55,499 nt of DNA. Origin: Rubricoccaceae bacterium. GTDB taxonomy: Bacteria > Bacteroidota > Rhodothermia > Rhodothermales > Rubricoccaceae. Positions 1 to 55,499 of this stretch are shown here, piece after piece (position 1 is the stretch's first letter; each line of letters opens with the position of its first letter). Made by a program: the position numbers and the translations under genes. The stretch is taken from assembly GCA_024639085.1 (NCBI GenBank), contig JAHEJB010000001.1, positions 1 through 55,499 of the forward strand, read 5' to 3'. Below the pieces are notes generated by a model, which saw nothing but the letters and a program-made list of their open reading frames with translations, did not search any database and was not told where the DNA came from.

Positions 1-1
1 C

Positions 2-1891
2 GTCGCACCAGTACTTGGCCAGTCCGCCACGACAGACGCCGCCCTCGAGAGCCGCCCTACGGAAACGCTTCCGTCACAAGTAAACGCTCCCGCACTCGAC
101 GCCGTCGCGACCGACTCGCCAACAGACGAACAACTGGCCCGCCGCATAGCCCGCCTTTATGCACGCCAGGCCGAGCTTCTCGAAGCCGAAGCTTCTGGTA
201 ATCCTGCCGAATACGAGTCGATTTTGGACGATCTCGTAAGAGATGTTCAGTTGTTGTCAGAGCAGGAAGGGGTGATTCAAAACCCGCGTTTCCGTGAGGT
301 TTACAGTTCAATTCTGACAGAGCACGAGCAGTTCTACGGTGAGCCCGCGCTTGATAGGGGTGAGATTTTTCCATTCCTGGAACGCGCGTTCGCAGAAATG
401 CACGCTGTCGACGGCCCGTTGATTGAAGATGTTGATCTTCCAGACGTACCAGCAAGCAGCTACGCGACTGTTATCCCTATGGACATCAATCGCCTGGTGG
501 AGAACAGCCTGAACTACATGAGACGCTCGCCGAGCCACGTTACGCGGCTCCAAACACGTGCGGACACTTACTTCCCGATGGTGGAGCGCATCCTGGCAGA
601 AGAAGGTGTGCCGGATGAGCTCAAGTATCTGGCTATGGTTGAGAGTGCGCTGAATCCGCGAGCTTATAGCCATGCTGGCGCTGCAGGCATGTGGCAGTTC
701 ATTCCAGCAACGGGCCGTGCTTATGGTCTGCGTGTTACACGAGAAGTGGATGACAGGCTTAATCCAGAGAAGGCTACGCGTGCGGCCGCTCAGCATCTGC
801 GTGACCTCTATGAACGGTTTGGTGATTGGCATCTGGCGCTCGCTGGATACAATTGTAACCCGGCAGTTATCGCACGTGCTGCTCGTCGTGTACAGGACAG
901 AACGGGCCGTCGTGCGACGTTCTGGGACATCTACAACAACATTCCACGAGAGACGCGCAATTATGTGCCGATGTTCATTGCAACGGCACTCGTGGTGTCC
1001 AACCCGACGGCGTACGATCTCCCAATAGGAGAGCCTGGCAGTCGGTATGTGTACGACCAGATTCCGGTTGAAGGAGGTACGTCGCTGAGCGCTATTGCTC
1101 GAGTTCTCGAGATCGATGTAGAGGCTATCCGGGCATTGAATCCTTCCATCCGCCAGAGCCGCGTGCCTACGCAGCGCGACCCGTGGATGCTGCGCATACC
1201 ATCGGGATACCAGGGCATGCATGGCGATGACCTCGCCCAGTTCGCTCCGGCATCTGCCAGAAATAGTGCGCTGTTTGCGGCCAGTACCGTTCACTATGGT
1301 TCACGTTCTATCCGACCAGTTGCTCCGAATGAGGCAAACTCGTCTACGACCCTACGCAATCCGACGTCTACAGACCTTGCTGCTGCTAACCGCACAGGTC
1401 GTGGACGTTCCACATCGTCTGAGTCGTCAACGCCGCGTGAAACACCACCAGTTCGCACGGTGGCAGATGTGGCGCGTACGAATACTCCTGTTCGGGAAGC
1501 GTCGACCAGCGACACGCCAGCAGAGCCCGCTCCACCGCGCAATCAGAATCACCGCGTGCAACGTGGAGAAACACTGACAGGTATTGCTCAGCGCTACGGT
1601 GTAACGGTCAACCAGATCGTGAACGAGAACAGCCTTCGCAGCACTACCATTCGTGTTGGCCAAAGGTTGCGTATCAACGCCGATGCATCTCGGGCACGCA
1701 GTACGGCTACGTCTCGTAGCAGTGGTCCGCGTACTGTTCGGCATACAGTTCGCCGTGGTGAAAACCTAACCGGTATTGGTCGGCGCTACGGTGTAACGGT
1801 TCGCCAGATTATGAACTGGAACAGCCTTCGGAGCACGACTATCCGGCCCGGTCAACGCCTTCGGATAGTGACCCGCAGAAACGTAGGCTGA
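2..1891 (+). CDS. mltD: MltD-like membrane-bound lytic murein transglycosylase (SLT/GH23 domain + two C-terminal LysM domains), 5'-partial
   Basis: The frame is open from nt 2, with no stop upstream of the track's TTG at 224, so the gene runs off the window. SLT signature 'ELKYLAMVESALNPRAYSHAGAAGMWQFIPATG...LALAGYNCNP'. Two LysM repeats, 'RGETLTGIAQRYGVTVNQIVNENSL..GQRLRI' and 'RGENLTGIGRRYGVTVRQIMNWNSL..GQRLRI', follow an S/T/P/R-rich linker. Confidence 0.9.
   Translation, partial: VAPVLGQSATTDAALESRPTETLPSQVNAPALDAVATDSPTDEQLARRIARLYARQAELLEAEASGNPAEYESILDDLVRDVQLLSEQEGVIQNPRFREVYSSILTEHEQFYGEPALDRGEIFPFLERAFAEMHAVDGPLIEDVDLPDVPASSYATVIPMDINRLVENSLNYMRRSPSHVTRLQTRADTYFPMVERILAEEGVPDELKYLAMVESALNPRAYSHAGAAGMWQFIPATGRAYGLRVTREVDDRLNPEKATRAAAQHLRDLYERFGDWHLALAGYNCNPAVIARAARRVQDRTGRRATFWDIYNNIPRETRNYVPMFIATALVVSNPTAYDLPIGEPGSRYVYDQIPVEGGTSLSAIARVLEIDVEAIRALNPSIRQSRVPTQRDPWMLRIPSGYQGMHGDDLAQFAPASARNSALFAASTVHYGSRSIRPVAPNEANSSTTLRNPTSTDLAAANRTGRGRSTSSESSTPRETPPVRTVADVARTNTPVREASTSDTPAEPAPPRNQNHRVQRGETLTGIAQRYGVTVNQIVNENSLRSTTIRVGQRLRINADASRARSTATSRSSGPRTVRHTVRRGENLTGIGRRYGVTVRQIMNWNSLRSTTIRPGQRLRIVTRRNVG
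1550..1867 (+). repeat. tandem duplication encoding the two LysM modules (1550-1675 and 1742-1867, period 192 nt)
   Basis: The two 126-nt segments are clearly alignable at DNA level, e.g. 'ggtattgctcagcgctacggtgtaacggtcaaccagatcgtgaac' versus 'ggtattggtcggcgctacggtgtaacggttcgccagattatgaac'. Confidence 0.8.
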
Positions 1892-1911
1892 CTCAGTCAA
1901 ATAGAGGTACG

Positions 1912-1946
1912 AAGGGGTGTAGCGGTATGCTGCGCCCCTTTTTTGT
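1912..1946 (+). terminator. rho-independent terminator after the mltD-like gene
   Basis: Stem AAGGGGTG (1912-1919) pairs with CGCCCCTT (1933-1940), with one G-U pair, and is followed by TTTTTT. Confidence 0.7.
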
Positions 1947-1959
1947 TTGGTCATGTTTC

Positions 1960-2820
1960 CTAGAGGACGATTGTCCGATCTTCGGTGGCCAGCAATGTAT
2001 TCGGAAAGATCTGCTGCGCCGCATTAAGTATCTCGCCGAGTTGTATATCGTCGTGCCCTGGGTCGTGATGGAAGAGCGCTAGTTGTTTCACGTTGGCTTG
2101 TGCGGCCACCCGAGCCGCGCGCTCCCACGTTGTGTGACCCCATCCGATGCGCTTGGAATACTCTTCGGGTGTGTATTGTGCGTCACAAATAAGTAGATCG
2201 GCGTCGGATGCATTTTCGATGAGGCGCTCATCGTATTTCTGAATACCGTGCTCGTAGTCGGTACAGTAAATAACAGAGTTGCCGCCCGCCTCTACTTTGT
2301 ATCCGAATACAAATTGCGTGTGATGGACGGGGAAAGGAGTGACGGTGAGCTTCCCAACCTGAACAGGCTCGTCGTCCTTCAGGACAATCTGTTTTGTTTT
2401 CGCCGCCAGGTTATTGAACGAGATTGGAAAAAAGGGCACGGACATCTGTTCATTGAGCAGATCGAAGGGGGCGCCTTCCAAGTCCGACCCATAGAAGGTC
2501 ACACTATTCCTTTCATGGAAAAGCGGCGCGAAGAAAGGAATGGCTTGTATGTGATCCCAATGGAAATGAGATAGAAAAACGTGTAGATCTAACGGCTCTT
2601 GTTTGGATTGCGTAACAAGTTGGTGACCCAGCTCATGAGCTCCCGTCCCCATATCCAAGATGCACGAGGATCCACTTGAATGCTGAACTTCCACGCAGGC
2701 TGTGTTGCCTCCCGTCCCCAAATGTGAGGCAGTTGGCGTTGGAATTGAGCCACGAACGCCCCAGAAGCGAACGTTTATGCATTCCAAATTGCCACTAGCG
2801 CTTGGGGAGACGTCGGCCAT
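1960..2820 (-). CDS. MBL-fold metallo-hydrolase (candidate cyclic-nucleotide phosphodiesterase-like)
   Basis: 'RFWGVRGSIPTP' N-terminus and HxHxDH motif 'FLSHFHWDHIQAIPFF', later 'LFHHDPGHDD'. I place the start at ATG 2820 (MADVSPS...), 2 nt after the stop of the upstream AI-2E gene. The track's 2994 start would overlap that gene by 170 nt. Confidence 0.85.
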   Translation of the reverse strand: MADVSPSASGNLECINVRFWGVRGSIPTPTASHLGTGGNTACVEVQHSSGSSCILDMGTGAHELGHQLVTQSKQEPLDLHVFLSHFHWDHIQAIPFFAPLFHERNSVTFYGSDLEGAPFDLLNEQMSVPFFPISFNNLAAKTKQIVLKDDEPVQVGKLTVTPFPVHHTQFVFGYKVEAGGNSVIYCTDYEHGIQKYDERLIENASDADLLICDAQYTPEEYSKRIGWGHTTWERAARVAAQANVKQLALFHHDPGHDDIQLGEILNAAQQIFPNTLLATEDRTIVL

Positions 2821-2822
2821 AG

Positions 2823-3854
2823 CTAGAGGCGAAAGCGACGAAGTGTGATGGCTGTCTCCACAAGTATCACCTTTGCCACAGCTACCGTAGGAACGGCCAG
2901 AGCCATCCCGACCACACCAGCCAACCGACCTCCTAATAGAATGGCGAGGAGAACGGAAACCGGATGCAGTGACACGTTGCGGGCCGTTATCCACGGCTGG
3001 AGTATCACATTCTCGAGCGTCTGCACCAGGACGAAGACGATAACGATTCCAAGGATTTGGCCCATACCGCCCGTGGAAAGGACAGAAATGGCCAAAGTCA
3101 ATCCCGCGGATATAAGGAAACCTACGTATGGGATAAAGTTGGCGATACCCGTAAAAATGCCAAGCATCACGTAGTAATTGACTCCAACTAAACCAAGTCC
3201 GATGATTGTGGCGATGCCAACGAGCAATGCGACAAGTGATTGTCCCCGGAGATAACTCCCGAGCTGTGCATCAATCTTGTAGATCACGCCCATTGTGAAT
3301 TCGAAATAGCGATTCGGTACCAGCGAAACCAGCTTCTTCATTAACCTCGTTCCGTCACGCAGAAGGAAGAACAACACAAATGGAATAACCACGAGGTTGC
3401 CAATCATTGAAAGGGCGCCGGTTGCATTGCTCAGCAAATGTCTCTCCTGTGTCTCAATGGCTCGACGTGCCGATTCAGAAAGGCCGAGCGAGCCGGGTTC
3501 GACGAGAGGGAGAAGTTCCGCTAAGTCCGCCTCCAGGCGATCTATCAGAGCGAATAGACGTCCATCCCCTAATTCCCCCTGCCAACCAACGGCTTGTTCG
3601 GCGATGATTGGGACCAGCAGCCATCCAAGCACCACCACGAGCAACGACAAGCTGAAAAATATTACGGTAGCAGCTGTCGTTCGTCTCATGCCCCTCCGCT
3701 CGAGTCCGTTAACGAGTGGATTTAGGAGGTAGGCGATTATGGCCGCGACAAGAAAGAGAATCAGGAGGTCGTGGCCATAGACCACCAGCACCCCGATAGC
3801 TCCAAAAGCAGCAAGCCAAAGAGCGCCTCTAAACCATGGATTCCGCGTCGTCAT
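2823..3854 (-). CDS. AI-2E family transporter (PerM/UPF0118 permease)
   Basis: 343 aa polytopic membrane protein with the typical AI-2E layout. N-terminal TM pair, a soluble loop, then a C-terminal TM bundle 'FIPYVGFLISAG...LQPWITARNVSLHPVSVLLAILLGG'. Confidence 0.85.
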   Translation of the reverse strand: MTTRNPWFRGALWLAAFGAIGVLVVYGHDLLILFLVAAIIAYLLNPLVNGLERRGMRRTTAATVIFFSLSLLVVVLGWLLVPIIAEQAVGWQGELGDGRLFALIDRLEADLAELLPLVEPGSLGLSESARRAIETQERHLLSNATGALSMIGNLVVIPFVLFFLLRDGTRLMKKLVSLVPNRYFEFTMGVIYKIDAQLGSYLRGQSLVALLVGIATIIGLGLVGVNYYVMLGIFTGIANFIPYVGFLISAGLTLAISVLSTGGMGQILGIVIVFVLVQTLENVILQPWITARNVSLHPVSVLLAILLGGRLAGVVGMALAVPTVAVAKVILVETAITLRRFRL

Positions 3855-4404
3855 CTAGGATGGGATGGTCCGGCGGAGGGGATTCTACTTCAGATGCGAC
3901 GGGTTGGGCTTGAAGTCGTTCGTACGCTTTGCGCATAGATTCCAGCTCGTCGCTTACTTCCACAAGGCGTATCCCAACCAACCTGGCAAGCGACAAGAGA
4001 ATCTTGACGCCAAGGCGTGGATTGCGATCCAGAAGGCCTAACAGGTCGGGTTGGAATAGACTGAGTAACATGCAGTCGGATTTCGCCCGCGCCGTGGCGG
4101 AGCGAATGACTTCGTTGAGCAGCGCGATTTCGCCAAAGAAATCACCGTCATTAAGCTCGACGAGTTCACGCCCCGCGGGTTCAGATTGAATTGAGACGAC
4201 GCCTTTCGCAATGATGTACATCCCGAGGCCAGGCTCGCCCTGTGTGAAGATGGACTCGCCCGCCACATATTCGCGACGATGGAGAATGCGTCGAAGTATG
4301 GCAATGTCGCGGCGACTGAGGTCATCGAACAACGGGATATTGCGGAGAACATCCTCCTCATCTTCTCCGGTCCCGCCCAAAACGTTTTTCCAGAGGCTAT
4401 TCAT
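3829..4404 (-). CDS. stand-alone cyclic nucleotide-binding (CAP_ED) domain protein
   Basis: 'IPLFDDLSRRDIAILRRIL..REYVAGESIFTQGEPGLGMYIIAKG' and phosphate-binding cassette 'GDFFGEIALLNEVIRSATARA'. No HTH or other output domain. ATG at 4404 (a GTG lies at 4410). The 3' end overlaps the AI-2E start by 26 nt. Confidence 0.88.
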   Translation of the reverse strand: MNSLWKNVLGGTGEDEEDVLRNIPLFDDLSRRDIAILRRILHRREYVAGESIFTQGEPGLGMYIIAKGVVSIQSEPAGRELVELNDGDFFGEIALLNEVIRSATARAKSDCMLLSLFQPDLLGLLDRNPRLGVKILLSLARLVGIRLVEVSDELESMRKAYERLQAQPVASEVESPPPDHPILDDDAESMV

Positions 4405-4599
4405 AGACACGGTTAGTTGAGGGCCTCAAGGCCATAATTCGCGACAAAGAGGGATAACTTCAAGGTACGGTCCAGCATTAAGAATTGCATGAATGCGAGC
4501 CGTGCAGCACGATCTACTGCAGCGAAACAGTTTCTGTATTGACCGATCGAACACACGGCTGTACTCTGCCGTACTCCACATGCCATTACGCTTCCCTCT

Positions 4600-5382
4600 A
4601 TGACAAACCACCGTGTTTTTCTTGCCCTGACCTTATTTGTAGGTATCGGCATCGTTCTAGCTTCGTGCGACACAGCAACTCCAGCTCAACGCCCTACGGA
4701 GGTGACGATCAACGGAGTCACTTACGCCGTCATTGGGCAAGCTGATCTCGAGCAGACGAGCGATGGCCTAGTTGTGGGCAACATTGGTTCTTCAGGAAAC
4801 GATGGCGTGCGCGTCACCCCAGAGTTACCTATTGAAGTAGCGGACATCCGCACGATGCCCGTCGAACTTCCCGATAACGGTAGGTGGGGGATGCAGGTAT
4901 TCGGTGAAACATCCAGTGGTAGGACGGCACTTGCGACCGTCTGGAATCAAGCGATAAATGGAGCAGAACACGACATTGTGTTCGACTTCGCCTCGGAAAT
5001 GAACGTCTCCCGGATGATCCTTGAGTACTACCTGGGCGGCGAGTTGCAGTATTCAGTAGAGGTGCCTTCCGGCGGGGCTGGGAACCGTATAGCAAATGCC
5101 GGTCGAGGAACTAGCGGGCCTACATCCGTACACGTGCTCTGCGTAAATGGGGAACTCATTGTCGCGACCGATTACAACGGCGATGCTCCTTTGCAGGGCT
5201 GCTCCGGTGAACTTCTGTCAAACGTACCAGATGCTCCGGGACCAATCTGCGCAGACTTTATACAGGCGCGGCCGGTTACAGAAATTGCCTTTCCAGATGC
5301 CACGAGCCTGGAAGTAACAGCGAGAACGGTCCCGCAATTCACGATAACAGACGGTTTTGTGGGGCATTCCCCCAACCTATAG
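4600..5382 (+). CDS. hypothetical lipoprotein
   Basis: Signal peptide with lipobox 'GIVLASC'. No domain recognised by eye. Confidence 0.6.
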   Translation: MTNHRVFLALTLFVGIGIVLASCDTATPAQRPTEVTINGVTYAVIGQADLEQTSDGLVVGNIGSSGNDGVRVTPELPIEVADIRTMPVELPDNGRWGMQVFGETSSGRTALATVWNQAINGAEHDIVFDFASEMNVSRMILEYYLGGELQYSVEVPSGGAGNRIANAGRGTSGPTSVHVLCVNGELIVATDYNGDAPLQGCSGELLSNVPDAPGPICADFIQARPVTEIAFPDATSLEVTARTVPQFTITDGFVGHSPNL

Positions 5383-5520
5383 GCCACATTACGTGACATT
5401 TACATAGGGACCCGTGCGATTCGTGACACGCCTGTGCAAGTGGTGAGTTAAAGCGCGTACGCTATTGATTTCGTCGCGATCATAGGTTCAATCGCTTTTC
5501 TCAACAGCAAGTGGATCACG

Positions 5521-5949
5521 ATGAATTACATCACTAGTAAGACCACGCGTTCAGCGTTCGCGCTCTCTGCCGGAACGCTGATGATTTTTCTTACAACTTC
5601 CAGTTCCTTTGCCCAGCCTGCAGGCCGGATGCAAATGGATCCAGGTGAACGCGTTGAGCAGATGCTTGTGGCAATTGACGAGCACGTCGATATCACGGAT
5701 GAGCAGGCAGATCAGCTGCGTCCCATTCTCCTCGAAGAAGGCGAACGTCGACGTGAAGTGTCTGAGCAACTCGGACGTTCGAACCGGGAAGCGGTGCGGG
5801 CAGCTATGGACGCGATACGTGCAGAGACCAATCAACGAGTACGTGAAATCCTTACCGAAGAACAGATGACCAAGTATGTGGAGTGGCAGCAATCTCGTTC
5901 TCGGGGACCACGCCAGGGGCGACGCCCAGGTGGGCGCGGTGGCCAGTAA
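5521..5949 (+). CDS. periplasmic Spy/CpxP-like (LTXXQ motif) protein with Gly/Arg-rich tail
   Basis: Signal peptide '...SSSFAQP', two LTXXQ-type motifs ('ITDEQADQL', 'LTEEQMTKY') and helical charged composition. C-terminus is 'SRSRGPRQGRRPGGRGGQ'. Confidence 0.65.
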   Translation: MNYITSKTTRSAFALSAGTLMIFLTTSSSFAQPAGRMQMDPGERVEQMLVAIDEHVDITDEQADQLRPILLEEGERRREVSEQLGRSNREAVRAAMDAIRAETNQRVREILTEEQMTKYVEWQQSRSRGPRQGRRPGGRGGQ

Positions 5950-5986
5950 TGTATGGTCTTCATTCGTTCTATTCCGATTCAAAAAA

Positions 5987-8593
5987 ATGACCAGAATGAC
6001 TTCGGCTGCTATCCCCCTACGCTACGCCGCGTTTTCTCTTCTTATCGGCGGCTTGCTGTGTTCCAGAGTAGAGGCACAGGAATCTAGCGTGCCGACAATC
6101 TCTGGCTACGTGGTTGATGGAAATACCGGAAATGGTCTTCCCTCGGCCTCGGTCGCCATCTGGATGCTGCCACGCACTACCTCAGGAGAAACGACGCTAG
6201 CTACGGGCGCAATTACACGTGCCGATGGTCGGTTCGAAATTTCTGGCCTGCGTGCGGGCAGTTATCGTGTTGTTGCAAGCTTCGTTGGCTACGTCTCCGA
6301 ATCAATAGAAACCGTTGAGCTCGTACGAGGTGCCCCAAATGCAGATGTTGGTACCATTACTCTCAACGAGGATGTCGCTCTACTCGAAGAAGTAGAGGTC
6401 GCGGCCGAACGCCAAGGTGTTGAATTTCAAATTGACAGGACCGTGTACAATGTGGCCGACGACCCGCTTGCACAGGTCGGAACTGTAACGACGATTCTTG
6501 AGCACATTCCTTCCGTTGATGTGGACATTGACGGAAACGTGAGCTTACGGGGCGTCTCAAACGTCGCCATTCTCATTAATGGCCGCGCGGCACCTGTGAG
6601 CGGCGATTTTCTAGCCGCCTACCTTCAGAGTCTACCGGCAAGCGCCATTGCGAGTGTCGAGGTTATCCCTAATCCGTCGGCCCGCTACGAGCCGGACGGA
6701 ATGGGAGGCATTCTGAACCTCGTCCTCAAAGAGGACGTGGAATTGGGAATTGGTGGCGCCCTTACAGCAGGTGGCGATTCGCAAGGGGGCGGAAGCGTTT
6801 CTGGGCTTTTGGCTTACAATCGAGGCCCAATCACGGTGACGTCCTCATACGGATTTCGGCGGAACGTGCGAGAGTCTGATGGCGGACGTTTTCGGATTAA
6901 CAGATATCTAGACCCTGAAACAAGTCTTGATCAGGACATTCTGGACATACGGACCAACACGTCTCATTTCGGCAGCATTACGGCCGACTACGCCATTTCC
7001 GACAATTCGCTTTTTACTATTGCTGGCCAAGCGGGCTATCGGGGAGAAGGTGAAGACGAGTCAACCACGTTTGTGGAATTGGACGCAACGGACAATCCGA
7101 CACTCAGCTACGAAAGATTGGGCGATGCATCCGGGTCCGGCTGGAACGGTGATGTCAGACTCGGATTCCGGCAGGATTTCGGGACCCCTAGCCAGGGCGA
7201 AGCGCCTTCCGAAGATGGAGGCGGCTTTCGCGGGCGACGTGGAGGACACGGCCGTGGTGGGCGCGGAGGGCAGAGTGGTGGAGGCCCTCCAACAGGACTC
7301 GGAAGCCACACGCTTTCGGCCGAGGCGCGGTTTGACATCTCGTCTAACGCGGACGAAAACATCCTGACAGAGCAGCTACTCAACGATGCCGGAGATATCC
7401 TTGAATTGCAGCAAACGAGCGACGGCAGTGACCGCAGCGAAGGTTCTTTGCAGATTGACTATGTACGCCCGCTTCTGGAAATCGGAACGGAGACCCGAAT
7501 CGAGATCGGCTATCGTGGTGAAATCGAACGCCTGAGGAGTGATTTCTTTTCCGAGACGTTTGATGATTCGCTTGGCACATATGTCCCCGACAATGCGCTC
7601 AACAACGCGTTCGATTACGACCAGCAGATCCACGCGGCGTATCTACAGTTCGCCACGAAACTTGGAGCTTTGGGCGTTCAGCTCGGCCTGCGTGCAGAGA
7701 CGGCTACGACGACATTTACTCTTCAGAACACGAGCGAGGCTTTCGACAACAACTACACGAGCCTCTTTCCGAGTGTGTTCTTTGTGTACGAGGTAACAAC
7801 GAACACGGCGCTCCGGGCGAGTTACAGCCGACGCATCAACCGCCCACGCACATGGTACCTCAACCCGTTTCCAAGTGTCGATGACCCGCTGAACATCCGT
7901 CAGGGTAATCCTTTCCTTCGGCCTGAATATGTGGATGCTGTCGAACTAGGCTTCGTTCAATACGTGGGAATCGGATCGCTCCAACTCACGCCATATTATC
8001 GTCGAACAACCGATGTCATCCGCCGATTCCAGTTGTTGGGAGATGACGGAGTTACGACGAGTACGTTCGAAAATCTCGCGGAAAACGACTCTTACGGAGT
8101 AGAATTCGTGGCGTCGTTTCGCACGGGTATTGTCCGAGGTAGCGCGAGCATCGAGGGCTTTAAAACCGTAACCGACGGATCGAACGTAGATTCCGATCTC
8201 GAAAACAATTCGTTTGGGTGGGGCGGACGCCTCAACTCCACATTCTCCGTTCGAGAAGGAATGGACTTACAGGCAAGCGTGCGATATCGTGCACCTATGA
8301 ATACTGAGCAGGGCAGCACGGGAGCTCGGACCTTCGTGAACCTTGGCCTCCGACAACGTTTTTTGGACGATCGTGCCAGCTTATCCGTCCAGCTTCGAGA
8401 TCCATTCGATACAGGCCGCTTCGAATCCATATTTGACCAACCACGACTCTATCAGGAGTTCTCTCGCTCCTTCGGTGGAAGACAACTCGGCGTTTCACTC
8501 ACATATGCGTTCGGGCAACAGGACCGTCAGCGACGAAATAATGGACCAGAAGGTGGCGGCGAGGGGTTCGAAGACGTTGGCCTTGACGGCTAG
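5987..8593 (+). CDS. TonB-dependent-receptor-like outer membrane beta-barrel protein (CarboxypepD_reg + plug + OMP_b-brl_3-type barrel)
   Basis: Start moved to ATG 5987 (MTRMTSAAIPLRYAAFSLLIGGLLCSRVEAQE signal peptide). Carboxypeptidase-regulatory-like fold 'ISGYVVDGNTGNGLPSASV...GRFEISGLRAGSYRVVASFVGY'. Plug 'NVSLRGVSNVAILINGR', then a long beta-strand-rich barrel. Confidence 0.88.
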   Translation: MTRMTSAAIPLRYAAFSLLIGGLLCSRVEAQESSVPTISGYVVDGNTGNGLPSASVAIWMLPRTTSGETTLATGAITRADGRFEISGLRAGSYRVVASFVGYVSESIETVELVRGAPNADVGTITLNEDVALLEEVEVAAERQGVEFQIDRTVYNVADDPLAQVGTVTTILEHIPSVDVDIDGNVSLRGVSNVAILINGRAAPVSGDFLAAYLQSLPASAIASVEVIPNPSARYEPDGMGGILNLVLKEDVELGIGGALTAGGDSQGGGSVSGLLAYNRGPITVTSSYGFRRNVRESDGGRFRINRYLDPETSLDQDILDIRTNTSHFGSITADYAISDNSLFTIAGQAGYRGEGEDESTTFVELDATDNPTLSYERLGDASGSGWNGDVRLGFRQDFGTPSQGEAPSEDGGGFRGRRGGHGRGGRGGQSGGGPPTGLGSHTLSAEARFDISSNADENILTEQLLNDAGDILELQQTSDGSDRSEGSLQIDYVRPLLEIGTETRIEIGYRGEIERLRSDFFSETFDDSLGTYVPDNALNNAFDYDQQIHAAYLQFATKLGALGVQLGLRAETATTTFTLQNTSEAFDNNYTSLFPSVFFVYEVTTNTALRASYSRRINRPRTWYLNPFPSVDDPLNIRQGNPFLRPEYVDAVELGFVQYVGIGSLQLTPYYRRTTDVIRRFQLLGDDGVTTSTFENLAENDSYGVEFVASFRTGIVRGSASIEGFKTVTDGSNVDSDLENNSFGWGGRLNSTFSVREGMDLQASVRYRAPMNTEQGSTGARTFVNLGLRQRFLDDRASLSVQLRDPFDTGRFESIFDQPRLYQEFSRSFGGRQLGVSLTYAFGQQDRQRRNNGPEGGGEGFEDVGLDG

Positions 8594-8603
8594 CGGACAA
8601 CCC

Positions 8604-11600
8604 TTACGCGGGTAGCGCAATTACGAAGGAGGCTCCGCCACTCTCGTTGCCTTCAAGCTTCATCGCACCGCCGTGGCCCTGGGTAACGATTTCGTAAGAG
8701 AGCGACAGCCCCAGGCCCGTGCCCTCGCCCGATGGCTTCGTCGTAAAGAACGGCTCGAAGATCTTTCGTCGCATGTCTTCGGGGATGCCAGGGCCGTTGT
8801 CGGAAATGCGGATTTCAACAGCGCTCGTGCGCCGCTTGGTAGACACAGAAACGTTTGGTTGATAGCCTTCCTCGGTCGTCTTTGCTTTTTCCTGGACGGC
8901 GTAGAAGGCATTCCCGAAAAGGTTGATAAGAACGCGCCCAATTTCCTGAGGGATGAGTTCAACCTCACCCGCGTTTTCGTCAAATTCCTGCTTCAAGTCA
9001 ATGTTGAAATCGACGTCGCGGGCCCTCTGGCCGTGGAAAGCCAGATTGGCGTACTCCTGGACAAACGCATTGATGTTCACTGCCACGCGCTCACTAGCCC
9101 CACCTCGTGAATGCTGAAGCATGGCATGAACGATCCTATCTGCACGCTGTCCGTGCTCGTGAATGCGGCGCGCGTTCTTTTTGAGGTCTTCGATCAGGTC
9201 GTTTACTTCCGGAAGGGCATCGGCCACAGAGCGCGAAGAATCGGAGCTGAGTTCTTCATTCAGTTCATCAGCTAGATCCACACTCAGTTGCGCGAAGTTG
9301 TTCACGAAGTTCAGCGGGTTCTTTATCTCGTGAGCAATCCCCGCCGTCAGCTGTCCCAGAGATGCGAGTTTCTCGGCTTGAATTAGCTGGGTTTGCGTTG
9401 TTTTAAGATGGTCGTGACTTTCCTCCAATGCTGTGTAGGCCTTTTCAAGTTCGCGCGTCTGCTCAAGTTCTGCCGCCTTTCGTTCGTTCTCCACTTTTAA
9501 AACTTTGGCTTCGGCCTCCGCCATTTCCGCTCGCATCTCAGCCTCACGGCGCTCGGCGCGAACTCGTTCCTGCGACAGAAGTCGTTCGCGTTGGAATCTA
9601 TCGGCAACCACGACGATACCAACGAAAAGAAGAGCGTAGAGTAGATAGGCCCAAATCGTACGCCACCAAGGAGGCGCCACACGAACGTGAACAGCCAACG
9701 GCTCCTCGCTCCATACCCGATCGGCGCTAGCTGCCTTTACACGGAGCGTGTAATTGCCTGGCGCGAGGCCTGTGTAAACAGCTTTGTGTTCGGTACCGAG
9801 GTCGCGCCATTCTTCTTCTAGCCCGTCCAACATGACCGCATATCGATTCCGATCAGTATCGCTGAAGTGGAGAGCCGCGAACTCAAACGTGACAACGGTG
9901 TGGTCGTAGTCGAGATAAATCGTTTCGGCCACTGGAGCGGCTACGCGCAACGCAGAATTCTCTCCAGGTACTACTTCCTCCTCAAGAATTCGGACACCGG
10001 TAAGCGAGACTTGTGGAGGATACGGGTTGGACGTTCCCGCTTGCGCCGGATCGAAGGCGATAAGCCCATCTGCGCCGCCAAAGAACAGCGTACCGTTAGT
10101 CGCTCGAAATGAGGCCTTGGTCAGAGTCCGAAGTCCAGGGGTTCGCTCGCTATCGAAAACGCGAAACGTTTCCGTTACTGGGTCGAACCGAGCCAAGCCA
10201 CGGCTTGTGTTCAGCCATAGAAAGCCGGAATCGTCCTCCACAATGGCCCGAACAGCATTGCCTGGCAAATCGCTGTTTGTTTCCGAGTATGCCCTAAATC
10301 CTTCAGATGGCCTGGCCGGGTTGAATCTATTCAGCCCTCCTTGTTCAGTCCCAATCCACAATTCCCCATTGGCTCGGGCGTGCAGTGACAAGATTGAGCT
10401 GTCCGAAATGCTCGTCGTATCTGCCGGGTCGTGTCTGAAATGCTCGAATGAAACCCCGTCCGTGTCATTAACAAGACGATCAAGGCCGCCTGCTGAACCA
10501 ACCCAGATGGTTCCCTCGGAACCTCCAACAATCGACTCAATGGTTTGATGGCTTAGGCTGGATGCTCGAGATGGATCATGGGAAATGTCACGTGATGACC
10601 CCGAGACAGGGTCAAAAAGAGTAATTCCTTTCTCCAGACTGCCAATCCAGAGTTGACCGTTATCGTCTTCAAAGATGGCTGAGACAACGAGAATGCTAAG
10701 CGGGACTCCGCGAAACGAACCGCTGCCTCGGTCGAATTCTTTCAGCCCCTCCCGCGTACCCAGCCAGAATTGCCCGGATCGACTCTCTTGTATGACCGTG
10801 ATATAAAGATTGCCACCATCCTGACTTCCGCTAGGAAGAAAATGCTCGAACGTGCCATTGCTGTCGGCCAACCGATTCAGCCCTTTTTCCGTGCCCACCC
10901 AGGTGGAACCATCGGATGTTTGGTTGACGGACAGGACTGTGTTGTTACTTAAACTCCCTGCTTGGTTGTCTTCGTGCTTATAAATGCGGAAAGAGCTACG
11001 GGCACGATCAAACCAATTGAGGCCCCCATATGTGCCAATCCAAAGCACCCCCTGGCGGTCGCTCAAAATGGTGCGCACGAAGTTGTGACTCAGTGCATCG
11101 GGTCTACTCTCATCGGGCAGAAAACTCGTCTGCCGGTTGTCGGCATCCAGCTTGTGTAAACCAGCACCGGCTGTGCCGATCCAAAGGCTTCCATCTGATT
11201 CCTCGTACAACGATGTGATGATCGTCGCGCCAACGCCACCCTCCAGCGTAATGGAATTGAAGGTTGCCGAAACAGGATCAAAACCTCTCACGCCTCCACC
11301 AAAAGTGCCTATCCAGAAGCCTCCTTGTTCTCTTGGCGAGATAGCCGAGATGATATTTCCTGGAGGGTCATCCAGCACTTCGTAGGCTACAAAGTTCTCA
11401 GATTCCGTGTCGAAGTGGTTCAGACCGCCACCGTCTGTGCCTACCCAAAGTGCCCCTTCTGCGTCGAGGTTCAAAGAAAGTACCCGATCCTGACTCAACG
11501 ACGACGCGTCTCCGTTTGTGTGCTTGAAGATTGTGAATGTGCCTTTTTCAGGGTCCAGGCGCCCAAGGCCCTCGTCTGTGCCTACCCAAAGTGTCCCGTT

Positions 11601-12047
11601 TGCTTCTTGTAGAAGCGCGTTAATGTCATCGTTTGGCAGACTGCTAGGGTCGTCGGGATTGTGGCGAAAGTGTGTGAACGTCTCAGTTGCCGGGTCAAAT
11701 CGGTTCAGTCCTCCGTCCGATGTGCCAACCCAGATATATCCATCGATATCTTCGAGAAGCGAGATCACTCCATTTGCAGAAATCGTCGTGCTGTCGTCCG
11801 CAACTCGGCGAAACTCCGTGACATCGTATCCATCAAATCTGTCGAGACCGTCCAACGTACCGATCCAGATAAATCCTCTTACATCCTGAAGGACTGCGTT
11901 GATTTTCTCCTCCGAGAGTCCATCTTCTACAGAAAGATGCTGGAAAGAGATGTCCTGCGCTGCCGCCATCCGCAGACCTGCCAGCCCGAGAGCAAGGGCA
12001 GTTAGCGCCGCAAATTGAGCGATGGAGAAAGAAGTGCCAGTACGCAT
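8604..12047 (-). CDS. sensor histidine kinase with periplasmic two-component-regulator propeller repeats and Y_Y_Y domain
   Basis: Many 'WIGT/WVGT..GGLNRFD' propeller repeats. Y_Y_Y-like region '[37 protein letters not shown]', a TM segment and a coiled coil. H-box '[12 protein letters not shown]', N-box 'NLFGNAFYA', G-boxes 'DNGPGIP' and 'GEGTGLGLS'. Start set at ATG 12047 (MRTGTSFS...), 10 nt after the upstream gene's stop. Confidence 0.9.
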
Positions 12048-12057
12048 TGCGTGGTGG

Positions 12058-13485
12058 TTAGACGGAGGCTTTGGCAGTGCCTGCCATGCGTAGACGCTCA
12101 AGTTCGGCAGCGGCTTCGTCGGAAACGGACGTGAATCGGATCGTCAGCATCGGACCTCCGACACTCGTTGTTTCGGCCTCCACAACCTTCGCGTAGACAT
12201 CTTCCAGCATGCCATCCGATTCAATCGGGATGGTCAGCTTGATGTCTGTTCGTTCCGCTACCGGCTGGGCCGTAAGCACTACGGCCTGGTTTGGCGATAG
12301 CCGGACCATCTGGGCTTTGAGTTCCCCATCTACAATCTCCTTCCCATCTAGAGGAGTGTAGGTGCAGGCTAAAGGAACGGTGAGCGCCGTAAGTGGGTCG
12401 GCCGTCGTCACCGGCACGTCGAGATTGTATTCGCCGCCCACCCCCACCACGAAATGTACAAGGATGCGTTCTACAAAGCCTTTCATCGCCACTTCCTGGG
12501 AGGTGCCGAGCCGGACATGATCGCCGACTTTGTCCTTGGTCGTTGTTGAAATCACAACTTCGCCGGAAGCGGCCAATGCCTGAATCCTACTGGTCAGGTT
12601 AACTGGGCTTCCGACTACGCCGTATTTCGCACGTTTCTCAGATCCGATGTTGCCTACGACTACCTCGCCCGTGTTCACAGCTATGCCCATCTCCAGATCC
12701 GGTAGATCTCTTTTTGACATCTTCGTGTTTACATCCTTCATGGCGCATTGCATTGCCACCGCGCACGCGACTGCGCGTTCAGCGTGATCCGTACGGGGAA
12801 TAGGCGCGCCAAATATGACGAGGATTGCGTCGCCAATGAACTCGTCAATTGTACCGCCGTATTCGTCGATGACCTCCGTCATTCTACCGAGATATACGTT
12901 GAGGAGCTCTACAACGCGCTCAGGCTCGAGTCGCTCCGAGAGGGCAGAAAAGCCGCTAAGGTCGCTCATTAGCACGCTCACTTCTCGGCGTTCACCGCCT
13001 AGCGCAAGAGAATCCGTGTCCGCTAGAACGGCTTGCGCGACTTCATCGGAGAGATAGCGCCCAATAGCTTCGCGGACGAAAACTGCCTCACGCTCTCTTG
13101 CCACTACCTCGCGGGCATTATTCAGCGTCACTTCAAGGTCCGAAAGATCGATGGGCTTGGTTAGAAAGTCGAAGGCGCCCTGGTTCATAGCCGTGCGAAT
13201 ATTCTCCATGTCGCCGTAGGCTGTTACGACAATCGCCTTCTGCTGCTGCTCGCGTTCTCTTAGTCGCCCTAGAAGTGTAAGCCCATCCATTCTGGGCATG
13301 TTGATGTCTGTAACAATGATCTCAATCTCTGGGTCGATATCCAGTTTTTCCAACGCTTCTACGCCATCTCCAGCGAAGTCGAGCATGAGCAAACCATCCC
13401 GCACATGCCGCCGGAATTTCTGACGGATGAGAGGAGCCAGGTCTGGCTCGTCGTCAACGAAGAGAATCTTAAACGCGGCCTCCAT
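12058..13485 (-). CDS. response-regulator receiver fused to class III nucleotidyl cyclase plus unassigned C-terminal domain
   Basis: REC: '[10 protein letters not shown]...[12 protein letters not shown]...TKP'. Cyclase: '[16 protein letters not shown]...[19 protein letters not shown]...[37 protein letters not shown]'. About 120 further C-terminal residues are unassigned. Start at ATG 13485 ([12 protein letters not shown]). Confidence 0.9.
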
Positions 13486-13593
13486 TGGCCCTCCGTAATA
13501 ATGATGCGCTAAAGTAGCGGTCGTTCCACAGGCGTTCCAAGAGAAGGGCATCGCGACAGCCCTTGCTTCGAACCGTTATTGTTTGGTAAGGTG

Positions 13594-14691
13594 ATGTATC
13601 GTATGATAGCTCCCCTGCTTTTTGGTCGGGACCAAGGATTCTTCCCAGCTAGGTTCAATTTGTATTCAGTACGTCGAGTTTTACTATCCATTCCTCTACT
13701 TCTTGTTTTCGGAATCACGTCGAACGCGAGCACGCCGGAACGCGTCATTGACGGAGTAGTCGCTCTGCCACCTGATACGACAGCCGACTTGTCGTGGGCG
13801 GGACGCTTAATCCGGTTGCACTCTACTTTGGCGGAGATCGGTGGCCAGCCAGGCAACGAGGCGGCGTCTGGGCTTGTTGCGGCTGCTTTTGAAGATGCCC
13901 GCACGCTCGCGCAAAGTCCAGGTATGTTGGAAAGTGCGTCATTTCGGTCGATGTACCTCGATGCTCATCGGTTATATGAACAACACCATTACATGGTGGC
14001 TCCCATAGCTCTCTCCGGCGCAGAACTGAGCGTCTTGCGTGCGGCACAATTTGCTCAATTGGCGTCGGTCGATCCGACGTTGCTACAAGGTGTGGATCTC
14101 CGACAGCCAGTTGTCGAGCAGGAGCCCGAACGGGAACAAGAAAGCCTTATTCCATCGATTCTACGCGTGCCGGCATCCGCTGAAGCCGCAGTGGCCGCGC
14201 ATCAACGCAGGATAATGCGGCAGTATGGTGGATTCGGAGGGATGCGACGTGCAAGTCGCGGGTTCTTCCCAATGATCGCGCGCGCGCTGCGTCGCCGCGG
14301 TGTTCCTGCAGAATTAAAGTATGTCGCTGTCATAGAAAGCAGTCTTGATCCAAACGCAGAGAGTGGCGCTGGGGCTATCGGTCTTTGGCAATTCATGCCC
14401 GAGACAGGCGCGATGTACGGACTCTCCGAGGATGATTTGCGTAGTCCGTCACGTTCCACAAGCGCTGCTGCTCATCATTTGCAGCGTCTGGGCACTATGT
14501 TCAACGGCGACTGGCAACTGGCCCTGGCAGCCTACAACAGTGGGGGTGGTCGTGTCCGGTCAGCTGTCCGCCAAGCCCGTCGACGTTTGGGCCGGCAACC
14601 TACGTTCTGGGATATCTACCATCAACTCCCCGCAGAGACTCGCAACTATGTGCCAAAGTTCATTGCGACGGCGCGGGTGATGGGAAGCTAA
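13594..14691 (+). CDS. SLT-domain lytic transglycosylase (paralog of the gene at 2-1891, no LysM)
   Basis: 'ELKYVAVIESSLDPNAESGAGAIGLWQFMPETGAMYGL...LALAAYNSGGG...PTFWDIYHQLPAETRNYVPKFIA'. ATG at 13594 (the track's TTG is at 13579). Confidence 0.88.
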   Translation: MYRMIAPLLFGRDQGFFPARFNLYSVRRVLLSIPLLLVFGITSNASTPERVIDGVVALPPDTTADLSWAGRLIRLHSTLAEIGGQPGNEAASGLVAAAFEDARTLAQSPGMLESASFRSMYLDAHRLYEQHHYMVAPIALSGAELSVLRAAQFAQLASVDPTLLQGVDLRQPVVEQEPEREQESLIPSILRVPASAEAAVAAHQRRIMRQYGGFGGMRRASRGFFPMIARALRRRGVPAELKYVAVIESSLDPNAESGAGAIGLWQFMPETGAMYGLSEDDLRSPSRSTSAAAHHLQRLGTMFNGDWQLALAAYNSGGGRVRSAVRQARRRLGRQPTFWDIYHQLPAETRNYVPKFIATARVMGS

Positions 14692-15395
14692 AACCGTGTC
14701 GTAACCGCCTTGCGCTTCAGAGCGGAGAGCCAACGCGTAATGTCAATTTCCTTTGGACAGGCTTGCACGCAATTGAAGATCGTGTAGCACTTCCAGAGTC
14801 CGTTTGGGGAATCCACGATCTTGAGGCGTTCCTCTGATTCCTCGTCGCGGGTATCAAAAACGTAGCGATACGCCTTGAGTAGAGCGGCCGGGCCCAGATA
14901 GTCAGGATCGGCCCATGTAGATGGGCATGAGTGTGTGCATGCTCCACAGAGAATGCACTTCGTGGCTTCCTCAATGATCTCGTGATCCTCTGCGCTCTGA
15001 TACCGCTCTTTCTCGGGGGCAGGCGAATCGTTGATAAGCCACGGCATCACGGCTCGATACTTTTCGAAGAACCCGCTCTGATCCACTACAAGGTCTTTGA
15101 TCACGCTCGCGGCGGGCAACGGTTCAAACGTGAGCGTCCCACCTTCTTTGACAAGGTCCTGCAGGAGCACCGAGCACGCCAGTTTGTTCTCGCCGTTGAT
15201 CTTCATCGCGTCCGAGCCGCATACGCCGTGCGCGCAACTCTTGCGGAATGTCAGCGAACCATCGTGGTGCCACTTGATGTCCATCAACACGTCAAGCGCG
15301 CGGTCCATCTTGTCGGCCTCCACAGAGTAACTCTCCCAGCGCGCGGCATCGTCCTTCTCCGGGTCGAATCGTTTGATCTTGACAGTGATGTTCAT
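14688..15395 (-). CDS. sdhB: succinate dehydrogenase iron-sulfur subunit
   Basis: Cys clusters 'CAHGVCGSDAMKING', 'CILCGACTHSCP' and 'CVQACPKEI'. Lies immediately downstream of sdhA. Confidence 0.95.
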   Translation of the reverse strand: MNITVKIKRFDPEKDDAARWESYSVEADKMDRALDVLMDIKWHHDGSLTFRKSCAHGVCGSDAMKINGENKLACSVLLQDLVKEGGTLTFEPLPAASVIKDLVVDQSGFFEKYRAVMPWLINDSPAPEKERYQSAEDHEIIEEATKCILCGACTHSCPSTWADPDYLGPAALLKAYRYVFDTRDEESEERLKIVDSPNGLWKCYTIFNCVQACPKEIDITRWLSALKRKAVTTRF

Positions 15396-15400
15396 AATGG

Positions 15401-17140
15401 CTAGTACTTGCGTTCTTTCGGTTGAAAACGGGTGATAGTGACGTCCTTGTATTCGATGTCGTATCCGTCGTCTCCCTTACCGAAAAAGAGGGTGTGCTTG
15501 AGCCAGTTTTCGTCGTCACGCGAAGAGAAGTCTTCCCGCGAGTGGGCACCGCGGCTCTCTGTTCGGTTCTTAGCTCCGGCAGCTATTGCTTCGGCGTAAT
15601 CCATCATGAACAGAATCTCAACAGCGTCCATAAGGTCTGTGTTAAACTTCCTGCCTTTGTCTTCCACCGTGACCGACTTAACGCGGCGTCGCAGATCTTT
15701 TAGATCGGAAAGCGACTCCGCAAGTGTGTCATCGTTGCGGTAGACCGAGACGTTCTTCATCATCGTCTCCTGGAGGTCCGTGCGAATGGAGACTGCCTTT
15801 TCACCATCGCTACGCGCCATGATGCTCTCTAGCGTATCGCGGGTGCGCTTTTCCGGGTTCTCAGAGAGCGCAGCTTTCTTGTTATCGGCTTTGATAGCCG
15901 CAGCCATCGCCATTCCTGTTCGACGGCCAAAGACCACAAGGTCTAGCAGTGAGTTTGTGCCAAGGCGGTTGGCACCATGCACGGAAACACATGCGCACTC
16001 GCCGCATGCGTAGAAACCAGGCACAATGTCCGAACGATCGCCGCTACGAACGACCTGGCCATCTACGTTCGTTGGAATGCCGCCCATGGCGTAGTGGCAC
16101 GTAGGGGCAACCGGGATTGGTTGTTCGACCGGATCGATCCCCAGGTAGACACGGCTGAACGTGGAAATTTCCGGCAACTTGTGCTCCAGCACTTCCTTCC
16201 CCACATGCGTCATGTCGAGATGGACGTATTCCTTGCCGTTGATGCCGCGGCCTTCGCGGATCTCCGTGTAGATACACTGCGAGACCATGTCGCGTGGCGC
16301 AAGGTCTTTCACGGTTGGCGCGTAACGCTCCATGAAACGTTCGCCTTCAGAGTTCCGCAGGATGCCACCTTCGCCGCGTGCGCCTTCTGTTATGAGAATG
16401 CCGAGGCGGTACAGTCCCGTCGGGTGGAACTGGACAAACTCCATGTCCTGTAGCGGTACGCCTGCCCGTACGGCCAGCGCAAAGCCATCGCCGGTGCCTG
16501 CGTGGGCGTTGGAGGTCGTTTTGAAAACACGTCCGTAGCCGCCCGTTGCAAAGCAAACTGCCTTGGCGTGGAATGTGTGGACGTCGCCCGTCAGGATTTC
16601 GTACGCCACCACGCCGTTGCACGTGCCACCCTCTGTCATCAGAAGGTCAAGGACCTGGTACTCGTCGTAGAAGCGAACCTGCTTCTTGACACACTGCTCG
16701 TAGAGGGTATGCAAGATGACATGGCCCGTGCGATCGGCGGCGTAGCAGGCCCGGCGAACCGGCGCTTCGCCGAAATTGCGCGTGTGCCCTCCAAATCGTC
16801 GTTGAGCAATCTTGCCCTCGTTCGTCCGACTGAACGGCACACCATAGTGCTCCAGTTCAATAATCGTGCGCGGAGCATCTTTGCACATTTGCTCGATGGC
16901 GTCCTGATCTCCGAGGTAATCCGACCCCTTCACCGTGTCGAAGGCATGCCAAAGCCAGCTGTCTTCCTCTTCATTCCCTAAGGCCGCGCCAATCCCACCT
17001 TGCGCGGCGCCCGTGTGGCTCCTCAGTGGATGCAACTTGGAGACCACCGCAACATCGGCTCCTTCCTCAGCGGCATACAGCGCTGCCATCAATCCGGCGC
17101 CACCGGCGCCAACAATGACGATGTCGTGAGAGAAGGTCAT
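15401..17140 (-). CDS. sdhA: succinate dehydrogenase flavoprotein subunit
   Basis: '[15 protein letters not shown]', '[12 protein letters not shown]', 'HPTGL', '[10 protein letters not shown]', '[14 protein letters not shown]'. Start taken at ATG 17140 (the track's TTG is at 17176). Confidence 0.95.
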
Positions 17141-17183
17141 AGGGTAGTTAGTTGTTGCTGGCTTGTGTTTGGACAACCATCAA

Positions 17184-17735
17184 CTAAACGTTGAGTCCGG
17201 CCACGATCACCGAGTACGATCCGACAATGAAAAGCACCAGAGCGAATGTCCACGCCAACGACACTGCGCCAACTCTGAGCATGTCGTTTCGGATGTAATC
17301 CGACAAAATGTTTGTGACGCCGAAGAAACCGTGGTGGAGCGCAAAGAGAAGGAACAACAAGTTGAAGCCTTTCCATAGCACGGCATAGACAGGGTCGCCG
17401 AGGCGAAGCATGAGCACATCGTACGGCGTAGCCTCCTGGCCCGTCGGTTGTGCTGCAGACGCGTCGGCAGGAACAACGGGGTTACGCCCAATGCCTCCCT
17501 GATTTAGACGACGCTGCTGGACGGCCTCGTTGGCCGCGTCCGAGTATTCAGGTATAACGCCTGCATCTGCCTCAGCACTTGTGATCACTGAATGCGAGAT
17601 GCTCGCGGTGGTTCGATCGTAGTGCTGTACCCAGAAGTGGGTTATCAACAGAAAGATCAAGAACGTCCCTGTAATGCGATGCGTGAACCACTGGAACGCG
17701 CTGCTCTTCGCTGAATGGCCGTACTTCTTAGACAT
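17184..17735 (-). CDS. sdhD: succinate dehydrogenase hydrophobic membrane anchor subunit (long form with inserted loop)
   Basis: Position in the sdhC-D-A-B order. TM helices 'ITGTFLIFLLITHFWVQH', 'VLWKGFNLLFLLFALHHGFFG' and 'VSLAWTFALVLFIVGSYSVIV'. The symbol is assigned by position. Confidence 0.8.
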   Translation of the reverse strand: MSKKYGHSAKSSAFQWFTHRITGTFLIFLLITHFWVQHYDRTTASISHSVITSAEADAGVIPEYSDAANEAVQQRRLNQGGIGRNPVVPADASAAQPTGQEATPYDVLMLRLGDPVYAVLWKGFNLLFLLFALHHGFFGVTNILSDYIRNDMLRVGAVSLAWTFALVLFIVGSYSVIVAGLNV

Positions 17736-17747
17736 GCAACGTTGGGA

Positions 17748-18146
17748 TCAGGACCTCAGGAAGTCGACGAGTGCAGCGATGCTTGGATAGCCGCCCACTA
17801 CGAAGAGCACGGCAGCTACAGCGCCAAGGGTCCAGAAAAGTTTCTTCTGGTTAGGGCTCCAACCCACAAAGTCGATGAGCACGATGCGGAGGCCGTTCAG
17901 CGCGTGGTAGATCACCGCGCCAAGCAATAAGAACTCTCCCAGTTTGAAGAGCGGTCCGTGATACTTTGTGATCAGATAATTATAGGCGTCTGGATCGGTC
18001 ATCGACTTGAGACCCCAAACATGGAGAATCAAATAGCCAACAAGGGCGAGGCCAGTCAGCCGGTGGAGCATCCACGCAAACATCCCTGTCCGGACACGAT
18101 ACCGTGTCATCGGTTTGGGCTGGACCTCTAGGACTTCCGAAGCCAT
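17748..18146 (-). CDS. sdhC: succinate dehydrogenase cytochrome b subunit
   Basis: First gene of the sdh cluster. Three TM helices with conserved His ('HRLTGLALVGYLILHVWG', 'VIYHALNGLR'). ATG at 18146 (the track's TTG is at 18158). Confidence 0.85.
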   Translation of the reverse strand: MASEVLEVQPKPMTRYRVRTGMFAWMLHRLTGLALVGYLILHVWGLKSMTDPDAYNYLITKYHGPLFKLGEFLLLGAVIYHALNGLRIVLIDFVGWSPNQKKLFWTLGAVAAVLFVVGGYPSIAALVDFLRS

Positions 18147-18233
18147 AAACTGAATCAAAGACTGCTGAATTGGGCGAGCAAGTTAACGCAGCAGACATAG
18201 CGACGCACGAACCTGATCCGTCGACACAAAGAC

Positions 18234-18266
18234 GAAAAAGGCAGCCGCGAAGAGATCACAGCTGCC
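18234..18266 (-). terminator. putative intrinsic terminator or attenuator between gltA and sdhC
   Basis: On the minus strand, GGCAGC-(15 nt)-GCTGCC is followed by TTTTT. On the plus strand this reads aaaaa GGCAGC ... GCTGCC at 18235-18266. Confidence 0.45.
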
Positions 18267-18296
18267 GAAGAAAAGAACTTGGTTTTTCCGATTCGC

Positions 18297-19463
18297 CTAC
18301 CGCTCACCAATTGGCTTCACGGTCTTGTCGCGTGGCCCGATATATCCAGCACGAGGACGAATGAGGCGGTTCTCTTCCCACTGTTCGAGCAGGTGTGCGG
18401 TCCAGCCCGTCATGCGGCTAACTGCGAAGATGGGCGTGTAGAGATCCCGCTCGATTCCAAGGAGGTAGTAGACCGAAGCAGAGAAGAAATCGACGTTCGC
18501 GTTGAGGCCTTTCGCTTCTGTAACAGCATTGGCGATGGTGTCAGACATCTCCAGCCATTTGCGCTCGCCCTTCTCATCTGACAGGCCTTCGAGCATGCCG
18601 TGAAGGATGGTTGCGCGCGGATCAATCGTCTTGTAGACGCGGTGGCCCATCCCCATGATGCGTTCCCCTGCAGCCAGCTTTCGCTCGATATAGGCGGAGG
18701 CGTCTTCGCCACTGGCGTCAAGCTCTAACAACATTTCCATCACCTTGATGTTGGCGCCGCCGTGGAGTGGTCCTTTCAGCGCGCCCATAGCGCCGGTTAC
18801 GGAGGAATAGATGTCTGAGAGCGTCGAGCCAATCACGCGAGCCGTAAACGTGGAAGCATTCAAACCATGCTCGGCGTGGAGGACGAGCGCCGCGTCCATA
18901 ATCTCTTCGGCCGCTGGCCCAGGCTCCTCGCCGTTCAGCATGTAGAGGAAATCAAACGCAATCGAACCCTCCTGCTTTGGAGCGACGGGCTGGAGACCCT
19001 TTCGAACGCGATCAAACGCCGCAACAAGCGTTGGCAGCTTCGCCGTCAGCCGAATCGACTTGCGCATGTTGGCTTCCGGGCTGTCGTCCTCAGCCTCCTC
19101 GTCGTACAGCCCTAGCATCGAAATAACCGTCCGCAACGCGGACATTGGAACAGCGTCATTCGGCGTATGATGGCGCAGGTGGTCGATGATGTCTGGATGT
19201 ACAGGCCGCTCTTCGCGAAACTGCCTATTCAGTTCATCAAGCTGGCTCTGTTTGGGCATCTCACCGTTCCACAGCAGGTAGGCGACTTCTTCGAACGATG
19301 CATTCTTGGCTAGGTCGCTGATTTCGTAGCCACGGTAGAGGAGAACACCTTCCTGCCCGTCGATAAAAGAGAGCTCGGTCTCAAGCGCAAGTACGCCCTC
19401 GAGGCCCTTCACTAGTTTTGGGGCCTCTCCATTGGCCGTTTGCGCAGAGGCTGGATTGGACAT
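18297..19463 (-). CDS. gltA: citrate synthase (short, type-I-like form)
   Basis: 'LLYRGYEI.DL', 'LVLHAEHGLNASTFTARV', 'GPLHGGAN', 'GMGHRVYKTIDPRA', 'NVDFFSASVY'. Confidence 0.93.
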   Translation of the reverse strand: MSNPASAQTANGEAPKLVKGLEGVLALETELSFIDGQEGVLLYRGYEISDLAKNASFEEVAYLLWNGEMPKQSQLDELNRQFREERPVHPDIIDHLRHHTPNDAVPMSALRTVISMLGLYDEEAEDDSPEANMRKSIRLTAKLPTLVAAFDRVRKGLQPVAPKQEGSIAFDFLYMLNGEEPGPAAEEIMDAALVLHAEHGLNASTFTARVIGSTLSDIYSSVTGAMGALKGPLHGGANIKVMEMLLELDASGEDASAYIERKLAAGERIMGMGHRVYKTIDPRATILHGMLEGLSDEKGERKWLEMSDTIANAVTEAKGLNANVDFFSASVYYLLGIERDLYTPIFAVSRMTGWTAHLLEQWEENRLIRPRAGYIGPRDKTVKPIGER

Positions 19464-20031
19464 AGCAAGTAGTGGGGATGGGTGTTTGGCGAAGTTCGCT
19501 CGATTATAGGATCAAAGTATAGCTATCCAACTCAGCGACGAAAGATGTGTTCAGGCGGAGTTCGTGCGAAACTTGCGAAGGTTGAACGGAGTCTGAGGGG
19601 CAATGGTGTGTGGAGGCTCCACGCCATTGCGGCGGAGACGGCGGTTTCGTAGCTTCTCGGAGGCATTTTCTGCCTCTCTGACCAATTTTGTCCGCGTATT
19701 GTGGGCACCCCCACCGCTGAGTCAAATCGTCTCACGGAACCGTTTTAGCGCTCTTTGGCGCCAATTACACATCGCCCCCTCTTTCTGGCGAAGACATTTC
19801 GCCTCATGGCCGGGCACGCATCAACCCCGATGCAACTCATTCCCTTTTTATTTCGCGCGTTTGTCGGCTGGCTGACCCCGCCTCCGGCTCTTCTGCCAGT
19901 GGCTGTACTGCCCCAGCAAACGTGCTTTTCTGCGCCCGCCGCTTTTCAGCGACGCGACGCTCTGGTATCTGGCTGCCTATCTGTTTTCCGCGCCACCAGA
20001 GTATCTGCGCAATCGCGCCTTACAACCACTC

Positions 20032-22548
20032 ATGAAGAAAGAGATCATCGTCAACGCGAGCAAAGACCGTTCGCGTATAGCCATCGTGGAGGATGGCGAG
20101 CTTGTAGAGCTCTACGTAGAACATCCTGACAACGTCCGAACCCTCGGCAATATCTATCTGGGACGAATCCGCAAAGTGATGCCCGCAATTCGGGCCGCTT
20201 TCGTTGACATCGGCCAGAAGCAGGACGCGTTTCTACACTTTTCAGATCTGACAGATAACCTCGGCGAACTGCTTGCCATTTCAGGCGAGAGCGTTCCAGG
20301 CTACAAGAAGCGCGTTCTTTCTCACGCTCCGCAGAAACGCGTTGCTGATGATGAGAATGAACCAGACGTTGAAGAAACTCTGGAACTAGAAACTTCGGAT
20401 GATTCCGAGCAATCCGAATCGTCTCGCAGCCGTCGCTCCAGCCGGTCGAGAAGCCGCAGCCGTAGCAGAAATCGACGAGGCGGGCGCTCTCGCCGTGAAG
20501 AGGAGGAAGAGCAGGAAGAGCATGAAGAAACAGTCGGTGCGTCGCCGTTTGTGATTGACCTCACGCTGAAGACAGGACGCGTAGACAAGCCTGCGAAAGC
20601 AAAGTCGGCACGGGAAGAGGTAGTAGATGATCAATCTTCTCCTATCGGAGGAGTTGGAGAAACGGAGGAAGAGGCGGTAAATGCGCCCCCTGAACACAAG
20701 GATCCACCCAGTCCTGTCCCACTTATTGACTTGACCACCGCGGCAACATCGTCCGTTGTTGTAAAAGAGGAAGGAGAAGAAGAAACGGAAGAGATTGACG
20801 ACGATTTATCGGACCGCAAACCGCGCCGCAGAGGGCGTCGTGGGGGGCGCCACCGTGGGCGCAGTAACGAAGACGCTATTGATGATGAAGCATCAGACGA
20901 AGATGTAGCTCCTAAGACTTCAGGCCCGAAGGCCAAAGAGAAACGAGCGGAGAAGGAGTCATCGGCACGACGTTCGTCTCGCGGAAGAAACTCGTCCCGG
21001 CGCTCCGACGACGCGTCTGATCAGAAGGATGAGAAGAAGGAACGAGAGACGTCCAACCAAACGCGCAGCCAGGAAACTGATGAACCGCGGCGCGAACGCC
21101 AATCATCTCGCGGCAACCGCGGCCAGCAGCGCAGTGGCTCCAGCCGAGGCTCAAATCGAGATCAAGATCAATCAAAGCGTTCCGGTCAGCAGGAGAGTCG
21201 GAAAGACCCTGAGCCGCCTTCGGTACGCCCGGAAGAACTGCTGAAGCGCGATCAACGCCTGCTCGTAAAAGTGACGAAGGAGCCGATTTCCAGCAAGGGA
21301 AGCCGCGTTTCGACGGACATCTCTTTTGCTGGCCGTTTCCTCGTGCTGGTTCCGGCAGCCGACTACGTAGCGGTCTCAAAGAAAATCGAATCCGGACGCG
21401 AACGCCGTCGCCTGCGCACATTGGCTACCAGCCTTCGGCCAGATGGATTTGGCGTGATTGTGCGCACAGTAGCAGAGGGCCGCGATGCCAAGACGCTCGA
21501 TACGGACATGCGCCTTCTCGTAGACAAATGGCGCAAAATCTCAGACCAGCTCGACGCAAAGCCAAATCCGCCTGAGCTTCTGTATGAGGACGTAAACATG
21601 ATCTCGTCCATCATCCGGGACCTGTTTACGGAGGATTTCGACCAAATCCTGGTTGATGACCCGAAGCTACACCGCAATATCAAAGCCTACGTCGGTGCGG
21701 TCGCTCCACACATGGTCGATCGCGTGAAGCTGCATCGATCCAACGCCCCACTATTCCGTACCGTAGGAATCGAGCGGGCGGTTGAGCAGGTGTTTTCCAG
21801 CCGCGTCCCCCTTCCGTCCGGGGGCTACCTCTTCATAGAGCATACAGAGGCCATGCACGTCGTTGACGTGAACTCTGGCCGCGCGGGCAAAGGCAAGACG
21901 CAGGCAGAGAACCTCCTGAGCGTGAACCTTGAGGCAGCCCACGAAATTGCTCGCCAGCTGCGTCTCCGTGACTTGGGCGGCATTATCGTCATCGACTTCA
22001 TCGACATGTGGCGGGAGACTGATCGCCGGAAGGTGTACCAGGCGTTGAAGAACGAGTTCAACAAGGACCGGGCGGTGACCAAGCTCCTTCCGATGAGCGA
22101 CTTCGGGCTTATCCAGATTACTCGCCAGCGTCTTCGCCCGAGCATTACGGCAAATGCGGAAGAGGGAGAGCCCGGTGATCCCAAATCCGCTATGGCTGCG
22201 GCCGGTGCGTCCGAAATCAAGCAACCCGAGCGCGACTTTGGTCCACAGCGTCTTGATGAGCCGGTAACGTCGGAAGACCTTGTTATCCGACTGGACAGCT
22301 GGCTCAGGAGCTACAAAGAGAGCGTTCCTGAGCGCTACGCAGATCGTCCGATCAACGTCCGCGTGCATCCACTCTTCCTGACCTATTTGAGGCGCGGCAT
22401 CCTGAACCAGGTCCGTTCATGGAAATGGAGCCTGCGTGGATTGAAGCTTGACGTAGTGGATGACAACACCATCCATCCGTTGGACTTCGACGTGCGCGAT
22501 CGTAAATCAGGCAAGTCGCTTACGGCACGGTACGAGCCGAAGGCCTAG
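20032..22548 (+). CDS. Rne/Rng family ribonuclease with ~315-aa charged low-complexity insertion in the S1 domain
   Basis: N-terminal 'GNIYLGRIRKVMPAIRAAFVDIGQKQDAFLHFSDL' and, about 315 residues later, 'QRLLVKVTKEPISSKGSRVSTDISFAGRFLVLVP'. Catalytic core 'YLFIEHTEAMHVVDVNSGR...GGIIVIDFIDM...TKLLPMSDFGLIQITRQR'. Confidence 0.9.
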   Translation: MKKEIIVNASKDRSRIAIVEDGELVELYVEHPDNVRTLGNIYLGRIRKVMPAIRAAFVDIGQKQDAFLHFSDLTDNLGELLAISGESVPGYKKRVLSHAPQKRVADDENEPDVEETLELETSDDSEQSESSRSRRSSRSRSRSRSRNRRGGRSRREEEEEQEEHEETVGASPFVIDLTLKTGRVDKPAKAKSAREEVVDDQSSPIGGVGETEEEAVNAPPEHKDPPSPVPLIDLTTAATSSVVVKEEGEEETEEIDDDLSDRKPRRRGRRGGRHRGRSNEDAIDDEASDEDVAPKTSGPKAKEKRAEKESSARRSSRGRNSSRRSDDASDQKDEKKERETSNQTRSQETDEPRRERQSSRGNRGQQRSGSSRGSNRDQDQSKRSGQQESRKDPEPPSVRPEELLKRDQRLLVKVTKEPISSKGSRVSTDISFAGRFLVLVPAADYVAVSKKIESGRERRRLRTLATSLRPDGFGVIVRTVAEGRDAKTLDTDMRLLVDKWRKISDQLDAKPNPPELLYEDVNMISSIIRDLFTEDFDQILVDDPKLHRNIKAYVGAVAPHMVDRVKLHRSNAPLFRTVGIERAVEQVFSSRVPLPSGGYLFIEHTEAMHVVDVNSGRAGKGKTQAENLLSVNLEAAHEIARQLRLRDLGGIIVIDFIDMWRETDRRKVYQALKNEFNKDRAVTKLLPMSDFGLIQITRQRLRPSITANAEEGEPGDPKSAMAAAGASEIKQPERDFGPQRLDEPVTSEDLVIRLDSWLRSYKESVPERYADRPINVRVHPLFLTYLRRGILNQVRSWKWSLRGLKLDVVDDNTIHPLDFDVRDRKSGKSLTARYEPKA

Positions 22549-22584
22549 ACGTAAGGCTGGCGATCCGCGAGCTTTGGGCGTAAC

Positions 22585-22604
22585 ATCCGGGGTCTCCCCC
22601 GGAT
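22585..22604 (+). promoter_or_regulatory. stable stem-loop 12 nt upstream of the next start codon
   Basis: ATCCGGGG-tctc-CCCCGGAT, a perfect 8-bp stem with no U-tract. It lies between the rne/rng stop and ATG 22617. Confidence 0.4.
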
Positions 22605-22616
22605 AGCCCAATTGCC

Positions 22617-22913
22617 ATGAAGGTTCCTGCGCTGGTTAAAGCGCTCGAAGAAGCACACCGCAGTCTTGGTGTGCCTGTTCGACGCGAACGTGGACCGTTT
22701 CGAGGTGGTCGCTGCACTGTTGATGGTGAAAACGTGATGGTTCTCAACAAAATGCATCCCGCAGAGGCCCAGATGGCCATTCTGGCCGAAAGCCTCCATA
22801 CGTTGCCGCACGACCAGTTGTACATCCGCCCCGTTGTTCGTGCCGCACTCGAGGACTCGTGGGCAGCGCACACGGCAGATTCGCTCGAAGCGCCAGAATT
22901 CATAGAGGAGTAA
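22617..22913 (+). CDS. hypothetical small protein (98 aa)
   Basis: Clean ATG ORF. Its stop TAA (22911-22913) lies 2 nt before the GTG of the next gene, which suggests coupling. No domain recognised. Confidence 0.55.
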   Translation: MKVPALVKALEEAHRSLGVPVRRERGPFRGGRCTVDGENVMVLNKMHPAEAQMAILAESLHTLPHDQLYIRPVVRAALEDSWAAHTADSLEAPEFIEE

Positions 22914-22915
22914 CT

Positions 22916-23722
22916 GTGTCGTCGCTTCGGGCCACGCTGTTGGGAACGGGGACATCAACTGGCGTTCCCGTCATCGGCTGTTCGTGTACCGTTTGTACGT
23001 CAGAGGATCCCCGTGACAATCGCCTTCGATGTTCGGCCTACATCGTCGCGGAAACGGACGAGGGTCCGATCCATCTAGTCATTGATACGGGTCCCGATCT
23101 TCGTCAGCAGGCCCTGAGATACGGCGTAGAGAAGGTGGACGGCGTCCTTTATACACACCACCACTTTGACCATATAGTTGGCGTGGATGATCTCCGACCT
23201 TACTGTTTCAGTCCACGGACTTCCATTCCGTGTTATGCCAACGAGGAGACTGCTGATTCGCTGCGAGGCACACATGGCTACATATTTAAAGACGGCACCT
23301 ATCCGGGCATCGTCAAACTGTCCTTGCACGAGATCGATGGGCCATTCTCGGTTGGAAGTCGCTATGGACACAATGGTTCTGTCACTGTGATCCCCGTGCC
23401 GGCACGGCACGGCGACATGGATGTTCTGGGCTTTCGGATCGGCCGCTTCGCCTATCTGACGGACGTGAATGCTGTGACGGAGGAGAGCTTCGCTCTACTG
23501 GCAGACGTCGAAGTGCTGATTCTGGATGGACTCAGAGAAACGCCGCATCAGACGCACTTCACGTTCGCTGAAGCAACGGCCGTTGCACAGCGAGTTGCCG
23601 CGAGGGAAACTTATTTTATCCACATGACGCACACGGTGCTTCACGCCGAAATGAATGCGCAACTTCCGGAGGGCATTCAACTAGCGTACGACGGACTGAC
23701 GCTCTACGTAGAGGGCGAATGA
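22916..23722 (+). CDS. MBL-fold metallo-hydrolase (PhnP/GPX-like)
   Basis: 'LLGTGTSTGVPVIGCSCTVCTS.DPRDNRLRCS', 'VIDTGPDLRQQ', 'VLYTHHHFDHIVGVDDLR'. Start set at GTG 22916. The track's upstream start would overlap the preceding ORF. Confidence 0.85.
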   Translation: MSSLRATLLGTGTSTGVPVIGCSCTVCTSEDPRDNRLRCSAYIVAETDEGPIHLVIDTGPDLRQQALRYGVEKVDGVLYTHHHFDHIVGVDDLRPYCFSPRTSIPCYANEETADSLRGTHGYIFKDGTYPGIVKLSLHEIDGPFSVGSRYGHNGSVTVIPVPARHGDMDVLGFRIGRFAYLTDVNAVTEESFALLADVEVLILDGLRETPHQTHFTFAEATAVAQRVAARETYFIHMTHTVLHAEMNAQLPEGIQLAYDGLTLYVEGE

Positions 23723-23744
23723 CGACTATTTTCGGGCGCCTCAG

Positions 23745-24194
23745 TTGATAGACCATACCTTGCGCCTCCTCATTCTAAACGGTCCCAATTTGAATCTTCT
23801 TGGCTCGCGAGAGACCGAGATTTATGGCTCAACCTCGCTCGATTCAATTGAGGAGGGGATACGGTCAACGTTTCCTGACGTAGACTTCCAATTCGTTCAG
23901 GACAACAAAGAAGGTGTTCTTGTCGACGCCATTCAAGAGGCTGACACCGACGGGTTGGACGGGATCGTTTTCAACCCAGGCGGCTATAGCCACTCGAGTG
24001 TGGCTTTGCGGGATGCCATTGCAGCGATCACCACGCCAGTTGTAGAGGTTCACATTTCCAACGTGCACGCACGGGAAGACTTCCGGCAGAATCTGATTCT
24101 GTCGCCCGTGTGCAGAGGTGTGATAACAGGGCTGGGTCCCTCGGGCTACTATCTTGCCGTTCGGTCGTTTCTTGAGGTCGATTCGAATGGCTGA
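23745..24194 (+). CDS. aroQ: type II 3-dehydroquinate dehydratase
   Basis: 'LLILNGPNLNLLGSRETEIYG', 'FNPGGYSHSSVALRDA', 'VEVHISNVHAREDFR'. TTG start. Confidence 0.95.
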   Translation: MIDHTLRLLILNGPNLNLLGSRETEIYGSTSLDSIEEGIRSTFPDVDFQFVQDNKEGVLVDAIQEADTDGLDGIVFNPGGYSHSSVALRDAIAAITTPVVEVHISNVHAREDFRQNLILSPVCRGVITGLGPSGYYLAVRSFLEVDSNG

Positions 24195-25929
24195 TCCAGC
24201 CGATCCAGAAGAGCAACTGGAAGTCGCAGCCGTTGATCCGGCTCCTAAGCGAAGTGCGGGAAGTGCTGCGTTGCTGATTTCTTTAGGCATCCTGTCCAGC
24301 CGGCTTCTGGGCCTGGTTCGCGAGAAAGTGGTGGCCTACTTCTTTGGCATCGGCGCACATCTGGACGTGTACCAGCTTGTGATGAAGGGGGCCAACCTGC
24401 TCAACAACCTGCTGGGCGAAGGGACGCTTTCCGCGTCATTTATCCCGATCTACAGCCGAATGCTAGAGGAAGGACGTGAGAAAGACGCCGGGCGATTTGC
24501 CGGAGCCGTCTTCGGTCTACTCCTCGTTACGGTGACGATTCTGACGATTGTGGGTGTGCTGGCGGCGAAGTACATCGTCACCTTAATTGCCCCAGGATTT
24601 TTGGGTGATGCGGCGCTCGTAGAAGCGGGAAGCCTCCCAATCAACCGATTCGACCTGGCAGTTTACGCCTTCCGAATAACCTTGCCGATGGCGGCGTTCC
24701 TGGCACTTTCGGCGTGGGCGTTGGGCGTTCTCAACAGCCACCGAAGGTTTTTTCTGCCCTATTTCGCGCCGACGTTGATGAATGCTGCCGTCATCGCGGC
24801 GCTGTTCATCGCTGCGACGATGTTCTTCGACGATCCGTTCGCCGCCGGCGCGCTGCAGATCGTTCCCGTCCCAATCCTGAACAAGCTGCTGATCGCGGCC
24901 GTTCTGGGAGCACTGGTTGGTGGGTTTCTACAGTTTGTGATTCAGCTGCCGCTAGTCTTTCGATTGCTGCGAGGCTTCAGGATTTCGATTTCGAGATCTG
25001 TAGAAGGCGTTCAGGATGCAATTAGTGCATTCGGACCGGTCGTTGCGGGGCGGGGCGTGGCACAACTCTCCAGCTATGTGGATGTCATCCTGGCCGGCCT
25101 CGCAACGGCAGGAACGCTCGGAGCTCTTCGTCCGGCGCTCGTGCTGTACATGCTACCTATCTCACTATTCGGGATGAGCGTGGCGGCGAGCGAACTCCCA
25201 GAACTCTCTCGCCTCAGCGCCGAGAAGCTGACAGCGTTTCTCGATCGGGTCGAGCGCTCAACGCGGCAAATGCTATACCTCATTATTCCGACCGTAGTCG
25301 GCTATCTCGCATTCGGTCTGCTGATCGTCGGCGCGTTGTTCGGCGGTGGTGCGTTCGACAAAGGCGATACGTGGCTCGTCTACCTGATCCTTGTCGGATA
25401 CACACTGGGCCTTGGCGCAACGTCTGTTTCAAGGCTTCTCCAGAACAGCTTTTATGCACTAAACGACACAAAGACGCCCGCTAAGATTGCCGTCCTGCGC
25501 GTGGTTGTGTCAGGGGGCATCGGGGCGGCACTCATGTTCTGGCTGGACGGGTTCGGGCTTGTGGACACGCTGAATCTCCCGCCCGCAGCCCATCCGCTCA
25601 CGCTTGCGGCTGTCGGTCTCGCGCTGGGCGCATCATGTGGAGCCTGGGTTGAATTGTTTGCGCTTCGATACGCGCTGCGAAATCGCGTAACAGACTTCCA
25701 CCTTCCAGCATCTCGCGCCTTTCAAATGGTCGGTCTTGCGTTAGGTGCGGCGGTTCTGGCGTTTGGTTTCCAGATGCTGCTTCGGGGTTCAGGTCTTCCT
25801 GTCTTCGTTGAGGCTGTGTTGGTTGTGGGGCTCTTCGGCGTCGTTTATCTCGCGCTCGGCCATCTGCTCAAATTTGAGGAAGGCAAGGCGTGGACCGGCC
25901 GATTCCTCGGACGCGCAAAACGTAAGTGA
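24187..25929 (+). CDS. murJ: lipid II flippase MurJ
   Basis: 'LSSRLLGLVREKVVAYFFG', 'SASFIPIYS', about 14 TM helices, 'LQNSFYALNDTKTPAKIA'. ATG 24187 overlaps the aroQ stop by 8 nt. Confidence 0.92.
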   Translation: MADPADPEEQLEVAAVDPAPKRSAGSAALLISLGILSSRLLGLVREKVVAYFFGIGAHLDVYQLVMKGANLLNNLLGEGTLSASFIPIYSRMLEEGREKDAGRFAGAVFGLLLVTVTILTIVGVLAAKYIVTLIAPGFLGDAALVEAGSLPINRFDLAVYAFRITLPMAAFLALSAWALGVLNSHRRFFLPYFAPTLMNAAVIAALFIAATMFFDDPFAAGALQIVPVPILNKLLIAAVLGALVGGFLQFVIQLPLVFRLLRGFRISISRSVEGVQDAISAFGPVVAGRGVAQLSSYVDVILAGLATAGTLGALRPALVLYMLPISLFGMSVAASELPELSRLSAEKLTAFLDRVERSTRQMLYLIIPTVVGYLAFGLLIVGALFGGGAFDKGDTWLVYLILVGYTLGLGATSVSRLLQNSFYALNDTKTPAKIAVLRVVVSGGIGAALMFWLDGFGLVDTLNLPPAAHPLTLAAVGLALGASCGAWVELFALRYALRNRVTDFHLPASRAFQMVGLALGAAVLAFGFQMLLRGSGLPVFVEAVLVVGLFGVVYLALGHLLKFEEGKAWTGRFLGRAKRK

Positions 25930-25931
25930 CG

Positions 25932-26882
25932 ATGATTAACAGGTGTCGGGGATCTGCAGCCATCTTGCTAAATCGTGCACGATTGGTTGCACTTCTACTT
26001 TTGCTGTGCGGCGTCGCAACGGCTCAGAATAGATCCGTCGCCATCACCTTCGACGATTTGCCGGGCATGGGTGGACTCGCATGCCGCGGGGATGCCGTCC
26101 TGGACGTGAACAATCGCCTACTGGCGCAACTGGTTGCCAACGAAGTTCCTTCTATCGGTTTTGTTAACGAAGGGAGGGGGTGCCCTCAACTAGTTGAAGA
26201 CGTGTTAAACCTCTGGATGGACGCGGGGATGGAACTCGGCAATCACACTGCAACACATCCCGACATCAATGATCTAACCGTCGCAGACTACCTGAAGGAC
26301 ATTGTTGACGGAGAAAAGATCACGCGCCGTCTGATTCAGGAACGGGGGATGGGCTCTCTGCGCTACTTCCGCCATCCGTTTCTGCATACTGGAGATTCCG
26401 CTGAGAAGAAATCAGCGGTAGAGGCATTTCTTCGCGAGCGCGGATACACAATCGCTCCTGTCACGATCGACAACGACGAATGGTTATTTGCCCGCGCTTA
26501 TGCGCGAGCACTTGCAGGGGATGCATCGCCGGAAACTTTACGCCGAATCGAGACAACCTATGTAGAGTGGCTCGATTCCGTCGTCGCACACTTCGAGACC
26601 TGGTCGGTCGAAGTTGTGGGTTATGAAATCGCTCAGGTGCTCCTTCTCCATGCCAACGAAATAAATGCGGCCACGTTTGGTGACATCGCTGCACTCTTCG
26701 TGCGACGAGGCTACCGGTTCATTACGCTCGAAGAAGCGCTGCGGGATCCCGGCTACGCCCAACCCGATCCATACGTCGGCGAATGGGGAATTTCGTGGCT
26801 CCACCGCTGGGCTCGAGGCAAAGGCCTGGAAGTTCAGTGGGAGCCTGATGCGCCTGAGTGGATTGCCGATTTCGGCAACTAG
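25932..26882 (+). CDS. polysaccharide deacetylase (NodB-type) family protein, secreted
   Basis: Signal peptide, 'VAITFDDLP', 'GNHTATHPD', 'FRHPFLHTG'. Confidence 0.88.
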   Translation: MINRCRGSAAILLNRARLVALLLLLCGVATAQNRSVAITFDDLPGMGGLACRGDAVLDVNNRLLAQLVANEVPSIGFVNEGRGCPQLVEDVLNLWMDAGMELGNHTATHPDINDLTVADYLKDIVDGEKITRRLIQERGMGSLRYFRHPFLHTGDSAEKKSAVEAFLRERGYTIAPVTIDNDEWLFARAYARALAGDASPETLRRIETTYVEWLDSVVAHFETWSVEVVGYEIAQVLLLHANEINAATFGDIAALFVRRGYRFITLEEALRDPGYAQPDPYVGEWGISWLHRWARGKGLEVQWEPDAPEWIADFGN

Positions 26883-28012
26883 ATCACCGCTGGTTCGAGC
26901 ATTCTTAGCATCCCCATCGTCGAGTCCGTAATTACAGGAATGCCAATCGGCAGCGTGTAAACCGGGGAAACGTGGCCAATGGGAGCGCCCGTCCATGCGG
27001 GTTTGCGAAGAGAGAGCAGGTGATCTCGCAGCAGCCATGTGAGTCCACCGTCCCCCGAATCATCTATGCAGTGCGAGCACTGGCCAAATACGATGGCAGC
27101 GGCATCGTTAAACGATCCGGCCAGAACGAACTGCGTCAGAAGTCGATCCACGCGGTACAACTGTTCGCGGACTTCCTCGAAGAACACGACGTGGTTCGCA
27201 AAGTCGGGCATGTAGGGCGTTCCGATCAGCGCGGACACCACGGAAAGGTTCCCACCAACCAGCGGTCCCTCGGCAATTCCTCCTCGAATAGGCCGGATCG
27301 GGTCGCGGCGACCGCGAGTCTCTCCGAGTTCAGCGGGATCGAGGTGCAGGCGTTGGCCACGCATCAATACATCCCGGAAGGCCTCAACCGTACGGACGTT
27401 CCACGTGCTGCGTCCAACGGGTCCGTGGAATGTCACTAGCCCGCTTTTGGCGTAGATGGCGAGCAGGAGCGCCGTGATGTCCGAGTAGCCAATCAATGCT
27501 TTTGGATTTGCCCGGATCACATCGTAGTCGAGCAACGGTAGAATTCGAGCACATCCCCAACCTCCGCGTAGCGCAAGAATGGCATCCACATCAGGATCCA
27601 TGAACATCTCCATGATGTCGTCGGCACGTTGTGCGTCGGTGCCTGCCAGGTATCCGTGGCGCGACATCACGTGCCGTCCCGCCTTCGTCCTGAAACCCAT
27701 TCGGTCCAGTTGCTCTTCCGTCTCTTCCAACTGGCTCCGTCGATCCATCCGTCCAGCTGGAGCAACCAGACCAATTTGAGAGCCAGGGCGTAGTCTGGGT
27801 GGCCGAAGTAAGGGGCGAGCGCCAGTTGCCGGACCAGCCGGAGGGAAGTTGCTCTCCGGCACGCGTTGAGCGTTCGCCGCTAGCGCTACGGGAGCCGCGA
27901 GTGCGCCTAGGCCCAACGTGCGCAGCATGCTGCGCCGCGAAACGGCCTGGGATTGTTCATCTGGGAGAGACACGGTGCTACGAATCTGGTTGGGGGACGT
28001 GGAGCACGGCAA
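26879..28012 (-). CDS. LD-carboxypeptidase (peptidase S66) with twin-arginine signal
   Basis: Tat motif 'SRRSMLRTLGLGALAAP'. S66 nucleophile context 'LIGYSDITALLLAIY', plus downstream 'FFEEV' and 'APIGHVSP'. The start is TTG 28012 or GTG 27973. Confidence 0.85.
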   Translation of the reverse strand: MPCSTSPNQIRSTVSLPDEQSQAVSRRSMLRTLGLGALAAPVALAANAQRVPESNFPPAGPATGARPLLRPPRLRPGSQIGLVAPAGRMDRRSQLEETEEQLDRMGFRTKAGRHVMSRHGYLAGTDAQRADDIMEMFMDPDVDAILALRGGWGCARILPLLDYDVIRANPKALIGYSDITALLLAIYAKSGLVTFHGPVGRSTWNVRTVEAFRDVLMRGQRLHLDPAELGETRGRRDPIRPIRGGIAEGPLVGGNLSVVSALIGTPYMPDFANHVVFFEEVREQLYRVDRLLTQFVLAGSFNDAAAIVFGQCSHCIDDSGDGGLTWLLRDHLLSLRKPAWTGAPIGHVSPVYTLPIGIPVITDSTMGMLRMLEPAVI

Positions 28013-28144
28013 TCCATCTTCATGCCGTAACCCGCTGGAAAGTAATCGAAAGCAGCCCGCTTCACACAGATAGTACGCGCATCGGTCACTTTTCTCGCGC
28101 CAGAGGAACGCTTAGCTTTGCGGACCTATGTTCGATGGAACCCG

Positions 28145-28600
28145 ATGAGTCGCATCATCAACGTCGGCGACACGCCAGCAAAACGCCGCAACGCCCACAT
28201 GCGCAGTTGCGCTGAAGTTCTGAGGCTACTCGCCCAGAACCCGAGTCTGGCATCAGGGCAGTTCGATGAGGAAGCCAGGGACATGGCCGCATTCCTAGTT
28301 CACAGCCTTCGCGGCATTGAGGAAACCATCGAAACAAGTGCGCAGGCCTGGGACGACCGGAACTACTGGAAGAAGTCGGAGAAGCTTAGAGACGACTGGC
28401 GATGGACACGCAAAGCCGCAGATGAACTTGAGTCCCACATGCTAAACGACGCCTGGCGTGAGCTTCCGCCCGCGTTGATTGCACTCGTGCCGCACTTCCA
28501 GTCCGTAACGATCGCCAAACTGATGCGCGATAGCGACTGGTGGGTGGGCGCGTACCGGGCGATGGTCAAGAAGGCGGAAAAAGCCGGGACAGGAGCTTGA
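28145..28600 (+). CDS. hypothetical protein (151 aa, helical, Trp-rich)
   Basis: ATG 28145 (the track's TTG is at 28118). Its stop overlaps the next gene's ATG (TGATG at 28598-28602). No domain recognised. Confidence 0.6.
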   Translation: MSRIINVGDTPAKRRNAHMRSCAEVLRLLAQNPSLASGQFDEEARDMAAFLVHSLRGIEETIETSAQAWDDRNYWKKSEKLRDDWRWTRKAADELESHMLNDAWRELPPALIALVPHFQSVTIAKLMRDSDWWVGAYRAMVKKAEKAGTGA

Positions 28601-29052
28601 TGGAAGAGCTCCGGGCATTTCCCGCCTACTCCTTCACGACACAGCAGCGCGACGGGAAATCATTCATCCTGGACGAGGTTCGTCAGAAGTGGGTTCGTCT
28701 TACGCCTGAAGAGTGGGTTCGGCAGCACCTTCTCTGTGCGCTCAAGGATTACGGCTACCCGCGAGGATTGACCGCTGTCGAGAAAGGGTTTGATTACAAC
28801 GGACGTACATGGCGCGCGGACGTCGCCGTATTTGACAGCAAGCATTCTCCGCTCCTCCTAGCCGAGTGCAAGGCGCCGAACGTCCCGATTACCGAAGCCG
28901 TGTTCGATCAGGTTGCGCGGTACAATGCGGTCATAATGTCGCGCGTGTTCCTTGTAACAAATGGGCATGTTCTCCACTGCGGTGTTGTGGACAAAGGCAG
29001 CGTCCGTTTCCTTGATTCTCTTCCTGCCCACACCGAGATCCTCATTCCCTAA
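28600..29052 (+). CDS. HsdR N-terminal-domain (PD-(D/E)XK nuclease fold) protein
   Basis: 'FILDEVRQKWVRLTPEEWVRQHL...GYPRGLTAVEK......RADVAVFDSKHSPLLLAECKAPNVPI..AVFDQVARY'. The D...ECK motif is present. Start set at ATG 28600. Confidence 0.85.
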   Translation: MEELRAFPAYSFTTQQRDGKSFILDEVRQKWVRLTPEEWVRQHLLCALKDYGYPRGLTAVEKGFDYNGRTWRADVAVFDSKHSPLLLAECKAPNVPITEAVFDQVARYNAVIMSRVFLVTNGHVLHCGVVDKGSVRFLDSLPAHTEILIP

Positions 29053-29137
29053 AGTTTGCGGCTCTCCGCGATATCTCGTTTCTTCTGGCCGACACCAGAA
29101 GCGAGTATTTTTCGGTCCCCGTGTCTTTTCTCACATT

Positions 29138-31042
29138 ATGAGCAGTTCATCAACTCGCGGCCGACTTTCTGCGCTTCTTGAGCGTACGCCACCGTTCAAC
29201 CTTCTTGGCGACGACGACCGTACGTCGCTGATTAGCTCGTTGACGGCAGTCAACTACGAGTCCGGAGAAGTCATCCTGGAGCAGGGCCTTGACGTCCACA
29301 AGTCGCTTTTCGTTGTAGAGGAAGGCCTTGTGCGGCTGATGAATGTGGAGGAAAAACGGTTCATCGATATGAGCGGGGCGTCTTCGCAGTTTGGTTCGTA
29401 CGGGATCATTCAGGGAGGCATTCTGCCTTACGAGGCGCGCGCAGTGGAGGACACGACGTGCCACCTCGTTCCCTCAGATAAGCTGCGGGAGTTGCTGGAT
29501 GCCAACGAGGATTTCGCAGCGTACTTCGACGAGGAAATCAAGCGATACGTCCGAACGATTGACACGGCACTTGACGCATCTGGCGCCTTTCTCCTGTTTG
29601 ATACGGCCCTCGTGCGACTTAGTAGGGACGCCGTGATTGTCAGCCCGCGCACGACCATTCAGGAGGTTGCCCAGGCAATGAGCGACGCCGATGCCGACAC
29701 AGTGGTTGTGGTGGAGAATGATGTCGCACTCGGCGTCATCACAGAAGGCGACATCGTGGAAAAAGTAGTAGCAGAGGGAATGTCTGCCGAGACTCATGCG
29801 ATGCAATTAGTGGACCGTCCGGCGGTGGTGCTGGATGGCGGTGAACGACTCTTTGACGCTGTTCAGGCCATGATGCAGCACCGAATCCGGCGGATTGTTG
29901 TGATTGAGACGCCGCAAGATGGGACCGAAACAGAGTTTGGCATACTCTCGGCAGAAGATGTGAGCCATTACCGCGGCCTCGACCCGGTGGCCACGATCGA
30001 GTTGATCGAACGGGCCCGCTCTATATCGGCGTTGGCCTCACTTCGGAGGGAGTCCAACAGGCGGTTGCTGCGGCTATATCAACAAGGTGTGCAGAGCGAA
30101 GATCTCCTTGGCGTTGTCTCCGAACTGGACGACCAGATAAAGCGGCGGCTTCTACAGCTTGTGGAAGAAGAGGTCCGCAAAAACAACCCCGCGCTGGTCA
30201 TGGGTATGAGTTGGGGATGGATGTCGTTTGGAACGGCGGGGCGAAAGGAGTCTACAATTCGGGGACGCCAACATAACGGCCTCGTTTATGCTGATTCGGC
30301 GGTTCCAGCCGAAGCCGAAAAGGCTGCAAAATGGTTTTTGCTTCTGGCCGAGCGAGCGTGTGAGGCCCACGAAGAGTGCGGCTATTTCCCCTCAGATACG
30401 GGCATTGTTGCTCGCAAGGAGGCATTCTGTCAGCCGGTTTCGAAGTGGCAGGAAATGTTCGCGCACTGGGCAGAAGGCATAGATGCTCCCATTACGGCCC
30501 GCGCAGTCTCGACATTCGATGTTCGCGTTATTTATGGCGACGAATCGCTTGGCGATGCCGTTCGGGCAACCATTGATGAGCACACGCCAAACCCGCGCCT
30601 GCTGTCCATAATGGTTAGCCAGGGCGTAGAAGTCAACGTGCCGATCTCCGTATTCAATCGCTTCCAGCTGGACCGCAACGAGAACGACGAAGAAGGCTTT
30701 GACATGCGGGCCAAGGGAATTCGCCCCGTTGTAGAGTTCGCGCGGGCTTTGGCATTGGAAATCGGCTTCACGAAATCGGCCAGCACATTTGAGCGGCTGA
30801 GGGCGGTGGAGTCGTCCGAGAGTCACTCCGCCGCTGAGGCCCGGACCTTGCTCACTGCCTTCGTCACACTCGCGGACCTCCACCTTCGCCTCCAGATGCA
30901 GGCGGCCGAAGTAGGCGAAACCCCAACCGACTGGATGGACCCCGGCAAGCTCCACAAGAGCCAGCAGAACCTACTCAAAGACACGCTCAAGGCCGTTCAG
31001 CGTGTGCAGCAGTCGCTGGCGAGCAGGTATGTGGAGCGGTAG
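29138..31042 (+). CDS. cNMP-binding + CBS-pair + DUF294 nucleotidyltransferase signal-transduction protein
   Basis: cNMP-binding domain ('PPFNLLGDDDRTSLISSL..VNYESGEVILEQG'). Two CBS modules ('VIVSPRTTIQEVAQAMSDADADTVVVVEN', 'VVLDGGERLFDAVQAMMQHRIRRIVVIE'). Then an NTase-like 'WGWMSFGTAGRKESTIRGRQHNGLVY' and a helical C-terminal domain. Start at ATG 29138. Confidence 0.85.
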   Translation: MSSSSTRGRLSALLERTPPFNLLGDDDRTSLISSLTAVNYESGEVILEQGLDVHKSLFVVEEGLVRLMNVEEKRFIDMSGASSQFGSYGIIQGGILPYEARAVEDTTCHLVPSDKLRELLDANEDFAAYFDEEIKRYVRTIDTALDASGAFLLFDTALVRLSRDAVIVSPRTTIQEVAQAMSDADADTVVVVENDVALGVITEGDIVEKVVAEGMSAETHAMQLVDRPAVVLDGGERLFDAVQAMMQHRIRRIVVIETPQDGTETEFGILSAEDVSHYRGLDPVATIELIERARSISALASLRRESNRRLLRLYQQGVQSEDLLGVVSELDDQIKRRLLQLVEEEVRKNNPALVMGMSWGWMSFGTAGRKESTIRGRQHNGLVYADSAVPAEAEKAAKWFLLLAERACEAHEECGYFPSDTGIVARKEAFCQPVSKWQEMFAHWAEGIDAPITARAVSTFDVRVIYGDESLGDAVRATIDEHTPNPRLLSIMVSQGVEVNVPISVFNRFQLDRNENDEEGFDMRAKGIRPVVEFARALALEIGFTKSASTFERLRAVESSESHSAAEARTLLTAFVTLADLHLRLQMQAAEVGETPTDWMDPGKLHKSQQNLLKDTLKAVQRVQQSLASRYVER

Positions 31043-31574
31043 GGTCAGTGAGCTCAAAGCGTCACCCGTTATTCATTTTGGTCTTTCGGGGCCATTGGTA
31101 TCAGAGCCCAATCAGTCCTGACGTTAGTCGGGATTGGAGCGTAGTTAGAGCGATCCAGCCACCGTGTTTGATCTGTCTTTGATACCGCCCGTTGCCCCCG
31201 CGCCTTTTCTCGGACCCTTCGCTTCGCTAACCCCCGTTCATTCTCAACGTGTATGTTTCGTTCACGTTCAGCTGGACAATCGCATTGAGTCTTTGCCGGA
31301 TAGTTGGTCGTTCCGTTCGATCGAAACCAAGTCCTTTACCGAGCCTCTCGAATACACCGCCCGCGTCTTGATTCGTGCGCCGAGCGAAAGCATTGTGCGT
31401 GACAATGAACGCTAGTAGGCGAGTCTTCTTCGGGAGTGTCTCGTTTCGAACGCGTCGAATCTGTTTAACAAAGTCACCCAATGATGCAGGAGAGCTCTGT
31501 TCTGGAGTACAAAATAGATAGGGGTGCGTCTAGCCGAACATAGAACGCAATCGCGTTGCATTATTGAAGATCGC

Positions 31575-33494
31575 TCACCCAAACAACGTCCAGAACAGCC
31601 CGAATCGGACGCGGTGGGCAGGTAGAGGGTAAATCGGAACGATGAAGGCTCCGTCGTAGGTGCGAGTGGAGAGGACGTTTTCGTAGAGGAAGAACAGGGT
31701 GGCCCGTTGCTGGAGGCGGGCTTCTACAACGAGGTCCAGCATTCCACTTGTCGGGACCTCAGGAGAGGAAGCGGCGGGGAGCGCAAACAAAGCTGCCTGC
31801 GGGATGTAGCTGCGACTGCGAAAGGCACTCCATGCGCGTCCCTGCGCGGCCAGATCGATATCGAGGTTGTTGCTGAAGAGTGCATCCGCGCGAACGCCGA
31901 GACGACCATTGGCCCAGACAGCAGGAAGGGCATCGGCTTCGCGGAGGTGTAGGTCGGAGTCGTCCGGATTAAGAACGGTCGAGCCATTGACCGTCGCATT
32001 CGCGTAGAAACCACGTTCTACATTCGCGCGCCATCCGATATAAAGCGAACCGCCAGCCCGTCGAAGGCTGCCTGAAAGATCCTGAAAGGCTGCGCTGCCA
32101 GCGCCATCATCAACCAAAGATCGCGGGTTGGATGTGAGGCTGGCGAATCCACGAAGCGCTACCTGGAATGAACCCGCATGCAGTTCAAACCCTGCCTCGC
32201 CTGATGCTGTTTGTTCAGACGACTGGGCCGCCAATCCTGTAAGCTGATCACCGTAACCCGTCATCTCAATTCGGCCCGGAACGTGGCCTGCGTAGCTCAA
32301 TCCAACAAAAGCACCGCTCCGTTCAACGCGAAACTGTCCCGACGGGAATACTTCACTAGCAACCGAATGCACACCTGCTTCGGCCTTGAGTCCCCATCCT
32401 GAAACAGATACTGAATCGGACAGCGTACCGTGAATCTGCGTACGGGCGTCAATCCCGACAAACGGATTGGATTGCCCACCCGCCGCGTCGTCCCACCATC
32501 CGTCAGCGTGCAGCGACAAATGATGATCGCCTGTTCGAAACGGCAGGACGAGTTGGCCTCCAAACCGATTGCCTCTAACGAACGACGTGTCGAGTCCTGT
32601 TGGCGAGAACCGCTCGTGCTGGCGCGTCCAATACGTTGCCATGGTCAGCGCATCTGGACCCAACGGTAGACGGATGGACAAAGCGAGGTCATTTCGGCTC
32701 GTCTCGCGAGATGCTGCGGCATCCAGCACCGTGGCCGTGGCGGGATTGTAGGCGGCAGGAAAGTCCGGAGCGACCCCGGAACGGGCACCAACCGTGTGCT
32801 TGGTGTGGAACTCCGTAAGCGTAGCCGCGAAGCCGAGCCGCGAAAGAGAAAGCCTTCCCAGCGCCTGCCAGCTTCGCAATGCGCCGCCCGCAAACTGCCC
32901 ATCCGACTGCGTTCCGGACACGTGGCCCAGGAAACCAAGACGACCGCCATCACCGCCTAACAGCCCAGGCGGTGTTCGTGTCTGGGCATGAGAGGCAGAC
33001 ACATACTGCATGCCTTCCTGACCCGTCAGAAATTTCAGTTCTGTGATGGGCGTACTTCCCGCGAGCGGACGGACTTGTGCGTTAAATGCGCGGAGTCTTC
33101 CAAAATGCGTTGATTCCAACCGAAATCGATCCAGCACAGCCGCAGGAAGCAATTCGAGATGTGGCCGCTCCGTGAACAGATCTGAGAACGGGAGGCCGTC
33201 AAGTGATAGCGACATCCGCTGCGGAGACTGTCCGTCAAGACTGACGCCATCCGCCCAACCTGTGTCTCCGAATTCGTAAAGAAGGGCTCCGGGGATTTCC
33301 CCGGCAATGTTCAGGACATCTACTTCTGGGATTGTGACGGGCACGGAGCCAACCGACAAACCTGTCGGTTCTACATAAGGAACAACGAGCGAATCACCTC
33401 GAACGCGCAACGAATCCTGGGCATCAACTGACGCACACAATCCGCAAACGAGCAACACAGCAAGCGCCTTTCCAGTTGACGGTTGCCTCCTCAT
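31575..33494 (-). CDS. outer-membrane beta-barrel (putative porin family) protein
   Basis: Signal peptide 'ALAVLLVCGLCASVDAQ'. 600+ aa of alternating amphipathic strands rich in G/S/A/aromatics, with an aromatic-rich C-terminus 'RFGLFWTLFG'. Confidence 0.7.
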   Translation of the reverse strand: MRRQPSTGKALAVLLVCGLCASVDAQDSLRVRGDSLVVPYVEPTGLSVGSVPVTIPEVDVLNIAGEIPGALLYEFGDTGWADGVSLDGQSPQRMSLSLDGLPFSDLFTERPHLELLPAAVLDRFRLESTHFGRLRAFNAQVRPLAGSTPITELKFLTGQEGMQYVSASHAQTRTPPGLLGGDGGRLGFLGHVSGTQSDGQFAGGALRSWQALGRLSLSRLGFAATLTEFHTKHTVGARSGVAPDFPAAYNPATATVLDAAASRETSRNDLALSIRLPLGPDALTMATYWTRQHERFSPTGLDTSFVRGNRFGGQLVLPFRTGDHHLSLHADGWWDDAAGGQSNPFVGIDARTQIHGTLSDSVSVSGWGLKAEAGVHSVASEVFPSGQFRVERSGAFVGLSYAGHVPGRIEMTGYGDQLTGLAAQSSEQTASGEAGFELHAGSFQVALRGFASLTSNPRSLVDDGAGSAAFQDLSGSLRRAGGSLYIGWRANVERGFYANATVNGSTVLNPDDSDLHLREADALPAVWANGRLGVRADALFSNNLDIDLAAQGRAWSAFRSRSYIPQAALFALPAASSPEVPTSGMLDLVVEARLQQRATLFFLYENVLSTRTYDGAFIVPIYPLPAHRVRFGLFWTLFG

Positions 33495-33508
33495 CTTTCG
33501 CGACCGGG

Positions 33509-34186
33509 TTAGCGCGTGACCGGGAAGAGGCCGAATAGTGAGTTCTCGACGCTGCTCACGATTTCAAACCGATCTTCGGGCGCATTCACAAAATCGAGCT
33601 TGTCGGTTTCTATGATGAGCTTGGGATGCTCGTAGCGTTCGATCCAGTCTTCGTAGAGTTCGTTGAGGCGCTCCAGATAGTCGATTCGGATGCCCGACTC
33701 GAAATCGCGGCCACGCGCCTGAATCTGCCGAACGAGTGTGGGGACAGAGGCACGGAGGTAGACGAGCAAGTCCGGCGGCTTGAGGTAGCTCGTCATGATG
33801 GCGAACAATTCGACGTAGTTCTCGTAGTCGCGCGGCCCCATGAGCTTCATGTCGTGGAGGTTGCGGGCGAAAATTTCCACGTCCTCGTAAATTGAGCGGT
33901 CCTGAACGACGGAATGTGGAGCTTCCTCAATCTCTCGCTGATGGTTGAAGCGGCTCGATAGGAAGAACACCTGAAGGTTGAACGACCACCGCTTCATGTC
34001 CCCGTAAAAATCCTCAAGGTATGGGTTGTCGTCCACGCGCTCGAAGAACGGCGACCAGCCGAAATACTCTGCCAAAACGGTCGTCAGTGAGCTTTTCCCC
34101 GCCCCAATGTTGCCTGCAATCGCCACATATGTCTTCGGGCGACTTTCGTCTGTCGCGGGCTGTTGGATGTCAAGCGATGGTTGCAT
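33509..34186 (-). CDS. deoxynucleoside kinase
   Basis: P-loop 'IAGNIGAGKSSLT', 'FFERVDDNPYL', 'QDRSIYED', 'YLRASVPTLVRQIQARGRDFE'. Start at ATG 34186. Confidence 0.9.
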   Translation of the reverse strand: MQPSLDIQQPATDESRPKTYVAIAGNIGAGKSSLTTVLAEYFGWSPFFERVDDNPYLEDFYGDMKRWSFNLQVFFLSSRFNHQREIEEAPHSVVQDRSIYEDVEIFARNLHDMKLMGPRDYENYVELFAIMTSYLKPPDLLVYLRASVPTLVRQIQARGRDFESGIRIDYLERLNELYEDWIERYEHPKLIIETDKLDFVNAPEDRFEIVSSVENSLFGLFPVTR

Positions 34187-34362
34187 GTGGAAAGATAGCG
34201 TCTGCGGTTCTGGGCTAATTCGTTGCCACACGCCCAATTCCCAAACCCCGAACATTGTTCACGGACGCTTGCCTTGCGCACGTGCGGATTGGGTGGAACG
34301 CTCGTTGTCTGCCAATCCTAATCGCGCTATTCTGTAACGAAGTAATTGCCGAGTCTTGATCG

Positions 34363-35655
34363 ATGTCCAAAGCGCCAAAGAAGCTTGCTGTTCTCGTCAG
34401 TGGAGGCCCCGCACCTGGCATTAACAGTGTTATCGGCGCAGCCACCATGCGTGCCATCGACGCCGGAATTGACGTGGTAGGGATCCGCGATGGTTTCAAG
34501 TGGATTATGAATGGCGACATCAGCCATGTTGAACCGTTGACTGTCGAGAAGGTCAGCCGCATTCACTTTCGCGGCGGATCTTTCATCGGCATTGCCCGCG
34601 ACAACCCCACCAAACAGGCTGAACATCTTGAGAACGCTGTGACGAGCCTGCTGCGCCTCAACGTCGACAAGCTGATCACTATCGGCGGCGATGACACAGC
34701 CTACAGCGCCATGCGCGTAGAAGAGCGGGCCAACGGGCGCATCCGCGTCGTCCACGTCCCAAAGACAATCGACAACGACCTCGCCCTCCCGCACGGGATT
34801 CCAACGTTCGGGTACAATACGGCGAAGCACGTCGGGGTCGAGCTTGTCGAGAACCTCATGGTGGACGCGCAGACGACAAGCCGGTGGTACTTCGTCGTGA
34901 CAATGGGGCGTTCGGCAGGCCACCTCGCCCTTGGCATCGGAAAGACGGCAGGAGCAACGCTCACGCTCATCCCCGAAGAGTTCCCCGAAGAGGTCATCTC
35001 ACTGAGCCACATCGTGGACATCCTCGTCGGCGCCATTATCAAGCGGCTCGCCACAGGTCGACGAGATGGTGTCGCCGTTCTCGCCGAGGGGCTCCTCGCT
35101 CGCCTCGATCCAAAGGACCTTGAGATCCTTGACTCGGTGGAGCGCGACGCCCACGGCAATATCAGGCTGGCCGAAGTCTCCTTTGGCGAGATCGTAAAGT
35201 ATCGGGTGCAGGAACGGTTGAAGGAGTTCGCGTTGAAAACAACGATCATTGCCAAGAACATCGGCTACGAACTTCGTTGCGCCGACCCCATTCCATTCGA
35301 CATGGAGTACACACGTGACCTTGGTTTCTGCGCCGCGCAATACCTCATTGATGGAGGTAACGCTGCCATGGTCTCGATGCAGATTGGCCATTTCGTCCCT
35401 CTGTTCTTCCGCGATATTCTCGACACGGAAACACAGCGCACACGCGTGCGGAGAGTGGACATCTCGAGTGAGTACTACAGAATCGCTCGGGCGTACATGC
35501 TCCGCCTCGACAAAGACGACTTCGATGACTCGCACGAGTTGGCGACGTTTGCTGCTACTGCCAATGTCACGCTCGAGGCCTTCCGCGAGCAGTTCGAGTA
35601 CCTGTTGGTTGAGGATGTGCTCTACCGGGAGAGCTCGGGCAGGTTTACACTCTAG
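34363..35655 (+). CDS. pfp: 6-phosphofructokinase, pyrophosphate-dependent type by signature
   Basis: 'LVSGGPAPGINSVI', 'ITIGGDDTAYSA' and 'HVPKTIDNDL' give Asp and Lys at the positions that are Gly104/Gly124 in E. coli PfkA. Also 'TMGRSAGHLAL'. Confidence 0.85.
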   Translation: MSKAPKKLAVLVSGGPAPGINSVIGAATMRAIDAGIDVVGIRDGFKWIMNGDISHVEPLTVEKVSRIHFRGGSFIGIARDNPTKQAEHLENAVTSLLRLNVDKLITIGGDDTAYSAMRVEERANGRIRVVHVPKTIDNDLALPHGIPTFGYNTAKHVGVELVENLMVDAQTTSRWYFVVTMGRSAGHLALGIGKTAGATLTLIPEEFPEEVISLSHIVDILVGAIIKRLATGRRDGVAVLAEGLLARLDPKDLEILDSVERDAHGNIRLAEVSFGEIVKYRVQERLKEFALKTTIIAKNIGYELRCADPIPFDMEYTRDLGFCAAQYLIDGGNAAMVSMQIGHFVPLFFRDILDTETQRTRVRRVDISSEYYRIARAYMLRLDKDDFDDSHELATFAATANVTLEAFREQFEYLLVEDVLYRESSGRFTL

Positions 35656-35681
35656 CCCGCGAAGGTCCCTGGGGGAATGGG

Positions 35682-36755
35682 CTACAACACCCTCACCCCA
35701 AACGACGTCCCCACACTAAGCGCAGCTCGGACGTGCGGGCCATCAGGTTGGACGTTTCGAATCTTGCCGGCAACGTCTGCCAAAGGGATTTCCGTCATCT
35801 TGCCATCACTGAGCGCCACCATGAGGCCCGATCGGCCTTCCTCAACAACATAGGCGGCGTGCGAGCCGAAGTGCGTGGAGAGGATGCGGTCGAACGGCGT
35901 CGGCGTACCGCCGCGTTGAACGTGGCCGAGGATGGTCGTGCGGACCTCGCTTTCCAGTCGTTCCTCAAGCATTTTTGCGAGCACATTGGCCGCGCCGCCG
36001 AGTCGGATGGGATCAGGTGAATCCTCGATGATCCGCTGAATGGCTAGCTCTCCGCCCTTGGGTTTGGCTCCTTCGGCAATGGCGATGATGGTGAACCGCT
36101 GGCCCCCACGTTCGCGCTTCAAACAAGCCCCAGCAACTACGTCGATCTCGTAAGGGAATTCGGGAAGCAAAATGATGTCTGAGCCCGAAGCCACGCCTGC
36201 GTGCAGCGCGATCCACCCCGCGTAGCGTCCCATTGTTTCGAGGATCATTACGCGGTGGTGGCTCTGGGCCGTGCTGTGTAGTCGGTCAAGGGCGTTGGCA
36301 GCCACGGTAACTGCCGTGTCGAAACCAAATGTCCTGTCCGTGCCAACCAGATCGTTGTCGATGGTTTTGGGGACGCCCACAATCGCCAACCCTTTCTCCT
36401 GTAAGCCGTGGGAGATGGTCATTGTGCCATCGCCGCCAATTACCACGAGGGCGTCAAGACCCATGTCGTGGTAGCGGGCTACCACATCGTCCGAAACATC
36501 CGCGTTGTCCTGAGCGAAGTACCGAAAGGGATTGGCTTTGTTGGAGGTGCCGAGGATCGTACCGCCGTCGGTTAGTATTCCCGATACCGATTTATAGTCA
36601 AGCGTCCGATAACGGCCTTCGATCAGCCCAAGGAATCCATCCTCAAATCCTACTACGTCTGCACCGCATCGAAGCAGAAGACTTTTTGTTACGGCGCGGA
36701 TCACCGCGTTCAGCCCCGGGCAATCGCCGCCGCCTGTGAGAAGGCCAACACGCAT
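35682..36755 (-). CDS. pfkA: 6-phosphofructokinase (PfkA family; mixed Gly/Lys donor signature)
   Basis: 'MRVGLLTGGGDCPGLNAVIRAV', 'VVIGGDGTMTIS', 'GVPKTIDNDL', 'ETMGRYAGWIAL', 'LGHVQRGG'. Confidence 0.9.
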   Translation of the reverse strand: MRVGLLTGGGDCPGLNAVIRAVTKSLLLRCGADVVGFEDGFLGLIEGRYRTLDYKSVSGILTDGGTILGTSNKANPFRYFAQDNADVSDDVVARYHDMGLDALVVIGGDGTMTISHGLQEKGLAIVGVPKTIDNDLVGTDRTFGFDTAVTVAANALDRLHSTAQSHHRVMILETMGRYAGWIALHAGVASGSDIILLPEFPYEIDVVAGACLKRERGGQRFTIIAIAEGAKPKGGELAIQRIIEDSPDPIRLGGAANVLAKMLEERLESEVRTTILGHVQRGGTPTPFDRILSTHFGSHAAYVVEEGRSGLMVALSDGKMTEIPLADVAGKIRNVQPDGPHVRAALSVGTSFGVRVL

Positions 36756-36855
36756 GGATATGGAAAGAGTGAGTTGCGGAGGGAGGCTACGTCACGGCGC
36801 GCATCCCCGCCAAACTCTTGGTGTAGCTTTCGTCTCTCGCCAACCAATCCGAACA

Positions 36856-37692
36856 ATGCGCCTTCGCATACTCGCCCCTGCATTCCTTCTCCTTGTTCCT
36901 CTGTTCGCAGGTTGCTTTCAGATACACACGACCATCTTTCTCAACGAAGACGGCAGTGGGACTATTGAGGAAACGATTCAGTTGGCTTCGTTTGCAGTGA
37001 ACATGATGGCGAGCATGGATACGACGGAAGCGTTTAGCCTCATCGACGAGGACAAGCTGAATTCTCGCGCAGATAGCTTGGGAGAGGGCGTTGTGTTCGA
37101 AGGTGTCGAAGCGGTCTCGGATGGTTCCTTTGAGGGCTACATCGCTGTGTATTCGTTTTCGGATATCAGCAAGGTTCGTTTGAATGACAGCAGCGATGCA
37201 TTGCAGCTCAATGACGATGACGAACCTTCTTCTGAGGATCCCTCGGAGGGAATGAATGGACTCGGGTTGGATGGCGTCACGTTTAGCTACGAGCCCGGAG
37301 TGCTACACATCCACATTCCACACGATGAGGGGTCGGGCGAAGACATGCACCCAGATACCCTGGCAGCCAAAACCGAAGAGATGCGGCAGCAAATGGAGGA
37401 AACCGGCGGAATGATGCGCGCCTTTCTTGCCGATGCGCGATTTGCCGTGACGATAGAATTCCCCTCTGCGATCTCTGAAACCAACGCTGCTTATGCAGAG
37501 GACACGAAAGTCACACTGGCCGACATCACATTTGGACCACTAATCGACCTGATGCAGGATAACCCGGAACTGGCCGTACGTCTCCAAGAAGCCCAGACGG
37601 AAGCCCAGCGCCAAGCGATCCTTGTTGAGATAGGCGACATGGAGGACTTCCGATACGAGCCAGGCAATGAGATTGTGGTTTGCTTTGACTAG
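36856..37692 (+). CDS. hypothetical acidic lipoprotein
   Basis: Start at ATG 36856, lipobox 'VPLFAGC'. Asp/Glu-rich mature part with no recognised domain. Confidence 0.6.
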   Translation: MRLRILAPAFLLLVPLFAGCFQIHTTIFLNEDGSGTIEETIQLASFAVNMMASMDTTEAFSLIDEDKLNSRADSLGEGVVFEGVEAVSDGSFEGYIAVYSFSDISKVRLNDSSDALQLNDDDEPSSEDPSEGMNGLGLDGVTFSYEPGVLHIHIPHDEGSGEDMHPDTLAAKTEEMRQQMEETGGMMRAFLADARFAVTIEFPSAISETNAAYAEDTKVTLADITFGPLIDLMQDNPELAVRLQEAQTEAQRQAILVEIGDMEDFRYEPGNEIVVCFD

Positions 37693-39326
37693 CCCCGGTT
37701 TGGAGTTTGCTCGGCGCGCAAAGCTTCTTCCTTTACTCGATCGAGGTAGGCAACGGCTTCCACGCTGTCGTCCGGAATGTCATCCATGAAAACAGCTTCT
37801 TTGATAGCTCCCATCGCGGCTCGTTCGGGGCCTTGGAGGGTTTTCAGAATCTCCTGAAAAAGGTTTCCGCGACGCATGGCTTCGTCCTTGTGGTCCATCA
37901 TGTACGCGTACGCGGCATCGTGTTCGTTGGGGATGTCGCCATCCAGGATGGCTTCACGGATCCACGTCTTCAGAATGCCGACGGCCACGCCTTCTCCGAC
38001 GCCGAGGACCCCCATGATTTCGTTGCCGTCTACGGGCGGTTGGAAGGCACGGAGCTGATCCTTTTCCTCCACTTCGCGCATCTTCTCCTCCACGTAATCG
38101 AAGTTGGAGAGGTAGCGTTGGACCCGTTGAGGGTTCTTGCTGGTGATGTCTGCGCGGACGAGCATCATCAGGTCGTCCACGTCTTCGCCTGCATCGAATA
38201 GCAGGCGCCGAACGGCGGAGTCCGTCACATTGTCATCAACCAATGCGACGGGACGGTGGTGGTAGCGTACCATGTTTTGCACGTATTCAAGCGGCTCGCC
38301 CAGTGGCAGTTTCATCCGACGAAAAATACTCGGAATGTGCTTCCGCGGACCGAGGTCTTCGTGGCCATGAAAGGTCCAGCCGTGTGCGCGCGAAAAGTGC
38401 TTCGTGTCCGGCTTGGCGATGTCGTGCAGCAACGCAGCCCATCGAAGCCAAAGAGCTTTGTCCTCGGCAACCTCACCTGCCATTCCGACTTCTCGTTGCG
38501 CTATGCACAGATTGTCGAGCACTTGCAGCGTATGGAAGAAATTGTCTTTGTGTTTCTGCCCGTCAACGATTTCGACGCCGGCGAGCGCTGTCAGCTCAGG
38601 AAAGATCAGGTCGAGCAGCCCGGCCGCATAGAGGATTTTTATGCCAATGGATGGTTCGGGTGCAGCGACAATTTTCTGCAGTTCGTCCGTAATGCGCTCC
38701 TGGCTCACGATCTCAATTCGCTCAGCCATGCTTTTCATGGCTTCAAAGGTCTCCCGACTGATCTCAAACCCAAGCTGCGTCGCAAACCGCCCGGCACGCA
38801 GCATCCGCAACGGATCGTCGTCGAACGTTTCGGCTGGATCGAGCGGGGTTTTGAGAAGCCCCATTGCAAGATCATTCAGGCCACCGAACGGGTCTACAAG
38901 CACTCCGAACCGATGTTCATTGAGCGCGAGGGCGAGAGCATTCACCGTGAAGTCGCGGCGCTTCTGATCGTCTTCCAGCGAACCGTTTTCTACGACGGGC
39001 TTCCGCGAATCGCGGCTGTAGCTTTCCCTTCTCGCTCCAACAAACTCTAGCACGAGCGTTTCGCCCTCGTGCGAAAGACGGACTCCAGCGGTTCCAAAAT
39101 TTCTATAGACATGGGCGGTCGTTCCGCCGAGTTTCTTGGCGACAGCTTCAGCGAGTTGAATGCCACTGCCGTCGCCAACGGAAACGAAATCCAGGTCCGT
39201 CGTAGTGCGGTTCAATAGGGCGTCCCGTACTGCTCCTCCCACGACGTACGTCTCTATCCCGAGTCGATCGGCAACCGCGCCGATGTCTCGTAGAACTGGT
39301 TCGTAGGGGAGTTGGATATCCGTCAT
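37689..39326 (-). CDS. tRNA nucleotidyltransferase/poly(A) polymerase family protein with HD domain (CCA-adding-like)
   Basis: 'YVVGGAVRDALLNR.TTDLDF', 'RRDFTVNALA', 'DPLRMLRAGRFA'. HD region 'WAALLHDIAKPDT...GHEDLG'. Confidence 0.88.
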   Translation of the reverse strand: MTDIQLPYEPVLRDIGAVADRLGIETYVVGGAVRDALLNRTTTDLDFVSVGDGSGIQLAEAVAKKLGGTTAHVYRNFGTAGVRLSHEGETLVLEFVGARRESYSRDSRKPVVENGSLEDDQKRRDFTVNALALALNEHRFGVLVDPFGGLNDLAMGLLKTPLDPAETFDDDPLRMLRAGRFATQLGFEISRETFEAMKSMAERIEIVSQERITDELQKIVAAPEPSIGIKILYAAGLLDLIFPELTALAGVEIVDGQKHKDNFFHTLQVLDNLCIAQREVGMAGEVAEDKALWLRWAALLHDIAKPDTKHFSRAHGWTFHGHEDLGPRKHIPSIFRRMKLPLGEPLEYVQNMVRYHHRPVALVDDNVTDSAVRRLLFDAGEDVDDLMMLVRADITSKNPQRVQRYLSNFDYVEEKMREVEEKDQLRAFQPPVDGNEIMGVLGVGEGVAVGILKTWIREAILDGDIPNEHDAAYAYMMDHKDEAMRRGNLFQEILKTLQGPERAAMGAIKEAVFMDDIPDDSVEAVAYLDRVKEEALRAEQTPNRG

Positions 39327-39419
39327 CTTCTGTGTACTCCCTCAAAACTAATCCGTTGTTTACAGCGTCCGACAGATGTGCAGCCTAGCTTGATGGTTCT
39401 TATTCCTTTCTCCTCTCCC

Positions 39420-40619
39420 ATGATTCGTCCATTTCTTCTAACCGCGGTGCTGCTCACGTCATCTGTGTATGCCCAGACTATCCCGGTTATCGGCACCTCG
39501 GCTACACTAGACGTAGCGACGTGGAATATCGAGGACTTTGGTGCTGACGGAGGACCGACAAACAATCAGCTTCAACTGGAGAACGTGCTGGCTGTAATCC
39601 GCCAGTCAGACATTGATCTGTGGGGACTGCAGGAACTGAATGATGAAGTGGATTTTGATGCGCTGCTCGACTCGCTCGGCTCGGCCTTTAGTGGTGCCTG
39701 GGTAGATGACGATTTCGGAAACATTGGCTACGGATATGTTTTTCGGAGCGACGTCATCAACGACCTTCAGATTAGCCAGATTCTGACCGGGTCATCGTTT
39801 GAGTTCGCCTATCGGCCCCCCCTCCAAATGCGTGCGGACGTGATATTGCCGGATACGACCGCCGAAGTCCGATTCATCAATCTGCACATGAAAGCGGGTG
39901 GCGCGTTTGAGGACTACGAACGCCGCGTTGCAGCTTCGGAGATTCTAAAGAACTATATCGACAACCTGCAGAGCATTGGGGTCGACGTGATTGTCATGGG
40001 CGATCTAAATGATGAACTGCTGGTGTCCATTTCAAGTGGCCGTCCGTCTCCGTACAGCAATTTTCTGAACGACGACGACTACCTCTTCGCTACCGAACCG
40101 CTAGACCTACCGGGCGACAGCAATGATCGCAATACGTTTTGCTCTAGCTCCATGTGCACGAGCGGATCTGTGATTGACCACATCATTGCAACCGGAACGC
40201 TCGAAGACGATTATGAAGACGATTCTGCCGACCATTTCATCGAGTTGGTTACGGCGCTACCAGGATACACGAGCACTACGTCGGATCACCTTCCCGTGTA
40301 CGCCCGCTTCGACTTCCAGGGGATGGGCACCGCGGTTGCCGATGAAGTGCCAGCGGTGTCTTTTGCCATCGAGGCGGCCTATCCGAACCCCTTTAGGGGC
40401 AACGCGACCCTTTCCTACACAGTAGATCGCCCGGGGCCTGTTGAGATCGCCCTGTTCGATGTTTTAGGGCGTCGGGCCGCAGTAGTCGCCAGCACCTATC
40501 GAACGGCAGGGACGCATCGAATCCTGATTGACGGGGCGTCGCTTGCGCCCGGACTTTACGTCGCTCGGCTGACTTCGAACGGGCAATCGGCAATCACGCG
40601 ACTGGTACGCGCTCAATAA
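39420..40619 (+). CDS. endonuclease/exonuclease/phosphatase (EEP) family protein with T9SS C-terminal sorting domain
   Basis: Signal peptide (start ATG 39420). 'LDVATWNIEDFG', 'DLWGLQEL', 'IVMGDLND', 'SDHLPVYARF'. C-terminal 'AYPNPFRGNATLSYTVDRPGPVEIALFDVLGRR...LAPGLYVARLTSNG' is a Por/T9SS type-A CTD. Confidence 0.88.
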   Translation: MIRPFLLTAVLLTSSVYAQTIPVIGTSATLDVATWNIEDFGADGGPTNNQLQLENVLAVIRQSDIDLWGLQELNDEVDFDALLDSLGSAFSGAWVDDDFGNIGYGYVFRSDVINDLQISQILTGSSFEFAYRPPLQMRADVILPDTTAEVRFINLHMKAGGAFEDYERRVAASEILKNYIDNLQSIGVDVIVMGDLNDELLVSISSGRPSPYSNFLNDDDYLFATEPLDLPGDSNDRNTFCSSSMCTSGSVIDHIIATGTLEDDYEDDSADHFIELVTALPGYTSTTSDHLPVYARFDFQGMGTAVADEVPAVSFAIEAAYPNPFRGNATLSYTVDRPGPVEIALFDVLGRRAAVVASTYRTAGTHRILIDGASLAPGLYVARLTSNGQSAITRLVRAQ

Positions 40620-40701
40620 GGCTCGCCCACAAATTCACCGCGTGTCAATGGCAGGTTGCGTACTATCTGGATTGAATCTAAACAGCCAGTCAATCCGCGA
40701 A

Positions 40702-41736
40702 ATGCGTAGCCTGTTAACCGCTCTCGCCCTCAGTTTCATTCTTGCGTTGGCAGCTTGTACGTCTGAAACTGACGGACCTGAAGCGGATGGAGAGCCTCTT
40801 GTCGTCTATTCCGGTCGCAAGAGCGTGCTCGTCGATCCACTGGTTGAGCAGTTCACTGCGGCAACAGGGATCGCCGTAGAGGTTCGTTACGGTAGTGATG
40901 CAGAACTCCTCGCTGCACTTCAAGAGGAAGGTGATGCCAGCCCTGCCGACCTCTTCTGGGGCAACACAGCAGGCGCTCTCAGCGCAGCCGGTGAAGCCGG
41001 ATTGCTCACGTCACTTCCGGACAGCATCCTGTCCAAGCCGGACAGCTATGCACCATCAAGCGGGCTTTGGGCTCCAATTACTGTCCGCTTCAGGGTGATG
41101 GCATACGATCCGAGCCGGGTTACGCCGGAGTTCCTTCCCACGTCGGTGATGGAAATCCCTAACAACGAGGCCTTCCGTGGGCAGATTGGGTGGACACCAA
41201 CGTACTCGTCGTTTCAGGACTTCATTACGGCTATGGTTGAAATCCAAGGCGAAGAGGCCACACGAGAATGGATTGAAGGGGTGAAGGCTTTGGAGCCTAA
41301 GGCGTACCCCTCGAATACGCCAATGCTAGAGGCCATGATGGCGGGCGAGATCACCGTCGGCTTGACCAACCACTACTACATCCTGCGCGTTCTCTATGGG
41401 AGCGACGAAAATCTTGGTAGCGATCCGCCCGTTGCTTCGCATCACTTCGCCGCGGGCGATACGGGCAACCTCGCTCTTGTGACGGGCGCAGGGTTGTTGA
41501 ATACAAGTTCGCAGCCCGACAAGGCTCTTGCGTTCATTTCCTACTTGCTCACGCAGGATGCCCAGGCGTTCGCCGCCGAAACCGTTCGTGAATACCCCGT
41601 GGTTCGGTCGGCAGCAGTGCCGGATTACCTCCTGCCGTTCGACGAGGCGGCAGCCCTGGGTCCCGAGTTTGATTTTGAGCGTCTTCGCAATCTGGAACGC
41701 ACGCTGGACCTTCTGCGCGAACAGGGCTTGCTGTAG
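40702..41736 (+). CDS. Fe(3+)-type ABC transporter substrate-binding lipoprotein
   Basis: Lipobox 'ILALAAC'. SBP family-1 pattern 'LVVYSGRKSVLVDPLVEQFTAATGI.VEVRYG', 'HYYILR'. Operon context with the permease and ATPase. Confidence 0.8.
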   Translation: MRSLLTALALSFILALAACTSETDGPEADGEPLVVYSGRKSVLVDPLVEQFTAATGIAVEVRYGSDAELLAALQEEGDASPADLFWGNTAGALSAAGEAGLLTSLPDSILSKPDSYAPSSGLWAPITVRFRVMAYDPSRVTPEFLPTSVMEIPNNEAFRGQIGWTPTYSSFQDFITAMVEIQGEEATREWIEGVKALEPKAYPSNTPMLEAMMAGEITVGLTNHYYILRVLYGSDENLGSDPPVASHHFAAGDTGNLALVTGAGLLNTSSQPDKALAFISYLLTQDAQAFAAETVREYPVVRSAAVPDYLLPFDEAAALGPEFDFERLRNLERTLDLLREQGLL

Positions 41737-41747
41737 CCCATCAGTTC

Positions 41748-43316
41748 ATGCCGGTCGCTCGACGTCTCCATGACTTCCGTTGGTACCTCTGGGGACCTGT
41801 GGCGTTCGTGGCACTCGGCGTTCTACTGCCACTAGGCTACCTCGTCTTAAGGGCATTTCAAGGGAATGCCTCCGAGCTGGCTGAGCTTGTTTTTCGTATT
41901 CGCAATCTCAAGCTACTCGGGAACACGCTTGGCTTGGCTGCCGGAGTGCTGCTGCTTACCTCGGTAATTGCATTTCCCTTGGCTTGGCTGGCCACGCGGA
42001 CAAACATTAAGGGGCGACCTCTAGTAACGCTGGTTGGCGTTCTACCGCTTGCTGTTCCGGGGTACGTGATGGCGTACGCTTTGATGGCCTCTACGGGACC
42101 TTCTGGGTTGCTTTCGGGCCTGCATCTGCCTCGGTCAAGTGGTTTCACTGGAGCGTGGTTGGCGCTTGGTCTGTACACGTTCCCCTATCTTTTTCTGAAT
42201 CTTCGAGCAGCGCTGTTGGGCCTTGACCCATCGCTCGAGGACGCGGCTCGGTCGCTCGGCTATTCGAATCGGGAGGTCGCCCGCCGAGTCGTACTTCCAC
42301 AGCTTCGCCCTGCGTTCTTTGCGGGCGCGCTGCTCATCGTGCTGCACGTGCTTGGAGATTTTGGGGTTGTCTCGTTGATGCGCTTCGAGACATTTTCCTA
42401 CGCCATCTACCTTCAATACGCGGCGGCGTTCGACCGCGTGTATGCGGCGTGGCTAGCGCTCATGCTCTTGTCAATGACGGTTATGATACTTTTGCTGGAA
42501 ATGCGCCTTCTTCGTGGTCGACATTTCGAGAGGGCAGGGACAGGAGCAAACCGTCACGCGCCAATCAGCACGCTTGGGCGCTATGCCCTTCCAGCCTACG
42601 GCTTTGTTGGATTGGTTGGAATGGCGGGCATAGTGCTGCCATTAAGCACAGTGATCTACTGGCTTGGTCGGGGAGGTGGGCAGGGCCGATGGGGTAATCT
42701 GGTGAATGCACTGTTGGATTCATGCAGTGCAGCTCTGCCGGCAGCCTTTCTGGCCACGGCGCTTGCACTCCCGGTCGCTTATTTGAGTGTCCGCAAGCCC
42801 ACCAGGCCGTCGCGAGTAGCCGAACGCATCGCGTACCTGGGATATGCCACACCACCGCTGGCCTTTGCGCTCGCCCTAATCTTTTTCACGTTACGATCTG
42901 CTCCGTTTCTATATCAGACTTTGGGTCTTCTGATCGTTGCCTACGCGCTTCATTTTTTGGCAGAGGCCATCGGTCCGATTCGAAGCGCACTTTACCAGGC
43001 TCCTGCTCGCATTCAGGAAGCCGCGCGCAACCTCGGGCGTTCTCCGGTCCGTGCATTCTTCGAGGGTACGTTTCCGCTGCTCCGAGGTGGCATTGGCGCA
43101 AGCATGACCCTCGTGTTTCTATCGGTGTTGAAGGAACTCCCTATCACCTTTCTGCTTTCTCCGCTTGGTTTCCGCACGCTTGCCATGGGCGTATGGAGCG
43201 CTGCGGGCGAATCCCTGTTTAGTATTGCGGCACCCTACGCGCTTGTGCTCATTCTGACGTCAAGCGCGATTGTCTGGTTGCTATTACGCGATCCTCGCGC
43301 GAGCAGAATCAGATGA
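41748..43316 (+). CDS. iron ABC transporter permease (duplicated MetI-like domain)
   Basis: Two EAA loops, 'LEDAARSLGYSNREVARRVVLPQLRP' and 'IQEAARNLGRSPVRAFFEGTFPLLRG'. About 12 TM helices. Confidence 0.9.
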   Translation: MPVARRLHDFRWYLWGPVAFVALGVLLPLGYLVLRAFQGNASELAELVFRIRNLKLLGNTLGLAAGVLLLTSVIAFPLAWLATRTNIKGRPLVTLVGVLPLAVPGYVMAYALMASTGPSGLLSGLHLPRSSGFTGAWLALGLYTFPYLFLNLRAALLGLDPSLEDAARSLGYSNREVARRVVLPQLRPAFFAGALLIVLHVLGDFGVVSLMRFETFSYAIYLQYAAAFDRVYAAWLALMLLSMTVMILLLEMRLLRGRHFERAGTGANRHAPISTLGRYALPAYGFVGLVGMAGIVLPLSTVIYWLGRGGGQGRWGNLVNALLDSCSAALPAAFLATALALPVAYLSVRKPTRPSRVAERIAYLGYATPPLAFALALIFFTLRSAPFLYQTLGLLIVAYALHFLAEAIGPIRSALYQAPARIQEAARNLGRSPVRAFFEGTFPLLRGGIGASMTLVFLSVLKELPITFLLSPLGFRTLAMGVWSAAGESLFSIAAPYALVLILTSSAIVWLLLRDPRASRIR

Positions 43317-44403
43317 CTATCTCGTAATCACGCACTCGAACGCCCAACCTCTCATACCCGCACTCCTCACCATATCCTGCCTTTCCAAGACCTTCTCGGA
43401 TGGTGCCATGCCCGTCGTGAATGGGCTTTCGTTTGATGTGGAGCGAGGTGAGTTGTTTGCGCTGCTTGGACCGAGCGGATGTGGCAAAACGACGGCGTTG
43501 AGGCTTATCGGAGGTTTCCTTCGGCCTGACCGGGGAACGATTTCGCTTGACGCCAGAGTGCTTGCTGGAGATGGAACGTTCATTCCGCCCGAGAAACGTG
43601 GAATCGGTTTTGTATTTCAGGACTACGCGCTGTTTCCCCATTTGACGGTATCGCAAAATGTGGCGTTTGGACTGCGGAAAGAGAAACCAGCGACGAAGAA
43701 AGAGCGGGTTGACGAGGTGCTCAAACTGGTCGGGATGGAAGGGTTTGAGGAACGACTCCCCCATGCTCTCTCAGGCGGACAACAGCAACGGGTCGCACTA
43801 GCCAGGGCGCTGGCGCCGCGACCGCGCCTGCTCTTGCTGGACGAACCCTTCTCGAACCTCGACGCCTACTTCCGGAATGAGATGCGCGACAACATCCGCC
43901 GCATCCTGAAAGAGGAGGGAGTGACCGCCGTTCTCGTAACGCACGATCAGGAGGAGGCGCTTCTGTTTGCTGACAGGGTAGCGGTGATGCAAAGCGGTCG
44001 CATCGACCAAGTAGGAACGCCCGAAGAGATCTATATGACGCCGCGCACGCTTTTCGTGGCCCAGTTCATGGGGCAGACGAACCTCGTGCTCACTCAAGCC
44101 CACGGTAAAACTGCCGACTCCGTTCTCGGCAAACTGCAGCTTCATCGTGAAGCAGAAGGAATGGTTTTAGTAGCTGTCCGGCCCGAGCACTTCTCCATCG
44201 GTCCAACCGCCGATCACGCCGATTCCATGGAAGCAACCGTGATGAGCCGCTCGTTCAAAGGGCACGACATCACCTACCGTGTGCAGGTCGGCCCCGTGGA
44301 TTGCCTGGTTCACACACACAACCGCGAGCCCTACGAGCCGGGCGACACGGTTTTCATTCGCGCGCTACAACCAGCGGTCGTGTTAGATAAGGCGGGAGCC
44401 TAG
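43270..44403 (+). CDS. ABC transporter ATP-binding protein (FbpC/PotA-like)
   Basis: Walker A 'GPSGCGKTT', signature 'LSGGQQQRVALARAL', Walker B 'LLLLDEPFSNLD'. The start is uncertain. The only canonical in-frame start is TTG 43270, which overlaps the permease by 47 nt. Confidence 0.88.
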   Translation: MSGCYYAILARAESDDYLVITHSNAQPLIPALLTISCLSKTFSDGAMPVVNGLSFDVERGELFALLGPSGCGKTTALRLIGGFLRPDRGTISLDARVLAGDGTFIPPEKRGIGFVFQDYALFPHLTVSQNVAFGLRKEKPATKKERVDEVLKLVGMEGFEERLPHALSGGQQQRVALARALAPRPRLLLLDEPFSNLDAYFRNEMRDNIRRILKEEGVTAVLVTHDQEEALLFADRVAVMQSGRIDQVGTPEEIYMTPRTLFVAQFMGQTNLVLTQAHGKTADSVLGKLQLHREAEGMVLVAVRPEHFSIGPTADHADSMEATVMSRSFKGHDITYRVQVGPVDCLVHTHNREPYEPGDTVFIRALQPAVVLDKAGA

Positions 44404-44527
44404 CTGGACCTCTCCTTTATTTGTCATCCTGAGGACCGGATGGAGCAAGGTTCTCCTTCGCAGTTCAGTTGTGATAGAGTTGGGAGATCCCTCGTCGATG
44501 TTCTCCTCGGGATTACAAAGTGAGGGC

Positions 44528-45901
44528 CTAGTCCTCCTCCCTCGGTGGCCTCAGATCATTCGCTCGGATCTGATGCTCCCACAGCAGTTCGCCGTCGGTC
44601 GAGTAGGTTTTCAGGGTCATCATCCGGTCCGTTCGTTCTCCTTCCACGGTCATGGTCCCGAAGTTGCGTTGGTCGGTTACAAACGTTCCTTCAACGCGGA
44701 GAGCGTTCGTCGAATCCTGCGGAGTTCTGGACGCGCCGGCGGTAAGCGGCGAAGAGGTGAACTCGTAGAGCGGATATGTGCCATCTCGTTCCATTCGGTT
44801 GAGCTCCGTGTGGTGACGATCGCCGGAAAGGAACATCACGCCCCAGATGTCGCGTCGCTCGATTTCATCGAGCACGTATTGTCTCTCCGCGGGGGCGAGG
44901 TTGGCATACGTCTCGTAGACCGCATTGGGGTTGAGAAATTGCCCGCCCATTGCCACCACTTTGAACGGCGCATAGCTGGCTTGTAGCGCATCAAGAAGCC
45001 ACTGAAGCTGGGCTTCTCCTAAAACCGTGTCGTCGTTGGGGTCTTGCGGCGCGTTGTTCGGAGTACGGTAGTAGCGGTTGTCGAGCATGAAGAACTCAAC
45101 GTCCGCGTACTGGAAGTTGTAGAAAATCCCAGGCGTGTTGGGAAGCCCGTACGTGGGATTGGGCCAGTACCGTTGGAAGGCGTCCAGTGCCGCACCTTTC
45201 AGGATGTAGGAGCGATCCGAGTTATTCGGACCGTAGTCGTGGTCGTCCCAAATGGCGTAGTTGGGAGCCGTGCTCAGCAATTGTTGAATCTCTGGCAATG
45301 CGCGGTCGTGGCGATTGCGGTAGGCAAGTCCCTCCGGACTCCACCAGTCCACCTCGCGGTAATACACATTGTCGCCTAGCCACAGGTTGAGGTCGTGGCC
45401 CATTCCTGCCATGGTCTCGAGAATCTCGTAATCGCCGCCGTACGGGTCGCCAGGACGGTCGTAAGGTTCATCCGCCACATAGTTGCACGAGCCCAATACG
45501 GCTGTGAATGTGGGCGGATCAGTCCTCCATTGCCATAGGGGTTGCGTCGTGAACGACAACGGGTAACCAAACGATTGTTCCTCACTGTCGACAAGGACGT
45601 GATATGCATAGGTCCATCCCGGCTCCAGGTTCGTAAGACGGAAAGTTGCGATGTGGTCGTTCTCCGAGTTGGCGACAATTATTTCCGTCTCGATCCAGCG
45701 CGCTCTGATTACTCCATCGCTCGATGCTGTCGATGTTGCGGCGTACCGCAGTCCTACCTCAGCGTCTGTGACTGTTTGTACCCACACGGTGGCTTCGCGT
45801 TGGGTTATTGGACCGAGCATTGGTCCGGCGCTAATCTGAGCCTGAGCAGGCGCAACAACTAGAAGAACGAGAAGGGGAAGGAGCGATCGAAAGCGCATCA
45901 T
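44528..45901 (-). CDS. PhoD-like alkaline phosphatase/phosphodiesterase, secreted
   Basis: Signal peptide 'LLPLLVLLVVAPAQAQ'. 'WLGDNVYY', 'AIWDDHDYGPNN', 'FLSGDRHHTEL'. Start at ATG 45901. Confidence 0.88.
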   Translation of the reverse strand: MMRFRSLLPLLVLLVVAPAQAQISAGPMLGPITQREATVWVQTVTDAEVGLRYAATSTASSDGVIRARWIETEIIVANSENDHIATFRLTNLEPGWTYAYHVLVDSEEQSFGYPLSFTTQPLWQWRTDPPTFTAVLGSCNYVADEPYDRPGDPYGGDYEILETMAGMGHDLNLWLGDNVYYREVDWWSPEGLAYRNRHDRALPEIQQLLSTAPNYAIWDDHDYGPNNSDRSYILKGAALDAFQRYWPNPTYGLPNTPGIFYNFQYADVEFFMLDNRYYRTPNNAPQDPNDDTVLGEAQLQWLLDALQASYAPFKVVAMGGQFLNPNAVYETYANLAPAERQYVLDEIERRDIWGVMFLSGDRHHTELNRMERDGTYPLYEFTSSPLTAGASRTPQDSTNALRVEGTFVTDQRNFGTMTVEGERTDRMMTLKTYSTDGELLWEHQIRANDLRPPREED

Positions 45902-45998
45902 GGCAGTCGGCGGTGAGTTATCCGCGGTCATAAACGAAAAACGCCGCACCCGATACATTCGGATGCGGCGTCCATGTTACGGCAGACGGGTTGAATGC

Positions 45999-46406
45999 TC
46001 ACTCCTCTTCGTCAGAGGCCGGAGCAGGGCGGACATCCCACAACAACATCTGGTCGATGTCGGCGTAGTCGTCGCCGTCTTCGTCCTTGAATTCATAGTC
46101 GCCGTATTTGTCGCGATTATGCTCGGGGATGCGCTTCCATGTAACTCCGCTCGGATCTACGAACTCCTTCGGGAAGGGGCTCTCGACACGGTATGAAGGG
46201 TGGTAGTTGCGATAGGTCTTGGCCGCTTCGTACAGCGCGGCGCGGCGTGCGCCCGCGCGGGTGGCACTATTGCCCGTTACACGAAACGGAGTGATGTTGA
46301 TAATCGCAATAACATCGTCTTCGTCCTCTTCAGGGTCGAGGTACTCTGGGCGCATCACCTTGAACTCGTCTGGGTGGGGATATGCACTGCGCTCGTTGTC
46401 GAACAT
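45999..46406 (-). CDS. hypothetical protein (135 aa, acidic termini)
   Basis: Clean ATG ORF with coding-like composition. No domain recognised. Confidence 0.55.
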   Translation of the reverse strand: MFDNERSAYPHPDEFKVMRPEYLDPEEDEDDVIAIINITPFRVTGNSATRAGARRAALYEAAKTYRNYHPSYRVESPFPKEFVDPSGVTWKRIPEHNRDKYGDYEFKDEDGDDYADIDQMLLWDVRPAPASDEEE

Positions 46407-46630
46407 AGGAATCTTCTTTCTTGAGAATCAGGGCGCGGAAACTACGATTGCGATGGTTGGGATCCCATTGAGAACACCTTTCCATAATCGCTTTCCAGAG
46501 AAATTCTACCCCGACAAAAAGTAAAAAAGTTCTTGCATGGAGGAACCGCGTGTGCCCAAATTTTAGAGTCGCGCCGTTTGGCCGAGACTCACGCATCACT
46601 CGGATCTCCGCTCGCTAAACCTCCGTCTCC

Positions 46631-46810
46631 ATGAACGACTTTAATCTGTACAACGACTTCGACGAAGATGACGACTTTGATGACGACATCCTGGATGACG
46701 AAGATGAGGATTTTGACGACGACATCGATCTGGATGACTTGGAGGATGACGACGAAGACGACGATGATGATGACGACTTCGATGAGGGTGATCTCGACGA
46801 CGATTTCTAG
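46631..46810 (+). CDS. hyper-acidic 59-aa micro-protein with SSB-C-terminal-tip-like repeats (below the ORF-track size cutoff)
   Basis: ATG 46631 to TAG 46808-46810 translates as MNDFNLYNDFDEDDDFDDDILDDEDEDFDDDIDLDDLEDDDEDDDDDDDFDEGDLDDDF. 40/59 residues are D/E and none is K/R/H. Codon choice is mixed (gac/gat/gaa/gag), so this is not a simple DNA microsatellite. The track only shows the antisense R/H-rich shadow at 46641-46838. Confidence 0.5.
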   Translation: MNDFNLYNDFDEDDDFDDDILDDEDEDFDDDIDLDDLEDDDEDDDDDDDFDEGDLDDDF

Positions 46811-47063
46811 CCTGGGCGAAGGCGGAATTCCTCTTCAATAACGGCTATACATTTTCGGGCCTTCTGTAGTGGGCTAGCCGTTTTCGTTGGCTGCGAGTTT
46901 GATTGGGGCTTGAAGACAAGCTCCAGCCTCTACGAGCGCGAAGTATTGCCGACCTGAATAACGGCTGTCTGATCGAGGCCTCGCGTTGGGGTTGCCGTGT
47001 CTGATGGGGCGGAAGGGCCTCATTTGCGTCTATCCACAAAGTGTGTGAAAACGGGGATATCGT

Positions 47064-47077
47064 GTGGAAAATTCCAC
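47064..47077. promoter_or_regulatory. inverted repeat GTGGAA-AA-TTCCAC in the nrdJ leader (candidate operator)
   Basis: 6-2-6 inverted repeat about 150 nt upstream of the nrdJ ATG. It overlaps a possible -33 'TTG' (47078-47080), which lies 22 nt upstream of 'TATTATTG' (47103-47110, near the Bacteroidota -7 motif TAnnTTTG). Confidence 0.25.
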
Positions 47078-47226
47078 TTGCGCTCGAAGGAAATCTTCCC
47101 TTTATTATTGTCCCCCGACGCGCCCCAGCTACTAATCGCGGCAGAGGATTATAGACGTGGGTTCGGAGGGATTTTGCGCAGATCGCTCCTTCCCCGGACG
47201 ACATCACCCACACCACCTCTGGAAAT

Positions 47227-50226
<3,000 letters not shown>

Positions 50227-50291
50227 GGGATTCCTGAATAGACATAGCTGGAAATGCTTGGTCCTCGGAAGAGAAACGGGGGCCAATACTG

Positions 50292-51638
50292 ATGGACAAC
50301 ATTGTAATAGACATACTGCCATGGGAGCAGCACTGGGAGATCGACAGCTCCTCCCGACCTTTGAAAGGAGGGCAAGGTAGCGTCAAAAAAGCCCGCAGAA
50401 GATCGGACAAAACACCCGGTGCGCTCAAAGAACTTCACTCCGATCATTCGGGCCAAAGCGAGCGGCGACATCGCATGGCGCGGGAAGTCGAAGTGCTCGC
50501 CCATCTTCAGGTGGCTGGCGTGCCTGCCATTCTCGACCACAACATGGACAGTGTCGAGGAGATAGACACTCCATTGTTTTTCGTCTCGGAATGGATCGAC
50601 GGACCGACTCTTCAAGCAAAAGTTGGTGGACGCCCGGTCCCAATGGAAGAGGCAGCTCGAATAGTGCGCGAGTTGACGAGGATCGTCGGTGAATGTCACA
50701 AGATGGATATCATTCACAGAGACATAAAGCCAGACAATATGATTTGTGAGTCTGGAACCGAGAAGATCTACTTGGTAGATTTTGGATTGGTGCACGCTCC
50801 CAGCCTGCCAAACCAGTATAAAACTGGGACCAGGCAAGAACTAGGAAACAGGTTCTTTCGAATTCCTGATCTGGGTGCAGGCGAGGATAGGCGTGACCCG
50901 CGGACTGACATCACGTTTGTAGTCGGGATCCTCTTTTTTTTGCTGACAGGTAGAGCGCCTAACCACCTCCATGACTCAAACGGAAAGCCTCCCCATAGGA
51001 GGGCCGAACTAGCATTTCCAAAGCACATCTTGGAGGATGTGCGCTGGAGACGCATCCGTTCGATCTTTGATGTAGGGTTTGCCGCGCCGGTTTCCCATCG
51101 TTTCCAAGATGTGAGCAACCTGGCAGAGGAGATTGATGAGGCAATGAGCTATGGAGCTTCCCAGCGGGAACAACAACCTGCGTTCGAAGAGGAGTTGGAT
51201 TTGCTTGTTGAAGCCCGCCAAAGGATAGATGCCGCGATTGATGGGGTTGAGCAGTCATTGATTGAATTAGTGAATTTGCTCGCAACCAACATAGCAGCCC
51301 TCTGCAATCATAATGGTATTAAGCCCGTTCACGCTCAGGCCAAAATGATCCGTCCAGGTCGTGAAGCAAAAATGCTGTGGAAAGTCGCCCAGAGCAACAG
51401 TAGCGAGCCGTACGTTTTCCTAGGACTCTACGCAAAGCTTGAGGGCGAGAACAGCGGTGAGATTTCCATTCGACTGCAGACAGAACCACATGAGCATGTT
51501 GTCTCGGGTACTCATGTTCTCCACCACGGTATGGCTGCCGACACAGACAGAGTCAGGGAAGAGATTGTTGCTCACGCGTCTGAAGCTTTCGCTTTCGCAA
51601 TTAGGCTTTTACGAAATAAGATCGAGCGAAGTACCTGA
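50292..51638 (+). CDS. Hanks-type serine/threonine protein kinase domain + unassigned ~190-aa C-terminal domain
   Basis: G-loop 'LKGGQGSV', 'GALKEL' (catalytic Lys), 'MAREVEVL' (Glu), 'HRDIKPDNM', 'LVDFGL', 'DITFVVGILFFLLTG'. No TM, PASTA, FHA or other known partner domain was recognised in the C-terminal half. Confidence 0.85.
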   Translation: MDNIVIDILPWEQHWEIDSSSRPLKGGQGSVKKARRRSDKTPGALKELHSDHSGQSERRHRMAREVEVLAHLQVAGVPAILDHNMDSVEEIDTPLFFVSEWIDGPTLQAKVGGRPVPMEEAARIVRELTRIVGECHKMDIIHRDIKPDNMICESGTEKIYLVDFGLVHAPSLPNQYKTGTRQELGNRFFRIPDLGAGEDRRDPRTDITFVVGILFFLLTGRAPNHLHDSNGKPPHRRAELAFPKHILEDVRWRRIRSIFDVGFAAPVSHRFQDVSNLAEEIDEAMSYGASQREQQPAFEEELDLLVEARQRIDAAIDGVEQSLIELVNLLATNIAALCNHNGIKPVHAQAKMIRPGREAKMLWKVAQSNSSEPYVFLGLYAKLEGENSGEISIRLQTEPHEHVVSGTHVLHHGMAADTDRVREEIVAHASEAFAFAIRLLRNKIERST

Positions 51639-51797
51639 GATGAACAGATCGCGCGATCATACACTCTCTAAGTCTGAACTGCTTCGCTCAAATTGAAGCC
51701 GGGGAAGCAGTTACCGCTGCACGCCGTCAAGCACGACCAAGTCCAATCCTGAACCTTGCTCGCCAGCCGGCTTGTGCACCGCGCGTGCAGATGCGTG

Positions 51798-52205
51798 TCA
51801 TCCCAGCTGATCGTGGGTGCTACGAACCTCCCGGACGAGCAGCGGAACAAGAATCAGGAAGAGAAGCGCAGTGCCCACGCCCGGCCGGTACGCGCCATTC
51901 GCCAGCGCCCAGCCCAAATGGAACACCCCATTGGTGCCCTCCAAAACGATCCACGCCCAGATCCACGCCATCGCACTGGGCCGTTCGCGCCGCACCACGA
52001 AGAGGTAGCCCGCCAGTCCAACTACGGCAAGGCCAATGTTGATGATCAGAAACCCAACGCGGGGGTCCGAAGGATAGACGAGCGACGTCAGGAATCGCGC
52101 TGGCGCAAGCACCTCCCACAAATGCCCGAGGTACTCTTCCGTCGAGTGCGCCATCTGCGTGAGAACCAGCAGCAGGAAGAGCAGTTTGAGCCGGGCGGAG
52201 ATCAC
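51798..52205 (-). CDS. HXXEE domain-containing membrane protein
   Basis: 'QMAHSTEEYLGHLWE' (HXXEE) followed by three further TM helices. GTG start. Confidence 0.75.
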   Translation of the reverse strand: MISARLKLLFLLLVLTQMAHSTEEYLGHLWEVLAPARFLTSLVYPSDPRVGFLIINIGLAVVGLAGYLFVVRRERPSAMAWIWAWIVLEGTNGVFHLGWALANGAYRPGVGTALLFLILVPLLVREVRSTHDQLG

Positions 52206-52295
52206 GGGGTTGAAGGAGTCGTACCCGCAAACGTAACAACAGACGTGGCCTGACGCTGATATCAGGGTGGATCTTCGACCGGCACGTCAGGTAAG

Positions 52296-52817
52296 ATGAG
52301 AATGATCATCGAAAGATTCAGACATAGGGTCGCGAAAAGCCTTCACGTCATGGCTGCGGTGGTCATGGTGATTCCGCTGTTGATCGGCATTGCGGCGTGT
52401 TCCGAAACGACTGACCTGTCGTTGTCGGCTTCGGATATGGAGGCGATAAACGCGGCTTCGCAAGCCTACGGAACCGCCTGGCTTTCGAACGACCCCGAGT
52501 TAGTGATGGCGACTCTGACTGAGGACGCGGTGATTGTTCCGTCGGGGATGTCCTCCATGCAGGGCAAAGAAGCGATTCGAGCATTCTGGTTTCCCGAAGA
52601 CTCCCCTCCAACCGTCGTGACAGAGTTCACCTCAACAGAGGATGAAGTTGGTGGGCATGGCGACTTTGGCTTCGTTCGGGGGACGTTCACCCTCCAATTT
52701 GAATACGACGGCGCAGAATATTCTAGCGGAGGCACGTATGTGTGCCTGCTGAGGCGCCTCCCGGACGGCTCCTGGAGGATTTCGCACCGCATGTGGAGTG
52801 ATACGCCGCGCGAGTGA
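52296..52817 (+). CDS. DUF4440/SnoaL-like (NTF2-fold) lipoprotein
   Basis: Lipobox 'LIGIAAC'. 'AYGTAWLSNDPELVMATLTEDAVIVPSGMSSMQGKEAIRAFW...GTYVCLLRRLPDGSWRISHRMWS'. Confidence 0.75.
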   Translation: MRMIIERFRHRVAKSLHVMAAVVMVIPLLIGIAACSETTDLSLSASDMEAINAASQAYGTAWLSNDPELVMATLTEDAVIVPSGMSSMQGKEAIRAFWFPEDSPPTVVTEFTSTEDEVGGHGDFGFVRGTFTLQFEYDGAEYSSGGTYVCLLRRLPDGSWRISHRMWSDTPRE

Positions 52818-52837
52818 GTCGTATAAATTTCTGCCGC

Positions 52838-53272
52838 CTACCAAGCGTGAAGCCGGACGAATACAGGCTCGCCGGAGGCAACCGCCTCTTCCGCAGCGAC
52901 CTCGAAGGCTTCTATGACGCTGGAGTGCTCCTCAACAACAACATCCGCTTCCGGGATTTCGGCTGAGCCAGACGTGACCGAGGCACAGGTCACCTTGATG
53001 CGCATGGGCGTATAGATCCCCATCGTAAGTGCGCCTACAAGCTGGTTGAGGAACGTGAGTTCGGTCTCAACAATCGCCACGCCATCTGGGCAGGCAGCAG
53101 CTGCGTCAACCGTCTTGGGAGGCACAAGGCCGTACACCCAACTAGAGGCGAAGGGTTGATCAACAACAACAGGTCCAGGCGGGAGACCCGTTGTGAGCAC
53201 GGTTGCGTGGTAGCATCCTGTAGCAGCGAACGCAACAACGACGAGAAGGAGAGAGAAGCGAAGGGGGACCAT
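52838..53272 (-). CDS. Bor/Iss-family lipoprotein with acidic C-terminal extension
   Basis: Lipobox 'FAATGC'. 'WVYGLVPPKTVDAAAACPDGVAIVETELTFLNQLVGALTMGIYTPMRIKVTCA' matches the lambda Bor core (KTVDAAKICGG...ETQQTFVNGLLGFITLGIYTP...C). About 45 extra acidic residues follow. Start at ATG 53272. Confidence 0.8.
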   Translation of the reverse strand: MVPLRFSLLLVVVAFAATGCYHATVLTTGLPPGPVVVDQPFASSWVYGLVPPKTVDAAAACPDGVAIVETELTFLNQLVGALTMGIYTPMRIKVTCASVTSGSAEIPEADVVVEEHSSVIEAFEVAAEEAVASGEPVFVRLHAW

Positions 53273-53427
53273 GGAACTGTGGGTTAGGTGATTGGGGAGT
53301 TCTGCGGCCATCAATGCCAATAACAACCTACATCCGCCAAGCCGCGAGGATTGACTGCCCGGTCACAGTCTCCCACTCTTGATGGTGAGAACGTGTTGCT
53401 AGAACAGCATCAGTTAACTAGCGTTAT

Positions 53428-53441
53428 TACAAATATTTGTA
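53428..53441. promoter_or_regulatory. perfect 14-bp palindrome TACAAATATTTGTA in the divergent promoter region (candidate operator)
   Basis: Located in the AT-rich gap between the Bor-like gene (minus strand) and the first glycine-zipper lipoprotein gene (plus strand). It is adjacent to and overlaps 'TATATTTA' (53440-53447), a near match to the Bacteroidota -7 motif TAnnTTTG. Confidence 0.35.
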
Positions 53442-53497
53442 TATTTAGCAGCGGATCGATCTCAAGCAAATTCGAGTATTCGTCTGGAGGTGATGTG

Positions 53498-54145
53498 ATG
53501 AACCGTTTTCTTTCTCAAGCTGCCATGAACTTGCTCGCAGCTTCCGTTCTCGCCATCTTTGCTGGCTGCAACCACATGCGGGTCCTCAGCGTGGACTCGC
53601 CGAACTCCTATTCGGAGATCAACCAGCGCGGTGAACAGTCTACGGCACTAGTCACCCTCAACTCAGGCGGGACTGTGTCGGCACGTTCACTTCACTTCGC
53701 ACCAGACGTTGTGACGTGGATGGATCCATGGAGTGGAGAGATGGGCTCCGTACAGACTGCAAATATCAAATCGGTTCAATTCCAGAGTCAAGGCAGTGGC
53801 GCGCTCGAAGGGCTCGGAATCGGGCTAATAGTCGGGGTTGTTGGTGGCACGGTCTTGGGATTGATCACAACCGCAACGGAATCTGCCAATTGCTCCTTTT
53901 TCTGCGGCACCGGCACGAATGTGGCGCTCGGAATCATCGTGGTAGGTGTGCCTAGCTCAGTTATAGGTGGGCTCGCAGGAGCCGCGCGAGGAAGCCGGAG
54001 CGTTTACGTGGTGGAGCCGCGGCACGACAATAGGCCAAGCGATCTGGGGTATGGTATGTCACTTCTAGTACCGGGTTCAATGAGCTATGGGCTACAGATC
54101 CAGTTTCCGCCAGGTCAACCGAGTGCGTCTGGCTATTTCAAATAA
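53498..54145 (+). CDS. glycine-zipper lipoprotein, paralog 1
   Basis: Start at ATG 53498, lipobox 'IFAGC'. N-terminal beta-rich module, then 'GALEGLGIGLIVGVVGGTVLGLI' and 'GIIVVGVPSSVIGGLAGAARGSRSVY'. Confidence 0.7.
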   Translation: MNRFLSQAAMNLLAASVLAIFAGCNHMRVLSVDSPNSYSEINQRGEQSTALVTLNSGGTVSARSLHFAPDVVTWMDPWSGEMGSVQTANIKSVQFQSQGSGALEGLGIGLIVGVVGGTVLGLITTATESANCSFFCGTGTNVALGIIVVGVPSSVIGGLAGAARGSRSVYVVEPRHDNRPSDLGYGMSLLVPGSMSYGLQIQFPPGQPSASGYFK

Positions 54146-54681
54146 TGCCCACCATGAGGCAAGTCATGCATTTCGTTCTCTCCCGCACCGCAGCTAGCGC
54201 ACTAGCGCTCGCCCTGTTTCTCGCATTTTCAGGTTGTACGCAAACGCGAGTGCTAACGCTTTCGAGTCAAGATTCGCGAGACGAAATCAACCTTAGAACG
54301 GCCGGCCGAACAGCCACACTTGTTCTGCGAGACGGATTTCAACAGAAAGTTGAAGGGATCCATATCGCTCCCGACCTAACCTCTTGGATTGACCCGGAAT
54401 CGACCAATCTGCGATCCGCACCAACGGACGACGTTGTTGCCGTGCGATTCATCCGTAGCGGGCATGGTGCTCTGTTAGGATTTGGCGTCGGATGTGCACT
54501 TGCAGCTGTCATCGGAACCGGCATTTTCTATGCGACGAGCGATACCTCAGACCAAAGAGCAAGCGCACTTCTTGGAGGCCCACTCGTTTTTGGCCCCATG
54601 GGAGGCATAGTCGGAGGAATTGGAGGATTTGCCCGTGGAAGCCGAACGGTATACAGAACGTCCTCTGGAGCCAACAACTAG
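54145..54681 (+). CDS. glycine-zipper lipoprotein, paralog 2
   Basis: TAATG overlap with paralog 1, lipobox 'AFSGC'. Motifs shared with paralog 1: RVL, EIN, H(F/I)APD, W(M/I)DP, GAL, ARGSR(S/T)VY. Confidence 0.7.
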   Translation: MPTMRQVMHFVLSRTAASALALALFLAFSGCTQTRVLTLSSQDSRDEINLRTAGRTATLVLRDGFQQKVEGIHIAPDLTSWIDPESTNLRSAPTDDVVAVRFIRSGHGALLGFGVGCALAAVIGTGIFYATSDTSDQRASALLGGPLVFGPMGGIVGGIGGFARGSRTVYRTSSGANN

Positions 54682-54744
54682 AGTCATGAAGCCGCAGATC
54701 GCGGATCCACTTGCCAGCTAATCCGCAAAGCCACGGAATCGATA

Positions 54745-55152
54745 ATGTCCTACTTGCCCGAGAAGAGTTTCACGCGGAACCGAGTCTTTGATGGAATAGG
54801 CATACTCCTATTGTGCTGCACCCTGTCCTTATCCGCCTGTTCGACGTTGAACGCAGAGTTGCTGGAACGGCAGGACGAGAATCTCGCACGCCTTGCAGTT
54901 CTTCGCGCGGAGCATCTGCGGTACCAGGAACTCCGCGATACACCCATTTCGCAATTGAGTCCAGTGGAAGTATCGGAGCGGGGAAGCTTGGCGGCTGTAA
55001 ACGTGCTTCGGTGGCAAGAGATGGATGTAATTGGCGGAGAGCTGGCGGGCATCTACAAGTCCGGGTCCGGAGGTGCAGCTGGTGCTCTCATCGGATTATC
55101 GGCAGTGTGGATCGCAATAGGGGTTGCCGTGGCGGCGTCGTTGGACTTTTGA
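54745..55152 (+). CDS. small lipoprotein with coiled-coil segment and C-terminal Gly/Ala-rich hydrophobic helix
   Basis: Lipobox 'LSLSAC'. 'LNAELLERQDENLARLAVLRAEHLRYQELR', then 'GSGGAAGALIGLSAVWIAIGVAVAASL'. Confidence 0.6.
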   Translation: MSYLPEKSFTRNRVFDGIGILLLCCTLSLSACSTLNAELLERQDENLARLAVLRAEHLRYQELRDTPISQLSPVEVSERGSLAAVNVLRWQEMDVIGGELAGIYKSGSGGAAGALIGLSAVWIAIGVAVAASLDF

Positions 55153-55257
55153 GCGGTGTGATCACACTACATCCTTGATCATATATCTACATGAGAGGCC
55201 TCTCTCCTAAATAATCGACCCTTCAGCGCGAGATCGGTGCGGCTAGGTTTCAATAAA

Positions 55258-55289
55258 AGCGCCCGGCTCTCACGCGAGAGCCGGGCGCT
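55258..55289. terminator. bidirectional intrinsic terminator
   Basis: Perfect 14-bp stem AGCGCCCGGCTCTC / GAGAGCCGGGCGCT with loop ACGC. AAAA lies 5' and TT 3'. It sits between the convergent plus-strand lipoprotein operon and a minus-strand gene. Confidence 0.8.
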
Positions 55290-55323
55290 TCAATTCTGAG
55301 AGCCAGAGTGCTAAGCGAGCAGC

Positions 55324-55499
55324 TTACTTCCGCCGACCGCTTGGGCGCTTGTTCCACTTCTTGTTGCCCTTGTAGCCGCCGCCTTTCTTCTTCCAGTGTG
55401 GGCGGCCGTTGGACTTTTTCGCTCGCGCTGGTGCAACCTCGGCAGATTCTGCTACCGTGGCATCGTCATGATTGAACTCGGGGTATAGTTCACGGGAGA
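55324..55499 (-). CDS. 3' end of a gene extending beyond the window; Lys/Arg/Gly-rich basic tail
   Basis: Minus-strand frame open to the window edge: '...ESAEVAPARAKKSNGRPHWKKKGGGYKGNKKWNKRPSGRRK*', with stop (TAA) at 55324-55326. It is followed by the terminator. Such tails occur on RNA-binding proteins such as DEAD-box helicases, but identity cannot be established from 58 residues. Confidence 0.4.
   Translation of the reverse strand, partial: SRELYPEFNHDDATVAESAEVAPARAKKSNGRPHWKKKGGGYKGNKKWNKRPSGRRK

Follow-up and report, generated by a model that had tools for sequence, protein, structure and literature searches.

Two neighboring minus-strand genes of a Rubricoccaceae bacterium (GCA_024639085.1 JAHEJB010000001.1:1-55499; this whole stretch of 55,499 nucleotides is the window) appear to encode a two-component pathway with a cyclic-nucleotide output, most likely 3',5'-cGMP. 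On sequence evidence we put the probability of this reading at roughly 0.65. The cyclase belongs with Cya2 (sll0646) of Synechocystis sp. PCC 6803, which is to our knowledge the one bacterial guanylate cyclase with a solved structure. Relative to the known Cya2-type family, the input and wiring are new: Cya2 is membrane-bound and receives its input through CHASE2 and a membrane domain, whereas the window cyclase is soluble, has a phospho-receiver as its input and is encoded with its own kinase.

A receiver-cyclase and its neighboring sensor kinase

The response-regulator gene (12058..13485, minus strand; ORF and Pfam) encodes 475 aa comprising a receiver, a Cya2-type class III cyclase and a PilZ-like tail, and 120 homologues of the protein share this three-domain architecture. 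These are the 120 closest sequences (52-88% identical), on which all conservation counts below are based. Translation from 13485 ([13 protein letters not shown]) agrees with the homologues more closely than does the longer ORF beginning at 13551. The stop codon TAA (12060-12058) is separated by 10 nt (ccaccacgca) from the kinase ATG (12047-12045), exactly the spacing described in a sequence-only reading that preceded this analysis.

The receiver (REC, residues 7-119; 13129..13467, minus strand; Response_reg, PF00072, 84 bits) is nearest to AtoC/NtrC. It carries an acidic pocket (D11, D12), the phospho-acceptor Asp60 (13308-13306) and the conserved Thr and Lys (T88, K110). D11, D12, D60 and K110 are invariant in the homologues and T88 is T or S. 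A helical linker with a cyclase transducer element follows (12988..13128, minus strand). Its motif 'IGRYLSDEV', with the invariant Tyr144, corresponds to the FGRY element of Cya2 (PMC5995499); the family-wide consensus of the element is [11 protein letters not shown].

The adjacent gene (8604..12047, minus strand; Pfam) encodes a sensor histidine kinase of 1147 aa, composed of a signal/TM segment, two Reg_prop propellers (174 bits for the repeats), Y_Y_Y (9678-9866), a TM helix (9603-9668), HisKA (9099-9359) and HATPase_c (8610-8948). The kinase core is nearest to AtoS. The periplasmic part matches 4A2L and 3V9F (E 3e-94) and is homologous to the double Reg_prop propeller and Y_Y_Y module of Bacteroides hybrid two-component sensors (BT4663; PDB 4A2L/4A2M). 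Unlike these, the window kinase ends after HATPase_c with no fused receiver and no AraC-type DNA-binding domain, and its output is the separate receiver-cyclase. The earlier suggestion of a periplasmic glycan-type sensor is thus borne out as far as homology to Bacteroides glycan sensors goes. The word 'glycan' itself is an analogy with those sensors, as no glycan or polysaccharide-utilization genes are linked to the operon.

Kinase-receiver adjacency is kept in the eight related Rubricoccaceae loci with enough flank (L008, L010-L013, L015, L018, L019). Together with the complete set of phospho-acceptor residues in the receiver, this agrees with the phosphorelay input proposed beforehand. By the 10-nt gap and the conserved adjacency, the cognate kinase lies in the same operon, and it is predicted to transfer its phosphoryl group to this receiver.

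The catalytic domain and its likely product

The cyclase catalytic domain (residues 167-345; 12451..12987, minus strand) is defined by a Pfam match (Guanylate_cyc, PF00211, 92.4 bits against a cut-off of 21.9), an alignment to Cya2, a residue map and clade membership. The best PDB match is Cya2 itself (2W01, E 1e-64, gapless across 199 residues), and the Cya2 Glu488Lys chimera (6FHT) is also among the best; BLASTP identity between the cores is 53%. The domain keeps seven of eight key Cya2 residues, including the metal-binding Asp175 and Asp219, the base-specifying Glu215 and Gly289, Asn296, Arg300 and Lys335. Glu215 (GAG, 12843-12841, in 'IDEFIGDA') occupies the Lys position of adenylate cyclases, and Gly289 is encoded by GGC (12621-12619, in [14 protein letters not shown]). 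In the gapless 2W01 alignment the two fall on Cya2 Glu488 and Gly562. The specificity positions therefore read Glu/Gly, not Lys/Asp, and the Glu/Gly pair of Cya2, which the sequence-only reading had named, is documented in the literature (PMC6005667, PMC4215837). That reading had identified both codons correctly but misplaced the glutamate by its spacing: it lies two, not three, positions before 'IGD' and four before Asp219.

The four residues expected of a class III cyclase (D175, D219, N296, R300) are invariant in all 120 homologues, as are Glu215 and the receiver Asp60. Arg285 and Lys335 are likewise invariant, down to 52% identity, and Gly289 is kept in 117 of the 120, with Ala in the other three. 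In a catalytic-domain tree, all 39 Glu-type domains, Cya2 and the window cyclase included, form one clade (support 100/96), and the 54 Lys-type rows, nearly all of them receiver-cyclases, fall outside it. The latter include Lys/Thr class III adenylate cyclases of Alphaproteobacteria and Bacteroidota, which resemble the window cyclase in the order of receiver and cyclase and in an adjacent kinase with a similar core. They differ from it in their Lys/Thr specificity, in mostly lacking the PilZ-like tail and in belonging to separate clades.

Two Cya2 residues are replaced by Ser. Tyr572, which precedes the transition-state Arg, corresponds to Ser299 ('NLTSR' versus 'NLTYR' in Cya2), a position held by Ser, Ala or Gly in 120/120 close homologues. 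The phosphate-contacting Arg450 corresponds to Ser177 (in 'MSDLSGFS'); Ser or Ala is found here in 99 of 120 homologues and Arg in only 19. Since the equivalents of Tyr572 and Arg450 are missing, cGMP is a likely product by homology to Cya2 rather than a firm one.

In Cya2, the preference for GTP comes from the Glu-Gly pair (PMC6005667); the single exchange Glu488Lys makes it an adenylate cyclase, and little ATP is turned over by wild-type Cya2 (PMC5995499). The preference is kinetic, however, as both nucleotides are bound with similar affinity (PMC4284465), and Tyr572 greatly enhances guanylate cyclase activity (PMC4215837). Glu/Gly in the presence of Ser299 might then not enforce GTP, so that the enzyme would be an adenylate or dual-specificity cyclase producing cAMP, or cAMP and cGMP. 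A mycobacterial cyclase, Ma1120, engineered from Lys/Asp/Ala to Glu/Gly/Tyr became merely dual-specific (PMC4215837). Moreover, all four class III cyclase genes found in the 89%-complete genome lack a canonical Lys/Asp or Lys/Thr pair; any cAMP would thus have to come from another enzyme. Nevertheless, we consider this alternative unlikely: the adenine-contacting Lys is replaced by an invariant Glu, the residue whose single exchange for Lys creates adenylate cyclase activity in Cya2, and the entire Glu clade is separate from the Lys/Thr receiver-cyclases. It is far less probable still that in this lineage the cyclase domain has little or no catalytic activity and that the protein serves mainly as a phospho-sink or scaffold. 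Ser177 at the phosphate-contacting position, with no Arg at the alternative strand position either, would fit such a loss, but active Lys/Thr cyclases also lack Arg there, and the invariance of both metal Asp, Asn296, Arg300, Arg285 and Lys335 argues against it.

The PilZ-like tail

The C-terminal domain (roughly 110 aa; 12061..12390, minus strand) is a divergent PilZ-like β-barrel with a terminal helix, as indicated by an AF2 model, Foldseek and a profile. What had been offered as a guess at a PilZ-like fold is supported by a confident model (pLDDT 87.6) whose top Foldseek matches are the PilZ domains of YcgR, MotI and Alg44 (E 1e-5, probability 1.00, TM about 0.6). The tail shares the six-stranded barrel and C-terminal helix with these c-di-GMP receptors; the Pfam PilZ hit (PF07238, residues 386-465) stays below threshold at 17.4 bits against a cut-off of 22.5. 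In contrast to the receptors, it lacks the RxxxR motif, which is absent from all 17 aligned tails, its second motif is degenerate ('RLSPNQ' in place of [D/N]xSxxG), and it is always fused behind a Cya2-type cyclase. Only L23, L34-D35-G36, Y86 and K88 are invariant among the 17 tails.

A profile of the tail domain matches 1442 representative clusters. The family is thus widespread and not a rarity. All 46 long proteins scanned among the profile matches have a cyclase domain, with the profile match at the C-terminal end of every one, and in the profile search the domain was met only after Cya2-like cyclases. They include CHASE2 proteins with the architecture of Cya2. The profile also matches the C-terminus of P0151, a protein with a CHASE2-like N-terminus that is 72% identical to the Cya2 core. 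The tail is homologous to the "uncharacterised" C-terminal extension of Cya2, and both span about 115 aa. The Cya2 extension, described as 118 aa long, stimulates activity and is needed for full cyclase activity (PMC5995499).

The tail is most likely a built-in activator or stabilizer rather than a c-di-GMP receptor. A working receptor for c-di-GMP, cGMP or GTP, exerting feedback or cross-talk control over the cyclase instead of passive activation, would be consistent with the clear PilZ fold and its canonical C-terminal helix, with traces of the second motif ('xLSxxG'-like) that persist in relatives, with the few family members that pass the Pfam PilZ threshold and with the dependence of Cya2 activity on the tail. 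However, PilZ domains without RxxxR and [D/N]xSxxG do not bind c-di-GMP (10.1101/814665), and with RxxxR missing in 17/17 tails, RLSPNQ in the window cyclase and so few invariant residues, we regard a receptor as quite improbable.

Candidate reader, transporter and eraser genes

Three further minus-strand genes lie together at 4410..1960, 4 kb downstream of the kinase and separated from it by inserted genes. The first (3829..4410) encodes a stand-alone cNMP-binding protein of 193 aa, a candidate reader (PF00027, 75 bits, and PDB alignments) with an intact phosphate-binding cassette (FGEIALL...RSATA). It overlaps by 26 nt with the start of the second (2823..3854), which encodes an AI-2E family transporter of 343 aa (PF01594, 204 bits), and all Rhodothermales loci that were examined keep the two genes paired. 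The third (1960..2820; PF12706) begins with an ATG 2 nt past the transporter stop and encodes an MBL-fold hydrolase of 286 aa, a candidate cyclic-nucleotide phosphodiesterase. The metal site HxHxDH...H...D...H of the hydrolase is complete (H85, H87, D89, H90, H167, D188, H229 and H251, invariant in nine orthologues). Its full-length match to the NCBIfam cyclic nucleotide-degrading phosphodiesterase (NF041851) reaches 73 bits, far below the cut-off of 400. Its structural neighbors in Foldseek are YhfI, RNase Z, PhnP, yeast PDE1 and Apyc1, and it is no closer to cyclic-nucleotide phosphodiesterases than to RNase Z and PhnP.

In related loci these genes come closer to the cyclase (GC) and kinase (HK). 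The order GC-HK-CNB-AI2E-MBL is collinear in L010, L011 and L015, with the cNMP-binding gene directly after the kinase, and is interrupted by one opposite-strand gene in L012, L013 and L018. In L021-L023 the arrangement is MBL-GC-HK-CNB-AI2E. The hydrolase gene is thus found downstream of the cyclase in Rubricoccaceae and upstream in another Rhodothermales family, and P0138 fuses MBL, HisKA, REC, cyclase and PilZ-like domain in one chain. The window also holds a predicted lipoprotein of 260 aa (4600..5382, plus strand), with no family match in profile searches. Counterparts in L012 (73% identity), L013, L018 and L095 sit between the kinase and cNMP-binding genes, encoded on the opposite strand; the lipoprotein is at most a tentative member of the system. 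A survey of 151 Rhodothermales genomes placed the cyclase and the cNMP-binding protein together in 36, the cyclase alone in 12, the binding protein alone in 10 and neither in 93 (odds ratio 28, uncorrected for phylogeny). The cNMP-binding/AI-2E pair is not an exclusive partner of the cyclase because it occurs without one in those 10 genomes and is unlinked from it in other families. A comparable linkage is known from Xanthomonas campestris, where the guanylate cyclase XC_0250 is genetically linked to the cGMP-binding receptor XC_0249 (PMC3770947). XC_0250, however, falls outside the Cya2 type, its active site differing strongly, with Ala, Leu and Ala at key positions. XC_0249 has a GGDEF output, whereas the candidate receptor in the window consists of a single free-standing domain whose gene is coupled to that of a transporter.

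We suggest the following course of signaling. The membrane kinase would bind a periplasmic ligand through its double β-propeller and Y_Y_Y, a module of the kind Bacteroides uses for glycan fragments, and autophosphorylate on the HisKA histidine. From the adjacency, conserved pairing and intact residues, the phosphoryl group is expected to reach Asp60 of the receiver, whose gene ends 10 nt upstream. Once phosphorylated, the receiver may act via the helical linker and transducer element to pair two Cya2-type catalytic domains as a productive dimer, in which Glu215 and Gly289 would select guanine as in Cya2 and convert GTP to cGMP. The PilZ-shaped barrel without c-di-GMP motifs, counterpart of the Cya2 extension, would most likely activate or stabilize the enzyme. 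Judged by gene context, the cNMP-binding protein, translationally coupled to the AI-2E transporter, probably reads the signal, and the MBL-fold phosphodiesterase-like hydrolase probably removes it.

Tentatively, and with more doubt than confidence, the locus may belong to a bacterial cGMP circuit complete in itself: a kinase-controlled Cya2-type writer, a stand-alone cNMP-binding reader that gates or regulates the co-translated AI-2E transporter, and an MBL-fold cGMP phosphodiesterase as eraser, with the PilZ-shaped tail as a regulatory module that every Cya2-type guanylate cyclase requires. cGMP is a messenger little studied in bacteria. If the proposal is true, the obligatory PilZ-shaped module would explain the activating effect of the C-terminal extension of Cya2.

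A receiver-cyclase and its probable cognate sensor kinase

The cyclase and kinase genes form a tight co-oriented pair, as the sequence-only reading had proposed. The cyclase ORF (13485..12058, minus strand, 475 aa) stops with TAA at 12060-12058, 10 nt before the ATG (12047-12045) of the kinase ORF (12047..8604, minus strand, 1147 aa), and both ends were recovered exactly, in agreement with a two-gene operon. Pfam assigns the cyclase protein a receiver (residues 7-119) and a class III cyclase domain (167-345), followed by a sub-threshold PilZ match (386-465), while the kinase carries numerous Reg_prop repeats, a Y_Y_Y domain, HisKA and HATPase_c. The phospho-acceptor set of the receiver is complete (D11, D12, D60, T88 and K110). 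Across the 120 closest database homologues, which share the architecture at 52-88% identity and belong to Rubricoccaceae or Rhodothermales where named, D11, D12, D60 and K110 are invariant and T88 is Thr or Ser. Scanning the operon for sigma-70 promoters and terminators gave nothing exceeding shuffled sequences. The sole strong terminator-like site near the locus is a 14-bp GC-rich hairpin with a T-run at 1911-1941, beyond the metallo-β-lactamase (MBL) gene and between it and a convergent LysM/SLT gene.

The periplasmic part of the kinase, 760 residues long, matches sensor domains known from hybrid two-component systems of Bacteroides (4A2L/4A2M, E 3e-94; also 3V9F and 3VA6). Unlike those hybrids, the window protein ends after its ATPase domain and is thus a classical kinase. 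Its core is nearest to AtoS and the receiver of the cyclase is nearest to AtoC/NtrC receivers, as expected of a cognate pair. The same arrangement, with the two genes adjoining on one strand, is seen in Rubricoccus marinus, in Rubrivirga and in six more Rubricoccaceae loci; in more distant Rhodothermales the same cyclase occurs with a short cytoplasmic kinase, or with a TPR kinase and extra receivers. Upstream, a divergent SLT lytic transglycosylase gene (13579-14691, plus strand) is found here and in nine related loci, and in Rubrivirga (L010:2094-8442) flagellar export and regulation genes encoding FlhA, FlhB, an FlhF-like and a ParA-like protein and a sigma factor lie just past it.

The region 5521-8593 (plus strand) encodes a CpxP/Spy-like periplasmic protein, recognized by weak NCBIfam matches, and a TonB-type receptor with CarboxypepD_reg and OMP_b-brl_3 domains. 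Relative to all related loci, these genes are an insertion between the kinase and the genes downstream. We considered whether the convergent receptor (5876..8593) takes up glycans in partnership with the kinase and rejected this, as the receptor gene is absent from this position in an 84%-identical locus (L012) and all other relatives. The preceding CpxP/Spy-like gene is missing there as well. As neither gene is positionally conserved, they provide no clue to the ligand of the kinase.

Active site and kinship of the cyclase

Both specificity codons read as first reported: GAG at 12843-12841 encodes Glu215 and the codon at 12621-12619 encodes Gly289. The catalytic residues are present, with metal-binding Asp175 and Asp219 as well as Asn296, Arg300, Arg285 and Lys335. 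Neither these residues nor Glu215 vary among the 120 closest homologues, and Gly289 is retained in 117 and replaced by Ala in the other three, so the Glu/Gly pattern is conserved and not due to chance.

The top matches among solved structures are the Synechocystis guanylate cyclase Cya2 (2W01) and the phytochrome-Cya2(E488K) chimera 6FHT, at E 1e-64, followed at about half the Cya2 score by CyaB, a Lys/Thr adenylate cyclase. Cya2 aligns over 199 residues without gaps (53% identity by BLASTP), placing IDEFIGD of the window protein on IDEFMGD and the Gly289 stretch on KYGVVGAQVNLTYR. A review lists Asp448, Glu488, Asp492, Arg450, Gly562, Asn569, Arg573 and Lys608 as key residues of Cya2 (PMC6005667). 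The Glu/Gly pair that the sequence-only reading had assigned to Cya2 is therefore documented, and Glu215 and Gly289 coincide with it in the gapless alignment. Seven of the eight residues are retained (D175, E215, D219, G289, N296, R300 and K335). The eighth, Arg450, is replaced by Ser177 in the window protein, and 99 of the 120 homologues have Ser or Ala at that position. In addition, Ser299 takes the place of Tyr572, the residue that precedes the transition-state Arg and boosts guanylate cyclase activity in Cya2 (PMC4215837); each of the 120 homologues has Ser, Ala or Gly there.

Among 80 receiver-cyclase loci from one-genome-per-species contigs, all Rhodothermales proteins have Glu/Gly and end in an extension of about 105-116 aa. 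One further Glu/Gly protein comes from Myxococcota, and Glu/Thr occurs in two, from Lysobacterales and Mycobacterium. The alphaproteobacterial and Bacteroidota receiver-cyclases are Lys/Thr, the majority without an extension. In the Myxococcota protein, which is from a MAG (L024:10001-12013), a HisKA-HATPase kinase module occupies the C-terminus in place of the PilZ-like tail.

In Cya2, the single change Glu488Lys is enough to yield an adenylate cyclase (PMC5995499). We placed 101 catalytic domains in a maximum-likelihood tree. All 39 Glu-type domains fall into one clade (support 100/96), among them those of the window protein, of Cya2 and of representatives linked to CHASE2, GAF and PAS, and the Lys-type receiver-cyclases are placed outside it. 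This placement identifies the window enzyme as a Cya2-clade catalytic module with receiver input, and not as a receiver-adenylate cyclase that acquired two point changes. It shares with Cya2 the fold, the clade, the Glu/Gly pair and a C-terminal extension, but differs at Tyr572 and Arg450 and in its input domain. In mechanism it is comparable both to Cya2 and to receiver-controlled class III cyclases. We are highly confident (probability about 0.95) that the protein is a phosphorylation-controlled Cya2-clade cyclase. Judging from its sequence, the product is probably cGMP.

The genome of the window, 89% complete, yielded four class III cyclase genes, none of which encodes a canonical Lys/Asp or Lys/Thr pair. 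The other three lie on contigs C87, C162 and C30 (loci L001, L003 and L004, respectively); the first has Gln/Lys, the second His/Ala, and the third has Glu at the first specificity position and lacks the transition-state Asn.

A divergent PilZ fold at the C-terminus

The C-terminal domain had been guessed to be a PilZ-like barrel. Residues 346-475 were modeled with AlphaFold2 from 17 orthologous tails, which gave six strands and a terminal helix with good confidence (pLDDT 87.6), and Foldseek bears out the guess: the top PDB matches are all PilZ domains, namely YcgR (E 1e-5), MotI, Alg44, PP4397 and VCA0042, with a probability of 1.00 and a TM of about 0.6. The RxxxR c-di-GMP motif is absent from the 17 aligned tails, which instead conserve LDGK, a Ser and YAK, and the window tail reads RLSPNQ at the [D/N]xSxxG position. 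PilZ domains without those motifs do not bind c-di-GMP, according to a survey of PilZ-related domains that nowhere mentions cyclases (10.1101/814665).

When 1.8 billion representative proteins were searched with a profile built from the tail, there were 1442 matches, 637 of them with E<=1e-10. All 46 long matches that were scanned contain a cyclase domain, with the tail C-terminal in each. Their inputs include REC (10), CHASE2 (10), GAF (9), HisKA (7), HAMP (5), PAS (4), protein kinase with STAND ATPase (3), dCache (2) and MBL (1), revealing a widespread module of cyclase plus tail. Where motifs are readable, the Lys position is Glu, rarely Asp, and the second position is Gly, Ala, Thr or Ser. 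The Tyr occurs in two cyanobacterial-like proteins only. One of these, the representative protein P0151, shares 72% identity with the core of Cya2. The tail motifs recur in it, together with a CHASE2-type N-terminus, which identifies the tail as the counterpart of the C-terminal extension of Cya2. That extension of 118 aa has been described as 'structurally uncharacterised', and phytochrome-Cya2 fusions were almost inactive once it was removed (PMC5995499). From this loss of activity we infer, by analogy, that the tail may activate or stabilize the cyclase.

Candidate reader and eraser genes

Downstream of the kinase, on the same strand, lies a tightly packed trio (4410..1960) encoding a cNMP-binding protein (4410..3829, 193 aa), an AI-2E family transporter (3854..2823) and an MBL-fold hydrolase (2820..1960), with a 26-nt overlap and then a 2-nt gap. 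In L010, L011 (Rubrivirga) and L015 the trio, beginning with a cNMP-binding protein of 184 aa, follows the kinase after 30-150 nt. A single opposite-strand lipoprotein gene intervenes in L012, L013 and L018, and in the window the lipoprotein gene and the two inserted genes separate kinase and trio. Three genomes of another Rhodothermales family (L021-L023) show the order MBL, cyclase, short kinase, cNMP-binding protein, AI-2E transporter; the MBL gene is thus found with the cyclase in both of these arrangements. The predicted lipoprotein (4600-5382, plus strand, 260 aa, lipobox LASC) has no family match. In the window, L012 (73% identity), L013, L018 and L095, its gene sits between those for the kinase and the cNMP-binding protein but is read in the opposite direction, and the lipoprotein is possibly an accessory component.

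In a census of 151 Rhodothermales genomes, 36 contain both cyclase and cNMP-binding protein, 12 only the former, 10 only the latter and 93 neither (odds ratio 28, Fisher p 1e-15, uncorrected for phylogeny). In 19 genomes, representing two families, less than 6 kb separates the two genes. The cNMP-binding protein is not exclusive to this cyclase, since its pairing with the AI-2E transporter is kept in genomes that lack the cyclase or encode it at an unlinked site; in such genomes the pair has no adjoining MBL gene.

The phosphate-binding cassette of the cNMP-binding protein is intact (FGEIALL...RSATA), and the protein is more conserved than the cyclase, with 70-82% against 58-84% identity across the same genomes. 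The RSATA cassette gives no decisive sign of its base preference. A second protein of the window (28961-31042, plus strand, 693-aa frame) has an N-terminal cNMP-binding domain and is possibly another reader of the same messenger.

The MBL hydrolase retains every metal ligand and matches the NCBIfam model for cyclic nucleotide-degrading phosphodiesterases over its full length, at 73 bits against a cut-off of 400. Its Foldseek neighbors include YhfI, RNase Z, PhnP, yeast PDE1 and Apyc1, as well as an MBL protein of Brucella whose structure was determined with AMP or GMP. A specific placement with Apyc1 was rejected because Foldseek gave no separation from RNase Z, YhfI or PhnP. The representative protein P0138 (878 aa) is an MBL-HisKA-REC-cyclase-tail fusion, with a Lactamase_B_2 domain, HisKA without an ATPase domain, a Glu/Gly cyclase and the PilZ-like tail. 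Genomic context is the basis on which a circuit of writer (cyclase), reader (cNMP-binding protein) and eraser (MBL hydrolase) appears plausible, and we give even odds that the cyclase and the trio downstream of it work together in a dedicated cGMP circuit.

To our knowledge, the role of cGMP in bacteria is still largely open and few systems have been studied, among them Synechocystis Cya2, Rhodospirillum centenum and Xanthomonas XC_0250/XC_0249. The Xanthomonas pair is a precedent for linkage between the genes of a guanylate cyclase and a cNMP-binding receptor, but its cyclase is unrelated in active-site make-up and its receptor is a diguanylate cyclase (PMC3770947). In the present family, candidate genes for a reader and an eraser adjoin a Cya2-type catalytic module that has a defined two-component input. 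Optogenetic engineers had shown that Cya2 needs its tail for activity but could not characterize this part; it can now be assigned a divergent PilZ fold, within a module that joins cyclase and tail to REC, CHASE2, GAF, PAS, HAMP, protein kinase and MBL inputs. Since the family is present in culturable marine Rhodothermales such as Rubrivirga and Rubricoccus marinus, the pathway is open to genetics and biochemistry.

Follow-up and report, generated by a model that had tools for sequence, protein, structure and literature searches.

What is the function of a bacterial protein whose residues are mostly acidic and never basic? This question is raised by a small open reading frame (ORF) found in a Rubricoccaceae bacterium (order Rhodothermales), at positions 46631-46810 (+) of the stretch of DNA that was analysed (55,499 nt in total, hereafter "the window"). 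The ORF has an ATG start and a TAG stop, and encodes 59 aa, of which 40 are acidic (34 Asp and 6 Glu) and none is Lys, Arg or His, i.e., a net charge of -40. The hexapeptide DFDDDI is present at residue 15 and again at residue 27, and the C-terminus reads DDDF-COOH. These coordinates, the peptide sequence, its composition, the two DFDDDI copies and the DDDF end, all of which had been described in an earlier note on this DNA, were reproduced here. That note had also proposed that the peptide is a decoy of the C-terminal tip of SSB, linked to the class II RNR gene (nrdJ) located downstream.

Taken by itself, the DNA of the ORF is weakly repetitive: TRF detects one 30-nt GAC/GAT run (score 32-36), and internal direct repeats show an identity of 63-72%. 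In turn, the GAC:GAT proportion is 20:14 in the ORF versus 258:178 in the long genes of the window and, together with the weak DNA repetition, this agrees with the previous remark that synonymous codons are mixed. When the window peptide is shuffled, some repeated hexamer appears in 13% of the shuffles; the motif DFDDD[IL] appears twice in 0.26% of them, a value which derives from a post-hoc test. The case beyond chance is strong on comparative grounds, not on those of the internal sequence.

Regarding such comparative evidence, HMMER-type searches are blind to this kind of protein because of its low complexity. In a phmmer search of 5.8 billion proteins, not one of the 591 word candidates reached E <= 0.01, and no match to the acidic protein was obtained in Pfam, NCBIfam, PHROGs or PDB sequences. 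Likewise, an exact look-up of 10 family proteins (the one from the window included) in a collection of 15 billion proteins found none of them. The window peptide has been predicted once as a protein, in a Logan contig. In general terms, the acidic gene is seldom called by annotation. The family is, effectively, undescribed so far.

Owing to the abovementioned blindness, homologues were found by means of our own composition scan of the fetched loci, with a threshold of at least 13-14 Asp/Glu per 20 residues. In approximately 1.5 Mb of related DNA, hyper-acidic ORFs were found only at one syntenic position. Syntenic homologues were present in 32 of 80 genome loci and in about 20 metagenome loci, resulting in 46 unique proteins with a length of 49-92 aa, an Asp/Glu content of 49-68% and nearly no basic residues. 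Carriers of the gene in culture include Rubrivirga sp. IMCC43871, R. litoralis F394 and Rubrivirga sp. IMCC45206 (loci L011, L012 and L022). The acid core begins at residues 1-31 (median: 13), following a non-acidic N-terminus of 0-30 residues. Acidic runs mostly comprise 1-4 residues (in 43/46 proteins, the longest one has 4-7) and are punctuated every 2-5 positions by bulky L/F/Y/I residues; the spacing of hydrophobic residues is broad (1-9 residues) and lacks a helical period. The repeat type varies within the family, with L-, F-, Y- or E-rich variants. Both the sequence and the length of these proteins are fast-evolving.

Two parts of the protein are better kept. On the one hand, 13 members, belonging to several clades outside the Rubricoccaceae-type clade of the window, carry a non-repetitive N-terminal motif, P-x-A-[FY]-[ED]. 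On the other hand, the stop comes one residue after the last acidic one in 36 proteins, after two residues in 8, and after three and zero residues in one protein each; 33 of the 46 members terminate in Phe. Since Phe represents 33% of the hydrophobic pool, this excess of terminal Phe has a binomial probability of 7e-8, uncorrected for phylogeny. Terminal Phe is seen even among the Leu-type members.

Close pairs of family members differ mainly at the third codon position: the differences at positions 1, 2 and 3 are 5, 11 and 48 for loci L053/L079; 5, 11 and 35 for L020/L023; and 2, 0 and 7 for L011/L022. All the indels between close pairs keep the frame, and the codon usage of the acidic ORF is that of its own genome. 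The earlier note had suggested a check of conservation and synonymous variation in relatives, and both of its expectations were borne out: (i) a genuine coding gene is conserved with its frame preserved, as indicated by the 46 syntenic homologues and the in-frame indels; and (ii) selection acts on the amino acids and not on a DNA repeat, as indicated by the dominance of third-position differences. On these comparative grounds, the acidic ORF is, in all appearance, a real, lineage-specific gene of the order Rhodothermales.

The synteny is defined by a gene that lies on the other side of the ORF with respect to nrdJ. This gene (45999-46406, minus strand) encodes p135, a Rhodothermales-specific hypothetical protein of 135 aa which adjoins every acidic ORF found and, in all the homologous loci found, is located on the opposite strand. 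The constant neighbour of the acidic ORF is p135, not nrdJ. The mean column identity of the p135 alignment is 69%. Its 403 homologues are, without exception, named "hypothetical", and no Pfam family includes them. The AF2 model of p135 has a pLDDT of 82.3, and its best Foldseek matches against the PDB are dsRNA-binding domains, with E values of 0.03-0.5 and none at 1e-3. As a functional clue, p135 was then discarded: it has no sequence family, and its likeness to dsRNA-binding domains is sub-threshold. Furthermore, p135 is itself acidic and, therefore, not an obvious electrostatic partner of the acidic protein. Among the homologues, no p135 fused to a long acidic tail was found; the tails present on p135 homologues have roughly 4 to 25 residues and are acid-rich.

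The intergenic region between these two divergent genes (46407-46630; 224 nt) is the candidate location for the promoter and leader of the acidic ORF. Candidate promoter elements are CTTGCAT (46532-46538) and TAGAGT (46564-46569), but their spacing of 25 nt renders the promoter assignment weak and, hence, it is not claimed here. In relatives, the gap between the start of the p135 match (i.e., its ATG, if the match begins at residue 1) and the ATG of the acidic ORF is 142-479 nt, and a CTTGC[AC] plus a TA-rich element recurs 5' of the ATG in many loci. A -35/-10-like pair is conserved and clear in the Rubricoccaceae clade, where it reads TTGCCC-N18-TAGACT; loci L053 and L079 present the promoter-like sequence TATTTTTG. 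The leader of the acidic ORF is G-poor, pyrimidine-rich and devoid of a Shine-Dalgarno (SD) sequence. SD cores were found upstream of 0/33 acidic ORFs and were absent in 62/63 p135 genes, being present in 13% of background sequence. This absence is no argument against the acidic gene, because the certainly real p135 gene also lacks an SD sequence. In Bacteroidetes, SD-independent initiation is the norm (PMC6847099).

Past the stop of the ORF, a hairpin (46840-46888, plus strand) is formed by the pairing of AACGGCTA (46840-46847) with TAGCCGTT (46875-46882), followed by TTCGTT. Its 5' arm is, in addition, the first copy of ATAACGG in the control array of nrdJ. This hairpin may be a weak terminator; a consensus terminator scan of the window did not call it. 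Among relatives, under strict criteria, an intrinsic terminator is located within 150 nt of the stop in 8/33 loci, compared to 2.7% of random windows and 0 reverse-complemented segments, which makes the signal sense-strand specific. The distance from stop to terminator ranges from 9 to 95 nt, so the geometry is not constant.

These observations bear on the possibility that no functional protein is made at all, and that the ORF is a GAY-rich compositional by-product or the complement of an antisense gene. The in-register antisense frame is, in fact, fully open in 27/32 loci, and antisense frames read Ser-rich, Arg/His-rich or Val/Ile-rich; in one of them, sense GAN corresponds to Ser TCN, sharing the same wobble position. 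Besides, the gene is rarely annotated and its copy has decayed in the nearest relatives of the window. Nevertheless, the openness of the antisense strand is of compositional origin and, therefore, the strand must be judged by start, stop, termini and terminators. An ATG start in 46/46 members, a stop within two residues of the acid run in 44/46, the terminal Phe, the N-terminal motif and the genome-typical codon usage are specific to the sense frame, as are the terminators (8 versus 0), whereas the Ser antisense frame is interrupted in most loci. The persistence of the gene across a deep divergence (aligned p135 homologues are only 58-73% identical) also speaks against this possibility, which we regard as very improbable.

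Downstream, nrdJ (47227-50226, plus strand) encodes a class II RNR with Pfam domains Ribonuc_red_lgC, Ribonuc_red_2_N and TSCPD (NCBIfam NF005122, 1331 bits). The earlier note was right that the acidic ORF is co-oriented with this gene at a distance of 416 nt and, indeed, an RNR gene adjoins the acidic ORF at most loci. The functional link that it drew from this arrangement, however, was not upheld: (i) the pair of acidic ORF and p135 occurs without nrdJ in L091, L096, L097 and L103; (ii) insertions separate the acidic ORF from nrdJ in L006, L031, L047 and L063; and (iii) nrdJ has its own control region, in which DnaA boxes are combined with an array of ATAACGG repeats. This region travels with nrdJ, occurs whether or not the acidic ORF is there, and is located 150-500 nt upstream of nrdJ in loci without the acidic ORF. 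These loci show that the acidic ORF does not depend on nrdJ. The DnaA-box region was also considered as an oriC and rejected: there is no GC-skew switch there in the window.

The same arrangement could be explained if the acidic ORF were a cis-acting leader, similar to E. coli mgtL, in which the acidic run would destabilise the ribosome and abort its own translation, as a function of Mg2+ or of the state of the ribosome; this would control a hairpin or terminator and the read-through to the next gene (nrdJ in the window). The resemblance to mgtL-type leaders lies in an Asp/Glu-rich ORF upstream of another gene with RNA structure after it. N-terminal acidic nascent chains destabilise ribosomes, which is how mgtL senses Mg2+; in the family, the acid core starts early (at median residue 13 and always in the first 31), and hairpins or terminators follow the ORF, with nrdJ downstream and co-oriented. 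Nonetheless, only the Asp/Glu-rich N-terminal region of an mgtL-type leader was found, not a short leader of one constant gene. The acidic ORF is 3-5 times longer than mgtL-type leaders, its 49-92 codons being far above the need of a sensor, and both its terminal Phe and its N-terminal motif are conserved; the stop-to-terminator distance varies; and so does the downstream gene, which in L091 and L096 encodes a MarC-like membrane protein, with insertions present in L006, L031 and L063. Moreover, nrdJ is separately controlled. In the window, no Rfam family reached its gathering score, and in the segment 46400-47260 nothing above noise was seen at E <= 5, so that the stretch between the acidic ORF and nrdJ contains no known riboswitch or leader. 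All in all, a cis-acting leader seems improbable.

Another way to connect the protein with its neighbour would be a mimic of the class I RNR beta tail: the acid-Phe C-terminus would imitate the R2 peptide, bind the RNR large subunit and modulate dNTP synthesis. RNR is inhibited by C-terminal peptides of R2, e.g., FTLDADF, which compete for a site on R1 whose specificity for the last residue is high (PMC3483043); as stated above, an RNR gene is adjacent at most loci. But the neighbouring enzyme is NrdJ, which belongs to class II and lacks a beta subunit, and the acidic ORF persists where nrdJ is not adjacent. Only the pattern of acidic residues plus terminal Phe resembles the beta tail, the acidic protein being a stand-alone product and not the end of a ferritin-like subunit. 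Such mimicry is, then, the least probable of all the explanations considered, hardly a candidate.

The bacterial SSB C-terminal tip (SSB-Ct) reads ...DFDDDIPF, and it was a likeness to this sequence that the earlier note saw in the window peptide. Taken further, that idea would have the DDDF end and the DFDDDI units fill the pockets of ExoI, RecQ, PriA, chi and other partners, or the OB fold of SSB itself, thus titrating the SSB interactome. The likeness is real in one respect: an Asp run leads to a terminal Phe whose carboxylate is free, in a disordered context, and the feature best conserved in the family is this acidic run with its C-terminal aromatic, consistent with a docking tip. Both partner proteins and the OB domain of SSB are known targets of the SSB C-peptide (PMC3936761). 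The two DFDDDI copies of the window peptide and the replication-flavoured neighbourhood, with nrdJ under DnaA boxes, point in the same direction. The specific identity, on the contrary, did not survive the comparison with relatives: a C-terminal PF is found in 0/46 members, a penultimate Pro in 0/46, DFDDDI in 2/46 and DFDDD[IL] in 8/46, and in 13/46 the place of the final F is taken by I, Y, L, V or D. Internal motifs are unable to present a free carboxylate, and the link to nrdJ is separable. Unlike SSB, the acidic family has no Gly/Pro/Gln-rich linker, the entire protein being acidic; the window protein consists wholly of its 59-aa acidic sequence, with neither an OB fold followed by a disordered linker nor any domain match. 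A tblastn search with E. coli SSB gave no match in the window or in any fetched locus. An SSB-specific decoy is quite improbable.

An AF2 run on the window peptide as a single sequence gave a pLDDT of 55.7, a pTM of 0.13 and no secondary structure; thus, the window protein is predicted to be disordered and to have no fold. This separates it from DNA mimics such as Ocr, ArdA, Ugi and DMP19, which are likewise small and strongly negative and block DNA-binding proteins, but do so as folded scaffolds that place carboxylates like the DNA backbone: of the two properties of a folded DNA mimic, the acidic protein has the negative charge density but, by the AF2 prediction, lacks the stable fold.

A disordered polyanion might act through its bulk properties, with no specific partner, either by buffering Mg2+, Ca2+ or polyamines in the cytoplasm or by preventing aggregation as a "Hero-like" solubiliser, in which case charge density and length would be what matters. 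Composition is kept while sequence, repeat type and length (49-92 aa) drift, and the protein is predicted to be disordered. The gene has also been lost repeatedly: it is missing from about half of the p135-nrdJ loci; L001, one of the nearest relatives of the window, has an in-frame TAG and, according to the alignment, a deletion of about 96 nt; and in L082 and L084, also close relatives, the ORF is shortened or degenerate. The fast drift, the absence from loci and the decay in the nearest relatives imply that the gene is dispensable, maybe with a bulk-property role only. This explanation, however, accounts neither for the enrichment in terminal Phe and the stop right after it nor for the N-terminal P-x-A-[FY]-E motif and the strict pairing with p135. 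It is an unlikely one.

The explanation that we tentatively prefer is that a translated gene of Rhodothermales yields a trans-acting, disordered, nucleic-acid-like polyanion which docks by its acid-Phe C-terminus. The protein would act in trans by imitating nucleic acid, its carboxylate runs would engage basic nucleic-acid-binding surfaces and its C-terminus (acid run plus Phe with a free carboxylate) would insert into a hydrophobic or basic pocket. As a result, it would compete for one or several nucleic-acid-handling proteins with DNA, RNA or the acidic tails that other proteins carry. The regular bulky residues may guard against ribosomes aborting on long acidic runs, as bulky residues beside acidic runs counter ribosome destabilisation (bioRxiv 10.1101/2021.02.02.429294). 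Acidic runs that start in the first 31 residues would be poorly translated in E. coli and, therefore, the expression level of the protein is uncertain.

The proposed principle would be common to the SSB C-terminus, the tails of T7 gp2.5 and gp4, the delta C-terminal region and sigma region 1.1. The tails of T7 gp2.5 (SSB) and gp4 (helicase-primase) resemble the acidic family in being disordered poly-acidic stretches with a terminal Phe, which is essential in the T7 tails, and they attach to basic patches of DNA polymerase. Marintcheva et al. in 2008 reportedly found that the gp2.5 tail and ssDNA compete for the binding cleft of gp2.5 itself. The gp2.5 tail binds a basic patch of DNA polymerase, and its C-terminal Phe is essential (PMC12339929 and its references). 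But these tails are phage-borne and attached to folded proteins, whereas the members of the acidic family are chromosomal and correspond to a tail that is the whole protein, two to three times longer.

A second likeness is that with the C-terminal region of delta (RpoE, Firmicutes) and region 1.1 of sigma-70, which are disordered polyanions with interspersed hydrophobic residues. Both of them compete with nucleic acid in the RNA polymerase channel. The delta C-terminal region has 83 aa, a net charge of -47 and is intrinsically disordered (PMC7749165). The acidic protein has a polyanionic tract that is predicted to be disordered as well, but it lacks the folded RNAP-binding N-terminal domain of delta and any homology to it, and belongs to another phylum. 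Small proteins made mostly of Asp/Glu with spaced aromatics also exist outside bacteria, i.e., DSS1/Sem1 and prothymosin-alpha, which act as disordered DNA mimics or chaperones of basic proteins. They show no homology to the acidic protein and belong to another domain of life, so that the analogy is one of mechanism only.

A more specific form of this preferred explanation can be envisaged, in which the free-standing, acid-Phe-tipped, ssDNA-like polyanion would regulate a core nucleic-acid machine, i.e., either the SSB interactome/replisome or RNA polymerase. In the RNA polymerase version, the acidic protein would replace the region 1.1 or delta-type element that is wanting in Bacteroidetes-type sigma-A. 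The sigma-A of Bacteroidetes lacks region 1.1 (PMC6847099), so that a separate, trans-acting factor could take its place. Ribosome destabilisation, and through it Mg2+, might gate the production of the acidic protein. Stated with this degree of detail, the idea is speculative and its chances of being correct appear small.

Concerning the significance of these findings, the E. coli proteome reportedly contains no poly-acidic proteins of this kind, and bacterial ribosomes abort on such sequences (PMC11162784). The bacterial order Rhodothermales nonetheless retains a gene whose product is about 60% Asp/Glu from near its N-terminus. In any case, the acidic family is an example of conserved small proteins overlooked by standard pipelines. 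If the protein were only a bulk polyanion, it would be a curiosity of a single order. If, instead, it acts in trans as a mimic of nucleic acid or acidic tails, it would provide DNA or RNA enzymes with a simple, portable regulator and, in addition, offer a natural test case for how ribosomes handle acidic nascent chains. And if it turned out to regulate a core machine, it would represent a new class of chromosomal bacterial regulator, invisible to homology searches.

The hyper-acidic open reading frame (ORF) upstream of nrdJ, at 46631-46810 (+), is present exactly as the earlier note described it: an ATG, 59 codons (MNDFNLYNDFDEDDDFDDDILDDEDEDFDDDIDLDDLEDDDEDDDDDDDFDEGDLDDDF) and a TAG, with 34 Asp, six Glu and not a single basic residue. 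The peptide carries DFDDDI twice (residues 15 and 27) and terminates in DDDF. The gene of the class II, B12-dependent ribonucleotide reductase (RNR), nrdJ (47227-50226, +), is indeed co-oriented with it and lies 416 nt downstream. The mixed use of synonymous codons also holds, the GAC:GAT ratio (20:14) matching that of the window's long genes (258:178). The DNA does not form a clean repeat: a 30-nt GAC/GAT run is all that TRF found, and internal repeats are 63-72% identical. The surroundings are those of an ordinary chromosome, and neither mobile nor defence genes occur around the ORF. Elsewhere in the window, 39312-40619 encodes an endonuclease/phosphatase-family protein with a type IX secretion sorting domain, and downstream, at 52838-53326 (-), there is a Bor-like lipoprotein domain.

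Sequence searches yielded no homologue of the acidic ORF (phmmer against 5.8 billion proteins; Pfam, NCBIfam, PHROGs and PDB sequences). Since such searches are blind to it, loci were fetched through the nrdJ N-terminus and scanned by amino-acid composition. This genome set comprised 80 loci (L001-L080), all from Rhodothermales or Bacteroidota metagenome-assembled genomes and isolates, and in 32 of them a hyper-acidic ORF occupies the same position and points the same way; in another (L034) the copy is cut by the locus edge. Approximately 20 more came from another 80 loci, these from metagenomes and fetched through p135 (the gene of a 135-aa hypothetical protein, 45999-46406, -). Pooled, the two sets give 46 distinct proteins, 49-92 aa long; Asp/Glu make up 49-68% of their residues, L/F/Y/I/V/M about one quarter, and Lys plus Arg less than 1%. 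Composition is what the family conserves, whereas sequence, repeat type and length vary.

Two specific features are conserved nonetheless: (i) a C-terminus consisting of an acidic run plus Phe; and (ii) in many clades, an N-terminal motif. Between the last acidic residue and the stop there is one residue in 36 proteins, two in eight, three in one and none in one. The terminal position is occupied by Phe in 33, Ile in four, Tyr and Leu in three each, Val in two and Asp in one, and even Leu-type members such as that of L012 terminate in Phe. Elsewhere in the family, Phe represents 33% of the hydrophobic residues, and the terminal enrichment is significant (binomial 7e-8, a value that ignores shared ancestry). 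The non-repetitive motif P-x-A-[FY]-[ED] directly precedes the acidic core in 13 of the 46 members, which belong to several clades, all outside the window's Rubricoccaceae-type clade.

An open frame is by itself no proof of coding here: antisense frames over GAN-rich DNA are open too, and the antisense Ser (TCN) frame shares the wobble position of the sense frame. The antisense ORFs at 46615-46725 (-; 36 aa, Ser/Lys-rich) and 46641-46838 (-; 65 aa, Arg/His-rich) are compositional shadows of the sense frame, mirror images that could mislead gene callers. By contrast, the ATG starts (46/46), the stop placement, the terminal Phe, the N-terminal motif and the codon-position pattern are specific to the sense frame. 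As to the latter, differences between close pairs fall mainly at the third codon position (5, 11 and 48 at positions 1, 2 and 3 for L053/L079; 5, 11 and 35 for L020/L023; 3, 3 and 10 for L045/L065), and indels are in-frame without exception. Under strict criteria, 8 of 33 loci have an intrinsic sense-strand terminator after the stop, against none of the same segments reverse-complemented and 2.7% of random windows. Shine-Dalgarno cores within 20 nt upstream of the start are absent from all 33 acidic ORFs (background, 13%). This is not counted against translation, because p135, which is clearly real, lacks them as well (62 of 63 genes). Such depletion suggests that initiation in these Rhodothermales is Shine-Dalgarno-independent, as in Bacteroidetes (PMC6847099). 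The leaders of both genes, in the window and in L001-L080, are G-poor, pyrimidine-rich and often CCTCC-like. We hold with high confidence that the acidic ORF is a translated gene; that it is non-functional, or expressed from the antisense strand, is quite improbable.

The invariant neighbour of the acidic ORF is the divergent p135, not nrdJ: in every locus 142-479 nt separate the start of the p135 match from the ATG, and extra DNA, where present, falls between the acidic ORF and nrdJ (L006, L031, L047, L063). Furthermore, the pair occurs without nrdJ in four loci (L091, L096, L097, L103), in two of which (L091, L096) the next gene encodes a MarC-like membrane protein; conversely, the acidic ORF is absent from 30 of the 62 genome loci where p135 adjoins nrdJ. 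The p135 protein is highly conserved and belongs to no Pfam family. Its 403 homologues all bear the name "hypothetical", it occurs in Rhodothermales-type genomes alone, and in about 70-75% of loci its gene adjoins nrdJ and is transcribed divergently from it. AF2 models it with confidence (pLDDT 82), and its best structural matches are dsRNA-binding domains, none reaching significance. It is itself acidic, with an acidic C-terminal tail, and gives no firm clue to function.

Between the acidic ORF and the nrdJ start codon sits nrdJ's own control region. Perfect DnaA boxes (TTATCCACA) occur there at 0.96 per kb versus 0.01 per kb elsewhere, and 77 of 81 loci have one with at most one mismatch; those of the window are CTATCCACA (47030-47038) and TGTGGAAAA (47063-47071). 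This distribution suggests that DnaA controls class II RNR in Rhodothermales; the region is probably not oriC, because no GC-skew switch was seen in the window. In addition, the 900 nt upstream of nrdJ contain, across 81 loci, 270 occurrences of ATAACGG/CCGTTAT (3.8 versus 0.057 per kb elsewhere, about 67-fold). Each locus has an array of 2-5 copies, which face both ways and often lie 22-23 nt or about 100-120 nt from one another; the extended form is about [CG][AC]ATAACGG followed by G-poor bases. The window has copies at 46838-46844 and 46958-46964, degenerate ones at about 46878-46884 and about 47047, and a further one inside nrdJ (about 47282-47288). The array has no match in Rfam and looks like an operator array for some regulator of class II RNR. 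NrdJ itself ends in a Cys-rich, zinc-ribbon-like tail (CPNCG...CPNCGNTSGCG, 50140-50226).

Boxes and array are present with or without the acidic ORF and absent where the pair lacks nrdJ; it is nrdJ that the array accompanies, and neither p135 nor the acidic ORF. The acidic ORF therefore lies outside the nrdJ module, its adjacency is inherited synteny, and the functional link proposed in the earlier note is not supported. A mimic of the RNR beta tail, attractive for its terminal Phe, is hardly credible, the neighbouring enzyme being class II and the link separable. A cis-acting leader working through ribosome destabilisation would agree with the position and with the hairpins after the ORF; nevertheless, ORF length, conserved termini, a variable stop-to-terminator distance (9-95 nt), a variable downstream gene and the independent control region make it improbable.

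On the nrdJ tree, the acidic ORF is nearly universal in the window's Rubricoccaceae-type clade and patchy elsewhere. In the window's closest relatives (nrdJ 87%, p135 85-90% identical) it is truncated or degenerate: alignment places, in L001 (3302-4000), an in-frame TAG behind the seventh codon together with a ~96-nt deletion, and a short or degenerate acidic stretch remains in L082 (1-521) and L084 (1-449). These remnants indicate a recent loss in the window's sub-lineage, the window itself keeping its 59-aa copy. The gene is dispensable in several lineages. Sequence drift and repeated losses would suit a bulk polyanion, acting as cation buffer or solubiliser, which we consider unlikely in that it leaves the terminal Phe and the constant partner p135 unaccounted for.

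The window peptide has no predicted secondary structure (AF2, single-sequence run, pLDDT 55.7), and hydrophobic residues in the family are spaced broadly, mostly at 2-5 residues, and show no helical period. Taken together, the acid-Phe C-terminus and N-terminal motif are characteristic of disordered polyanions that bear a docking tip. Precedents are: (i) the SSB C-terminus; (ii) the T7 gp2.5 and gp4 tails, whose binding to basic patches of DNA polymerase requires the terminal Phe (PMC12339929); (iii) for the disordered polyanion, the C-terminal region of the Firmicute RNA polymerase delta subunit (83 aa, net -47; PMC7749165); and (iv) for last-residue docking, R2 C-terminal peptides, for whose last residue the R1 pocket is highly specific (PMC3483043). 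Given this tip and these precedents, we tentatively adopt a reading, possible at somewhat below even odds, in which the protein would act in trans as a nucleic-acid-like polyanion, competing for basic nucleic-acid-binding surfaces, with the C-terminal Phe as its anchor. The specific SSB-tip decoy of the earlier note, with its predicted binding, did not survive the motif tests and is slightly less probable even than the cis leader: a Pro-Phe end is found in 0/46 members, DFDDDI in 2/46 and an OB fold in none.

Bacterial ribosomes are destabilised by acidic nascent chains (PMC11162784), above all within the first ~30 residues; bulky residues beside the acidic run counteract the effect (bioRxiv 10.1101/2021.02.02.429294). 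The F/L/Y punctuation may partly serve translatability, since the acid core starts early (median residue 13) and acidic runs, mostly of 1-4 residues, lie between bulky ones; the longest unbroken run, 12 residues, is that of the window copy.

The protein would work like known acidic tails or polyanionic competitors and is a member of none. Compared with them, the family is a free-standing, chromosomal "tail without a body"; among the loci examined it is confined to one order, and it matches no protein family library searched. Its dispensability and the predicted status of its function count against its importance. For translation biology the protein is a surprise, since the E. coli proteome is said to lack 20D-type sequences (PMC11162784), and it exemplifies a conserved small protein overlooked by pipelines.
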